DNA of 63,664 nt, the filler included, from Malassezia furfur (lineage: Eukaryota): the NCBI GenBank assembly GCA_052055015.1. It is 19 parts of 19 records of this genome, joined end to end, with 100 filler letters (N's around TTAATTAATTAA, not from the genome) between each part and the next. Parts side by side here need not be neighbours in the genome. Positions count along the whole stretch, not along the records: positions 47,369 to 50,562 come from JBQJIT010000795.1; 18 more parts are not named here. One strand, given 5' to 3'. The notes beneath the pieces are model-generated. The model ran no database searches and was not told the origin of the DNA. It saw only the letters and a list, made by a program, of their open reading frames with translations. Both the position numbers and the translations under genes were made by a program. How positions within the stretch are numbered: position 1 is the first letter of the stretch; each line of letters begins with the position of its first letter. Shown here one piece after another: positions 1 to 63,664 of the stretch.

Positions 1-11133: not shown

Positions 11134-12230
11134 CTAGTTATCGCCGCCCGCACGCCGCCGGCGCCGGTCACGCTCGCGCTCACCACGGCGCTCCGCACGG
11201 CCGGCGTTCGGCGGCCCGTCGCGCCAGCGGTCCTCGGCGCGCTCCGTCTTTTTGCGTTTCGAGTCGGGCGTGTCGGGGCTAGGGGTGCCCGGCGCACTGG
11301 GCGCGTCGGGGCCCACAAGACGGTCGGCAAGCGACCGCTTGCGTGAGCCGCCGCGCTCGTCGTCGTCGCGGCGTGCCTCGTCGGAGCGCCACGACGGCGC
11401 ATCGTCACGGCGGTCGTCGCGGCGGTCGTCGCGCCGGCGCTCCCCCCAGCGCGCATTGCTCTCGCCGCTCGGGCCCCACCCGTTGTCGCGCGCCCGCGCC
11501 GGCTCACGCTCGCGCTCGGCAAACGGCGGCCGTGAATCGTCGGCGCGGCGGCCCCACACCCGGGGACGCGGCTCGCGGTCCTCTGCGCGGTCGCGGGGGT
11601 CGGCACGCGCATCGGCGCGCGCGTCGCGCTCGCTGCCGCGGATCCGTAGACTCACCGGCTCGCCACGCTCCGGCGAGCGCCGTGCGTTGCGGGGCGCGTC
11701 ACGGGCGTTGCGGGGCGCGTCACGGGCGTTGCGTGGCCCACGGGCGTCGCGGGCGTCGCGGGCGTCGCGGGCATCGCGGGTGTCGCGAGCGTCGCGCGGG
11801 TCGCGGGTGTCGCGCGGGTCGCGGCTGTCCCTGGCGTCGCGGCTGTCCCTGGCGTCCCTGGCGTCCCTGGCGTTGCGCTGGTCGCGCTGGTCACGCTGGT
11901 CGCGCTGGTCGCGCTGGTCGCGCTGGTCGCGCTGGTCGCGCTGGTCCCTCGCATCGCGCTGGTCCCTCGCGTCGCGGACGTTGCGTCCTTGGCGGTCCTG
12001 CCGATCGTTGCGGTCCGCCGGCCGCTCGTTGCGCGCGTGGCGTCCGCGCGGCTCGTTGGCGTCGCGGGCGTCTCTGCCGCGCGTGTCGTCGCGGGCATCC
12101 CGCCCACGCGCGTCCTTGCCCGGCTCGCGCCCACGCTCCGCGGCGCGCTCCTCGCGCGCGTCCTGCGCGGGGGTTTTGGCCTGGGCGCCGCCCTTGACGG
12201 GCGTGCCCTTCGCGGGGGTCGGCCGCTCGC
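11134..12230 (-). CDS. Arg/Asp-rich C-terminal tail of an unidentified nuclear protein; no start of its own
   Basis: Coding-biased ORF with RDQ/RDA/RNA repeats and basic NLS-like KRKK; its 5' part overlaps the LDB17 ORF out of frame. Confidence 0.6.
11690..11990 (-). repeat. 9-bp and 21-bp coding tandem repeats: (RDQ)n, (RDA)n, (RNARDAP)n
   Basis: (gctggtcgc)n and (gcgtcgcgg)n runs on the + strand. Confidence 0.85.
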
Positions 12231-13629
12231 GCCGCGGGCGTGCGGCGGAACAGCGCACGCAGGCGGTGCCGCCCACGCGCATCGCTGCGCGTGTCTACGG
12301 GTGCGTCTTGGGCGGGTGCAGCGCTCGGCGCCGCGGGTATACTCGGCGCCGCCGGCACCGCGAGCGACGGCGCGCTGCGGTTCGCCGGCGCATGGCGCAT
12401 GGGCGGCGCGGCGCGCTCCGCGGGCACACCAGCGTCGTGCGGCGACGAGGGCATCGATGATGCGAGTACGCGCCGCTCTTCGGACCCCGGCGCGAGCAGT
12501 GGCGGCGGCGGCGGCGCACGCCGGCGCGTCGTGGGCGCGGACGACCCACTGCTCCGCGGCGACGCACGGCCGCTTGCGAGCGTCTCGAGGGCGAGCACAT
12601 CGAGCTCTGCGACGGGCGCTGCAGGCTCCGGCGGTGCGGGCGGCCAGGACGGCATGGCGTCGCCGTCAACGGCCGCGGCGGCCGCCGACTGCATCTGCCC
12701 GAGCTTGAGCAGCGTGTGCAGCGCCGCGTCGCTCGTCTCTGCGTGGAACACGTCGCCCTTGTGCGTGTGCTCGGTGACGAGCACCTCGGTGTGCGCCGCA
12801 CCGCCGCCGATCGGCGCAACGACGGGCGGCGTGCGCGCATCGACGACCCACTCGGCCGCCAAGCACCTGCGCGCAAGCTCCATCGTGCGCGGCGCCGTAT
12901 TGCTCCAGTCGCCGTAGCGCACAATGCTGTCGAGCACGTCGCGGATCGCCTCACGCTTGTACACCACGGTGCACAGCTGCGTCTGCGTCAGCAGCGCGGG
13001 CAGCACCCGCAAATACACCTGGCGCAGCAGCTCGCGCTGCTCCGCAAGGTCGGTGATCTGCCGCAGGAAAATGTCCACCAGCACCTTGAGGTCGTTCATG
13101 TAGAAGTAGCTCGCGGTCTCGGGCATCGCAAACAGCGCATCCAGCAGCTTGAGCACGAGCAGGTGGAAACGGCACCCCGCGGCGTCCGCACACGGCGTGC
13201 GGTTCAGCATAAACACGACGTTCTCGGCAAACGTCCGCGTCGCATGCGCACGGTCACGAATCACCGCCAGGATGCTGAACGGCGCGGGCGACGTACCCTG
13301 CACCGCCGCCAGGTACTGCTCGTGCAGCGCAAGGAGCAGCTGCGTCACGAGCAAACCGAGCGTCTCGTCCTCGAGCGTGCGCGTCGCCTCGGCCTCGTCA
13401 AACAGGTGACACACGAACGGCTCGCCGATGCATGCTGCGTTAGGGGGCGACGTACCCAGCTCCGCTTGCCGCAGGCGGACGGTGCACAGCAGCTCATAGA
13501 GCAGCGCGAGCGCCTTGTACTGCAGCCACACCTGCAGGCCCTCATTCGACAGGTGGTCCTCGATCACGCGCGGCTGCGTACGCCGCGGCACCGCGCCGGG
13601 CAGCGGCAGCGCGGGCGCAACGCTGCCCG
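12231..13629 (-). CDS. LDB17: Ldb17/SPIN90-like Arp2/3 activator (DUF2013), 5'-partial
   Basis: LLALHEQY, TFAENVVFMLNR, YFYMNDLKVLVDIFLR and Pro-rich tail RRAPPPPP; probable 21-nt in-frame intron 13435-13455. The 3' end is uncertain (formal ORF stop at 11891). Confidence 0.85.
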
Positions 13630-13729
13630 NNNNNNNNNNNNNNNNNNNNNNNNNNNNNNNNNNNNNNNNNNNNTTAATTAATTAANNNNNNNNNNNNNNN
13701 NNNNNNNNNNNNNNNNNNNNNNNNNNNNN

Positions 13730-14174
13730 CCTCGAGATCCGGCGGGCGCGGCGGGCGCGGCGGCGCCACGAGCGGCGGCGGCGCGTCGAGCAGCATGCGC
13801 TTCTTGCCCGGGATCTCGCCGCGGTGGGGGTCGCCGTGCGCGTACACCTTGGCGAGCGCCTTGAGCGGCTTGGCGTTCCGCGGGAGCTGCGGGGGGAACG
13901 CGTCGGCGGTGAGCGTCACGTCGCTCGCGGGGTCGATCGCGTACGAGGGGTGGGGGTACATGGGCGCCGTGGCCGGCGGCATGCCCGGCGCGTCGGCCCA
14001 GTCGTCGTGGGTGCGTGTGCGCACCGCGAGCCAGACGCGAATCAGCACGCCGAGCGCGAGCAGCAAGAAGCACGCGCGCACAATGCGGCGGGGCCCGTCG
14101 CGGCGCTGTGGCGGCACGGCAATCTCGCCAAACGCCGGCGCTTGCGGCACTGCAGGGCCACGGAGCACAGTCAT
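13730..14174 (-). CDS. Type II membrane protein, N-terminal fragment
   Basis: ATG at 14174; RRIVR followed by hydrophobic ACFLLLALGVLIRVWLAV and a Pro-rich stem. Confidence 0.5.
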
Positions 14175-14283
14175 CGTCGCACCCAGTGCGCCGCACACGG
14201 TGTGCCCACGCAAAAACCGGGAGTTAAAAAAAAAAAAGACGGCCTACGACAGCGTGGGGCGGCGTGGGCGCTTGGCGCCTCCA

Positions 14284-15186
14284 CTATGGCGCAAACACCC
14301 CGGGCCATATGCGGGGCAGCTGCTGCAGCGACGAGACGCACACCACGCCGTTGTCGAGCGTGTGCGGCGCATCGGTAGGATGCAGCTCGTCAAAGTACAC
14401 TGATGCGTGAGAGCGGGAGCGACGTACCGCATGACTGCCAGCCAAAGGTGCGCGCCGCGACAATGTTCTGCATGCTGTCGTCCACAAAGTATACGTGCGC
14501 GTCCGGCGCGGCGTGCACGGCGGCCTGCGCGGCGGAGTAGAAAGCCTGCTCGGGCTTGCACGAGCTGGGGTGAGCGTGGGCGCAGCGTACAAGTTGGGGA
14601 TGTTGTAGTCGCAGTACACGATGCCCTGCACGAGCGAGTCGAGCTGGAGGAGCGACAGCACGCGCCGTGCATGCTGCGGGGAGTGAGTGGGGCCGGCGAC
14701 GTACCGTTTTGTACGCGTTCGTCAGCGCGTACACGCGCACCTTGCGCCGGTCGATGCGCTCGAGCAGCGCACGCAGCGCGGGGTCGGGGTGCAGCACGCG
14801 CTCGAGCGGCAGCGAGCCGTCGCACTTCTCGTCGTAGTCCATCGGGTCGATGGTGTGGTGCTTGACGAGCCCGCGGATCGCGAGGCCGTACTCCTTGTAG
14901 TAGTGGGTATGCAGCTTCTCGGCCTCGTGCTCGTCGAGGCCGAGTCCGCGGAAGTAGTCGCGGATCCGGTCGGCCATGAGCTCGGGGATGCTGCGTGAGC
15001 CGTGCGCGGGCGCACGTACCGTGTGTCGACCTGCGAGTACAGCGTGTTGTCTGGGTGAGCGCGCGCGCACGTACCGATATCCAGCCACAGGATTGCCTGT
15101 GCGTCGTGTGCGTCGACGTACGTCGGCAGCGGCTCGAGTCCGACGTGCAGGCGCCAGGCCGCGGAGCCCGAGGTTGTGCCGGGCAT
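14284..15186 (-). CDS. SDT1: Pyrimidine 5'-nucleotidase, HAD family (Sdt1/Phm8-like)
   Basis: Spliced WLDI|DNTLY, YYKEYGLAIRGL, TNAYKT|HA, SCKP and FVDDS; five introns at 15051-15074, 14991-15019, 14674-14704, 14565-14590 and 14400-14427. Confidence 0.9.
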
Positions 15187-15311
15187 GGCATANNNNNNNN
15201 NNGCAGGCGCGTCCGTGCCGTGGATTGCCGCGCCGCGCGTGCGCACGCGCCGCGGTTCGAATTTGCCCGCGCGGTCCTAGGGTGCACGCGGCGGGGTGCG
15301 TATCGCCCAGA

Positions 15312-15909
15312 ATGCCTTATACGGTGCTGGTCACGGTGGGAAGCACGCGATTCGATGCGCTGGTGCATGCTGCGCTCAGTGACGCGTTCGTCGACGCCGT
15401 GCGGGACGTGGGCGGCGCGGATGCGCGAGTCATCGTGCAGTACGGGCAGAGCGCCGTGCCGCCGTCCGCGTGGCCCACGGAGCCGAGGAGCATCGAGGGC
15501 ATCGTGTGGGAGCGCGCCGTGGTCGGCGGCGTCGAGGTGCTGCGGGGTGCGTACGTCCCCGAGCTCCGACCGTGGCTCGCCCAGGCCGATGTGGTGGTGA
15601 CCCACGCAGGTGCGTGTGCGTGCGAGTTGACACAGGCGCCGGCACGCTGCTCGAGGCGCTGCGTGCGCCGCAGCGCCCGCGCATCCTTGCGGTGCCGAAC
15701 GGAGCGCTGATGGACGACCACCAGCGCGAGTTGGCGGACGTGCTCGGCGCGGACGGCTACGTTGTGGTGGGCACGCCGAGGTACGTTGGTGCGCGCGCTC
15801 ACGCAGTGCGCTGCCCGCCCAGGTACGTGCCGTGTCGCACGCGGCGCTCGCCGCGTTCCCCCCCCGAGCGGCGCACGCGCTCGACGCGCTGCTGCGCACG
15901 CGCCCATAG
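15312..15909 (+). CDS. ALG13: UDP-GlcNAc transferase catalytic subunit
   Basis: VLVTVGSTRFDAL, VQYG, VVTHA|GAGTLLEAL, VPNGALMDDHQRELA; introns 15610-15635 and 15781-15806. Confidence 0.92.
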
Positions 15910-15952
15910 ACCCCGCCATACACACCTCCACTAGCCCACCCACACCACGACC

Positions 15953-17059
15953 ATGGACGAGCCGCGCGCCGGGGGCGAGAAGGCGTCGCTCAGCGTGCCG
16001 TTCCTGCGCTCCTTCCGCACGCGGTCGATGGGCGCGGTGCAGGGCGTGACGGGTGCCGCGAAGCCCGCAGCGGATGCCGGCATCTACGTCACGAGCTCGA
16101 CCGAGATCCACCAGGCGATCGATGTGCTGCTGCAGACCAAGCCCGGCGCGACCACCGAGCCGCCCGTGCAGCTGCGCACGGTCGTCGAGGCGCTGCGGCA
16201 CGCGACCGAGCACGGCGGGGCGCTGCTCGATGCCGCGACGGCGACGCCGCTCGTGGCGTCGCTCGTGGTGCTGTGCTCGCGGCTGATGCGCTCCAACTAT
16301 GCGCTGGACGTGCGGTTGGGCGTGTGTGAGCTGCTCACCGCGACGCTGCGGTATGCCGAGGCAAGCACGGCGCGTCTCGATACGAGTGCGCACGAGGCGC
16401 GCACGCTCACGGGCGCCGATACGACGCTCCCGAGCCAGGTGCTCAGCTCGCTGGACCGCGCGCTGCTCTTCCAGCTGGTGATTGCGCTGCGCGACCCGAA
16501 CGACTGGGCGCCCGCGCAGCTTGTGCGTGATGCGGAGCCCGCGCTGCGCACGCTCGAGTGCCAGCTAGCGGCGCTGCAGGCGCTCTCGCGCGACGGGCGC
16601 GACGTGCTGGCCTTCCGCTCGATTCTCGTGGTGCTGACCGAGTGGACGGCGCCCGCGTGGGGCTGCATGCTGTACGAGCGCACGCGGAGCGAGTCCGGCA
16701 AGGTGCCTGGCGCGAGCGAGCACTGTGCGCACGCGCTGCTGGCGCTCACCGCGTCGGTGATCAAGTTCCACGCGTCGCGCATCGCTGCGACGCAGCTGAC
16801 CGGCGCGCTGCAGTGCGTGGCGGACCTGCTGCTGCGCCCCGTGCTGCTCGAGGCGCCCGCGCCGGTGGTGCACGAGGCGCCCGCGGCCGAGCGCAGCGCG
16901 TCGAATGCGTCGAGCGACGCGGCGGCGGGCGGCAAAAAGGGCGAGCCGCTGCTGTACGGCTACTCGCACTATGGGCTCGAGGCGCTGAGCCCCTACTTTT
17001 CCACGCCGCGCCCCGCGCGCGCGGGCGTGTCGGCGTCGTCGGCGCGCGGCGCGTCGCCC
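15953..17059 (+). CDS. Probable tuberin (Tsc2) N-terminal helical region, 3'-partial
   Basis: Helical-repeat-like sequence with RALLFQ, QLAALQALSRDGRDV and SVIKF, resembling the fungal tuberin N-terminus (from memory). Confidence 0.5.
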
Positions 17060-17159
17060 NNNNNNNNNNNNNNNNNNNNNNNNNNNNNNNNNNNNNNNNN
17101 NNNTTAATTAATTAANNNNNNNNNNNNNNNNNNNNNNNNNNNNNNNNNNNNNNNNNNNN

Positions 17160-19031
17160 CGCAGCGGGAGCCGTGGGGGCTGCGGCGCTGCGTGACGCCG
17201 CACGGGGCGCGTCGGCGTCGCGCAGGTGCGCCGAGTCCCACGCCGAGTCGAGGTCGGTGAGCGTGATCATCTCGTCGGGCGACGCAAAATACGCGTCGTC
17301 GTCGTCGGCCTTGGCAGCCGTCGCGAGCGAGTAGTGCAGCGTGGCGTCGGCGGGCGACGAGCCCGACGTGGTGGTCGACGCATCGTCAAACAGGGGCGAC
17401 GCACAGCTGAACGGTGAGCTGGGTACATCGGTCACCAGCGCAGGCGGCGCCGCGTCCGCGGACGGCAGCGTGCCCGGCACGAGCGCCGCCGCGAGCGACT
17501 CGGCGGGGGACACACCACGCACGCCACCTTCGCCCGTGGCTCGCTCGTTGCGCTCCTGCGCCGTGACGGTGTGCACGGGAGTGAGTGGCGTGTCGCCGTC
17601 CGCATCCAGCTCGTCAACGGGCGCCGCAGGCGGCGTCACAGCGGCATGCGGCGCCGCGCACAGCTCGTACGGCAGCGAGAGTGTCAGCGCCCCCGCGTGC
17701 GTGTGCGCCTCGGCGCTGCGAGGCAGCGGCAAAGCATGCTGGAACACGGCGTCGCTAGTGGCCTCGGCACCGGGCGGCTTCGCGGACGGCGACCGCGTGC
17801 GCGGCACGTCGCCGGGCGTCGCGTCGGTCGTGAGCGACGATGGAGTCGTCGTGTGCCCGTCGGTGAGCAGGCCGTCGCCCACGTCACTCGCGTCATGCCA
17901 CGGCGAGGGCACACGCGCCAGCACGTCCAGCTCGGGATCGTGCAGCATCGTCTTGTGGAAGTCATCTTCCTCGCCGTCGGACTCATTCGACGGCGCGTTG
18001 CTCGGCGCGTACGGCGGCGCATCGCCGGACCGCTTGGGCGCAGGGCCCAGTACGGCCAGGGCCCACGCCTCGTGTGCGAATTGCGCGCTGCGCTGCACCA
18101 CGTCGGACAGGACTGGGTCATCATCGTCATCGTCATCGTCGTCATCATCGTCGTCTTCTGCGTCGTACTCGGCGAGCGGCAGCATCGGCGCCGGACGCCA
18201 GACGCCCGTTGCCGTCCGTACGGGCTTGGGCGACAAAATGCCCGACATGTCGCTCCGGCGCGGCGCGTCCGTCGGCGCGCGGCGCGGCGGCGGCATAATG
18301 CGCTCGCCATGCCGCGTAAACGTCGCCGGGACGCGCTCATGCGCCGCGGGCGTCACGGACGCCACGGACGCCGCGAGCGGTGCAGGCTCCGCTGAGCGGG
18401 CACCGGCCGTCGATGGCCATGTCGCGGCGTCGACACGCGCCGCAGGTGGCGACGCACGGTCTTCGGACCGCCGTGGCGTACGTGCGCTTGATGCAGGGCT
18501 CTTGTGGCGCACCGTGGGCCGCGCACGCGACGCACCGCTCGTGGCAGGGGGCGATGGCGTCTTCTTGACGTCGGCCGTCGACGTCAGTGCCTCGGGCGGG
18601 CGGTACATGGTGCTCGGCCGTCGGTGGCGTTTGCCGGGCCCGGTCTCTTCGTCCGGCCCCGGGCTCGTGCCGGGACGCGCAGGCGTCGATGTTGACAACG
18701 GCGGAGCGGCCGGCGCCGTGTGCGGCGCCGGCGGTGTATGGCTCGGCGACTTGGTCCGTGGCGTGCGCACGGGCGCCGAAACAGGCGGGGGAGGGGCGGG
18801 GGACGCAGTTACGCACGATACCGCGCTGGGCGTGTCGGTGCGTGTGCGCGGCGGTGGCGCCTTGGCCAGCGGGGTGACGGGCGACGGCGACGGCGAGCGC
18901 AGCCGGCTCGACAATTTTCGTGGCCGTGGCGCGCGTCGGGGCGTCACGTCGTGGTCCGCGGGTTCATTTTTTGGGCCGCGCAGTCCAACGTGGGCCGCAA
19001 TCCCTGCGGTGGGTTGGGCCGTCACGCCCAT
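17160..19031 (-). CDS. Low-complexity Pro/Ser/Thr/Asp-rich hypothetical protein, 3'-partial
   Basis: ORF of more than 620 aa from ATG 19031 with a poly-Asp tract; no domain recognised. Confidence 0.6.
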
Positions 19032-19064
19032 CGAAACGCGGCGGTGGAAGGTGCGCGGTGCGGC

Positions 19065-19081
19065 TTTTTTTTTTTTTTTTT
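19065..19081. promoter_or_regulatory. Poly(dA:dT) tract (T17) in a divergent intergenic region
   Basis: Rare AT homopolymer in very GC-rich DNA between divergent starts. Similar tracts lie near 2160, 14230 and 31220. A nucleosome-excluding role is inferred. Confidence 0.45.
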
Positions 19082-19467
19082 GGGAGCCGAGTCACGCGAC
19101 GAAGCGGGCTCCGAGCCAGGCGTGTTTGAGGCGGAGTCCGTCGCAGGTCACTGTTGGTGCGCAACACGCGTGCCACGGCACACCCACGGTCGTCGTCGTG
19201 CAACCCAGGGGCGCCGTCGTGTGTGGCGGGGATTGGAAGCGAAGGCGTTCCGGCACGAAGAGCGCCCGCGTTGGGTCCGATGCGTTCCCGATCCTGCACG
19301 TGGTGGTCTTGGGGCGCACTCGGCCGATGGGCGCACTGCCGCTCGGCCGTGCGGCGGGCGTGGGCGCACTGCCGCGGCGCGGCGAACCGACCGTGCGCTC
19401 GCTCGCCGCGTGGAACGAAGAGGGACACGCTCGGCTGCCAAACGCACCGGTCCCCCCACTGTGTGGC

Positions 19468-20430
19468 ATGTCCCAAGACCTCGGCCGTCCTGATGAGAGC
19501 CAGGCGGACGTATGGCCGCCGCCTGGGCCGTGGGCAAGCACGCTGGGCAACGGCGCCGGCGTGCCTGGCCGCCCACGTTCTTCGCACGCGGCGCCGCCCA
19601 CGCCGCCCACCGACCTGTCGGCGTCCGCGCCGCCGCTCACAGCCATGAGCCGCGCACGGCATGCGCCTACGTCGAGTCTGTCGTCCATCATGCCCGGCAT
19701 GGGACGCACCGCCTCGCCGCCCGTGCCGCTCACCACGGGGGCGGCGCGGCCCGTGGGCACGGGCCGCGCGCGTGCGGGAACGCTCCCATCGCGCTTCTCA
19801 GGCCCCCCGCCCGCGCACGGGCTGAGCGCACAGGCGCCCAGCGATGCCTTTGGCGCGCGCTGGCGCTTCTCGGGCCCGTCGCCGATGCTGTCGGGCGACA
19901 CGTTTGCCCCCTTGTTCTCGTCGGTACCCGAGCTCGCGCCGACGCCGCCGTCGTTCGAGCCGTTTGCGCATCTCGCTCCCGGCACGCCGTCGGATGCCAC
20001 ACACCTGGACCACGACGCCAACGGCCTCGCCAAGACGCTCGACTTCCTCGGGCTCGACGACGCGGCGCCGATGCCGACGACGCGCGAGCGCTCCCACACG
20101 GACGCGGCGTTGCTGGCCGCACGCGGCGCGTACGCCACTGCGGCGCCCGGTGGACCCGTGCGTGCGCCGCTCACGTCGCGCAGCAGCGACACGCGGGTGC
20201 CGGTGCTGTCGGCGACCGCGATGCAAAGCCGCATGTCGCCGCTGCCGCTCGGTGCGCACGACGGAGCAACAGGCGCCGCGCCGCGCGCCGCGCGCCTCAC
20301 GCATCGCCCACGCGCCACGAGCCTCAGCACGCTCGACCACGTACCGGCGGCGGCAGCGTCGCCCGCGGCAGCGACGCCGATCGGCATGTCGACGCCCGAC
20401 GAGCGCCATGCGTCGCCGGCCGCGTCGCCC
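19468..20430 (+). CDS. Probable Jsn1/Puf1-type Pumilio-RRM RNA-binding protein, N-terminal fragment
   Basis: Short motifs RARAGTLPSRF, TLDFLGLDD and RPRATS in a disordered N-terminus; the RRM and PUF domains are not reached. Confidence 0.5.
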
Positions 20431-20530
20431 NNNNNNNNNNNNNNNNNNNNNNNNNNNNNNNNNNNNNNNNNNNNTTAATTAATTAANNNNNNNNNNNNNN
20501 NNNNNNNNNNNNNNNNNNNNNNNNNNNNNN

Positions 20531-22043
20531 GGCCTCCCCCCCCGCGTCCTCGCGGGCGTCGTCGGTGCCCGAGGCGGCGGCAGAGGCGGCGAGTGGCTCG
20601 CCGCGGGCCCCCTCGCCCGCCGCGGACGAGCTCGGGCCCGACTTTGCCGCGTTTGTGCACGCCAAGTCGGCGGTGATCGAACGTGTGCTGGACGAGGACT
20701 ACGACGTGCTCACCGACTATACCCGTGTGCCGTCCGACGCCGACGTGAGCGGCACGGAAACGCTGCGGCATGTGCACACCTTCTTTGACGCTGCGCTCGA
20801 GACGCGCGCGGTGATGGACGTCGACTGGTCGACGCAGCACCCCGAGCTGCTCGTCGCGGCGTACAACCGGAGCCGGGCGCCGGCGAGCGACGCCGACGGC
20901 CTCGTGGCCGTGTGGAACGTGCACCTGCGCGAGCGCCCCGAGTTCACCTTCCAAGCGCCGGTACGTGCATCACTGACCCAGACGGACGTCACGGCGGTGC
21001 TCGCCTCGCCGTTCCACCCCACGCTGCTGGTCGGCGGGACGTACAGCGGGCAGATCCTCGTGTGGGACACGCGGCAGCGCGCGCTGCCCGTGCAGCGCAC
21101 GCCGCTCGCCTTCTCGCCCGGCGCGGGCAGCGGGCACTGTGCGCCGGTGTACTCGCTGCGCGTGGTCGGCACCGGCGCGGCGCACCAGCTGGTCAGTGCC
21201 TCGACCGACGGGCTGGTGTGCACGTGGGCGATGGACCTGCTCGCGCGCCCGCAGGAGTCGCTGCTGCTCACCAACCCGCTGCACCCGCGCAGCGCCGAGG
21301 TCGGCGTCACGTCGCTCGATGTGCCCGCCGACGATGCGACGCGCTTCCTGCTCGGCACCGAGGAGGGCAACGTGTACGGCGCCGCGCGCTACGACCGCGC
21401 GGGTGCCGCCGCGGGGCTCGACACGTCGCGGGTGTACGTAGGGCACGCGGCGCCCGTGACGCGCCTCGCGTGCCACCCGAACCCGCGTGGGCGGCGCGCG
21501 CCCGTCGACTTTTCCGCGCTGTTCCTCACCGCGAGCATGGACTGGTCGACGGCGCTGTGGCGCGCCGCGGACCGCGCGCCGCCCCGCCCGCCGCCCGCCG
21601 CGCCGTACCACTACCCCCACGCGAACGCGCGCATCGCCACGAGCACGCGCACGAATCCGCTGGCGTTCCGCGGGGCGGCCGGCGCACACGCGCCGTGGAC
21701 GGCCGTGGCGCCCGTGTGCCGCTTCGAGAACCAGCTCGACTACGTGATGGACGTGTGCTGGCACCCCCACCACCCCGCCGTCTTTGCGCAGGGCGACGCG
21801 GCGGGGCGCGTCGAGCTGTACAACCTGAATGCGAGCTGCGAGCGTGCGACGCTCGCGACCACGACGCCCGGCGCGCGCGGCGTGAACCGCGTCGCGTGGG
21901 AGCGCAGCGAGCCCGCGACGCGCCTCGCCGTCGGCGCTATGGATGGGCGGGTGCATCTGTACGAGGCGCCCGAGGCGCAGGTGGCCCCGCGGGGGGACGC
22001 GGAGTGGACCGCGCTGGAGCAGGTGCTCGCGTCCGTGGCGTAG
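20531..22043 (+). CDS. PAC11: Cytoplasmic dynein intermediate chain (WD40), 5'-partial
   Basis: VIERVLDEDYDVLTDY, DVDWSTQHPELLVAAY, GLVAVWNVHLRERPEFTF and GGTYSGQILVWD; 21-nt in-frame intron 20961-20981. Confidence 0.9.
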
Positions 22044-22693
22044 CGCCGCGGCGCGCGCGCGGCGTGGTGAACGGTGTGTCGCCGTACACCACCTCGCCCG
22101 CGCGGCGCAGGCGCGGCGCCGCGGCGGCCTCGCGCACGACGCGCTCCGCATAGGCGTGCAGCGCCGCACCGTCGCGCGGCATGGCCGCACTCCGTAGCGT
22201 GAGCATCCCATCGAAGCCCTCGGGCTTGTCCGCCGTGGGGCGCACGAACGCGCGCGCAAACATGCCGAGGATGCGCATCGCGTCCTCGGGCCGCCGGATC
22301 GACGGGTGCCCGGTGCGCTGCGCGAGGCGCGCGCGGCATTCCTGGGTGAGCGGGCGGGCGGCGTACCTCGATGGGTGTGTCGAGCACCACGAGGCACGTG
22401 TGCACCGCGGGCCCGCCGGGGTGCGCCGCGCGGAAGTCGGCCGCGAGGCGCAGCCACTCGGCGCGCTGCCGGTAGTCGATGTTGGTGCGGTCGATCACGA
22501 CGTGCTTGCCGTCCTCGAGCGCCTGCCGCGCGCGCGCGTGCACCGCCGCGCGGCGGCGCAGCTCGTCCTGGTTGCACCGCACCCAGTGCTCCGGGTCTGC
22601 GTCCTCGATGGCGTGCGCCACTGCGTCAGCCGCCCACGTACACGTCGACTTGCCGCTGCCGACCACCCCGCACAGCACGACGAGCTGGAGCAT
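21937..22693 (-). CDS. Small P-loop kinase (AAA_33 / polynucleotide-kinase-like)
   Basis: LCGVVGSGKST|LA, CNQDEL, VVIDRTN...QRAEW, E|ECRARLAQRTGHP and EGFD; introns 22621-22641 (21 nt) and 22342-22366 (25 nt). Confidence 0.85.
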
Positions 22694-22736
22694 GAAGGAT
22701 CGGGCGGAGATCGGGGGGAGGGGGCCGGAAGCGGGC

Positions 22737-23820
22737 CTACGGGAGCTGCCCTTTGATGTCTACCTTGCGGAAGCGCGCGGCGGCGCGCGCGAGCGGCTCG
22801 ACGGCGCGCTTGGTGTCCCAGTGCGCGCGCGCGGGCGCGTCGGCGTCGGCGGACGGGGTATACAGCGCGGCATCGAGCTTCGCGAGGAACGCATGCGCCC
22901 CGTCCGCCGACGCCCACCCGAGCTCGCCGGCGACGAACGCGAGCGGCACGCTGGGGCGCACGCTCTTGGCGAGCACGAGCAGCGCCTGCACACGCTCGCG
23001 CTCGACAAAGTGGTCCATGATGTACGCGTTCATGTTGGGCGCGTCGCGGTACAGCACAAAGAACGCATGGTAGTTGCCCGTGCGCATCGCCGTGCGCACC
23101 GCCAGCGCATGCGCGACGGGTGCCTCGGCCTGCACCGCGGGCGTGAGCTCGGCCATGAGCGCGTGGACGTCGCGCTGGTTGCGCGTGTGCAAGAGGTACA
23201 AAATGCGGTACGCGAGGAACTCGACGGGGTGGCCCGCCAGGCCGTACGCATACAGGCCGCGCAGCTGCGTCTGGCACTGGTTGTACTCGCCCAAATCGCC
23301 CATCTCGAGCGCGATGCGCGCGTGCGTCTCGTAGACCCGCACGGTGAACTCGTTCTTGATCCGCTGCACCGTCAAGTCCTGCCGCATGCTCTTGAACTGG
23401 TCGCACGTGTACGCATAGTTCTTCTCGGCCTCCCACTTGGACGTGAGCAGCGCCAGCGTCCGCTCGAGCGTCGCGAGCGGGCGCACCGTCTTGGGGTCCG
23501 GCGCCGAGGTGAGCCGCAGGTAGGGCTTCTCGAGCTTCGTCGAGGTGCCCACCACCGTGTACTCGTCCCAGTCGATCACGTTGGGGTCCGCGGTGGGGGG
23601 CGCGGGCGTGGCGCCCAGGCGCCCGCCGAGCGCCGTCGTGGCCAGCGCCGCGTGCATGTCCTCCGCCTGCGCGCGCTCAAACGCCGCCTGCTCCTCCTCG
23701 AAGCGGCGGAGTCGCATCGCCTTGCGGCTCGGGTCCTCGAACGACGCGGCGGTCTTGGGCGCCTTTTTCTTGCCGCGCGTGGGCGCCGCAACGGGCGGTG
23801 CGGCAGGCGGCACGGCGGGC
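22737..23820 (-). CDS. THP3: SAC3/GANP-family PCI protein Thp3/LENG8, 5'-partial
   Basis: VGTSTKLEKPYLRLTSAPDP, CDQFKSMRQDLTVQ and YETHARIALEMGDLGEYNQCQ. Confidence 0.88.
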
Positions 23821-23920
23821 NNNNNNNNNNNNNNNNNNNNNNNNNNNNNNNNNNNNNNNNNNNNTTAATTAATTAANNNNNNNNNNNNNNNNNNNNNNNN
23901 NNNNNNNNNNNNNNNNNNNN

Positions 23921-24377
23921 CAAGGCGCCCGCCGCCGCCGCGCGCACGCTGCCGCCGCCGCGGCGCAAGGGCATGCTCGGCTCGCTGTCGCAGGCGCTGC
24001 AGAACATGATGGATGTCGATCCGGACAAGACGCGGCAGAACACGATATCGCGGCTACGGGAGGACGTGATGCTGCTCACCGAGGGCGTGCAGCTCGCGGA
24101 GCGCGACCTGGAGGACGCCACCGACACGATCCAGGCGTCGCTCGACCGCTTCCAGCGGCTCAAGGTCGCCGACGTGCGCCAGCTGCTGCTGGAGGCCGCG
24201 CGCGCGCAGCGCGACCTGTGCCGCAGCAACCTCTCTGCATGGCAGCGCGCACACGCCGAGCTCGAGCGCACGCCCGCTGAGGCGTTCGGCTGGATGCCGT
24301 CGGCGCACCTCGCGCCGCCCGGCGCGCACGGCGCCGCGCCGAGCAGCGCGGCGGGCGCCTGGAACATAGATGACTAA
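23921..24377 (+). CDS. SNX41: Sorting nexin Snx41/Atg20-family BAR domain, C-terminal fragment
   Basis: MMDVDPDKTRQNTI...IQASLDRFQRLKVAD...NLSAW. Confidence 0.75.
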
Positions 24378-24496
24378 TCCCCGATCACTTGCTTGCGCGG
24401 CCCCTGGCGCGAAGATAATGCCTCCACATGGGTCTTCGCCCGCATAAAGGCGACCCTCGCAGTGGGCGCCGCCACTTTGCCCCACGATCCACCGCG

Positions 24497-24988
24497 ATGC
24501 AGGTGTTTGTCAAGACGCTCACGGGAAAGACGATCACCCTCGAGGTGGAGAGCAGCGACACGATCGAGAATGGTACGTGGGCGTGCGTGGATGCTGACGT
24601 TGCAGTGAAAGCCAAGATCCAGGATAAGGAGGGCATCCCGCCGGACCAGCAGCGTCTCATCTTTGCCGGCAAGCAGCTCGAGGACGGGCGCACGCTGAGC
24701 GACTACAACATCCAGAAGGAGTCGACGCTGCACCTCGTCCTGCGCCTGCGCGGCGGTGCGAAGAAGCGCTGCCAGAACGGCGCAGGCACCGACCAGCAGT
24801 GCCGCGACGCCGCGATCCAGATCGTCGGGCAGTGCCCGCACTGCGGCCTGAACTTTTGCGGCAAGCACCGTCTGCCTGAGACGCACAAGTGTGCGCAGCA
24901 GGAGCAGGTGCGCAATGCGGCGTTTGCGGCGAACAAGCAAAAGCTGGAGAACGAGCGGACGACCGGGAGCCGGGGCCTCGCGCACTAA
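24497..24988 (+). CDS. Ubiquitin fused to an AN1-type zinc finger
   Basis: Full 76-aa ubiquitin ending LRLRGG (33-nt in-frame intron 24573-24605), followed by [19 protein letters not shown]. Confidence 0.92.
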
Positions 24989-25157
24989 TTCCATACCCAT
25001 ACCCTCCCTCTTGCCCTGCCCCCGTCGGCCCGCATGCCCGTGCGTGCGGGCGTGTTTGTAGCTCCTTTGTCCATACGTTTTTGCACGCTCATGTCTCCTC
25101 CACTTGCCCCCGCCAGCGCAGCCACACGCCCGTGCCCTGCGGCCCCCCCACAACAAG

Positions 25158-25167
25158 GTCACGTGAC
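25158..25167. promoter_or_regulatory. Palindromic GTCACGTGAC (Cbf1-type bHLH site) upstream of the aspartate aminotransferase gene
   Basis: Perfect palindrome 63 bp upstream of the ATG; the motif recurs in other intergenic regions. Confidence 0.45.
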
Positions 25168-25230
25168 TCGGGCCCTGATTGCGGGTCGGCGTATCAGCGA
25201 GCTCATTTTGCAACGCTAATTTTGCCTGTC

Positions 25231-26491
25231 ATGATGGACCCGTGGAAGAATGTGCCGCTGGCGCCGCCGGACATGTGCGTGGAGCGCGACTTACGCCAGG
25301 ATCCTGCAGCTCGTCGCTGACTTTAAGAACGACCCGCACCCGAAGAAGGTGAACCTCGGTGTGGGTGCGTACCGCGACGACAACGGCAAGCCGTGGGTGC
25401 TGCCGGCGGTCAAGGCCGCGATCCAGGAGCTGAACGACGACCCCGAGTGGGAGCACGAGTACCTGACGATGACCGGCCTGTCGGACTTCCTGGATGCGAG
25501 TGCGCTGCTGCTCTTTGGCAAGGACAGCAAGGCGCTGAAGGAGAAGCGCATCGTCAGCAACCAGATGCTCAGCGGCTCCGGTGCGCTGCACGTCGGCGGC
25601 GAGATGCTCGTGCGCTACTACGACTTCCCCGAGGGCAAGAAGAAGATCTACGTGTCGAACCCGACGTGGCCGAACCACTTTGCGATGATGCACGCCGTGG
25701 GCCTCGAAACGGAAGAGTACACCTACTACGACCCGGCGACCTTTTCGCTGAACATCGAGGGCTACAAGAAGGCGCTGCGTGCGATGCCCGACCGCAGCGT
25801 GGTGCTGATGCACGCGTGCGCGCACAACCCCAGCGGTGTCGACCCGAGCCATGCGCAGTGGGAGGAGCTGCTGCGCATCTTCCAGGAGAAGGGCCACTTT
25901 GCCTTCTTCGACTGCGCGTACCAGGGCTTTGCGTCGGGCGACCCCGACAAGGACGCGTACAGCGTGCGCCTGTTTGAGGCGAACAACGTCCCGATGCTCG
26001 TGTGCCAGAGCTTTGCGAAGAACACGGGCCTGTACGGCGAGCGTATCGGTGCGCTGCACATCGTTGTGCCGTCGCCCGAGGAGACGAGCAAGGTGCAGAG
26101 CCAGGTGAACTCGCAGCAGCGCAGCGAGATCAGCACGTGCCCCGCGTTTGGCGCGCGCGTCGTCGCCAAGGTGCTCACCGAGCCGAAGCTGCACCAGCAG
26201 TGGCTCGCGGACATCCAGACGATGTCGCACCGCATCATGGACATGCGCAAGGCGCTGCACGAGGCGCTCACGCAAAAGTACAAGACGCCGGGCTCGTGGG
26301 ACCACATCCTCTCGCAGATCGGCATGTTCTCCTTCCTGGGCCTCAACCAGGAGCAGTGCAGCCGCCTCACCGATGAGGGGCACATCTACCTCGTCAAGAC
26401 GTCGCGCATCAGCCTGTCGGGCCTGAACCCGAGCAACGTCGACTACGTGGCCTCGTGGATCGACCGCGTGGTGCGCGAGGCAAAGCTGTAG
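25231..26491 (+). CDS. AAT2: Aspartate aminotransferase, cytosolic/peroxisomal type (C-terminal AKL)
   Basis: VPLAPPDM|IL (25-nt intron 25275-25299), NLGVGAYRD, HACAHNPSG, DCAYQGFASG and QSFAKN.GLYGER. Confidence 0.93.
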
Positions 26492-26503
26492 TCCATAGCC
26501 GCC

Positions 26504-27203
26504 CTACTCGTCGCCCACCGGGGTGGTGGCCTGCCACGCCCCGCCGCACTGCGGGCACGCGCGCCCCGCCTCGGCCGTGCGCCACGCGCGGCACGCGGTG
26601 TGCAGCGCCGCGCGGCACCCCGCCGTGGCGCACTGCTCGCCGTGCGTGACGAGCGCATGGCACGCGACGCACTCGAGCACCTCGTCCTCGGCCTCGTGCC
26701 GCAGGTAGGTGTCGAGCTCGTGGAGCGCGCGCAGGGTGAGTGTGTACGAGCCTGTGGTGTGCGAGAGGTGCACCCAGCCGCGCTCCTCGAGGTTCGTGAG
26801 GAGATCGGCGGCGGCGCGCTTCGTGAGCTGCGCGGGCGCCGCGAGCTGCAGCGCGGCGGTGGAGGGCAGCGCAAAGCGCGGGGCTGTGCGGAGGAGCGCG
26901 GCGATCTGTGTGAGGGAGGCGCGTGTGCACGTACCACCGACTTGATGTATGCGAGCTCGACGGCCGTGTACGGCGTCGCGAGCTCCGCCAGGGCGTCCGC
27001 CTTGGTGTTGACGAGCACGAGGAAGGCGTCGCCGGTGCGCTGGTCGTGGCACGTGCGGACCTCGAGGCCGAGGCGCGCGAGGTCCGTGTGCAGCGTTGCA
27101 AGGGTGGCGTCCAGGTCGTCCGGCTCGCCGCACGCCGCCGCGAGCCGGGCGTGCAGCGCGGCGGCGTCGCGGAACGGCACGACGCGCCGCGCGAGCAGCG
27201 CCT
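26504..27203 (-). CDS. NSE1: Smc5/6 complex subunit Nse1, 5'-partial
   Basis: LVNTKADALAELATPY, winged-helix GW...RALHELDTYL and RING-like CVAC..C..C..H..C..CPQC; intron 26906-26934. Confidence 0.88.
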
Positions 27204-27303
27204 NNNNNNNNNNNNNNNNNNNNNNNNNNNNNNNNNNNNNNNNNNNNTTAATTAATTAANNNNNNNNNNNNNNNNNNNNNNNNNNNNNNNNNNNNNNNNN
27301 NNN

Positions 27304-27906
27304 CTGCGCTCGCACGTGCAGCAGCTCGAGACGCAGCTCGCGCTCAAGGAGCAGGGCGACGCGTCGGTGTCGGCGACCGACATTGAGCTCACGACGCTGC
27401 GCGAGCAGCTCGCACACCTCACCACCAAGCACGAGACCGCCGAGGAAGAGCTTGCCGAGAGCCGCGACGCGCTGCAGCGCGCACACGACGAGGCGCAGCA
27501 GCGCAGCGCCACGAGCGACACTGCGGCCCAGGCGCTCGAGGCGCAGCTGCACGCCGCGCAGGCCGAGGCGCAGCAGCACAAGGACGCGCTGGCGGCCGCC
27601 GACGCCGAGCTTGCGCGCGTGCGCGAGGCACTGCACGCCGAGCAGGCCGCCCTCGAGCACGAGCGCACGACGATCGAGACGATGCGCGCCGCGCCGCACG
27701 ACACCAACACCGCCGAACTCCACGCGAAGATCGCGGCGCTGGAGCGTGCGCAGCGCGAGCAGGCCGAGGCACACGCCAAGGAGATCGCGGAGCTCGAGTC
27801 GCTCGTCGAGTCGCGCATCTTCCGGGAGGACGAGCTAGAGACCGAGATGGAGCAGCTGCGGAGAGAGCGCGACGAGGCGCGGCAGGCGCAGGCGCCCATG
27901 CCATAG
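27304..27906 (+). CDS. Coiled-coil C-terminal fragment, probably CLIP-170/Tip1/Bik1-like
   Basis: Heptad-rich sequence with EIAELESLVESRIFREDELE. Confidence 0.55.
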   Translation: MRSHVQQLETQLALKEQGDASVSATDIELTTLREQLAHLTTKHETAEEELAESRDALQRAHDEAQQRSATSDTAAQALEAQLHAAQAEAQQHKDALAAADAELARVREALHAEQAALEHERTTIETMRAAPHDTNTAELHAKIAALERAQREQAEAHAKEIAELESLVESRIFREDELETEMEQLRRERDEARQAQAPMP

Positions 27907-27919
27907 CGGGAAGAATACG

Positions 27920-28534
27920 TCACGGGTCGCCTTCGAATCCGCCCAGGTCCGTCTGGCGGCTGCGTCAGCACGGCACGTACCGGATGCGCCCAGGGTGCAC
28001 AATCGACGCCGCGGCATACCGTGCGGTGCTGGGGGGGTGCGCCGCAAGCAGCTCGCGGTACTTGGCGCGCTCCGCGTCGAGCGCCGCATGGGACGCACGC
28101 ACCGCCGCCTCCAGCTCGGCCACCTGGCGCTGCGTGTACTCGGTCAGGGCGTGCACGAGGCGCGCGCTGTACACGCTGCTGGCGCGCTCGTTCGCCGGCG
28201 GCGCCTGCACGATGAGCGGCGTCGGGAGCGGCACGCGCACCGTGCACACCTCCTCCGGCACCTCCTGCTCTGTGTCTTCGTCGGGCGTGTCGGGCTCCGA
28301 CAGGGTAAGCGACACGCCCGGCCAGTGCTCCACGACGCGGTGCGCCCACGCCGCGCCGTGAGCGCCTGCCGTGGTGGGCCCCCGGGGCACACGGACAATC
28401 CACCACGACGCACGGCGCGCGTGCTCGCCGACGTTGCGCACGACGCCTATGTGCACGCCGTCGCCCTCGACAAGCACGCTGGCCGTGTACGAGACGCCCT
28501 GCGCGTGCACAATAGCGCTGTGCGCCGTCGCCAT
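27920..28534 (-). CDS. 197-aa protein, candidate PAXX/XRCC4-superfamily NHEJ factor
   Basis: ATG at 28534; 21-nt intron 27960-27980; beta-rich head, short coiled coil, tail SIVHPGRIRRQTDLGGFEGDP*. Confidence 0.55.
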
Positions 28535-28591
28535 GGTCCCTGCACACGCCACGTGCGCGCCGAAAAAATTTGGCGGCTGCTCTCTGCCACG

Positions 28592-30201
28592 ATGGTGCGC
28601 GTGAAGAAACGTGCTAGCAAGCGCCAGACAACCAAGCAGCGCGAGAAGGTGAATCGCAAGGTGCGCGAGCACCACCGCAAGCAGCGCCGCGAGGCTAAGC
28701 GGAATCCGAACCCGCAATGGCGCTCGCGCCGCCGCGACGATCCAGGCATCCCCAACAGCTTCCCGTACAAGGAGCAGCTCCTCAACGAGATCGAGCAGAA
28801 GCGCCGCGTCGCCGAGGAGCAGCGCATGGGCGTGCAGCAGCCCACCGAGGCACAGACCAGCGACGTGTCTGACGACGACGACGAGGAGCACCAGCCTGCG
28901 CCGGGCTACGAAGAGCCGCTCGATCTGCCGCACGCGCCGATGCTGCGCACGCCGCTCGAGGACGTGCTCGCACAGAACAACGACGTCGGCGTGCTGGTGG
29001 TTGCGCTCGATGCGCGCGACCCATCGGCGTTCCGCAGTGCATGGCTCGACGCGCAGCTCACGAAAAAGAGCCCCGAGGTGGTCCTGGCGCTGACCAAGGC
29101 GGATCTGGTGCCCGCCGAGGTGCTAACCGCGTGGGTGTATGCGCTGCTCGACACCAAGCGTGCCGTGTTCCCCGTAAGCGTGCCGCCGTCCACGCAGGCG
29201 CAGGGCATCGACGCACTGGCGGAGTACCTTGCGCCCAAGCTCAAGAAGAAGGCCGCCGCAGTTCTAGGCCTGGAAAACGCTGGAAAGACGGCGCTGGCCA
29301 CCGCGCTACAGGGTGCCTTCCAAGAAAAGGACGGTGATGAGCTCGTGTACGACACGCCGGCCATGATTCCCATGCACGCCTCGGTGCCGGCCCCCGCCGA
29401 CAGCGAGGACGAGGACGAGGAAGACGAGGAAGACGAGGACGATGAGGACGAGGACGATGAGGACGATGAGGAAGATGCACAGAGCGAGCTTGCGCGCTTG
29501 GAAAAGCAGCGGAACAAGCTCCTGTGGATCCTCGCGCGGAATCAGGGCAATCTGCAGCGCTTCAAGGACCCGCCGCAGCTGGTGAGCACGCTGCTTTCGC
29601 GCGTTGCGCACCCCGAAGACCTCATGCTAATCTACGGCACGCCCGCGTTTGGCTCGTTTGTGCCTGCGCAGGCGAGTCTTGACGAGGATGCGCCGGCGGA
29701 CGAGGCGCTGCTGGAGCAGGAGCTGCTGGCGCAGGACAAGGCGCGCGCAGATACCGAGCAGTTCCTCATTGGCGTCGCACGGTCCGTCGGACGGCTGAAG
29801 CGCAAGGGCGTACCGGACACGTTTGGTGCCGCGCGCCGGATTCTGCGCGACTGGTCGCATGCGGGCCTGGCCTACTATGCCAAGCCGCCCGTCACGCGCA
29901 AGGCGGTGCAGACCACGGGCACCAAGGCCGACCAGGCGCGGTGGGACAAGGCGCAGGCGCAGGTGGACCACATTGCCGCGGCGGTGCTGCCCCGGAAACT
30001 GTGGCGCGAGCAGTGGGAGAAGCGCGAGCTGCGTTTGACCGCGCTGCCGCAGGGCCCGCTTGCGGATGAGCCGCTCGTGTTTGCGCCTGTGCCCGACGAG
30101 GAGGACGACGAGGACGAGGACGAGAATGTGCCGGTCTATGGCGGTGACGACGACGAGGAAGAGGTGGATGACGAGGTCGAGGAAGAGGACGAGGAAGAGG
30201 A

Positions 30202-30240
<39 letters not shown>

Positions 30241-30439
30241 GGACGACGAGGAAGAGGAGGAGGAGGAGGAGGAGGAGGTGCCCCCGCCCCAGCCGTCGCG
30301 CAAGCGCCGTGCGCCGGCAGCCGCGCCGTCCAACAAGCGGCGTGCGGCGCCGGCGCCCAAGGCGGCCAAGGCTGACAAGGGTGCGGCGAAGCGCAAGCCC
30401 GCGCCCGGTGAGGCGTACGATCTGAATGCCTATTTCTAG
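28592..30439 (+). CDS. NUG1: Nucleolar GTP-binding protein Nug1/Grn1/GNL3 with degenerate G motifs
   Basis: Basic N-terminus with DPGIPNSFPYKEQLL, LDARDP, TKADLVP, GRLKRKGVPD...AARRILRDW, acidic tail ending YDLNAYF. Confidence 0.85.
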
Positions 30440-30450
30440 CTGTAGCACAA

Positions 30451-30573
30451 CTATACGTCCATGGCCGCGAGCTGCGGCAGCTTGTCTCCCGGAATAAAGT
30501 GGCGCTCGACGCCCTCCTCTGTGATGACCGCCATGCGGATGGTGCCGCCCGACGAGCCGTCGCGGCGCATGGC
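30451..30573 (-). CDS. PRE3: 20S proteasome beta-1 subunit, C-terminal fragment (absent from the ORF track)
   Basis: Manual translation [40 protein letters not shown]. Confidence 0.85.
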
Positions 30574-30673
30574 NNNNNNNNNNNNNNNNNNNNNNNNNNN
30601 NNNNNNNNNNNNNNNNNTTAATTAATTAANNNNNNNNNNNNNNNNNNNNNNNNNNNNNNNNNNNNNNNNNNNN

Positions 30674-31182
30674 GGCGCACGCCGCGCACGCCGCGGCGCG
30701 TCCCGGCACCGCCGCCGCTCTCGGCGGTCGACTTGGCGCGGCTCACGACCAAGCACACGAAACAGAACGAGCAGTACACGGTCGAGCTGCACACGCACGA
30801 GCTGCGCATGCCCGGCGCACGCCCGCCGAGCCCGTCGCAGGCGTTCCACATGGACGCACGGCCCCGCACGCCGCACTGGACGCAACCGTGCTGGACCGAG
30901 ACGAACGAGTACGGCGAGCCGGTGCGGCATGCACAGGGCGCGGGCGACGTCGAGCCGTACATCACGCCGCCGCATGGCGCACGGCGTGTGCGCTGGGACA
31001 AGCGGCTGGTGGTGAGCCCGGTGCGGCGGCGCACGCCGCGGGCGCCGCCACGCACGTGTCTCGTGCCAACGGAGCGCTCGCTCGATGCGTTTGGCAATGT
31101 GTCCCGCACCGGCGCAGCAGGCGCGCGGCGGCGTACGGTGGTGGTGAAACGAGTCGTGTATGAGGAGGACGAGGAGGAGTAG
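30674..31182 (+). CDS. Hypothetical protein, C-terminal fragment
   Basis: Coding-biased frame with GARPPSP, RVRWDKRL, LDAFGN and VKRVVYEED. Confidence 0.55.
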
Positions 31183-31248
31183 CCCCGGAACTATGTACCT
31201 GTACAAACGCTTTCCTTTTTTTTTTTGTAGTTTCTGCGCGCAGCGTGG

Positions 31249-33938
31249 CTACGTCGCCTCCTCGTTGCGGGGTGCGCCGTCGGTGTCAGCGTCGGCCATG
31301 GCCGCCATCGCGCCAATGACATCCTCGACGTCGCCGACGTGCCAGTCCGCGAGCGTGCGTTTCGATGCGGCGCCGACCGTCATGGTAAACATCTGGTCGC
31401 GATGCAGCTTGATCTTGCGGGGGCCTTCGGAGCGCGAGGCCGTCGCGCGGTTCAGCGGCGTCGGCGGATCGACGACGATGTTGTCGAGCGTCGGTGCGTC
31501 GTCGTCCGCATTGCCGTGTCCGTCCTCGCTGACGTCGGACGAGAGGCCCGAGAGGAAACGGAACATGTCCTCGTCGGTTTTGTCGTCGCCCGCACAAAAG
31601 ACAAACTCCGTGTCGGGGTTGCCGTACAGGATGCGGTGCACAATCTCGCCCTTGTTGATCGCGAGAGGGCGCACCTCGACGTTCTTCTTGCCGACGATCA
31701 CCTCGACCTCCAGCTCGTTCTGGGAGAGGATGTTGTCGAGGAGCGACTGGCAGTCCTTGGCCTGGAACGAGCCAAAGTCGGGGTCCGCGTTGCGGTAGTG
31801 CCACACGATCGAGCTTTTCTTTTCCTCGATCATGCTGCCGATCGTGCGGTCGGTGTAGTAGCGGAACACGTTGAGCACGTCCGACTTCCACGACATGTCC
31901 AGCTCCGCCGAGAGGTTCTGCCACTTCTTCCCCGTGCCGTGCTCCTTGAAGTAGCTGCCATGCTCGGCCGACAAACCGATCGCAGGCAGCTGGTCAAAGT
32001 GCTTGCGCAGGAACGCCTCGTCGCGCCCCGAGATGATGTACAGCACGTTGCGCGGATCCTCGGACAGGACACGCAGCGCGTCGAGCAGGCGCTGCGACGG
32101 CACCGCGCGCTCGGGGTCCTTGACGATCGGCGTGAGCGTGCCGTCGTAGTCGAGCAAAAAGAGGCGCTTGCGCGCCGGGCGGTACTTGCGCAGCATCGCC
32201 GCGCGGTCAAACACGGGCGTCGCGTGTGCCGAGTAGCGGTGGCGCAGACGCAGCAGCATCTGCTGCACGAGCGACAGCGCCCACGTGTGCGACGTCTGTG
32301 ACACCACCGCGTGGTAGCACTCACGGTGGCGCTCGGCGCGCTCGGCCTCCGACAGGCGCAGGCCGTGGTCGATGGCGTTGGCCACGCCGCGAATGTCCCA
32401 CGGGTTGATCTGGATCGCGGCAGGCAGGCGCCCGGCCGTGCCGGTGAACTCACTCAGGATGAGTGCGCCGCGCTTGTGGTGGTGCTGGCACACGACGTAC
32501 TCCATCGACATGGTGTTCATCCCATCGCGCACCGACGTCACCAGCGCCAGGTCCGCCACGGACAACAGCGCATAGTACTCGTCGCGGTCGATCAGCTGGT
32601 GGTAGTGCTGCACGGGCGTAAAGCTCAGCGAGCCAAAGTCGCCGTTGATCAGGCTCACCAGCTCGCTCACCTCGCGCTCGAGCTTCGCGGAGGAGTTCAT
32701 CGCGGGGATCGTCACCTGGATCAAGACGACCTTTTCGCGCCACGCGGGGAAGTGCAGCAGCAGCTCGTAAAATGCCTGCAGCTTCTGGATCACGCCGCGC
32801 ACCACGTCGAGCTTGTCGCAGCCGACCAGCACGTGCTTATCCGCATACAGCTCCTGCAGCTGCGCCATCTTGGGCGCCACGCCGGGCGCGCGGCTGTCGT
32901 GCTCGACGCGCGCGACGTGGATGCCGATCGGGCTGTAGGAGACGTGCGTCACGCGCCCATTGTACGACTCGACGCTCGCGCCCTGCACCTCGAAGCCGCT
33001 GATGCGCACGCAGCTCGAAATAAAGTGGCGCGCGTACGAGCGGTTCTGGAACACGCACAAGTCCGCACCGAGCATCCCGTCAATCAGGTCGCGCCGCTGC
33101 GGCAGGCACCGGAAAAACTCGCTCGAGGGGAACGAGGAGTGCACAAACAGGCCAATGTGCGCCTCGGGCACACGCTTGCGCACCAGCTCGGGCACCAGCA
33201 GCAGGTGGTAGTCATGCACCCACACAATGTCCCCGGGGCGGTACTCGGCCGCGACGCGCTCGGCAAACGCCTCGTTCACCTGCACGTACGCCTCCCAGCT
33301 GTACTGGTCCCAGCGCGTGCGGTCCGCGTCATCGCGCCACAGCAGGTAGTGGAAGAGCGGCCAGAGCGTCGACTTGCAGTAGCCCTCGTAGTGCGCCCGC
33401 CGCGTGCGGTAGTCCAGCCACACGGGCACGTACTTGATCCCGTGCCGCGGCGGCGCCGCGGCCTCTTCCGCCGCGGGGCCCATACGCAGCCCGCCCTCAT
33501 GCAGCGTCCACGCAGCACGGTCCTCGAGCGAGGCCAGCACTTGCTCCATCTCGCGCCGCTCGTCGTCGGTCGCTTGGCTCACGTCGGTGCGCTCGTCGTT
33601 GTGCGCCTGCGCAGCAAACAGCACGTTTTCGGGGCACGCAATGTAGGTCTGCGCATGCGTGGCACACAGCGCATACACGCCGCTGTTCAGCGCCGCACTC
33701 ACGCTCGTCAGCGAAAGGTACCACGGCGGACGCGTCGGCACCGTCGCCTCGGGCGGCGTCGCAGGACTCGCCTGGTCGCTGATCCCACTTTCCTGCGGCA
33801 TCCACGACGGCATGTCGATCTCGACGCTCGAGCTCGACGTGTGCGTATAGCGCGAGTTGCGGCGCGACGCAATCGGCGAAAAGCGGTCGTCCTCGGACGC
33901 CTCGCTCGTATCGTCCACCACCTCGGTCATCATCCACG
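31249..33938 (-). CDS. TPS2: Trehalose-6-phosphate phosphatase (GT20 plus HAD domain), 5'-partial
   Basis: LWPLFHY, WVHDYHLLL, FPSSE, RDGMN, LLDYDGTLTPIV and CAGDDKTDEDMF. Confidence 0.93.
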
Positions 33939-34038
33939 NNNNNNNNNNNNNNNNNNNNNNNNNNNNNNNNNNNNNNNNNNNNTTAATTAATTAANNNNNN
34001 NNNNNNNNNNNNNNNNNNNNNNNNNNNNNNNNNNNNNN

Positions 34039-34415
34039 GCATCGATGACATTGTCGTGCCGATCCGTGTGCCGAACCGGGAGGGAGAGGAGCGGCCGAAG
34101 AAGCTTGCGCGGCTGCAGTACCAGTGCCGCAAGCGCGGCACGCTCGAGACCGATCTGATCCTGAGCACCTTTGCGCTCAAGGAGCTGCCGTCGCTCTCGG
34201 ATGCCGAGCTCGACGAACTCGACAGCCTGCTGGACGAGCCAGACTGGGACATTTTCTACTGGTGCACCGACCGCAAACCCGTGCCGCCCGCGTGGAAGGA
34301 GTCGTTCATGACCGAGGGCCGCTTGGGCCACTGCCTGCGTCTGCACACGCGCAACGACGAGCGCACGGTGCGTCGCTTCCCTGAGCTATCGTCCGAGATT
34401 AAGTCGCCTGCCTAG
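34039..34415 (+). CDS. SDH5: Succinate dehydrogenase assembly factor 2, 5'-partial
   Basis: RLQYQCRKRGTLETDLILSTFA...LLDEPDWDIFYW. Confidence 0.92.
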
Positions 34416-34427
34416 ATGCTACCAGTA

Positions 34428-34662
34428 TCATGCATGGACCTTGCCCTCGGGCTTGCCGACGCCCGTCTCTTCCGTGTCCTGTAGATCGTATACCTCCTGG
34501 AAGACCTGGCGCTGTTCCGCGGTGAAGTGGTCCGTGAGGTTCTGGAAGAGGCTCGGGTGCTGTGTCTTGAGCTGGTTCACCACCGTGCGGAACGGCTCGT
34601 AGACCGGCACGGGCTCGAGCGGCGATTCGTAGATGAGGTCGTCGCCGTCGAGATCCGCAAGC

Positions 34663-34695
<33 letters not shown>

Positions 34696-37281
34696 AGGTT
34701 TGCAATCTTGGAGCGGAGCCGCTGCGCCTCTTGGGTGAGGAACTCGAGGTATTCGTTTTCGTCGTCGTGGACGTCGACGTCGTCGTCAAAGTCGCCCGTC
34801 TCCTCGAACTCCTCCTCGACGTCCGAGTCGATCCCCTCGTCAAACTGCTTCTGGTACTCGGCGCGCTCCGCAACGCTCTTGGGCAGCAGCTTGAGCTGCG
34901 ACACGAGCGCTGCAAGCAGGTGCGGGTAGCCGGCCTTGACGGCCTCGGGCACCGCGTTCGGGTCGAGCGACAGGAGGCTGAGCAGCGCAACGATGGTCAC
35001 CTTGCACTCGTGCACCTTGGTGAACTTGGGCAGCTTGTGCAGCGCCTGCGTGAAAAAGCCGGCGGTGGCACCGTGCGCCTCGAGCACCTGGAGCGCGAGC
35101 GTCGGGTTGTAGTAGATGGCCTCGAGGATGAGCAGGATGCACCACTTGCGCAGGTTCGCCGACGACGCCTCGTTCTTTTCGTCGAGCAGCGGCAAGACGG
35201 TGGCGAGGAGCGTCGGCACCGCCTCGTCAACGTAGCCCTTGAGCAGCAGCAGAATCACCTCGCCCAGCTTGCACGCGGCAATGCGGTCGCTCACGCCGAG
35301 CTGGTCGCTGGTCATGGCGGTCTGGAAGATGTCGATGAGCATGTTGCGGTACTCGGCGTTCTGCTGGAGCATCTCGGTGCCGTACGATGCGCAGTTGTCA
35401 AACGTGCCGATCATCTCCGCGAGGTAGTCGATGCCCGCGCCCTTGAACGACTTGTACATCAGCGCAAAGATGTTCCACATCCCCGGCGAAATGCGCTTTT
35501 GGTAGTAGGTGAGCACGTCGGTGAGCTGGAAGCAGTCGTCGTACAGGTCGATCGACTCGCTCTCCAGCGTGTACGCCACAACGGGCAGCACCACGTTCTC
35601 CAGCTCGGCAAGGATCTCGGGCCGCGACTCGGCGGTCGTGACGATCTGGTACATAGTGCTGAGGCAGCCCAGGGCGGCAAAGTACTTGTCCTCCTCGCCC
35701 TGGTCCATCCCAAAGGCGCGCGCACCGTCGCCGTCGTCGTTCGCCTGGCCCGCCGTGCTCTCCTGCACGAGGCGCATGTAGCTGTTGGCCATCTGCTGCA
35801 CAAGCTGCACCGAGAACGGCAAGAGCTCCTCGGCAAAGTGGTTCACCACCTTCTCCTGCGTGGTCATCAGCACGTCCAGATCGGTCTCGTCCGAGAGCTT
35901 GAGCAGCTCCTGCATCAGGCGGCCCGCATTCGGCGCCATGGCACTGTGCACCTCGTCGTGCGCCACCAGCTCGCCCATGGCCGACGCCGCCTGCACACGC
36001 ACGGGCAGCTCGGGGTCCATGATGCAGTCCATCACGCCGCGCAGCGCCATCTCGAGCGACTCGTTCGTGGTCCACTTGAGCCCGGCCTGGTCAAAGGTCT
36101 GCACCGCCGCACACGCGCGCAGACGCAAGAAGGGCTCCGGGCTCTTGAGCGCGGGAAGAACGTGCTGCACAAAGAAGGCGTCGAGCTTGTCCTTGACACC
36201 CTCCTGGCTCACCATCGTGGAGCTGATCGAGATACACATCTTCAGCGCGCCGTCGAACTGGCGCGCCGTCGCCTGCTCGGGGTAGGCGTTCAGCACCGAA
36301 GTGATGAACTGCAGCGTGGGCTCAAACATCGACTTGGTGCGCTTCGCGACCGCGGTCGACAGCAGGTAGCTCGCGGCACTCGACACCGTGCCGACGTCCT
36401 CGTACGGGTCGGCCGACGCGCGCACAAAGTCGACCGGGTCGAGCTCCCACAGCTCCTGGTCCTCGTCCGAGAAGCACAGCCGGGGGTACACGAACGACTC
36501 GATCAGCTGGCGCATGTGCGGACGCAGCTGCATCCAGATCGACTTGGGCTTGACACTGGCGTCAGTTTCCTGTGCTCCACGTACCAGGCCTGGAAAAAGG
36601 TGAGCAGCGAGCGCGTCACGGGCGGGCTGAGCCACTCGTTGCGCGTGACGTTCGCCTCGACGGTGTGCAGGTACGCCTTGAGGATCTCGGGCGCAAAGTT
36701 GGCCAGGAACGTCTCGGCAAACGGCTTGTACGAGCGCATCCCGGGCGACAGCTGCGACGGCGTACCGTACCGGCTAAACAGGCGGTTCAGCGAGAAGAAG
36801 GCCCACTTCTTCGCCTTCCACCACGGCATCCGCGCGCGCTCCTCGGGGTCCTCGGCGAGCGCCGAGCTGTCGATCGGCTTCTGCGCAACACGCAGCATCA
36901 GCGAACCCCACGGCACGATGCTGTCCTGCGACTGCAGGTGCGGCGTCAGGGTAATCACCATGCTCGTCTTGTACGTCTTCAGCGCATAGTACACAATCTC
37001 GCCGACCGCAGGCAGGTCGGCATGCGGCGAGTCGAGCAGCGCCTTGGTCGTCGCCAGGAGCTGGGGGAAGGTGCGTGACACGACCTGCTCGAGCTTCGTG
37101 TCGGAGTCGGCGAACCGGAAGCCACGCACCGTCTCGAGCAGCGCGCGGACGCCGGCATAAATCTCGGCCTCCTGCTGCGACGAGATCAGCTTGAGGATCT
37201 CGTCAAGCAGCGTCGGCCACTGCTCGGGGAAGTCGCAGCGCGCAATCGAGTGGATGGCCGAGGCAATGTGCACACGCAGCG
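34428..37281 (-). CDS. NMD5: Importin-7/8 family karyopherin (Nmd5/Sxm1), 5'-partial
   Basis: DFPEQWP, WWKAKKWA, FSRYG, ELWELDPVDF, FLRLRAC and acidic tail; intron 36556-36584. Confidence 0.85.
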
Positions 37282-37381
37282 NNNNNNNNNNNNNNNNNNN
37301 NNNNNNNNNNNNNNNNNNNNNNNNNTTAATTAATTAANNNNNNNNNNNNNNNNNNNNNNNNNNNNNNNNNNNNNNNNNNNN

Positions 37382-39938
37382 GCCGCTGTCGCCGGCGCCC
37401 GCGGCCGACACGACGCTCGACGCCGAGGAGCTCGACCTGTACGGCGAGACGAGCGCCGCGCCCGTCGTGCGTGCCGCGGCGGGCGAGCGGCAGCGCCTGC
37501 GCACGCTCGACACCGTCGTGGGCCTCGGCGGCGTGAACGGCGTCGCGGTCGGCGACGTGCGCGGCGCGGACGGCGATGTGGCGCCGCGCACCGTTGTGGC
37601 GCTGCACGGCGCGCTCGGCACGCTCGAGCCGCGGCTGCGCACCACGCTGGGCGTCTCGATCGCGCCTGCGCAGCAGGTGTGGAGCGCGGCGCTGGGCGCG
37701 ACGACGCTGGTGCTGGCCGCGTGGGAGGAGCAGTGTGTGGCGTATGCGTACGGCGCTGCGCCGCGCTTCCTTGCGCAGTACGCTGGGCGCACGCTGGCGT
37801 GTGCGGCGGCGCCCGACGGGCGGTGTGCGGTGCGCGTCACGCCGACGCACCTCGCGTACATCGACGCGGCGGGCGCGGCGACCGACGCGGCGCTCGACGG
37901 CGGTGTGCAGCACAAGACGGTGACGGCCGCGTGTTTCGGCGGGGCGTACCTTGCGCTGCACTGGGACGGCGGCGAAGTCGAGGTGCGGCGGTGGGAGGAC
38001 GGGGCCTATGTGCCTGTGTACGTGCCGCTGGCGGCGACCTATGCGTGTGTCGACGTGTACGTCGATGCGCTGGGCGCGCTGGGCGCGTGCGGCCAGGCGT
38101 GGCTCGTGCTGGCCTTTTCGACCGGGAGCGTGGAGCTGCGCACGCTGCCGGACGGCGCGCTGGCGTGGCGCTCGCGCACGGTGGCGGTGCAGCCGTCGCG
38201 CCTAAGCGCGTCGGACGGCGCGCCCGCCGAGCTGGACGTGGACGGGGCGCGTGTCACGCAGGTGCGCCTCGTGACGCTGGGCGACGTGCCGACGCTCGTG
38301 GTGCACTATGCGCACGGCGCGGTGGCCGTGTACGAGGCGTGCCCGCCGGCGCCGCGCAAGATGTGCGATTTGCAGCCCGACGCGGCGCCGGCGTCGCTCG
38401 GGTTCGTGCGCCTGGACGCGCGCATGCTCGGCGCGCCGGCGACCGCGCTGGTGGCGCACACGCTCGGCGGGCATGCGTGCGTCGCGGTGTGTGGCGAGCA
38501 CGCGGTGGTGCTGGTGCGCGGCCGGCACGGCGGCGTGCAGTGGCTCGAGCTGGAGGATGCGCTGGTCGCGCTCGCGCCGCTGCCCGGCGCGGCGTGGGCG
38601 GCGCTGGCGGTGCACGCCGAGACGGCGCGCGTGGTGCATGTGGCGCGCGTGGCGCTCGACGGGGTGGCGGCGTGCACGCGGTGGACGACGGGGCGGACGT
38701 ACACGCACGTCGCCGCGCACGAGGACACGGGGTGCCTGGTGGCGGCCTCGGCGCAGCCTGCGGCGTTTGTGCTGTACAACGACGTGAGCGAGCCGGTGCG
38801 TGACGCGACGCAGGACCCTGCGCCCCCGACGACCACCGAGCGCGGGGCGCTCGAGCTGTTTACGCGGCTTGGCGAGGCGCCCGTGCACGGCTACGAGCTG
38901 GGCGTGAGCGAGGTGGTGACGGCGCTGCACGTCGCGCGCCTCGACACGCGCGACCGGCGCTCGGCGCGGCGCGCGTTTGTCGTGGTGGGCACCACGACGC
39001 AGTACGGCGAGGACCGCATCGCCAAGGGGCACATGTACGTGTTTGACGTCGTGGACGCCACGCCGTACGACCCGGCGGTGCGCGACACGATGCGGCTGGT
39101 GCTCGTGTGCCGCGAGGAGATGCGCGCGCCCGTCACGGCGCTGAGCAGCCTGAACGGCTACCTGGTGGCGGCCGTCGGCCAGAAGCTGCTTGTGCGCTCG
39201 CTCGAGTTTACCGAGTGGCTCGTGACGATCGCCTTCTTGGAGACCGCGTTCGGCATCACGTCGATCCAGCGCGTGAAAAACTTTCTGCTGCTCACCGACT
39301 ACCACCGGAGCGCGTCGTTCGTCGCGTTCCAGGAGGAGCCCGCGCAGCTGCATGTGCTTGGGCGCGACTTTGCGTGCGCGTGCCTGACCGCGGGCGCGCT
39401 GCTCATCCACCGCGAGCAGCTCGCGCTGGTCACGGCGGACGTGGGCGGCGTGGTGCGCCTGCTCGACTACAACCCCGCGAACCCCACGAGCCTGGGCGGG
39501 CAGCGCCTGCTGGTGCGCACCGAGTACCACGTCGGCAGCGAAATCGTCCAGGCGCTCGTGCTGCCCGGCCCGCGCGACGCGGCGTCCGGCGAGTGCTTCT
39601 CGTCCGAGGTGCTGCTGGCCAAGCGCAACGGCGCCATCGACGTGCTGGTCCCCGTGGACGACAAGGTGTTGGGCATCCTGCAGCTCTTCCAGAGCCAGCT
39701 GGTGCGCAGCGTGCGCCACACCGCCGGGCTCAACCCGCGCGCGTTCCGCGCGGTGCCCAACGTGCACGCCGCGCGGCCGCTCACCAAGGGCCTGCTCGAC
39801 GGCACGCTGCTGCACGCCGCCGAGGCGATGTCGCGCCCGAAGCTCGTGCGCCTCGTGCGCGACCTGCAGACGCGCACGGGCGGCGTCGAGCCGGACGACG
39901 TGCTGCGGTGCTTGGCGCACCTCGCGCCGCAGTGGTAG
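37382..39938 (+). CDS. CFT1: CPSF160/Cft1 (CPSF_A domain), 5'-partial
   Basis: GTTTQYGED..AKG, AVGQK, YNPANPTSLGGQRLLVRTEYHVG and AGLNPRAFR. Confidence 0.9.
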
Positions 39939-40024
39939 CCGTGGTGGGCTGCCGGCGCAGCACCGTCGATAGAGGCAAGGCATATATTGTCGGATCTATG
40001 GCAGAACCGTATTTTGAGAAGCGC

Positions 40025-40435
40025 TTACGCGCGCGCACCGCCCGCGGCCTGGGCCGCCGCCGGGTTCGGCTTGCGGTTGTCGCGGTTGAAGCGCAGACGC
40101 GGGGGCGTACGCACACGGCGGCCCTCGCGGGAGCGCACACGCACGACCTTGGCGTGGATCGCGCACGAGACGCAGTACGCCACCTTGATGTAGAGCTTGG
40201 GCAGGACATACTCGTCGTACACGCTGGCCTCGCTCAGGTCGCGGACCGCGGCGGCCTCAACAATGTTGCGCACCGTGAAGCGCTTGATGGCCTTGTCCTT
40301 GGGCACCGCCCGGGCGCAGTTCGTGCAGCGCACAAAGGGGCAGTGGCCGCGGCCGTGCTTGTTGCGTCTGGGGTGTGAGCATGGCGTCCATGGGGCCTAG
40401 ACGACGTACCCTCCATTCCTCCTCTTCTTCGTCAT
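40025..40435 (-). CDS. RPS26: 40S ribosomal protein S26 (eS26)
   Basis: [17 protein letters not shown]...[17 protein letters not shown]...YCVSCAIH; 42-nt intron 40368-40409. Confidence 0.97.
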
Positions 40436-40714
40436 GTTGGCTTGACGGTACAGAAGAACGACGGTGCGTGCGCGCCGGCCTCTTCTATCGCTTGCAGCTG
40501 CAATCCACGTGAACGGAAACGGTCACGTGTATGTAGTTTAACCATGTGGATCCACGTGGGCTCCACCCATCGGCGCGCGCGGCGATCGGGCGGCGTGCGC
40601 CGCAGCGATGGTGTNNNNNNNNNNNNNNNNNNNNNNNNNNNNNNNNNNNNNNNNNNNNTTAATTAATTAANNNNNNNNNNNNNNNNNNNNNNNNNNNNNN
40701 NNNNNNNNNNNNNN

Positions 40715-43148
40715 AGGGCCGCGGCGCGCCGCTCTCGAGTTGCAGTGCACGGAGGTCGTCGGCAATTGACCCCGACGACATCGTTGCGCTTCCCGCTCCG
40801 TAGCGCGCATAGGTGGGCTCGGAGACACGTGGTGATGGGAAGCGGTCCGCTGCGCTGCCGCCCGCGTGGTCCCACGCAAGCGACTGTGCAAGTGCCTGGC
40901 GCTCCGTGCGCCGCGCCGCGAGCAGCGCGTCCGTCCCGCTCCGCAGCCGCTCGGCCTGCTGCGCCAGCTCGGCGTAAAAGTGCGTGGCTTTTTCGAGCAC
41001 GGCGCACACTTCCGAGTACGCGTCAAATGCACGCGCGAGGCGCTGCTCAAACGCCGCACACGCGCGCGTACGTGCCTCGCGCTGCTTGCGGATAGCGGCA
41101 GTGCCCGGGTGCTTCGCGAGCATCGTGAGCCCCGTGCGCACCTCGTCCAGGAGCGCATTCTGCTGCGTGATGCTGTCCACCAGCTGCGCCTGCAGCGGCG
41201 TATACTTGGCCAGTTCCGCAGCGAACACCTTGGGTTCGATGTTCTGGATGCGGCGGTTGAGCAACAGCACACGCGAGATGTCGTCGCCCCGCACGCGCGC
41301 CTTGAGCTCTTGAAGGTGCTCGCTGCGCTGCGGCGGCAGGCGGCGCGTGCGCTCTAGGGCCGTGCGCGTCTTGCGCAGCAGCGCCAGCGCCTCCTCCCGT
41401 GCAGCGCTGTCCGCATCGTCGTCGTCAACATCTACCAGACTCGGCGCGTCCTGCGCGCGCACCGTGTGGGCGGTGCGCTCGAGGGCGCTGCGCACCGCGT
41501 CGGGGCCCTGCTGGAGCAGCTGGACATCGGTGCGCACCGAGTTCCACAGCGACGCCAGGTCCGCGTCGTGCTGCTGTGCTTCGCGCAGCGCGTCGCGGTG
41601 GCTCGTCAGGTCGCGGCGCAGCGTGCGCGCGGCGCTCGCGAGCGGCTCCTGCGTCCAGCGGTGCGCGTATTCGACGCGCATACGTTCGCACGCGCGGTTC
41701 TCCTCGTCGAGGCTTGCAAGCGACTCGTCCAACAGGGCTCCCGCGAACTGTGGCCGCGTGAGCCGCTGCACGTCGCTGTCGATGGATGCGATCGGCCGCC
41801 CAGCAGCGACGATCTGTGCATTGTCAAGGAGCGTCGCAGACGGCTCCGTGGACGCCGAGCGGCCCTCGAGCGCGTCGTACACGGTCAGCGCTTGCGGCAC
41901 ATTCAACGAAGCGAGCGACGCCTGAAGCTCCTCGTTGGCGCTCTCTACGCGCTTGGTCTCGGCGCGCACGAGCTTGGCCTGTTCCTCGGAGTACATGCTG
42001 GCGCTTTCGTGCACGCTGAGGGGCACGAGCGTCGGGAAGATGTCAGCGCCGAGCACGCGCTGCACATCCGGCAATGCAAACGTCTCGCGGATGGGAATGG
42101 CCGTCGCGACGTTGGTCGCGTCGATCGCGGGAAGCATGTCCTCGGCGGGGAGAAGCTCATGGTACACGAGGTCGTTGTCGCGCTCGGCGACGCGGAGCGC
42201 CTCGGCGACCTCGGCGGCATGGGCCTTGATCTCCGCGGCGGCCGCTGCCGCTGCATCGGCCGGCAGCGTCGCGGTAAATACAAGGGACTGGTAGTTGAAC
42301 CAATGCAGGTTGGCGACGATGCGCGCCGCCTCCTTGGCGAGCTGCTCGGCGGCGCGGAAGCGCACAAGTGCGGTTCCGTGTTTGCCCGCAGCATCGTCTG
42401 CGCGGCCCTGGAAGAACTGTGCCTGGGACGCGGCGTACTTGGCCTTGTACTGCGTGACACTGCGCCACATGGGCGGTATGGCACCAAACTTGGTCGTGTC
42501 CTGCCACTCGTCTGCGAGGTTGGCGTAGGTACGTGCGACGTGCGTTGCGAGCTTGGCAATGAGCGCAGGTCCTTTGTGGTCGGCAATGGTCTTTTCCAGG
42601 AAGATTTCGGCGGCCTGGGCCAGGAGGAGTGTTCGGAGCGACTGCACAAACTTGCTGCTCAAATCGCCGCTCGGCGCATGCAGAAAATTGGAGTGGATAT
42701 AGTCGAGGAGCCCAGCGGCTTGGCGGAACGCCGCGTAGCTGCGTTTCACATGGTCGCTCTGTGTGTCGCGCCGGTCGAGCTGCATGCCGACGGCCGAAAT
42801 GCGCGCGGCACAGTTGTAGATGACGCTCGCCTTCTCGTAGGCAAGCGCCTGCTGGGTGACCTCGGTGCCCGTAAAGGCGTCGCGCCACGCAAAGGATACG
42901 CGCAGCTCCGGGAAACGCAGCTCGAGCATCTCGAGCATGTGGAACCAGCTAAAGAGGAGGTCGCGCGCGGTGTCGTCGCTCGCGGCCTTGTCGGTCGCGT
43001 CCTTGCGCGTCTGCTCGACGCGCTCCAAGTCCGCGCGGAATGACTCGGGACGCTGCTCGTACGCGCTGCGTATGAGCACCGCGAGCGGTTTCGCGAGCTC
43101 CACCTCGCGCGTGTCCTTCACCGGCAGCGCTATCAGGGGCGTCTGCAT
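40715..43148 (-). CDS. BRO1: Bro1/ALIX ESCRT-associated protein, 3'-partial
   Basis: FAWRDAF...LAYEKASVIYN, AERDNDLVYHE, PLSVHESASMYSEE and a V domain. Confidence 0.9.
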
Positions 43149-43245
43149 GGTGGCCAATGCGAGCGTGCGCGTGCTATCACGTGCAGCAGGGGTGGCAAGG
43201 CACGCCGCTGCGCACGCCTCCGGCCCCGCTCACGACCACGACGTG

Positions 43246-43946
43246 ATGGGTGCGTCGCACTCCCGCAACGCGCGCGAGCGTGCGCCACCCCCGGCAGAAC
43301 GCTCTAGCCAGCGCCGTACGCGTGAAGAGAGCGAAAGCGCGGACGAAGGCGAAGCGCCCGGCCCGTTTCCACGCCGCCGACGCCTCGGCCTCGGCCGGAG
43401 CTTGGGCCTCCGCCGTGACGAGGACGAGGACGGGGAGCATGCCGCACGTACCTTGGCCCGCAATCTGCGCCGGCGATGGGGTCGCAACAACACGACCCAA
43501 GGCGAACCTGACTCGGACGCCGATGCGGCCCTCGCGGTCGAGCGCCGCATGACGATGCGCATCCTCGAGCATGTCGTGGGCCGAGCCCTTGATACATCGC
43601 CCACGGCACGCGACGGTGGCCTGGGCCCGAACACGCCGGCGTCTGATGCGTCGTCGCCCACCGATACCGCACGCCCAGGCGCAACATCCACGTCGGCGCC
43701 GACGCCGCACCCCGCGATCGACCCCACGAGCCTGCGTGGCACCCTGGGGCCGGACACCGAGCGTGCGCAGCGTGCCGAGCCGCTGAGAAGTGGCGCATCG
43801 CGCCCGACATCGGCCTTTGGCACGCTCCTTTCCGAGGTGCTGGGCGCCGCCCGTGGCGCCCGCCAAGGCACGCAGCCGTCCGCCGCGCTTCCGGGCACAT
43901 CGGTGATTGTACAGGGTGCGCTTGTCGCACGCACCGCGCCCAGCGA
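43246..43946 (+). CDS. Hypothetical protein with an N-myristoylation-like start (MGASHS), N-terminal fragment
   Basis: MGxxxS start; frame open to the contig end. Confidence 0.55.
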
Positions 43947-44144
43947 NNNNNNNNNNNNNNNNNNNNNNNNNNNNNNNNNNNNNNNNNNNNTTAATTAATT
44001 AANNNNNNNNNNNNNNNNNNNNNNNNNNNNNNNNNNNNNNNNNNNNGAGGTGCGACAGAAGACGCCGCCGCGAGCGTGTCTCGAGCGCTGCACCCACGTG
44101 ACTCCATGAAACTGTCTACCAATGCACGTGATATACTACACGTG

Positions 44145-45941
44145 CTACAACGACGCGGTGAGATCGACCACGCCCACGTGCTTGTCGGCCTGCGCGACGG
44201 CGAGACGCTGCACGGCGCGTGGCGCATCGGGCGCGCCCGTGGGCGCCGGCGCGACACTCCACGCGAGGTCGAGCACCGCACCGCCCGCATCGTACTCGTA
44301 CACAATCTGGCCGTCCTGTTGGTGAGCATTTCGTAGACGTACCGCAATCCGTGTGACCAGTACCTTGGCGTCCATGCCGCCCGTCGCCACGTAGCGCGCG
44401 CATGGACTGAAGCACACGGCGTACACGCTCTGCTCGTGCTGCTCAATGATCCGTAGGCATGTGCCGGTGTCCGCGTCCCAGAGTCGCGCGGTGTGGTCAA
44501 AACTGCACGTCGCCAGCATGCGCGGCTGGTCGGCGTGCGCCGACTGCGGGCCGGTGGGGGCCCAGGCAAGCGCGTAGAGCTCTTTGGTGTGGCCCGTGAG
44601 CACGAGCGGCTCGCGCCGCGCCGCTTCGGCGCCCGGCGCACCGACGCCGGGCACCTCGATCGGCCAAATCCGCGCCGTGTGGTCATCTGAGGCGGACGCT
44701 AGCAGCGTCTGTGACGGGTCGATGCGCAGTGCATTCACCTCGTCTGTGTGGCCCGTGAGCGTGACGAGGGGCTTGGGCTCGCCCAACTTGCACACGTGCA
44801 CGCTGTTGTCCGCGCCGCACGTCGCAAACAGTGCGTCGGCCAGCGAGGCATTGGCGTGCGCGACGCGCGGTGCGTCGTGCGGCTGCCCAAACGCGCCCGT
44901 GACCCACTGCACGTCCAGCACATTGTCCGAGTGGAGCGCAAACTGCTGCCGCGTGCGCCCACTGCCGACGTCCCAGACGATCGCCGTGCCGTCGCCGCTG
45001 CCCGTGAGCAGGTAGTTGCCCTGTGCGTTCCAGCGCACGGCATAGATGGGCCCCTGGTGCATCGACATGACGAGGTGCAAGTCGCCCTGCGGCGTCCACA
45101 AGCGCAGAATGCCGTCGTACGAGCTAGATGCAAGCAACGTTCCATCGGCGTTCCACGCGACGGTCGACACATTCTTCGCCTGCGTCGGCGGGAGGTGCTT
45201 GCACACGGCGGGCGCATCGTGCGGAGTGTTCAGGTCCCAGATCCGCACGGTGGCATCGCCCGCGCCCGTCGCGAGCAGGCTCGGCACGGTAGGATTCCAG
45301 TCAGCAACAAACACTTCGGCGGCGTGGCCGCCGAGCAGTGTGAGCTGTGCATCGTGGTCCTGCGCGTGTGCGGCGCTGAGTGTGGGCGTCGTGCTACTGC
45401 GCGAGGCTGTAGGCGTGTGGGTACCGCGCTTGGCCTTTTTGCGTCGCCGTGCGGCGTCTTCCGCATCGTCCACCGGCGTCGGCGTCGGCTCGGATTTGGG
45501 GCGTGGCGGCGACTCGTGCCGCGGCGTCTGTGAGGCCGCGTCCTGCCGCTTGGGTGGCGCGTCCGGCGCGACGGGGGGCGGTGTCAAGCGCGCGGCCGGT
45601 GTCGCGCCCGTTGCGGCGCCATCGGCATGGGCCAACAGAGGGTCCGGGGTAGGGATAGGCACGCCTGCCGCACCGTCCACGGTAGCCGAGGCATCGGCGG
45701 CCGCGCGCTCCTCGACGTGGCGCTCAGCGGTGGCGTAGAGCAGACCGCGCTGCAGGTAGTGCAACAGCTGCCCCGGTTGGACGATGGCCTCGTGGGCGGC
45801 CGGCGTGTCGTCGAGCCGCGCCTCGTAGCGCAGCGCGAAGCATGTATGCAGGAAGCCAGACTCTTTGAGGTAGTGGTAGATGAGCAGGTTTACCTCGCTT
45901 GCCGCGAACTGCGGCTCCTCGGCGCGCTCGGTGGTCGCCAT
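44145..45941 (-). CDS. SIF2: LisH-WD40 protein Sif2/TBL1
   Basis: SEVNLLIYHYLKESGFLHTCF (LisH), LQRGLLY and WD repeats; 27-nt in-frame intron 44316-44342. Confidence 0.9.
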   Translation of the reverse strand: MATTERAEEPQFAASEVNLLIYHYLKESGFLHTCFALRYEARLDDTPAAHEAIVQPGQLLHYLQRGLLYATAERHVEERAAADASATVDGAAGVPIPTPDPLLAHADGAATGATPAARLTPPPVAPDAPPKRQDAASQTPRHESPPRPKSEPTPTPVDDAEDAARRRKKAKRGTHTPTASRSSTTPTLSAAHAQDHDAQLTLLGGHAAEVFVADWNPTVPSLLATGAGDATVRIWDLNTPHDAPAVCKHLPPTQAKNVSTVAWNADGTLLASSSYDGILRLWTPQGDLHLVMSMHQGPIYAVRWNAQGNYLLTGSGDGTAIVWDVGSGRTRQQFALHSDNVLDVQWVTGAFGQPHDAPRVAHANASLADALFATCGADNSVHVCKLGEPKPLVTLTGHTDEVNALRIDPSQTLLASASDDHTARIWPIEVPGVGAPGAEAARREPLVLTGHTKELYALAWAPTGPQSAHADQPRMLATCSFDHTARLWDADTGTCLRIIEQHEQSVYAVCFSPCARYVATGGMDAKVLVTRIAVRLRNAHQQDGQIVYEYDAGGAVLDLAWSVAPAPTGAPDAPRAVQRLAVAQADKHVGVVDLTASL

Positions 45942-46047
45942 GTGCCGCCAGCCTCGCTCGTCGCCGTGGTGGAGAGCGCGCGGCGCGCGGCGCGCGTGGG
46001 GAATTATGCGCGCGGCGCGCGGCGTGGCCCGCCGCGCTCTTCCAGGT

Positions 46048-47138
46048 ATGCCGATGGAGTTGTCGGTGCGTGCCGCGGTCGACCGCGCGCGTGCGCTCCC
46101 GCTCGGGACGCGGATCTTGGTTACGCTCGTGCTTGCGTTCTCGGGCGTGCTGGCCGTGCTGCGCACGTTCGATGTGCTCGGCACGAGCGCCGGCACGCCG
46201 GGCTCGGCGCTGCGCTACCCCTACCTGGTCGCCGTGCCCGGCGCGGTGCCGTGGTACCCGTGGTGCGTGCGCGCTGCCCACTGACGCAGGACGCTGTTGA
46301 CCGCCGCATTTTGCGAGACGTCCATCGCCGAGTTTGTCGTGACGATGGTTACTGTGCCGCTTGCCGCAGACTACCTCGAGCAGCAGTGGGGCGCCGTGGA
46401 GCTGCTGCGTTTCACGGGCATCGTGGTCTTCGTGTCCAACGCGATCGCTGTCGTGCTCTCGGTGCTGCTGTTTGTCGTGTTCCGCAGTGACCTCCCGCTG
46501 TACGTTGCGCGCGGCGCTTACCCAGCTTCGGCACACACTTTCACGGCCTCGAGGCCCTCCAAACGGGCTTCCTCGTGGCGCTTGCGCAGCTCATCCCGCA
46601 CCACGAGGTTCAGCTGCTCGGCTCGCGTTTCCGCATGCACGTCCACGACCTGCCGATGCTCTACGTCGGCCTGTCGAACGTCATGTGCCTGCTCGGCTTC
46701 ACGTCGCCCTTCTTGCTGATCCAGTTTGGCTGGCTCGTGTCGTGGGTGTATTTGCGCTTCTACCAGCCAAACGAGATGGGCACGCGCGGAGACATGAGCG
46801 ACGCGTTTGCCTTTGTGCACTGGTTCCCGCCGTTTGTGCACAAGCCACTCGGCCGCGTGTGCGAGGTGGTGCACGGCGTTGTGGCGCGCGTCGGCCTCGT
46901 GCCGCGGGCCGAGGCACACTACACGGATCTCGAACTGAACGTCGACGATGAGGTGCCCGGCGCAGTGCCCAGTGGGCGCGCCGAGGCCGAGCGCCGCCGC
47001 GCGATGGCGCTCGAGGCACTTGACCAGCGCATGGCCGATGCCAAGGCGCCATTGCCTTCCGCGCCCGAGGCGCCCGCTGGCAGCGGTGCGCCCAGTGGCT
47101 CGCCCGAAGCGCCGAGGAAATCATCGTCGTCTATGTAG
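46048..47138 (+). CDS. TMEM115/DUF1751 rhomboid-like Golgi membrane protein
   Basis: YPW|TLLTAAFCE, YLEQQWG, QLIPHH, GWLVSWVYLRFY, GDMSDAFAF..WFP and EAERRRAMAL; introns 46263-46289 and 46500-46525. Confidence 0.88.
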
Positions 47139-47268
47139 CCGCTACGTAGCGCGCCTCATACCCTGTCGCTGGCTGCGCAACACGAGACGGCGCCGCCTCG
47201 GCAGGGCGGGTATCCGTGCGCACCGCGCGCTCGATGCGCCCCGCCACGACGTCGCGCACGAGGTGCAC
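47131..47268 (-). CDS. Possible C-terminal fragment of an unknown gene
   Basis: GC3-biased frame VHLVRDVVAGRIERAV...YVAAT*; its stop overlaps the TMEM115 3' end. Confidence 0.3.
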   Translation of the reverse strand: MHLVRDVVAGRIERAVRTDTRPAEAAPSRVAQPATGYEARYVAAT

Positions 47269-47368
47269 NNNNNNNNNNNNNNNNNNNNNNNNNNNNNNNN
47301 NNNNNNNNNNNNTTAATTAATTAANNNNNNNNNNNNNNNNNNNNNNNNNNNNNNNNNNNNNNNNNNNN

Positions 47369-48056
47369 CAAACGACGGCGGCGGCGTGCCGAGCCGGCGG
47401 AAGCGGCGGACGTGCCACTGCACGACCCGGCTCGCCTCGCCAACGGCGTTTACGCGCAGCAGCGCACGCACCGCCTGCGTCGTCTCGTGCGGTGCTGCGT
47501 CGGGCATCCATCGGCGCACCGCGCGCCAGGCGGGCGCAAACGCACACGGCTCGCCGAGCACACGCAGCAGCAGGGCGCGGTGCCGCGCACACAGCGGCGT
47601 GTGTGGCGCGAGGCGCACAAGCACGTCGAGCAGCTCGCCGGCACGCTGGGCGTCGCCGTCGCGCACGAGGCGCCGAATGCACGCAAAGAACATGGCATGC
47701 AGCTCGCGGTACACGGGTGCGTCGGGCGCGGGACGGCTGCGCACGAGCTCGTGCGCAAGCGCATCGACCGCGGCATCCAGGGACGCCGCATTTTCAAGAG
47801 AAGGGTGATGAAGGGCTGCGCGTACGGCGCCGAGCCGGGCGGGCGCACGCGAGCTTTCCGGGTGGGTGTCGGTGTGGTTGCGCGCTGCGCGCACGGCGTC
47901 GAGCCGTGCGGTCGCAGGCGCGGATGCGGTTGTATGGGGGCGCGCAGGGGCGCGCGCCGGCGCACGCGGCGCGGCGACGCGCAGCGCAGCTGGGTAGGCG
48001 TGTTTGCTAGGCGCATAGGACCACGGCGGACGTGATAATAGCGGAGTTCCGCGCAT
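47369..48056 (-). CDS. Hypothetical helical protein with an Arg/Ala-rich presequence-like start, 3'-partial
   Basis: ORF open to the contig end with amphipathic helices. The start and mitochondrial targeting are uncertain. Confidence 0.45.
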
Positions 48057-48269
48057 CGGCCATGCTCCGCAGCGCGCCACTCCTCACGCACTGCCAATCC
48101 CGCCGCGGCGCTTGACGAGGCTCCGCACTCAGAGGGACCGGCGTGCACCTGCGCGCGGCGCTCCTTCGTCTTCGGACGGACGGCCGCCGCCGCACTCTGC
48201 AGCGTGCATTAGTCATCGCGCCGGCACGTTACCGCCCTAGTAGGCCCAAGTTGCGCGCGCGTGCTGCGG

Positions 48270-48540
48270 CAGGCGCTTCGTCTTCTGCCTTCATGTACGT
48301 TGCCCAGGGGGTCGCGGGATGACCACTTGCCAATCGGCTCGAGCTCTTCGGAGCAAAGACTCTGTGCAGCCAAAAATGTCATAGTTACTCTGACACGACC
48401 CCCGCCCACACACGGACAGGACTAACCACAGCCCTCCAGCGCTGGCACCCTCTGCCGCATCGTCCATAGGCCGTACGCACAGCAGCCCCCGCGGCCGCTG
48501 TCACGGCTCATGCACGCAGCCACTATACCCCTGACTTGGT
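48270..48540 (+). ncRNA. Putative non-coding snoRNA host transcript (boundaries approximate)
   Basis: GTACGT donor at 48295, GACTAAC branch site and CACAG acceptor at 48431; no convincing spliced ORF. Confidence 0.55.
48307..48403 (+). ncRNA. snR63: Intronic box C/D snoRNA, snR63/SNORD46(U46)-like
   Basis: Terminal stem GGGGGTCG/CGACCCCC; box C-like GGGATGA at 48316-48322; box D CTGA at 48390-48393; 12-nt guide GTCATAGTTACT complementary to LSU rRNA AGUAACUAUGAC; lies within intron 48295-48431. Confidence 0.88.
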
Positions 48541-48555
48541 CCACCCTACTATACC

Positions 48556-49912
48556 CTACGGCGCCAGCTCGAGGAACGCACGCGCAACGAGGAGCCGGTC
48601 GTCGGTCGACAGCGCAAGCGGCGTGCCGGCCGCGACGTACAGCACGACGCCGGGGCGCAGTGCGTGCGTCTTGCCGTCCGCATGCAACGTCCCGCTGCCC
48701 TCGTACGCCAACACGATCGAGGGGCCCTGCACCCCGCGCTGCTCGCTGCACTTCGCGTCCTTCTCGAGGATGGTGACCAGCACCGAGAACTCGTCGATCG
48801 GCGGGTCGTACAGCAGCGACGGATTCGGCTGCGCCGAGTCCCCGTCCCACTTTTCGGCACGCAGCAGCTGGTCGACGGCACGCGCACTTTGGTAGGTGAG
48901 CATGTCCACGAGCACGTCGACGTCGCGCGCCTTGGGCGTCAGACCGGCGCGCACGACGTTGTCCGACGCCGCCATACACTCGAGGATCTGGCCCGAGAGG
49001 TAGGCGTGCGGCTCGTCGGCGCCGAGGAACAGCGCCTGACCCTGCTCGAGGTGCACGACGTTCAGAAAGTAGGTACACAGCACGCCAATGTCTTTGGGGT
49101 ATTGCGTGTTGAGGCGCACCACGAGCCGCGCAACGTCGTCGCTCACCTCGAGCGCCTCGCCGTGGTCCAGCGCGGCCTGGTAGCGCTCCGCGAGCTGCGT
49201 GACCACCCGCTCGTACGTGTCGGTCTGGCAGTGCATCAGCGCGGCAAACGCGTGCTTCAGTGCGTCGTGCACGCGCGGCTCATTGCCCGACTGCCCCGCG
49301 TCCCACTGCGCGTCCTGGACGTGTGCGGCGTCGTCGAGCTCGGCCTGCAGCGCATCGTCGGCGCCCATCGCCTCGCGCAGCTCCGGCACGCTGTGCACAA
49401 ACTGCGCGATTTCGCGGACGGGCCGGAAGCCACAGAAGCCCTCAAAGGTGTTGATCGCGATGGCCATCTCGGGCTTGTGGTTCGCGTCCTTGTACATGTC
49501 GGGCTTCTCGGCATGCAGGCGCTCGGCCAGCTTCTTGTCGGGATGCGCCTGGATGCTGAGCGCCTTGGCGATGCTCAGCACCTTGAACAGGAACGGCAGG
49601 GCGCCGTCTTCGGGCACGCCGTACTTGTCGACGACCGCCGAACCGATCAGCTGCGGGTCCTTGCGCAGCTCATCGTTCAGCAGCGGGTGTTTGTCGTCGC
49701 TGCACACCACACGCAACGGCAGCGTCGGGTGCGTGCCCATCCACAGCTGCGTCAGTGGCGCGACGTACCTCGGCGTACGGCTTGTCGGCCTTGCGCTCGA
49801 ACTGCAGCTGGCACGTCGCCTCTGCAAGGTCCGCACAGATGCTATTCTTGTCGCCGCCTGGCACGCCCCAGTCGTACGACTGCACGCCCGGAATCAGCTG
49901 GAATACGGTCAT
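48556..49912 (-). CDS. PMI40: Mannose-6-phosphate isomerase, class I
   Basis: QSYDWG, PYAE|LWMGTHP (22-nt intron 49747-49768), LSIQAHPDK, YKDANHKPEM, HAYLSG and MAASDNVVRAG. Confidence 0.96.
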
Positions 49913-50004
49913 GGACGCTATCAAGCAACGTTGCACCGAGCGCACACCTTCGCAGCATCTGCAGCCCCTCCACACACGTGCAGCAATGGTTTACCCTGCT
50001 CCCT

Positions 50005-50562
50005 CTATGCACCGTACGGCCCTCGTCCGCGGCCGCCACGCGCGGGGGGGCCGCCGTACGGCCCGGACGATGCATTCTGGTTGTAGTATGCACCGTACCC
50101 GCCACCGTACGGCCCTTGTGACGCGCCCTGCGCGCCGTACGCACCGCCATAGCTGCCGTATGGCCCGGCGCCATAGCTGCCGTAGCCACCCGCGCCGTAC
50201 GGCCCTGCACCGCCGCCGCCGTAGCCCCCATACGCGCGGCTGTACGCCGTTGCACCGTAGGGCCCAGCACCATACGGCCCAGCACCATACGGTCCCGCGC
50301 CGTACGGCCCGCTCGGCGCCGCCTGGCCGTAGGCGCCGCCACCGTAGGGCCCGGCGCCATAGGGTCCGGCGCCATACGGCCCAGCACCATACGGCCCCGC
50401 ACTCCGGCCGTACGCATTCGCGCCCGTCGCATAGCCGCCGCCGTCGTAGCTGCCGTACGGGCCATGTGCATAATCCGGCTGCGCGTTGCGGCCGTACATG
50501 GCCTGCCCCCACGCCTCGCGGTCCCTGCCGCGCCCGCCACGTCCGCCGCCGCGGGGGCCGCC
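50005..50562 (-). CDS. Gly/Tyr-rich low-complexity C-terminus ((GPYGA)n, RGG) of a probable RNA-binding protein
   Basis: Degenerate 15-bp repeats encoding GPYGA, RGG boxes, ending RGGRGRGPYGA*. Confidence 0.7.
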   Translation of the reverse strand, partial: GGPRGGGRGGRGRDREAWGQAMYGRNAQPDYAHGPYGSYDGGGYATGANAYGRSAGPYGAGPYGAGPYGAGPYGGGAYGQAAPSGPYGAGPYGAGPYGAGPYGATAYSRAYGGYGGGGAGPYGAGGYGSYGAGPYGSYGGAYGAQGASQGPYGGGYGAYYNQNASSGPYGGPPARGGRGRGPYGA

Positions 50563-50662
50563 NNNNNNNNNNNNNNNNNNNNNNNNNNNNNNNNNNNNNN
50601 NNNNNNTTAATTAATTAANNNNNNNNNNNNNNNNNNNNNNNNNNNNNNNNNNNNNNNNNNNN

Positions 50663-51085
50663 GCCGCGGCGCTCGACGACGCACACCCGGCGATCGCGTG
50701 CGTCGGCTGGGACGACGCGCGGGTCGTGGCGCGTGCGCACCTCGACGCATGGACGCTGCCGGCCGGCGACGACGACCACGGCGGCGCGCGATTCGTGCCG
50801 AGCGCGTGGCGCGACGTGCACGGCGCGGTCCGGCGCGACGTGTGGCTACAGCGTGCAGCGCTCGTGCACGCATGGTGCGTTGCGCGCGCGGGTGTGTCGC
50901 TCGCGCACCTCGTTGCGCAGCTTGCGCCAGCACTCGACCGGCGCGAGGTGGTCGAGGTGGTCGATGCGCTCGCCACGGCGGAGCTCGTGCGCGTGCGTGC
51001 GCCCGAGGCGTGGCGCGTGACGCGCGACGCGGACGTCGTGCTCGAAGGCGGTGCGGCGCCGTGGTGGTCTGTCCATCTCCCATAA
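50663..51085 (+). CDS. Probable TFIIIC B-block-binding subunit (Tfc3/Sfc3), C-terminal fragment
   Basis: VGWDDARVV...PSAWRDVHG...W...RAGVS...LDRREVVEVVDAL, a winged-helix-like pattern recalled from fungal Tfc3. Confidence 0.5.
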   Translation, partial: AAALDDAHPAIACVGWDDARVVARAHLDAWTLPAGDDDHGGARFVPSAWRDVHGAVRRDVWLQRAALVHAWCVARAGVSLAHLVAQLAPALDRREVVEVVDALATAELVRVRAPEAWRVTRDADVVLEGGAAPWWSVHLP

Positions 51086-51103
51086 CTGTTTGTACTGTAC
51101 AAC

Positions 51104-53104
51104 CTATAGTTCTTGTTTAGGCGGTGTCGGCGGCGCGTGCGGCGAGCCGAGCGCCGCGATGCTACTGCGCTTGCCCGCACCCGCGCGCTGGTCGAGCGCC
51201 GCGCGGAACACGCGGTAGCGCCCGTCGGTGCCGCGCAGCTCGGCGTGTGCGTCGCGGGGCGTATCGGGTGCCGAGCGGGGCGGCGACGCGGCGCGGGCTT
51301 CGACGCCAGTCGCGACGCTGTGGCGGTACGGCGTAAGGCTCACGCTGCGGCGGAGCAGCGACGAGGCGACCACCTCGGGCCGCGGCTCGGCCGCCGGGCT
51401 CGCAACCGGCGTGCTGCCGTGCGTGGCGCCGAGCGTGCTGCGCTCAAAGTGCATCAGCTCGGCCAAAAACCCAATGTTGGGCGAAATCTGCTCGCGCTGC
51501 GCCGCGACGTGCGCATACGCCTGGTGCAGCGTCCAGCGGTGCGCGTGGATCAGGTAGGCAATCACGATCATCGCCGAGCGCGACTTGCCCGCGCGGCAGT
51601 GCACGTACGTCGGGCACGAGTAGAGCCATGCGCGGTCGAGGAAATCGCACGCCTGCATGAGGCTCTGCTGCACGTGAGGCTGCTCGACGACGTCGCGCAG
51701 TGGGATGCGCAGGTATTTGGCAAAGTGCGTGCGCAGCGCCAACTCCTCGGTGTCGCTGTCGTCAATTTCGACCGCCGTGTTGAGCACTGCCTGTACGCCG
51801 AGTGCGCGCAGCGTCTCGACGTCGGCGGCACACGTGATGTCGTCGGCGGCACACGTGATGTTGGGGCCAAAGTAGAGAAACCCAGGAATCACGGTGGACA
51901 CGCCAAACTCGGCCTCTGCTGCGCGTGCGGTCAACGGCGTGCCGCACAGCGTGCCGCCACAGCGTGCCGAGAGCGGCGCCGTGGTTGGCGCGACGCTGGT
52001 CAGGTCGAGCGGGCGCAGCGAGTGCCGCGGTGCGGCACCCCCGGCGCGCGGCAACACTGGCTCACTCATGCGCGTATCGAGGCGCGGCAGCGATGGCCGG
52101 CTCCCGCGCCTCGCTTCGAGCGCCGCGTCGGGTAGCGACAGCGGCATGGGCTGCCGCGCACCCTGCGCGCCCGTCGGCACGTACGGAGGTGCGCTGCGGG
52201 GCGAGGCGAGCACCTCGGGCGTGGCTTGCGGATCGAGGTGCGCGGTCGTCGAAAAAAAGGCGGCGCTGCCCTCGGTCTGGCGCACGGCGTGCAGACCGCC
52301 ACGGACATAAAATAGTCCGCGGCGCTCGTCGAGGAGCAGTGCGTCGTTGTGCGCGAGCTCGGCGCGGGACTCCTGGAGCGCCTCGAGGAGCTGCAGGAGC
52401 ATACGTCCAGCGTAGCTCGAGCTGTCAGGGCGCTGAGCGGCGGCGGCGGGTGTCGCATCGCTCTCCTCAAAGAGCACGACGACGTCCATGAACCAATACA
52501 CGTCGAACAATGCGTCAAAGTGCGGGTGACGCACGACGTGCTCGCTAAGTTGTGCGTACCGTCGCGCGCGGACCTGCTCGAGGCGCTCAGCGCCTGCCGC
52601 GGTGTTGATATAGGCCGCCAACGAAAAGTCATGCGGCAGCGCAGCGGGGCTGCCGCCGAGCATGCGGCGCGTGCGGCGCAGGAGCAGCGTCGGTACCTGC
52701 AAATTGATCGAGCCACGAAGGTGGCCCGCGGTCACCGATGCGTCCGTGTCGCCGCCGGTGGGGTCGGTGTTGTAACCTGCAAAGATGTGCGAAGGGCGGG
52801 TATCCAGGATGAGTACGGGCGTGTCATCGTGCGCGACGAAACGCGGGATCGCCGCTGCGTCCGTGGGTGGCGCGCCGCGCGCCGTATGCGTGTGGCCTGT
52901 TGGCCTCGGGATCCAATCGGGTGCAGGTGCGGCGCCAGGCACGACCCACGGATCGGCGTGCTGGATGCGCTGCAGTAGCTCGCGGCCGGTGATCTCGCAC
53001 GCGACCCGATGCGACCCGCTGGCACCTGCGGGCGTAGCAACTAGGGGCTCCGACACGCCCAAGTGGGGAGTGAGTGCGCCTCGCGGCCGCAACGGGCCGT
53101 GCAT
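51104..53104 (-). CDS. Dual-specificity MAPK phosphatase (rhodanese plus DSP domains)
   Basis: LILDTRP...GHLRGSINLQVPTLLLRR; active site VHCRAGKSRSA; ISPNIGFLAEL. Confidence 0.9.
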   Translation of the reverse strand: MHGPLRPRGALTPHLGVSEPLVATPAGASGSHRVACEITGRELLQRIQHADPWVVPGAAPAPDWIPRPTGHTHTARGAPPTDAAAIPRFVAHDDTPVLILDTRPSHIFAGYNTDPTGGDTDASVTAGHLRGSINLQVPTLLLRRTRRMLGGSPAALPHDFSLAAYINTAAGAERLEQVRARRYAQLSEHVVRHPHFDALFDVYWFMDVVVLFEESDATPAAAAQRPDSSSYAGRMLLQLLEALQESRAELAHNDALLLDERRGLFYVRGGLHAVRQTEGSAAFFSTTAHLDPQATPEVLASPRSAPPYVPTGAQGARQPMPLSLPDAALEARRGSRPSLPRLDTRMSEPVLPRAGGAAPRHSLRPLDLTSVAPTTAPLSARCGGTLCGTPLTARAAEAEFGVSTVIPGFLYFGPNITCAADDITCAADVETLRALGVQAVLNTAVEIDDSDTEELALRTHFAKYLRIPLRDVVEQPHVQQSLMQACDFLDRAWLYSCPTYVHCRAGKSRSAMIVIAYLIHAHRWTLHQAYAHVAAQREQISPNIGFLAELMHFERSTLGATHGSTPVASPAAEPRPEVVASSLLRRSVSLTPYRHSVATGVEARAASPPRSAPDTPRDAHAELRGTDGRYRVFRAALDQRAGAGKRSSIAALGSPHAPPTPPKQEL
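51820..51861. repeat. Perfect 21-bp tandem duplication inside the DSP domain
   Basis: cgtcggcggcacacgtgatgt twice; protein ITCAADD-ITCAADV. Confidence 0.9.
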
Positions 53105-53397
53105 CGTTCTCCGCAAGGTGCCCAAACGCGTGCTCCGCCGACTGGGCGATCAAGGATTTCGCGTGCGCGCCGCCAGCGGCCCCCTGCCGCGGCCGACGCC
53201 GCCCTGCACCGCGTCGCGTGCTCGGCCGAAGGATCACGTGCCGGGAAGACGGCTGCATGCGGAACGCCACGAGCCGCTTCCATCGCCCTTGGACCGCACC
53301 GGGGTTGTAGTGTTGAGTACGACGACGCGCGTGCTTGGATCCACGAAAAGCAAACCTCTTACGCGCGAATTTCGTGTCACTTGTATATTTTCACGCC

Positions 53398-53846
53398 ATG
53401 TCGACACCGCAGAGTGGCGCCGCACCCCGTCGTGCGGCGAATCCGCGGCGTCGTGGTGGGCAGCGCAACCGCAGTAGCGCGAATGCCGCCGACGACACCG
53501 AGCAGGTGAAACTGCTCCGCTCAAAATACACGCACCAGCTCAGCGTGATTCAGGAGCTGTTCCCTGACTGGTCGGACGAGGATCTCTTGTTCGCGTTGCA
53601 AGAATCCAACGGCGACGTCGAACTGGCCGTCGGCCGCATCAGCGAGGGACATGCGTCGCAGTTCTCCTCGGTCAAGACCAAGAAACAGACGCGGAAGGAG
53701 GCTGCGGCCGCGCACGCCGCGGCGCCCGCTGCTCCGACGGCAGTGCCTGTTGCGTCTACCACGGCCGCCGCCCCTGCGAGCGTTGCTCCGACGCCGGCGG
53801 CGACTACCGACGCGGCGGCGTCGCGCGCACGCACGCGCAACGCCGA
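53398..53846 (+). CDS. DEF1: CUE-domain RNA polymerase II degradation factor Def1, N-terminal fragment
   Basis: ELFPDWSDEDLLFALQESNGDVELAVGRISEGHASQF..VK.KK. Confidence 0.8.
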
Positions 53847-53946
53847 NNNNNNNNNNNNNNNNNNNNNNNNNNNNNNNNNNNNNNNNNNNNTTAATTAATT
53901 AANNNNNNNNNNNNNNNNNNNNNNNNNNNNNNNNNNNNNNNNNNNN

Positions 53947-54658
53947 GCTTGTACTTGTTGTACTTGAACATCTCCAGCAGCTGCTCCTTGGTCAGCACGA
54001 GACGCTCAAACGGCTGCTTCTCCTTGACCGCCATAGTGACCAGTTTGTCCAGCGACGGGAAGTCTTCCTGGCGCACGACGCGGTCACCACTATCGCCCAT
54101 GCCCATCTCGTAGTAGAAGCCCTCGTCGGTGGGCGGACCGATGCACAGATGGCAGCCAAAGTGACGCTCGGCCGCCTCACCGAGAACGTGCGCGGACGAG
54201 TGCCAGAACACGCGGCGGCCCTCAGGCGACTCAAAGTCGAAGAACTCGAGTGTGGCATCACCCTCGAACGGGCGCTCCAGGTCCCAGAGCTCGCCGTTCA
54301 CCTTGGAGATGACGATGCGCTCGCTCAGGCTCTTGGAGATGTCGCGTGCAATGTCCATCGGCGACGTCTCCCACGAGGTGCCCTCGCGCACGGCACCATC
54401 TGGCATCGTCACCTTGATCGGCTTGCGCTCCTTTGCAGCGAGCGCAGCGTCGTGCTCAGCCTTGACCTTCTCGTAGAGGTCAATGCGGTTCTGGAAGTAG
54501 GCCGGCTTGGGCTCGAATTCGAGCGGCATGGCGCTCTCGTTGCCGCCCTTGTTCACCTTCTTGTTTGCCTTTGGCTGCTTCTCCTGCACATTCATCTTCT
54601 TCACGCCGTCGGCCAGCTCCTCTGGAGCCACCGGCTTCGCTGCCTGCTCGCTCGCCAT
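53947..54658 (-). CDS. THS1: Cytoplasmic threonyl-tRNA synthetase, N-terminal fragment
   Basis: TGS domain WETSP...VNGELWDLERP; FWHSSAHVLGEA; GPPTDEGFYYE. Confidence 0.95.
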
Positions 54659-54725
54659 GGTTCACGAAGAAGCGGCGGCATCAAAAACCCACGTGACTCC
54701 GTGGGCTCCGCCATATCTCCACACC

Positions 54726-55150
54726 ATGGCGAGCAGCGCCGCGAACCCGGTGCCGACGGGGACCGCGCCCGGCAAGCAGAAGTCCAAGGCGTATCTATCG
54801 TCGGTAGCGATCCAGAGCGATGCGACCAAGTACCGCCAGAAGTACAAGGAGCTCAAGCGCAAAGTTCGCGAGATTGAGAGCGTACGTCGATGCGTGCCAC
54901 TGACCCCAGGAAAATGACAAACTTCAAGCTACGACGCTCCGCATCAAGCGTAACATTCAGCGTCTCCAGCTGGAGCGCGCGTACGTACACCGCCTAACCC
55001 AGCATTCTCTACGAGCGGATCGAGTCAGAAATGCGCTCGCTTCCGATCCACGAGCCGCACGCGCCGGTCGAGGCGGCGGCCACATCGGTGCCGAAGACCG
55101 AGGATGAAGCGGAGACCGACATTGGTGTCGAGCTGGAGAACACCGTGTAG
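54726..55150 (+). CDS. Small INO80-complex coiled-coil subunit (Iec3/INO80E/TFPT-like)
   Basis: Spliced KYRQKYKELKRKVREIES|ENDKL...IQRLQLERA|ILYERI; introns 54882-54909 and 54981-55002. Confidence 0.7.
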
Positions 55151-55324
55151 TATATACGTAGACATACCCTTTCTTCGTGGCCCATCCACGGCGCGCCCTG
55201 CTTGCGGCCAGCGGCCGCGCCCTGGCTTGGGGATATATGTGGAGCGCCGTACCTACCGGGCATTCCAGATTTGTTGGCTGTGGCCTCCGCTCCAGCATCG
55301 CCGGTCGTGGGGACGGACACGGGC

Positions 55325-57072
55325 ATGTCTGGTTTCCGACCTGGGGCGCAGCTCGCGCCTGATGCACAACAGCAGCTGTTGCAGCTATTACAGCAGCAAC
55401 AGCAACAGCAACAGCAACATCGACAGCAGCAGCAGCAACAGCAGCAGCAGACCCTGCAGATGCAGCAAGGCATGCCATCGTTCGCCAAGACCCAAGCCGA
55501 CTTTGGGAACGGAATGTCTGCCCAGCAGCTTCTGGCACTGCTGAACCAGAAGAATGTGCCGATGCAGCAGAACATGCAGACCCCCGCCTTCACTCCCAAC
55601 GTGATGATGCAGCAGCAACCGCAGCAGCCGCAATCGAGCATGGGTGCGGTGCCATCCATGAGCAGCCCCGCCATGCCCCGTGCGCCAGCGAACAACATGA
55701 ATGCCTTGCTGGCGGAAATGGCATCGAAAGCAAAGGCGGGTATGCTCACGCCGCAGCAGTTGATGCAGATTCGCAGCATCATCGAACAACAGCAGTCTGT
55801 GCAGCAGCCTTCGGCGCAGCCCAGCGTTGCGCCGAGCAATCCATATGCGAGCCTGATGCAGCCCATGCAACAGCAGTCGTCCATGATGCTGCCTTCCCAG
55901 GGGAGCACGCCGGTGCAGCAGCCTACGCACAATCCCGTGAGTGTCCAGGACAATCTGCAGCCCAAGCAGATGAACGTGATGCAGAGCATGCAGTTCGCGC
56001 GCACCGTTCAACAGAGGATCCACGATATCGAGCAGAAGCTCGCGACCGTCATCCCGGATACTGAACGACAGACTCTGCAACGCGCGCACCAGGAGCTGAC
56101 CCGCGTACAGGCCGCGCTGGTCCAGAAGCTGGCGGCGCAGCGCAGCAATGTGGTGCCGTCAACGACGAATTCGCCGCGCATGAGTATGGCGCCGCAGCCT
56201 ACGGAGCCGAGCCAAAGTATACCCACATTTAACGGCGGCATGAACTATGGTAACCCTGCCCCGAGCAACCCGCTGCTGAACCTCGGCCAGATGGGATCCA
56301 ATACGCCAACAGTGAATGCACAGACGTTCAGTCCCGCACTGGGAGTCCAGCAGCCCATGCAGCAGGCCACACAGAAGCCCGCGACGCCGACACCCCCTGT
56401 CCTATCGCCGACGCCGGAGCAATTCAAGCGCGCCCTGACCGATCTGATGAACCGGCATCGGAAGCCGTTCCAGGGCAACCCTGTCATGGATGGGCGCGAG
56501 ATTGATCTCTACCACCTTTTTACTGTGGTACAGGCGCTGGGTGGGAGCAAGACCGTAACACAAAAAGGCACCTGGGCATCGGTCGCTGTGTCGTTGGGTC
56601 TGGCTCCGTCCAAGTCTCCCCAGCTGGGGATCGCTGCACAAAACATTGCACAGGTTTATCGCTCCTTCCTGGAATTGTTTGAGGGGGTGTGGAACCGTGC
56701 GATGCTTCACCAGATGTCAATGAATGGCCAGCGTCCTCCCGAGAACCAGATACCCAATGCATCGCGGTCTCAGGCCGATGTGCTGACACAGACGCTGCAG
56801 AACAGCGCGTTCTCCGGTACGGCGGTACGGCCCAACTTCCCTGCTACCCAGGGACAGCCGTCACATACCCCTCTCGCACAGGCGTCTAAGCCCGAGACGT
56901 CGACGGCCTTCCGCCGTGATTTCCCCATTACGAACGAGCAACTGGCGCAGCTGAACCTCAAGCCGGAACATCTTGCGCAACTACTCCAGCAGCGGCAGCA
57001 GCCCTCTACAGCTTCAGCGCTCCCCATGTCGGCTAGCACGTCCAATGACACCAAGCAAAACTTGACGCTGCT

Positions 57073-57127
<55 letters not shown>
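55325..57127 (+). CDS. SWI1: Gln-rich ARID-domain chromatin protein (SWI/SNF Swi1-like), 3'-partial
   Basis: Poly-Q N-terminus; ARID IDLYHLFTVVQALGG..VT...W..VA..LG...Y..FL..FE. Confidence 0.7.
57074..57127 (+). repeat. (CAG)18 or longer microsatellite at a contig break
   Basis: Pure CAG run truncated by the linker. Confidence 0.95.
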
Positions 57128-57227
57128 NNNNNNNNNNNNNNNNNNNNNNNNNNNNNNNNNNNNNNNNNNNNTTAATTAATTAANNNNNNNNNNNNNNNNN
57201 NNNNNNNNNNNNNNNNNNNNNNNNNNN

Positions 57228-58553
57228 GGGGCCGCGCCGCTGCGTGTCGGCGGGCGCCGCCGCACGCGCCCCGACGTCGCCCAGGCCCGCCGACGTCAGC
57301 GCAAATACGCTCGTGTTCGCCGCGCCCGCGCGCGCCGTCGCAACGGGGCGCGTGCGCAGCGCATGCACGTCCACATCCAGCGCGTCGCTCAGCTCCTTCA
57401 GGCTCCAGTTCGCCAGCGGCTCAAAGCCGTCCGCGCGGCGCACAGCGACCCACTCGCGCTGCAGGTGCCGCACGACACGCTCGCGCTGCGCCTCGATCGC
57501 CGCGAGCAGGGCGCCCGTCGGCCGCGGCGGCTCCTCGGCGAGCTCCACGAGGCCCACGAGCTGCTCGTACCGCACCGCCGCAAGATGCGGCGGCAGCGAC
57601 GTGCTCAGCGCCTCGAGCATGCGCGCCACACGCAGGTCCTGTGCACCGACGAGCGCCTTCCACTCCCGCGTGTGCACCACGGCGGGGAACGCGTCGCAGA
57701 ACGCGGGCGCCAGCGCATCGCCCGCCGGGTCGTCGGACGCCGCAAGGCACACCACGAGCGACGCGGGCGTCTGGGCGATCGCCGTGTGCACCGCCGCAGG
57801 CAGCGTCGGCCACGCTGCGCGCGTCTGCAGGACATGCGCGGGCGACGCGAGCGCCGCGGCGGGCACAGGACAGGCGCCGTGCGCGGCCAACGGCGCCAGA
57901 GGCGCATCGGTCGCGAGCGCCCGCGCCCATGCCTCGGCACGCACCCACGCACCGCCGCACTGCACGCCAAGCCCCTCCAGGGCGTCGGCAGCGTCGAGCA
58001 GCACGTCGCTATCGAGTCCAGCGGGCACATAGCCGGCATGGACCACACCTACGACGCACGACATCGTGGCCGCCGGTAGCGGCGGCACACGCGCCGACGT
58101 GCACCGTACGGCGCACAGGTCGGGATGCAGCGTATCCGTGCTGATCGCGCGCAGGTCCTCCTGGAGCGGGCGCAGGCACGCTGCGACGGCCGCCTCGGCC
58201 ATGTGCAGGTGCCGCGCGAGCCTAGGCACAAGGTCCGTGCGGCGCTCGTCGGTGTACATCCAGTGCACGACATCACGCACAAGTTGGTCGGCATACGCTC
58301 CGCGCAACGAGCGCCGCAGCCACCGCTGCATGCCCCTCGGCAAGAGCCACGACGCAAGCGCGCCGCCGAGTCTCGCGCGGACCATCACTGCGTGAGCGTG
58401 TCACGTACCATGGTGCGCATGCTCGGGGCCGCCGGCGAGGGCCCACGTATGCACCGCGGCATCGGTTGCGCGCCGCGCCTCGAGCTCGCGCAAATCCGCG
58501 CGCCAGGCGTGCTGCGCGTCGGCGGCGATCGCGTGCGCCCACGGCGCGCTCAT
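57228..58553 (-). CDS. Hypothetical protein, 3'-partial
   Basis: ATG at 58553 (MSAPWAHA...); a 21-nt intron at 58388-58408 joins it to a ~390-aa exon. Confidence 0.65.
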
Positions 58554-58631
58554 CGCTGCTGCATGCCCCGCATGTGGAGGCCGGTTCGGCGAGATTTTGC
58601 AGCTTACCGGAATTCTTCCAAACGAGGGGGA

Positions 58632-60140
58632 ATGGAAGGTGCGTCGCCGTTGCATGCGGAGGCGTCCTCGGCAGAGTATGCGCGGCTCGCGCCGAAGGTG
58701 TGCGCGATGATCGAGGCGTGGATGCGCGAGGGCGAGCAGCCGGGCGCGCCGGTCATGCCGCATGCAACGGAACGCGCGTACCGCGAGCACCTGCGCCTCG
58801 CGCTGCCGGACGACGGCGTGAGCGACGACGCACTGCTCGCGGTGATGCGCGAGCTGCTCGAATACAGCGTGAACCCGTGGACAGACCGCTTCTTGGCGAA
58901 GCTGTACTCGGCGCCGACGGTCGCGAGCATGTGCGGCGAGATGCTGCTCTCGGCCATGAACGCGAGCGTGCACGTGTTTAGCGCGTCGCCCGCGCTGACG
59001 CTCGTCGAGGAAGAGTGTGTGCGTGCGCTGTGTGCGCTGTACGGCTTTGGCGCGCACGCCGACGGCATCACGATGCCCGGTGGCGCGGCGTCCAATACGC
59101 TCGCGGTGCAGACCGCGCTGTGCGGTGCGTTTGGCGGCGCGTACCGCCGCGGGGGCATCTTTGCGCTGGTGCACACGCTCACCGAGCAGCATGGGCGTGT
59201 CGGGCCCGGCGCGCGTCCGGCGCTCCTCACGAGCGCCGAGAGCCACTTTAGCATCGACCGCGCGGCGCTCGCGTCCGGTCTCGGCATGGACGCCGTGGTG
59301 CACATCGAGAGCGACGAGCACGGGCGGATGCGCGTCGATGCGCTCGAGCGTATGCTGGCGGAAATGTGTGGCGACCCTGCGCACCCCCGCGGGATGCCCT
59401 TCTTTGTGAACGCGACGAGCGGCACGACGGTGCTGGGCGCGTTCGACCCACTGCCCGAGATTGCGGCGCTATGCGAAAAGTACGGCTGCTGGCTGCACGT
59501 CGACGCGTCGTGGGGCGGCGCGGCGGTCTTTTCGCCCACGCTGCGCGACACGCTGCTGCGCGGCGTCGAGCGCGCGCAGAGTCTGACGGTCAACCCCCAC
59601 AAGCTGCTCAACGTGACGCACCAGTGCTCCTTTTTGCTGGTGCAAGAGGCGCGTGTCCTGAGCGAGCACGCGATCCATGCCGGCTACCTGTTCCACGACT
59701 ACCAGGGCATCGAGCATGCGCAAGTCGCGGACCGCGCGATGAAGACGCTCGGGTGCGGGCGGCGCGGCGAGGCGCTCAAGCTGTACCTGACGTGGCGCCA
59801 AGTCGGCACGCGCGCGCTCGGCGCGCACCTGGACGCGGGCGTGCGCGTGGCGCACGAGGTGCTCGCGGCGATCCGCGCGAACGACGCGCTAGAGCTGGGC
59901 CCGCTGGCCGCGCCGCTCTTTCTCCAGATCTGTTTCCGGCCGCGGCGCATGCCTGGCGGCGTGGAAGGGAGCGACGCGACGCGCGCGCTCGAGGCGCGCC
60001 TGCAGGCGGCGCGGCAGTATGCGGTCGACTTTGCGCCGACGCGCAGCGGCGACTATGTGCGGCTGGTGGTGCACCCGCGTGTGCCGGCGGCGCACTACTT
60101 TGCGCTGCTCGACCACGTCACGGCGCTCACGCGAGAGTAG
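58632..60140 (+). CDS. Group II PLP-dependent decarboxylase (GAD/CSAD/GADL1-like)
   Basis: PGGAASN, SHFSI, VNATSGTTVLGAFDPL, WLHVDASWGG and NPHK (PLP lysine). Confidence 0.9.
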   Translation: MEGASPLHAEASSAEYARLAPKVCAMIEAWMREGEQPGAPVMPHATERAYREHLRLALPDDGVSDDALLAVMRELLEYSVNPWTDRFLAKLYSAPTVASMCGEMLLSAMNASVHVFSASPALTLVEEECVRALCALYGFGAHADGITMPGGAASNTLAVQTALCGAFGGAYRRGGIFALVHTLTEQHGRVGPGARPALLTSAESHFSIDRAALASGLGMDAVVHIESDEHGRMRVDALERMLAEMCGDPAHPRGMPFFVNATSGTTVLGAFDPLPEIAALCEKYGCWLHVDASWGGAAVFSPTLRDTLLRGVERAQSLTVNPHKLLNVTHQCSFLLVQEARVLSEHAIHAGYLFHDYQGIEHAQVADRAMKTLGCGRRGEALKLYLTWRQVGTRALGAHLDAGVRVAHEVLAAIRANDALELGPLAAPLFLQICFRPRRMPGGVEGSDATRALEARLQAARQYAVDFAPTRSGDYVRLVVHPRVPAAHYFALLDHVTALTRE

Positions 60141-60171
60141 AACGAAAGACACATGGGAGGACGAAACGAAG

Positions 60172-60402
60172 CTATGCTTGCGAATGCGACGCAGACGTGG
60201 TGGTCATTAGCACATCGCGGACGTAGCGCAGTTTCTTCATCAACTGGCGCACAAACCGGCGCTCGCTCGGCTTGGTGTGGAAGTAGTAAGGGAAGTGCTC
60301 GCGGGCCGCCGCGGCGGCGGAGCGGCGCGGGTGCGCGATGGCGACCATCTCGGCGAGCGTCCAGGTGCGCAGCACCGGCACGCCGTCCGTCTTGTCCACG
60401 GC
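60172..60402 (-). CDS. Hypothetical protein, C-terminal fragment
   Basis: Coding-biased open frame from the contig end to TAG at 60172. Confidence 0.5.
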   Translation of the reverse strand, partial: AVDKTDGVPVLRTWTLAEMVAIAHPRRSAAAAAREHFPYYFHTKPSERRFVRQLMKKLRYVRDVLMTTTSASHSQA

Positions 60403-60507
60403 NNNNNNNNNNNNNNNNNNNNNNNNNNNNNNNNNNNNNNNNNNNNTTAATTAATTAANNNNNNNNNNNNNNNNNNNNNNNNNNNNNNNNNNNNNNNNNN
60501 NNACGCG

Positions 60508-63500
60508 ATGGACGCGTGGGACGACGAGGCGCTCGATGACTGGTACGCGTCGGACGTGGCTTCCTCCGCCGAAGACTCTGCTGCTGAGCAGGAGGCAGCC
60601 AGTGAGACATCTGAAGTTGGCCAGGTCGACGATGACGCGCGCCTAGACCTGCTCCGCCCGCCCATCCTGTCCATCTGTGCCGCATTGGGCGGCTACGAGC
60701 ATGTCGACGTGGATGGGCGCCTGGAACTTGTGTACCGACTCGGAGACGACTGCCTAGGTATGTGACACATTCACACAGAATGCCTGCGCGATTTGCGTCG
60801 TCTCTGGCGCCAGGACGACACAGACAACAGCCGTGCCGTCGCGCGTGTCTTTGCCGAGCTGGGCACGCTGCATAATGACCTGATCCCTATTCTGCTGCAC
60901 ACGGCAGGTATGGGCGAGAAGGCGGACAAGATTGCGCTCGCTTGCAGTATGTTACCCCCCTGACCACAGCCGACTTGATTACGGCGCTCACATGGCCGAT
61001 TGACTGGAACGCCGAGGTACATGACATTGTGACGCGCGAGGAGGAGGAGGACGGCGTGCTTTCCAAGCTGGTGGGTCTGCAGGCCGCACAGGTGCAGTAC
61101 AAAGCGTCGGTGTTGCGCGTGCGCGCCAAGGAGCAGCGCCTTGTAAGTCGGACGGTGGTTGGGTGCGTGATGCGTCACTTGTTGCTGCCCGCGCTGGCCA
61201 AGCCGCGTGTGGACCGCACGGAGCGCGACACAGGCTTGATTGGCATGTGCTTGCACCTCTTCCGCAACCTGCTCGCGATCCGCGACCCTGTTGCCCACAC
61301 GACGAGCAGCGCGGCGGTCGTGGCCAACGCGACGCTGCAGAGTCTGCTCGTGGAGCAGCTCGAGGAGCACTTTGTGCTCGACACACTGCTGATGCTCGCG
61401 AGCAATGCCGACACAAAGGAGTATGAGGCGTGGGTGCCCGTCGCCGCCGACTGCGTGTACCAGCTGTACATTGGCTCGGATGTACACGAAATCGCAACCG
61501 TCGAGGCGGCGACGGCGCGTGCGTCATCCAGCGCGCTTGCTGCCTCGCTCGACCATGAGGCGCGGCAGAAGCGGCATGGGGTGAACAATGCGCGGCACTC
61601 GCGCTTCGGCACCACCATTCAGTTCCGTGCGCACGACGGATCGCTGCGTGTCGCGCGGCGTCCCGCGTCGCTGGTCGAGTCAGTGCGCCGTCTGGAGCAG
61701 GACATCGCCGACCGCGGGCGCCGCAAGATTTCGCGCAAGCGGCGCGCGACGGAGCGCGGCGCGCCGCAGCGCTACACGGCGTGGACGAGCGGCGCACGTG
61801 CGGTGCTCCGGCGGTGGGCCGACCGGTTCGTGCAGGACGGCGCGTTTGGGGTGCTGGAGCAACAGTATCTCAAGGATATCCACGCAGAGCGCGAGCGCGT
61901 CGGCGATCTGGACGCGGCACGGTGCAAGGCGCTGCAGCTCGCGACCTTTTTCCTGGACTATTTCCGCGCGCGGCGGGCGAACGACGCGTCGGCGTTCGGC
62001 TTTGGGCTCGTGGCTGCATGGCTCGAGCCGTGGGCGTTCCGATTGGCGCGCAGCCGCGCGGCGATGGCGCTCGAGGCGAAGCAATGGCTCGAGTTTGTGG
62101 CCGCCGTGCGCCTCTGGACGTCGCTGCTGTGCCTCTTGCACGCGCTCGCGCACGGCTCGGCAGAGGAGCGGCAGGTGGCCGACGAGCTGCAAAACACGCT
62201 GTACTACGATGGCGACCTGCTTGACACGGCCCTGCAGGTAATGCACGCGTACTCTGCGCAAAGCTTTGCGTGCCTCGAGGCGGTGCTCGACTTTGCGTAC
62301 ACCATGCCGCGCCTCCTCGAGAAGCATGCGGCGCGGCACGAGTACGTGTTTGTCAAGGCGCGCCACGGCGGACACGACGATGAGGAGTCGGTGTCGCGCA
62401 GCGAGCGCCTCTTCCGCTTCCAGACCTTCCAGCGCGCCATGGCTACGACGCGCCTCGCGCACGTCTGCACGCAGTACCTCGTGCGCTGGCAGGACTCGGC
62501 GCAGCCGCGCACAATGCTGCCGCGCCTTGCGAGTGTGGTGCACCGCATCGCCATCAAGGCCGAGCGCCCTGCGCTTTTCTTTGCGGCCAAGACGCGCGAG
62601 GTATGGGTGCGCCTGCTGCGCGGCAGCGACCAGGCGCTCGCGGCGTGTGACGCCGAGGCCACCGCGACACTGGTCAAGCTTGCGCATTACATTGAGCGCC
62701 AGTTTGCCAAGCTCGACGGCGCGCTGCAGGAGGCCTTTGACGCGAACAAGCGCCCGGCGCGGGCGCCCAAGGCGGACAAGATCCCTGCCGAGATCTGCGT
62801 GCGCCCGGGCCTCGAGCACAGCGAGCAGATCGGCGTCGCGGTCGGCCTACTCGCCGAGGAGCACAAACTTGCCGAGGTCACCTGGGTCAAGTTCCACCTC
62901 GAGCTCGCGAGCGCCGCGCGCAAGGCGCTCATGGCGTCCGACGCGGACGCCGACCCCGCGGCACCAAGCGCCGCGGTGCAGGAGCAGTTTGCTGTGCACA
63001 GTACGTCGCTTTTCTCACCCAGCCCTCACGACCGATTCGGACGCAGTGTGGACCGAAGTCACACGCAATCCTGCGCTCAAGCTGCTGCTGCGCCTCGTGG
63101 GCCTCGAAGCGAGCGCCGAGGAGGCACACTGGGTCTGGACCGTGCCGCGCAGCTGCACGCCCGCGTCGCTCGATCGCGACGCACGCATCATCGACCAGTA
63201 CCTCGCACAGCCGCTGCTGATCGAGGGCGAGCTGCGCGACCAGGTGCAGCGCGTGCGTGCGCCGCGCGCGCGCACCGACGCACCCAGCGACGCGGCGGAC
63301 GACGCCGCGCGGCCGCGCAAGCGCACGCGCACCGACGCCGATGGCCGCACGGCCAAGAAACGCGCGCCGCGCATCCCTCGCTGGCTCGACAACGAGTTCA
63401 TCGAGGACAGCGACGAGGAGCTTGCGTTTGCGATGGCCGATGTGCCGCGCACGAGCTCGCGCAGTGCCTCACCGCCCGCGCTGTTTGCCGAGGCACGCGA

Positions 63501-63657
63501 GGCGCCGGCGGCATCGACTCACACGACGCCGGCAACGTCGCCGGCCCGTGCGGCGCCGGCCTCGCCCACGCCCGCGGCGTCGGCTTCGCCCAAGGCGCGT
63601 GCGCGGCCGCCGGCGCACCGGGACCCGCTGTTCCTATTCGACTCCGATAACGAGTAG
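60508..63657 (+). CDS. TOF1: Timeless/Tof1 replication fork protection protein
   Basis: ALGG, Y.LGDDCL|ECLRDLRR, DLIPIL, LTWP, RNLLAI and RHSRFGT; introns 60758-60778, 60947-60969 and 63001-63022. Confidence 0.92.
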
Positions 63658-63664
63658 CTACCGC

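Follow-up and report, generated by a model that had tools for sequence, protein, structure and literature searches.

A probable PAXX-like member of the XRCC4 superfamily in Malassezia furfur, with a C-terminal motif predicted to be completed by removal of a 21-nt intron

Main finding

The gene described here is a two-exon Malassezia gene, as judged by comparison of sequences, and its product of 197 aa is probably a fungal PAXX-like factor of the XRCC4 superfamily. According to the predicted structures and to the architecture, the closest relative of this divergent protein would be PAXX. The window (the whole stretch of Malassezia furfur DNA that was analysed, 63,664 nucleotides, 19 parts joined end to end) has a GC content of 68.8% and carries ordinary eukaryotic housekeeping genes. 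Among their products are an M16 peptidase, Sec16, CrcB, an aminotransferase, a GNL3L/Grn1 GTPase, a trehalose-phosphate synthase/phosphatase, a CPSF_A protein, BRO1/ALIX, a phosphomannose isomerase, an ARID protein and Timeless.

Gene model

The predicted elements of the gene are the following.

27981..28534, minus strand: exon 1, 554 nt; residues 1-184 and two bases of codon 185.
27960..27980, minus strand: predicted 21-nt phase-2 intron, GTACGT...CTGAC...CAG.
27920..27959, minus strand: exon 2, 40 nt; completes codon 185 (R), encodes RQTDLGGFEGDP and ends with the TGA stop.

Without splicing, the minus-strand ORF (27965..28534, ATG at 28534) encodes 189 aa and ends ...ASIVHPGRIRYVPC (GRIRYVPC), because an in-frame TGA lies inside the 21-nt element. 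Beyond this stop, the frame of the ORF reads on as RSRQTDLGGFEGDP*, its stop TGA being located at 27920-27922. The 21-nt element itself, GTACGTGCCGTGCTGACGCAG, is laid out as GTACGT-GCCGTG-CTGAC-G-CAG (donor GTACGT, branch site CTGAC, acceptor CAG) and splits a codon after its second base. Removal of this element joins the two exons in a CDS of 594 nt (script count), i.e., 197 codons and one stop, and the protein then ends ...HPGRIRRQTDLGGFEGDP / ...AAASIVHPGRIRRQTDLGGFEGDP. Splicing would thus replace YVPC* by RQTDLGGFEGDP. The first-pass annotation had given the GRIRYVPC* end, the removal of 21 nt leading to a 197-aa protein and the coordinates 27920-28534. Reading of the minus-strand frame confirms the first two, and the coordinates are exactly those of the CDS with its stop.

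GC3 is 0.89 in the coding frame versus 0.77 and 0.54 in the other two frames. The start Met has the same position in all orthologues, and the 12 residues encoded by exon 2 are all identical to the C-terminus of the M. furfur public model P0051 (GLX27_001822). The gene is closely flanked on both sides: 57 bp separate its ATG from the start, at 28592, of the divergent GNL3L/Grn1 gene, and a convergent coiled-coil gene that ends at 27906 has its stop 13 bp away from that of the gene considered here.

Evidence for the 21-nt intron

Introns of such small size are found in Malassezia: the curated annotation of M. sympodialis includes 5,350 introns (mean length 30 bp, 99% RNA-seq-supported; PMC5389616 Table 2). 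The window was scanned for the pattern GTnnGY...CTRAY...YAG with a total length of 18-25 nt. Thirteen intron-like elements were found, versus 3.9 +/- 2.1 (maximum 10) in 200 first-order Markov shuffles. Two 21-nt elements among them, at 9109-9129 (plus strand) and 22621-22641 (minus strand), are nearly identical to the one considered here.

Removal of two other putative introns of the window restores conserved domains. For the 25-nt intron 1615-1639 (minus strand), the upstream exon matches positions 1-43 of the Peptidase_M16 profile, to its last residue, and the downstream ORF picks up the profile at position 53. For the 23-nt intron 60947-60969 (plus strand), the upstream exon corresponds to positions 10-63 of TIMELESS and the downstream ORF to positions 115-270. 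A 22-nt intron, 49747-49768 (minus strand), interrupts the phosphomannose isomerase between ...KPYAE and LWMGTHP. Taken alone, the upstream exons of the phosphomannose isomerase gene, of the P-loop gene and of the gene with the 13435 intron gave no Pfam match. The length of open frames is uninformative for candidate introns in the window, since spurious long frames are plentiful at 69% GC.

Orthologues provide the other part of the evidence. P0051, which has 82% identity to the window ORF, ends ...ASIVHPGRIRRQTDLGGFEGDP. The same tail motif closes MSYG_1052 of M. sympodialis, the models of M. vespertilionis, M. psittaci and M. sp. CBS 17886, and one unnamed protein. The read-through model P0002 continues past GRIR in another frame than that of the true tail; there, only splicing brings the tail in frame. 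The one locus returned by the related-locus search with the tail alignment (L001, on a low-GC Malassezia contig) encodes GRIRRQTELGGFEGD / ...SLVHPGRIRRQTELGGFEGDSPTL* without any intron at the junction, GRIRRQTE being contiguous. The junction peptide predicted from splicing is therefore spelled out in an orthologue.

The comparative case for the intron is strong. The splicing proposed in the first-pass annotation is thus supported by the orthologue tails, by the intron-less locus, by the frame of P0002 and by the controls within the window. It is hardly credible that the intron is unused, the real product being a 189-aa protein ending with YVPC and the downstream tail a coincidence. Four public models (P0001, P0003, P0006 and P0014) do stop in the retained intron, as this would imply. 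However, the 12-residue tail is found genus-wide and is included in the models of five species (M. furfur, M. sympodialis, M. vespertilionis, M. psittaci and M. sp. CBS 17886); it is contiguous in L001 and lies in another frame in P0002 unless spliced. Moreover, short introns of like form are validated elsewhere in the window.

Distribution and sequence relatives of the family

The window ORF matches 0 Pfam families at E <= 10, and a search of PDB chain sequences with it found no relative above chance. An exhaustive profile search of 1,835,955,588 representative proteins gave 18 matches at E <= 1e-3, all within the family. With a word-indexed profile search, 20 proteins were obtained at E <= 10; the weakest has an E value of 1.8e-20, and none lies between 1.8e-20 and 10. 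Neither search found relatives outside Malassezia. Every named match is a Malassezia "hypothetical protein". The species are M. sympodialis, M. furfur, M. obtusa, M. yamatoensis, M. caprae, M. equina, M. pachydermatis, M. vespertilionis, M. psittaci, M. restricta and M. sp. CBS 17886. Many public models of the family are truncated or frame-shifted at short introns; some of those of orthologues end inside the retained intron or skip the first patch of the tail (see below).

Among the 21 family proteins scanned with Pfam profiles, a single one (P0018) was matched by PAXX (PF15384). This match is sub-threshold (13.6 bits versus a cut-off of 25, E = 0.05) and collinear (residues 187-288 versus profile positions 85-187 of 194). 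XRCC4 (PF06632) matched none of the 21 proteins, and XLF (PF09302) matched 0/21 at E <= 10. PAXX chains were searched at E <= 10 among PDB chain sequences, with the family profile, the tail profile, P0018 and the window ORF; none was found. Matches to ASA7, beclin-2, chorismate synthase and CFAP144 in PDB sequences were dismissed, their scores being at chance level.

In the ESM Atlas, the nearest neighbours of the whole protein are two unnamed clusters from Basidiomycota (scores of 0.89 and 0.86) and an unnamed cluster from plants (0.87). The first neighbour bearing a family name is a PAXX cluster (0.82), and XLF clusters are found at 0.80. All these neighbours are leads only, because every score is below the trust line of 0.9. 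They are a hint of a wider distribution, not evidence of it. The tail alone (P0051 residues 145-202) gave no usable match in the ESM Atlas.

Four blocks are conserved in the family. Strand 4 carries W-W, an acidic loop has the sequence D-T-P-D-E-D, the stalk finishes with L-D-x-E-R-x-K-Y-R, and the fourth block is the tail. In the acidic loop, D76, T77, P78, E80 and D81 (P0005 numbering) are invariant in the family alignments. The regular expression [DE]TP[DES][EDS][DE] is found in 45 of the 67 stored proteins, many being truncated models. As a speculation, this loop could be a docking site of the CK2 or FHA type.

Predicted structure

The predicted domains of the protein are the following (AF2, AlphaFold2).

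28190..28534, minus strand: residues 1-115, forming the head domain, with seven beta strands and a helical insert that follows strand 4 (AF2).
28274..28291, minus strand: acidic loop D82-T-P-D-E-D87, between strands 5 and 6.
28040..28189, minus strand: stalk, single helix 116-165; AF2 helix pLDDT 96-98.

The window ORF was modelled by AlphaFold2 from an alignment of 18 sequences (pLDDT 88.3, pTM 0.76). The predicted topology consists of four strands, a helical insert, three strands, one helix and a low-confidence tail. In the head, the strands are 3-11, 14-23, 26-33, 44-50, 75-78, 97-101 and 107-111, and the helix of the insert is 59-69. W44-W45 is invariant in a 9-sequence alignment. The stalk helix is Ala-rich and ends in the near-invariant L-D-x-E-R-x-K-Y-R. 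For the M. sympodialis orthologue, which is 36% identical, the model has a pLDDT of 84.6 and a helix at 112-168. Neither model has fold-back helices after the stalk, which is followed by a low-confidence coil instead.

Both models were compared with 48,161 PDB chains. Ranks 1-16 for the window-ORF model and ranks 1-12 for the M. sympodialis model are all XRCC4-superfamily chains. PAXX chains (Arabidopsis, human) are at ranks 2, 3 and 8 for the former and at ranks 1-3 for the latter. The main matches are listed below (Z score, number of aligned residues where given, rmsd).

Window-ORF model versus CCDC61 head, 6hxt_A: 9.8; 94 residues; 3.3 Å.
Window-ORF model versus Arabidopsis PAXX, 8p26_A: 9.3; 116 residues; 3.4 Å.
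Window-ORF model versus 9cq3_G: 8.3; 122 residues; 4.1 Å (16% identity; the residue range covered is the same as for the PAXX chains 3wtd_B and 8bh3_M).
M. sympodialis model versus Arabidopsis PAXX, 8p26_A: 10.6; 2.7 Å.
M. sympodialis model versus human PAXX, 3wtd_A: 9.7; 3.0 Å.
M. sympodialis model versus 9cq3_G: 9.7; 3.1 Å.

Scores are lower for XRCC4 (7.5) and XLF (6.3) with the window-ORF model, and for CCDC61 (8.9), SAS-6 (8.3) and XRCC4 (8.2-8.3) with the M. sympodialis model; PAXX is thus above XRCC4 for both. All 50 matches listed by VIA-align are XRCC4-superfamily members or XRCC4 fusions, and those of the head are the heads of CCDC61, PAXX, SAS-6, XRCC4 and XLF. PAXX is found among structural matches with VIA-align only. 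With Foldseek against the PDB, no match has an E value <= 1e-3, the best being 1.6e-3. The best of the matches listed (CCDC61, XLF, SAS-6 and XRCC4) are all weak, and the list includes no PAXX chain.

PAXX alignments include head and stalk at low rmsd, whereas XLF alignments that include the stalk have an rmsd > 9 Å. Alignments with CCDC61 and SAS-6 are limited to the head (94-102 residues). The head is therefore predicted to adopt an XRCC4-type fold, the topology of this superfamily being found in both models, and the predicted structure is nearer to PAXX than to XRCC4 or XLF, head-stalk angle included. The first-pass annotation had described a beta-strand/Trp-containing head, a short coiled coil and a size and architecture fitting PAXX. 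The confidence of the window-ORF model and the superfamily membership of its top 16 chains argue for an XRCC4-type head, and the length of 197 aa, the single predicted stalk helix of ~50 residues and the absence of fold-back helices from the models agree with the rest.

Comparison with characterized XRCC4-superfamily proteins

PAXX (C9orf142/XLS; PF15384) from human and Arabidopsis thaliana has 13-16% identity with the Malassezia protein in structural alignments. The Malassezia family differs from PAXX in its invariant D-T-P-D-E-D loop and its W-W head pair, both of which are additional. XLF/Cernunnos/Nej1 (PF09302) shares with it a superfamily head and a stalk, and the Ku-binding peptide of XLF is also at the C-terminal end. 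However, XLF has fold-back helices, a feature that distinguishes it, and a different head-stalk angle (10.1101/2023.05.26.542399). The structural match with XLF has a lower Z and a higher rmsd and is accompanied by no Pfam match. XRCC4/Lif1 (PF06632) is larger and has a much longer coiled coil, which binds ligase IV.

The C-terminal tail

Two patches are recognized in the tail.

27989..28006, minus strand: tail patch 1, S177-I-V-H-P-G182; corresponds to human PAXX S184-L-I-N187-P-G.
27932..27949, minus strand: tail patch 2, D189-L-G-G-F-E194; present only after the predicted splicing; corresponds to human PAXX G-G-V199-D-F201-D.

The head and coiled coil of human PAXX extend to about residue 144, and its motif begins at 177; residues 177-204 bind the vWA/core groove of Ku70 in two patches (PMC10413649). 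The human motif is ...E-S184-L-I-N187-P-G-F-K-S-K-K-P-A-G-G-V199-D-F201-D-E-T, and peptides carrying S184A, N187E or V199A+F201A showed no Ku interaction (PMC10413649). The human tail quoted in the first-pass annotation agrees with the residue numbers of this paper and with its printed primers, which spell ...P-G-E-S-L-I-N-P-G-F-K-S-K-K-P... and ...K-K-P-A-G-G-V-D-F-D-E-T-stop (PMC10413649).

The consensus of the Malassezia tail is S-[IL]-[VAL]-[NHC]-P-G-R-I-[RKQ]-R-x-x-[DE]-[LV]-G-[GE]-F-[ED]-[GE]-[DN]. The pattern of patch 1, S[ILV][AVIT][NHC]PGR[IV], is found in 18 of the 67 stored proteins and that of patch 2, [DE][LVAF]G[GE]F[ED], in 11/67. The patches are separated by 12 residues in 6/6 proteins that have both patterns and also in P0060 (S-L-L-H). 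The remaining stored proteins are models cut off at introns, and all orthologue models that extend to the C-terminus have the motif with its fixed spacing. The tail motif read from a single sequence in the first-pass annotation is thus conserved across the orthologues.

On visual comparison, the tail retains S, N/H and P-G, then a basic linker, and then G-G and a terminal F, in the order of the human motif, and thus includes counterparts of residues whose mutation abolishes Ku binding in human PAXX; the tail profile returned no PAXX chain. The differences are as follows. Patch 1 has H instead of N at the position of human N187 in most family members. Patch 2 is L-G-G-F instead of G-G-V-D-F. 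The terminal F is 16 residues past S versus 17 in human PAXX. The tail is flexible (~30 residues), and the linker from stalk to patch 1 has only ~10 residues instead of ~30. According to a rough estimate from residue frequencies, it is very unlikely that such a motif occurs by chance at the C-terminus of a PAXX-fold protein of ~200 aa.

Alternative identities of the protein

The protein could be the Malassezia orthologue of XLF/Nej1, whose C-terminal end would bind Ku80 and whose head would bind XRCC4/Lif1. The superfamily fold is shared, the XLF clusters of the ESM Atlas (see above) are near the PAXX cluster, and the roles of PAXX and XLF can merge in one protein, as proposed for plant PAXX (10.1101/2023.05.26.542399). 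The motif of XLF binds Ku80, not Ku70, and XLF and PAXX are redundant in mammals (PMC10413649). The family shows neither fold-back helices in the two models nor, among the 21 proteins scanned, any match to PF09302. With respect to its last residues, the tail (a basic run and then L-G-G-F) resembles the XLF-type Ku80-binding motif, and some fungal XLF proteins are ~200 aa long. An XLF identity is unlikely. An identity as XRCC4/Lif1, the obligate partner of DNA ligase IV, is highly improbable: the stalk helix of only ~50 residues is too short to extend to the region of the coiled coil by which XRCC4 binds ligase IV, PF06632 matched 0/21 proteins, PAXX scores higher in both models, and XRCC4 is not known to have a Ku-binding motif at its end.

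It is also unlikely that the protein is a genus-specific scaffold of XRCC4 fold with a job other than end joining, its tail and its D-T-P-D-E-D loop binding partners other than Ku. Such a role would be consistent with a family confined to Malassezia by sequence (18 proteins at E <= 1e-3, 20 at E <= 10), with the lack of documented PAXX counterparts for its most conserved segments (W-W, D-T-P-D-E-D and L-D-x-E-R-x-K-Y-R), and with the non-repair roles of the XRCC4 fold in SAS-6 and CCDC61. However, PAXX in particular is indicated by the size, by the geometry of head and stalk and by the bipartite tail. SAS-6 and CCDC61, which belong to centrioles or centrosomes, are several times longer, have long coiled coils and are found in organisms that have centrioles; Dikarya are not known to have any.

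Proposed function

For the PAXX-like protein, we infer dimerisation, Ku70 binding and a role in NHEJ (non-homologous end joining). In the most likely mechanism, the stalk would form a parallel coiled-coil homodimer. Each tail would dock on Ku70, at its von Willebrand-type domain and core groove, and the dimer could thereby bridge or stabilise two Ku-bound DNA ends during NHEJ. M. globosa is listed as having both Ku70 and Ku80 (PMC11936186 Table 3).

A bolder form of the PAXX-like reading is that an ancient PAXX was kept, in Malassezia and perhaps also in other Basidiomycota with orthologues too far diverged for HMMER, and acts in Malassezia as a compact hybrid scaffold. The tail would hold Ku70, as it does in animals, and the invariant D-T-P-D-E-D loop, which is probably phosphorylatable, would recruit a second repair partner, so that the roles of PAXX, XLF and the XRCC4 tail would be united in one dimer, as proposed for plant PAXX. 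Acidic phospho-sites of XRCC4 recruit FHA-domain proteins in a like manner. As patch 2 is present only once the predicted intron is removed, intron retention would give a Ku-blind form of the protein and could tune end joining. This hybrid reading is nevertheless rather unlikely.

Significance

Orthologues of PAXX have been assigned to Filozoa, C. elegans, amoebae, ciliates, excavates and plants in an account that makes no mention of fungi (10.1101/2023.05.26.542399). A full-text search of the literature found no description of a fungal PAXX; the supplementary table and figure of the plant-PAXX preprint could list fungal entries. PAXX thus appears not to have been described so far in fungi, and the Malassezia family is named only "hypothetical protein", with no Pfam domain. 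The papers on Malassezia genetics that were searched make no mention of NHEJ genes.

If the PAXX-like reading is true, it supplies a piece missing from the view of how end joining evolved: Dikarya would not have uniformly lost the PAXX accessory factor, and PAXX could be studied in a genetically tractable yeast. Malassezia genetics relies on Agrobacterium T-DNA and Cas9, and knowledge of accessory NHEJ factors would aid the construction of strains with less random integration. The tail also illustrates that functional C-terminal motifs can be missing from public gene models because introns of 21-25 nt cut them off. As patch 2 is present only once the predicted intron is removed, intron retention would give a Ku-blind form of the protein and could tune end joining.

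Gene structure and deposited models

Intron position in the PAXX-like gene varies between Malassezia species (1279-1310 and 1428-1506 in L001, a low-GC Malassezia contig, versus 27960-27980 in the window). In the L001 orthologue, ...STLSE is followed by an intron of 32 nt and ...KYRE, the end of the stalk-helix region, by one of 79 nt; there is none at GRIR/R (slash, intron position), which is the site of the only intron of this gene in the window species. Read-through protein models such as P0003, P0004, P0010 and P0016 point to the KYRE intron in other species as well.

Several public models of the family look mis-spliced:
P0058, M. obtusa
P0052, M. furfur CBS 14141
P0014, M. pachydermatis
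P0006, M. yamatoensis

Two of these skip the segment encoding patch 1 of the tail, S-I-V-H-P-G in the window species (...ARR[RQ]TDLG...), and the other two, with their intron retained, end inside it (...GRIR[YC]V..); in the databases the predicted functional tail is therefore absent or damaged.

Short introns of 21-25 nt recur in the window, with the form GTAnGT-(5-8 nt)-CTRAC-(1-3 nt)-CAG:
1615-1639 (-), short intron
9109-9129 (+), short intron
13435-13455 (-), short intron
20961-20981 (+), short intron
22621-22641 (-), short intron
49747-49768 (-), short intron
60947-60969 (+), short intron

Three short introns are found at splits in conserved proteins (M16 peptidase; PMI, YAE/LWMGTHP; Timeless). 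A P-loop motif, G-V-V-G-S-G-K-S-T, at 22643-22759(-) is followed by another short intron.

Conserved features of the head

Two features are invariant and more conserved than the remainder of the head:
28400-28405 (-), W-W pair, residues 44-45, in strand 4
28274-28291 (-), acidic D-T-P-D-E-D loop, residues 82-87, between strands 5 and 6

The resemblance of the loop to a CK2 or proline-directed phosphorylation site is speculative.

Gene neighbourhood and N runs

The start codons of the PAXX-like gene and of the divergent GNL3L/Grn1 GTPase gene are separated by just 57 bp (28535-28591), and its stop codon and that of the convergent upstream coiled-coil gene by just 13 bp (27907-27919). UTR overlap is obligatory given gaps of this size. 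Gene order around the PAXX-like gene is identical in L001.

N letters total 1,594 across the window, where 18 pairs of 44-N runs spaced by about 3.37 kb and a single 10-N run (15193-15202) are found. Examples of pairs are:
27204-27247 and 27260-27303, 44-N pair
30574-30617 and 30630-30673, 44-N pair

The arrangement resembles regular masking applied to the sequence as supplied and does not look biological. The PAXX-like gene (27920-28534) contains none of the runs; neighbouring ORFs are broken by them, e.g. the coiled-coil gene ending at 27906.

Follow-up and report, generated by a model that had tools for sequence, protein, structure and literature searches.

What a 137-nt intron is doing on the plus strand of a short interval next to a gene on the opposite strand is the question raised by positions 48295-48431 of the window, i.e., the whole 63,664-nt stretch of Malassezia furfur DNA that was analysed here. 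We consider it highly probable, on the basis of the DNA sequence and its relatives, that this interval is the intron of a short two-exon, probably non-coding Pol II host transcript, and that it encodes a box C/D snoRNA which spans roughly 97 nt, from about 48307 to 48403. That this snoRNA is transcribed, spliced, processed, assembled into an snoRNP and used for methylation is what we infer. The elements of the locus are as follows.

48295..48431 (+), intron with the snoRNA, 137 nt, GTACGT ... GACTAAC-CACAG, predicted to be spliceosomal
48295..48300 (+), 5′ splice site GTACGT, then 6 nt to the stem
48307..48314 (+), 5′ strand of the terminal stem, GGGGGTCG, paired with 48396-48403 in the MFE fold, then C
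48316..48322 (+), box C variant GGGATGA, with G at position 2, where U is usual, and an intact GA core
48323..48338 (+), element CCACTTGCCAATCGGC between box C and the D′-like box, occupying the D′ guide position
48323..48334 (+), CCACTTGCCAAT, the first 12 nt of this element after box C
48339..48342 (+), putative D′-like box TCGA, so assigned because it precedes the hairpin and has a GA core; invariant in the window and in the related loci L043 and L084
48343..48354 (+), internal hairpin GCTC-TTCG-GAGC, present in the MFE fold
48355..48359 (+), putative C′-like AAAGA
48360..48372 (+), block CTCTGTGCAGCCA after the C′-like AAAGA; from 48356 onward invariant in the window, L043 and L084
48373..48377 (+), AAAAT, between CTCTGTGCAGCCA and the guide
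48378..48389 (+), 12-nt guide GTCATAGTTACT, complement of LSU helix 69
48390..48393 (+), box D CTGA, then CA
48396..48403 (+), 3′ strand of the terminal stem, CGACCCCC, paired in the MFE fold, then 16 nt to the branch site
48420..48426 (+), branch-site consensus GACTAAC, identical in L043 and TGCTAAC in L084
48427..48431 (+), CACAG, with the 3′ splice site CAG at 48429..48431

When the sequence was re-read, every element that had been named in the sequence-only reading of this DNA was found in its place. Both the UUCG hairpin and the terminal stem of 8 bp form in the MFE fold, whose energy (z = -0.31) is unremarkable; since 68 of 200 shuffled sequences were equally stable, the folding energy is no evidence either way. 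The consensus of box C is RUGAUGA, and a crude scan of both strands for a box C variant with CTGA at 45-160 nt and at least 6 bp of terminal stem returned the snoRNA site as the sole box C/D-shaped site in the window. The 16-mer formed by the guide and box D occurs there as a single copy even when two mismatches are allowed, and it had matches in none of 100 shuffles. In the window, which has a GC content of 69%, 13 islands of low GC stand out, and the snoRNA is among them.

The candidates for boxes C′ and D′, AAAGA and TCGA, are degenerate, in that they retain the GA cores alone, and they flank the hairpin on its two sides. The succession of TCGA, hairpin, AAA and GA looks like an internal kink-turn, with the GA of D′, a helix, a 3-nt bulge and the GA of C′. 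In L043 the hairpin GCTC-TTCG-GAGC is identical, and in L084 its place is taken by a longer hairpin with another sequence. Such a changed hairpin fits a structural role of the helix, in a comparison of three sequences of which two are identical at this point.

The target of the snoRNA can be predicted from its guide. The guide GTCATAGTTACT forms 12 contiguous Watson-Crick pairs with helix 69 of eukaryote-type LSU loci, and its complement was located in eukaryote-type LSU rRNA, where one locus scores as positions 2200-2320 of the LSU_rRNA_eukarya model. These loci were fetched by means of the helix 69 motif itself, such that they show where the motif lies and say nothing on its frequency. According to the box D+5 rule, the base to be methylated is the one opposite the fifth nucleotide upstream of box D. 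Here that nucleotide is T48385, whose partner is the second A of UAAC, with C-U-A-U after it. In yeast, the helix 69 loop carries Am2256, which is guided by snR63, as well as Psi2258 and Psi2260, according to a table in PMC2794176, and the predicted target register of the window guide fits these three yeast positions. Both parts of the earlier proposal, namely that the guide is the complement of helix 69 and that the D+5 position points to the second A of UAAC, agree with the LSU loci and with the tabulated yeast modifications (PMC2794176). The target sequence in this organism itself is assumed from the near-universal conservation of helix 69.

By analogy with other snoRNPs, Snu13, Nop56, Nop58 and Nop1/fibrillarin would assemble on the box C/D kink-turn while it is still within the intron of the pre-RNA. 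Splicing and debranching would follow, and exonucleases would then trim the intron as far as the terminal stem, which the proteins protect. The guide of 12 nt would pair with the loop and the 5′ strand of LSU helix 69, and fibrillarin would be expected to methylate the 2′-OH of the adenosine opposite the fifth guide base upstream of box D, which corresponds to yeast Am2256 (snR63).

S. cerevisiae snR63 shares with the window RNA the predicted target nucleotide (25S Am2256), the class and the use of the box D guide. However, snR63 is much longer and, like most S. cerevisiae box C/D snoRNAs, is transcribed independently, whereas the window RNA is intronic, is about 97 nt long and has GGGAUGA as box C, and no Rfam model unites the two. 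Human SNORD46/U46 is intron-encoded. The Rfam family for it (RF00218) has the same class and guide as the window RNA, with one base of its consensus different next to box D. A counterpart is described in another fungus: N. crassa CD33 is a 102-nt box C/D snoRNA located in an intron, its D guide is directed to 26S-Am2218, and PMC2780460 lists it as the equivalent of snR63 in both yeasts and of U46 in Arabidopsis and human. CD33 and the window RNA are both fungal, box C/D, intronic and directed to a helix 69 adenosine, and they were compared by their descriptions. The same source places 45 of the 55 N. crassa box C/D genes in introns, the hosts being coding or non-coding (PMC2780460). The main text of "The fungal snoRNAome" (PMC5824354) includes neither snR63 nor host genes. 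The window snoRNA is therefore ordinary in kind, as a helix 69 guide in an intron is already well known in other fungi.

The sequence-only reading had suggested that covariance models for SNORD46 or snR63 should recognise this RNA, and the outcome goes formally against it: neither the SNORD46 model (RF00218, gathering score 40) nor an snR63 model gave a match at E up to 10 in the 321 nt scanned, and no Rfam family reached its gathering score anywhere in the window. The only snoRNA matches at E up to 10 were snoR442 (RF01232; 18.3 bits, cut-off 50) and GlsR7 (RF02476; 15.2 bits, cut-off 75). Both are due to the guide and box D alone, where these families share 14-15 nt with the window, and nothing is shared outside the guide. 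The same picture emerged elsewhere. Twenty loci with the same guide also failed to reach any Rfam gathering score, and those among the other loci that are clear box C/D relatives attained 22-28 bits against the SNORD46 cut-off of 40. Because such clear relatives likewise fall below the threshold, we read the absence of an Rfam match as a limit in the reach of the models. The SNORD46 family was not found in G001, a genome considered further below, or in 14 control genomes, which is an uninformative result. The window RNA is therefore filed here as a probable functional equivalent of the snR63/SNORD46 group, an assignment by predicted function that makes no claim of common descent.

A scan of metagenome contigs with the 16-mer of guide and box D yielded at least 120 loci, of which 24 matches were set aside as duplicates or for insufficient flank. 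Among the 96 distinct full-context matches listed, 38 had a box C at 30-125 nt upstream together with a terminal stem of at least 4 bp, as compared to 1/96 in mirror controls on the opposite strand and 6/228 at shifted positions. When at least 5 bp of stem were required, 33 of the matches listed qualified, and the mirror and shifted controls had 0 and 2, respectively. This enrichment over the controls indicates that the 16-mer marks a widespread eukaryotic box C/D family.

Within this family, L043 and L084 were the only loci, among the 120 listed, that resemble the window beyond the guide (BLAST with 48316-48377 as the query). Positions 48333-48372 of the window and 1458-1497 of L043 are identical at 40 of 40 nucleotides, and this in loci that differ in GC content (54% in L043 versus 69% in the window). 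L084, with a GC content of 45%, shares 18 and 13 nt on the two sides of the hairpin, the former being an 18/18 identity between window 48356-48373 and L084 280-297. Box C reads AGGATGA in both loci and thus shows the same departure at position 2 as the GGGATGA of the window. Outside the snoRNA, the flanks of the three sequences do not align, and the terminal stem of 8 bp belongs to the window alone, L043 and L084 having none.

These comparisons also bear on the most sceptical explanation, namely that motifs have come together by chance in an intergenic region and that there is no functional RNA. It would account for the lack of an Rfam match at threshold and for a fold energy like that of shuffled sequence. 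Against it speak the uniqueness of the 16-mer in the window, the 40/40 identity of the interior with a genome of 54% GC despite diverged flanks and a diverged neighbouring protein, and the enrichment of the box C/D arrangement at the 16-mer across metagenomes, such that we regard chance as barely credible.

A real snoRNA need not be released by splicing, and the intron has to be argued for separately. The introns of the three sequences compare as follows.

Window, 48295-48431, 137 nt, GTACGT ... GACTAAC-CACAG, 21 nt from the 5′ site to box C, 32 nt from box D to the branch A
L043, 1410-1560, 151 nt, GTATGT ... GACTAAC-AAGTAG, 30 nt from the 5′ site to box C, 37 nt from box D to the branch A
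L084, 164-391, 228 nt, GTATGT ... TGCTAAC-GCATTGCAG, 62 nt from the 5′ site to box C, 65 nt from box D to the branch A

In the window, L043 and L084 alike, GTAYGT, CTAAC and YAG bracket the snoRNA, and the sequence between these signals and the snoRNA cannot be aligned. A pair of such signals was present in 3 of the 94 usable 16-mer contexts listed (L033, L043 and L084), and in 0/89 and 1/206 of the controls. L033 itself is intron-shaped around position 1500, with GTACGT upstream, AGGATGA as box C and the same guide; its interior is unrelated, and it has no PMI (mannose-6-phosphate isomerase) neighbour.

It is conceivable that the snoRNA derives from a transcription unit of its own, or is trimmed by nucleases from an unspliced precursor, and that the splice-like signals go unused. 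Yeast snR63 is independently transcribed, and the 8-bp terminal stem could support processing without splicing. Yet GTAYGT and CTAAC-YAG are kept in all three sequences amid surroundings that cannot be aligned, and the signal pairs are as rare in controls as just described. The Neurospora equivalent is moreover intronic, as given in PMC2780460. Release without splicing thus appears improbable to us, and the intron-encoded snoRNA remains the preferred reading.

The length of the intron deserves separate consideration, since it had been described as an outlier among introns that otherwise all measured 21-42 nt. Ten intron candidates in the window, with splice motifs and 60 or more open codons to either side, measure 21-29 nt, and the 5′ site that recurs most often in the short candidates is GTACGT. 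One of the short introns, the 22-nt PMI intron at 49747-49768, is confirmed by protein homology, as removing it brings back a conserved PMI motif together with the PMI domains of Pfam. The same filter of motifs and ORFs was also passed by longer candidates, of 58-224 nt, and several of them have a 3′ site in common with a short candidate or a frame that is open without splicing. With these candidates remaining, the statement that every other intron is of 21-42 nt is plausible and unproven. Two other low-GC intron-like intervals that are also longer, at 55009-55167 (-) and 60758-60969 (+), were found to have no snoRNA boxes.

For comparison, M. restricta has a median intron length of 30 nt and a GC content of 55.8% (PMC9241646), whereas the GC content of the window is 69%. 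An intron of about 137 nt where others have shrunk to about 21-29 nt apparently shows that its length has been kept for the snoRNA; it would be 5-6 times longer than the others because the snoRNA must fit inside. Such a long snoRNA intron amid introns of 21-29 nt agrees with the idea, put forward in PMC8476143, that the introns retained by intron-poor fungi often contain snoRNAs, and Malassezia sympodialis is among the species treated there.

If the snoRNA is intronic, a host transcript should exist, and its surroundings are the following.

48084..48294 (+), interval for the candidate host promoter and exon 1, 211 nt, no ATG
48432..48555 (+), start of the candidate host exon 2, 124 nt, then antisense to the PMI coding region
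48556..49912 (-), mannose-6-phosphate isomerase (type I, PMI), with Pfam matches PF20511, PF20512 and PF01238 and matches to atlas clusters, containing a 22-nt intron
47313-48083 (-), upstream ORF, an uncertain gene

The locus had been said to lie between two minus-strand genes. This holds on the downstream side, where PMI is confirmed, and is less certain upstream, where the ORF at 47313-48083 has no Pfam match and has weak colinear similarity to L043 that is spread over two frames. L043 also has a colinear PMI homologue adjoining the snoRNA intron, at the corresponding place and on the corresponding strand. From the 3′ splice site to the PMI stop codon, the distance is about 94 nt in L043 and 124 nt in the window.

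The host is likely to be without a coding frame, judging from its sequence and that of the relatives. The interval before the intron contains no ATG in its 211 nt, no ORF across the splice junction is common to the window, L043 and L084, and tblastx found no similarity among the three in the exons, where its matches were confined to the snoRNA and PMI. These results support the earlier proposal of a non-coding host. Its further suggestion, that the host exists only to release this snoRNA, is one that we likewise infer.

A different view of the host would be that it is not purely non-coding, and that it either encodes a micropeptide or is part of a longer plus-strand antisense transcript that regulates PMI and carries the snoRNA as a passenger. 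Exon 2 does extend for 124 nt before the convergent PMI stop codon, its first ATG (+78 nt) begins a frame of 63 codons or more that extends into PMI in antisense, and the arrangement of host and PMI is kept in L043. However, long open frames are frequent by chance at 69% GC, the stretch of 211 nt before the junction lacks an ATG, and the ORFs across or after the junction are wholly different in the three sequences, L043 and L084 having unrelated short ORFs of 17 to 82 codons; the exons are moreover blank in tblastx. On balance, we hold a coding or PMI-regulating host to be unlikely.

The core of the original proposal, an intronic box C/D snoRNA directed to helix 69 and released from a non-coding host, is thus supported by the comparative tests. 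It is supported because L043 and L084 keep the snoRNA, its box C and the splice signals while the exons and the rest of the intron have diverged, and because L043 keeps the gene neighbourhood and no ORF across the junction is shared. The comparative argument rests on three sequences, two of which are identical in the hairpin.

Non-coding snoRNA hosts of this general kind are known. The UHG- and gas5-like hosts of mammals and of N. crassa (clusters I-V) likewise carry intronic snoRNAs between canonical splice sites and have short unconserved ORFs, as described in PMC2780460. The window host differs from them in that it has one intron with one snoRNA and no cluster, its exons are very short and lie between two genes, and it is known from DNA alone.

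Within the interval for promoter and exon 1, the string CTTCGTCTTC has its only two copies in the window, at 48164-48173 and 48276-48285 (+), so that both lie upstream of the snoRNA intron; two copies occurred in none of 100 shuffles. The ends of exon 1 in L043 and L084 carry similar pyrimidine-rich strings, CTTTCGTC and CTTTCTCGTC. The string CTTCGTCTTC may be a mark of the start site or a promoter element.

The interior of the snoRNA is puzzling. An identity of 40 nt between the window and L043 is stronger than what would be expected for the interior of a box C/D snoRNA. The invariant interior includes the antisense-like element at the D′ position as well as the block CUCUGUGCAGCC. The former, at 48323-48338, is partly kept in L043 and L084, where TTGCCA and TCGGC are invariant and 1-nt indels occur.

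The first 12 nt of this element had been said to occur in human SNORD46 as well. The string at 48323-48334 is indeed letter-identical to a stretch of the Rfam SNORD46 consensus, and by a naive estimate the chance of an exact 12-mer in two RNAs of such size is about 1e-4 to 1e-3. Yet in SNORD46 it immediately precedes the D guide, in the window it directly follows box C, and L043 and L084 retain it in part and never exactly. Because it is found elsewhere in SNORD46 and is inexact in the closest relatives, the 12-mer is no sign of SNORD46 homology, and we regard the sharing as coincidence or convergence.

Complements of 48323-48338 and 48358-48377, together with their L043 and L084 versions, were sought in rDNA pieces that are eukaryote-type and apparently non-fungal, and none was conserved there. 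These pieces stem from a genome-contig scan with the helix 69 motif, which returned at least 30 loci comprising archaeal 23S and eukaryote-type sequences; a corresponding scan of viral contigs gave 10 loci, none of them rDNA. For 18S, the pieces covered comprise a few 3′ ends, likewise non-fungal. One complement, at positions 1615-1634 of L146 (18/20 to 48358-48377), falls into an AT-rich LSU expansion segment that is missing from the other loci, and was dismissed as chance. The window contains no other complement of the three elements.

Among the loci inspected for rDNA, L131, a 1.16-Mb contig labelled as bacterial whose locus has a GC content of 69%, carries LSU_rRNA-like eukaryotic fragments at 6175-6341 (167 nt) and 6460-6580 (121 nt). 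The genome that contains it, G001, has no match to window positions 47400-50500.

Because the interior is identical at 40 of 40 positions despite diverged flanks and a diverged neighbouring protein, one might consider that the snoRNA makes a second contact, for example through a second guide or by pairing in the manner of a chaperone with pre-rRNA or with some other stable RNA, and that its dedicated two-exon CTTCGTCTTC host is a conserved, co-regulated mini-gene beside PMI across distant fungal lineages. We regard this as a doubtful extension of the intron-encoded snoRNA.

With respect to its significance, the locus would add an unannotated gene whose function can be predicted, a guide for the helix 69 Am, and annotation based on ORFs would miss it. 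The modified adenosine lies in a region that forms an intersubunit bridge and contacts the A-site tRNA, as noted in PMC2794176. For a specialist in snoRNAs, the unusual aspects would be the invariant interior and the conserved mini-host beside PMI only, the rest being unsurprising.

As regards the wider surroundings, no tRNA genes were found in the window. Plus-strand ORFs at 46285-47138, with a candidate 27-nt intron at 46263-46289, resemble a membrane protein in their reading; their end lies about 1.1 kb upstream of the snoRNA locus. The window also contains 37 runs of N, for the most part recognisable as paired 44-nt runs that are 12 bases apart (e.g., 47269-47312 and 47325-47368) and recur every 3.3-3.4 kb, along with a single run of 10 nt at 15193-15202; the runs have the appearance of masking, and they interrupt ORFs near the snoRNA locus.
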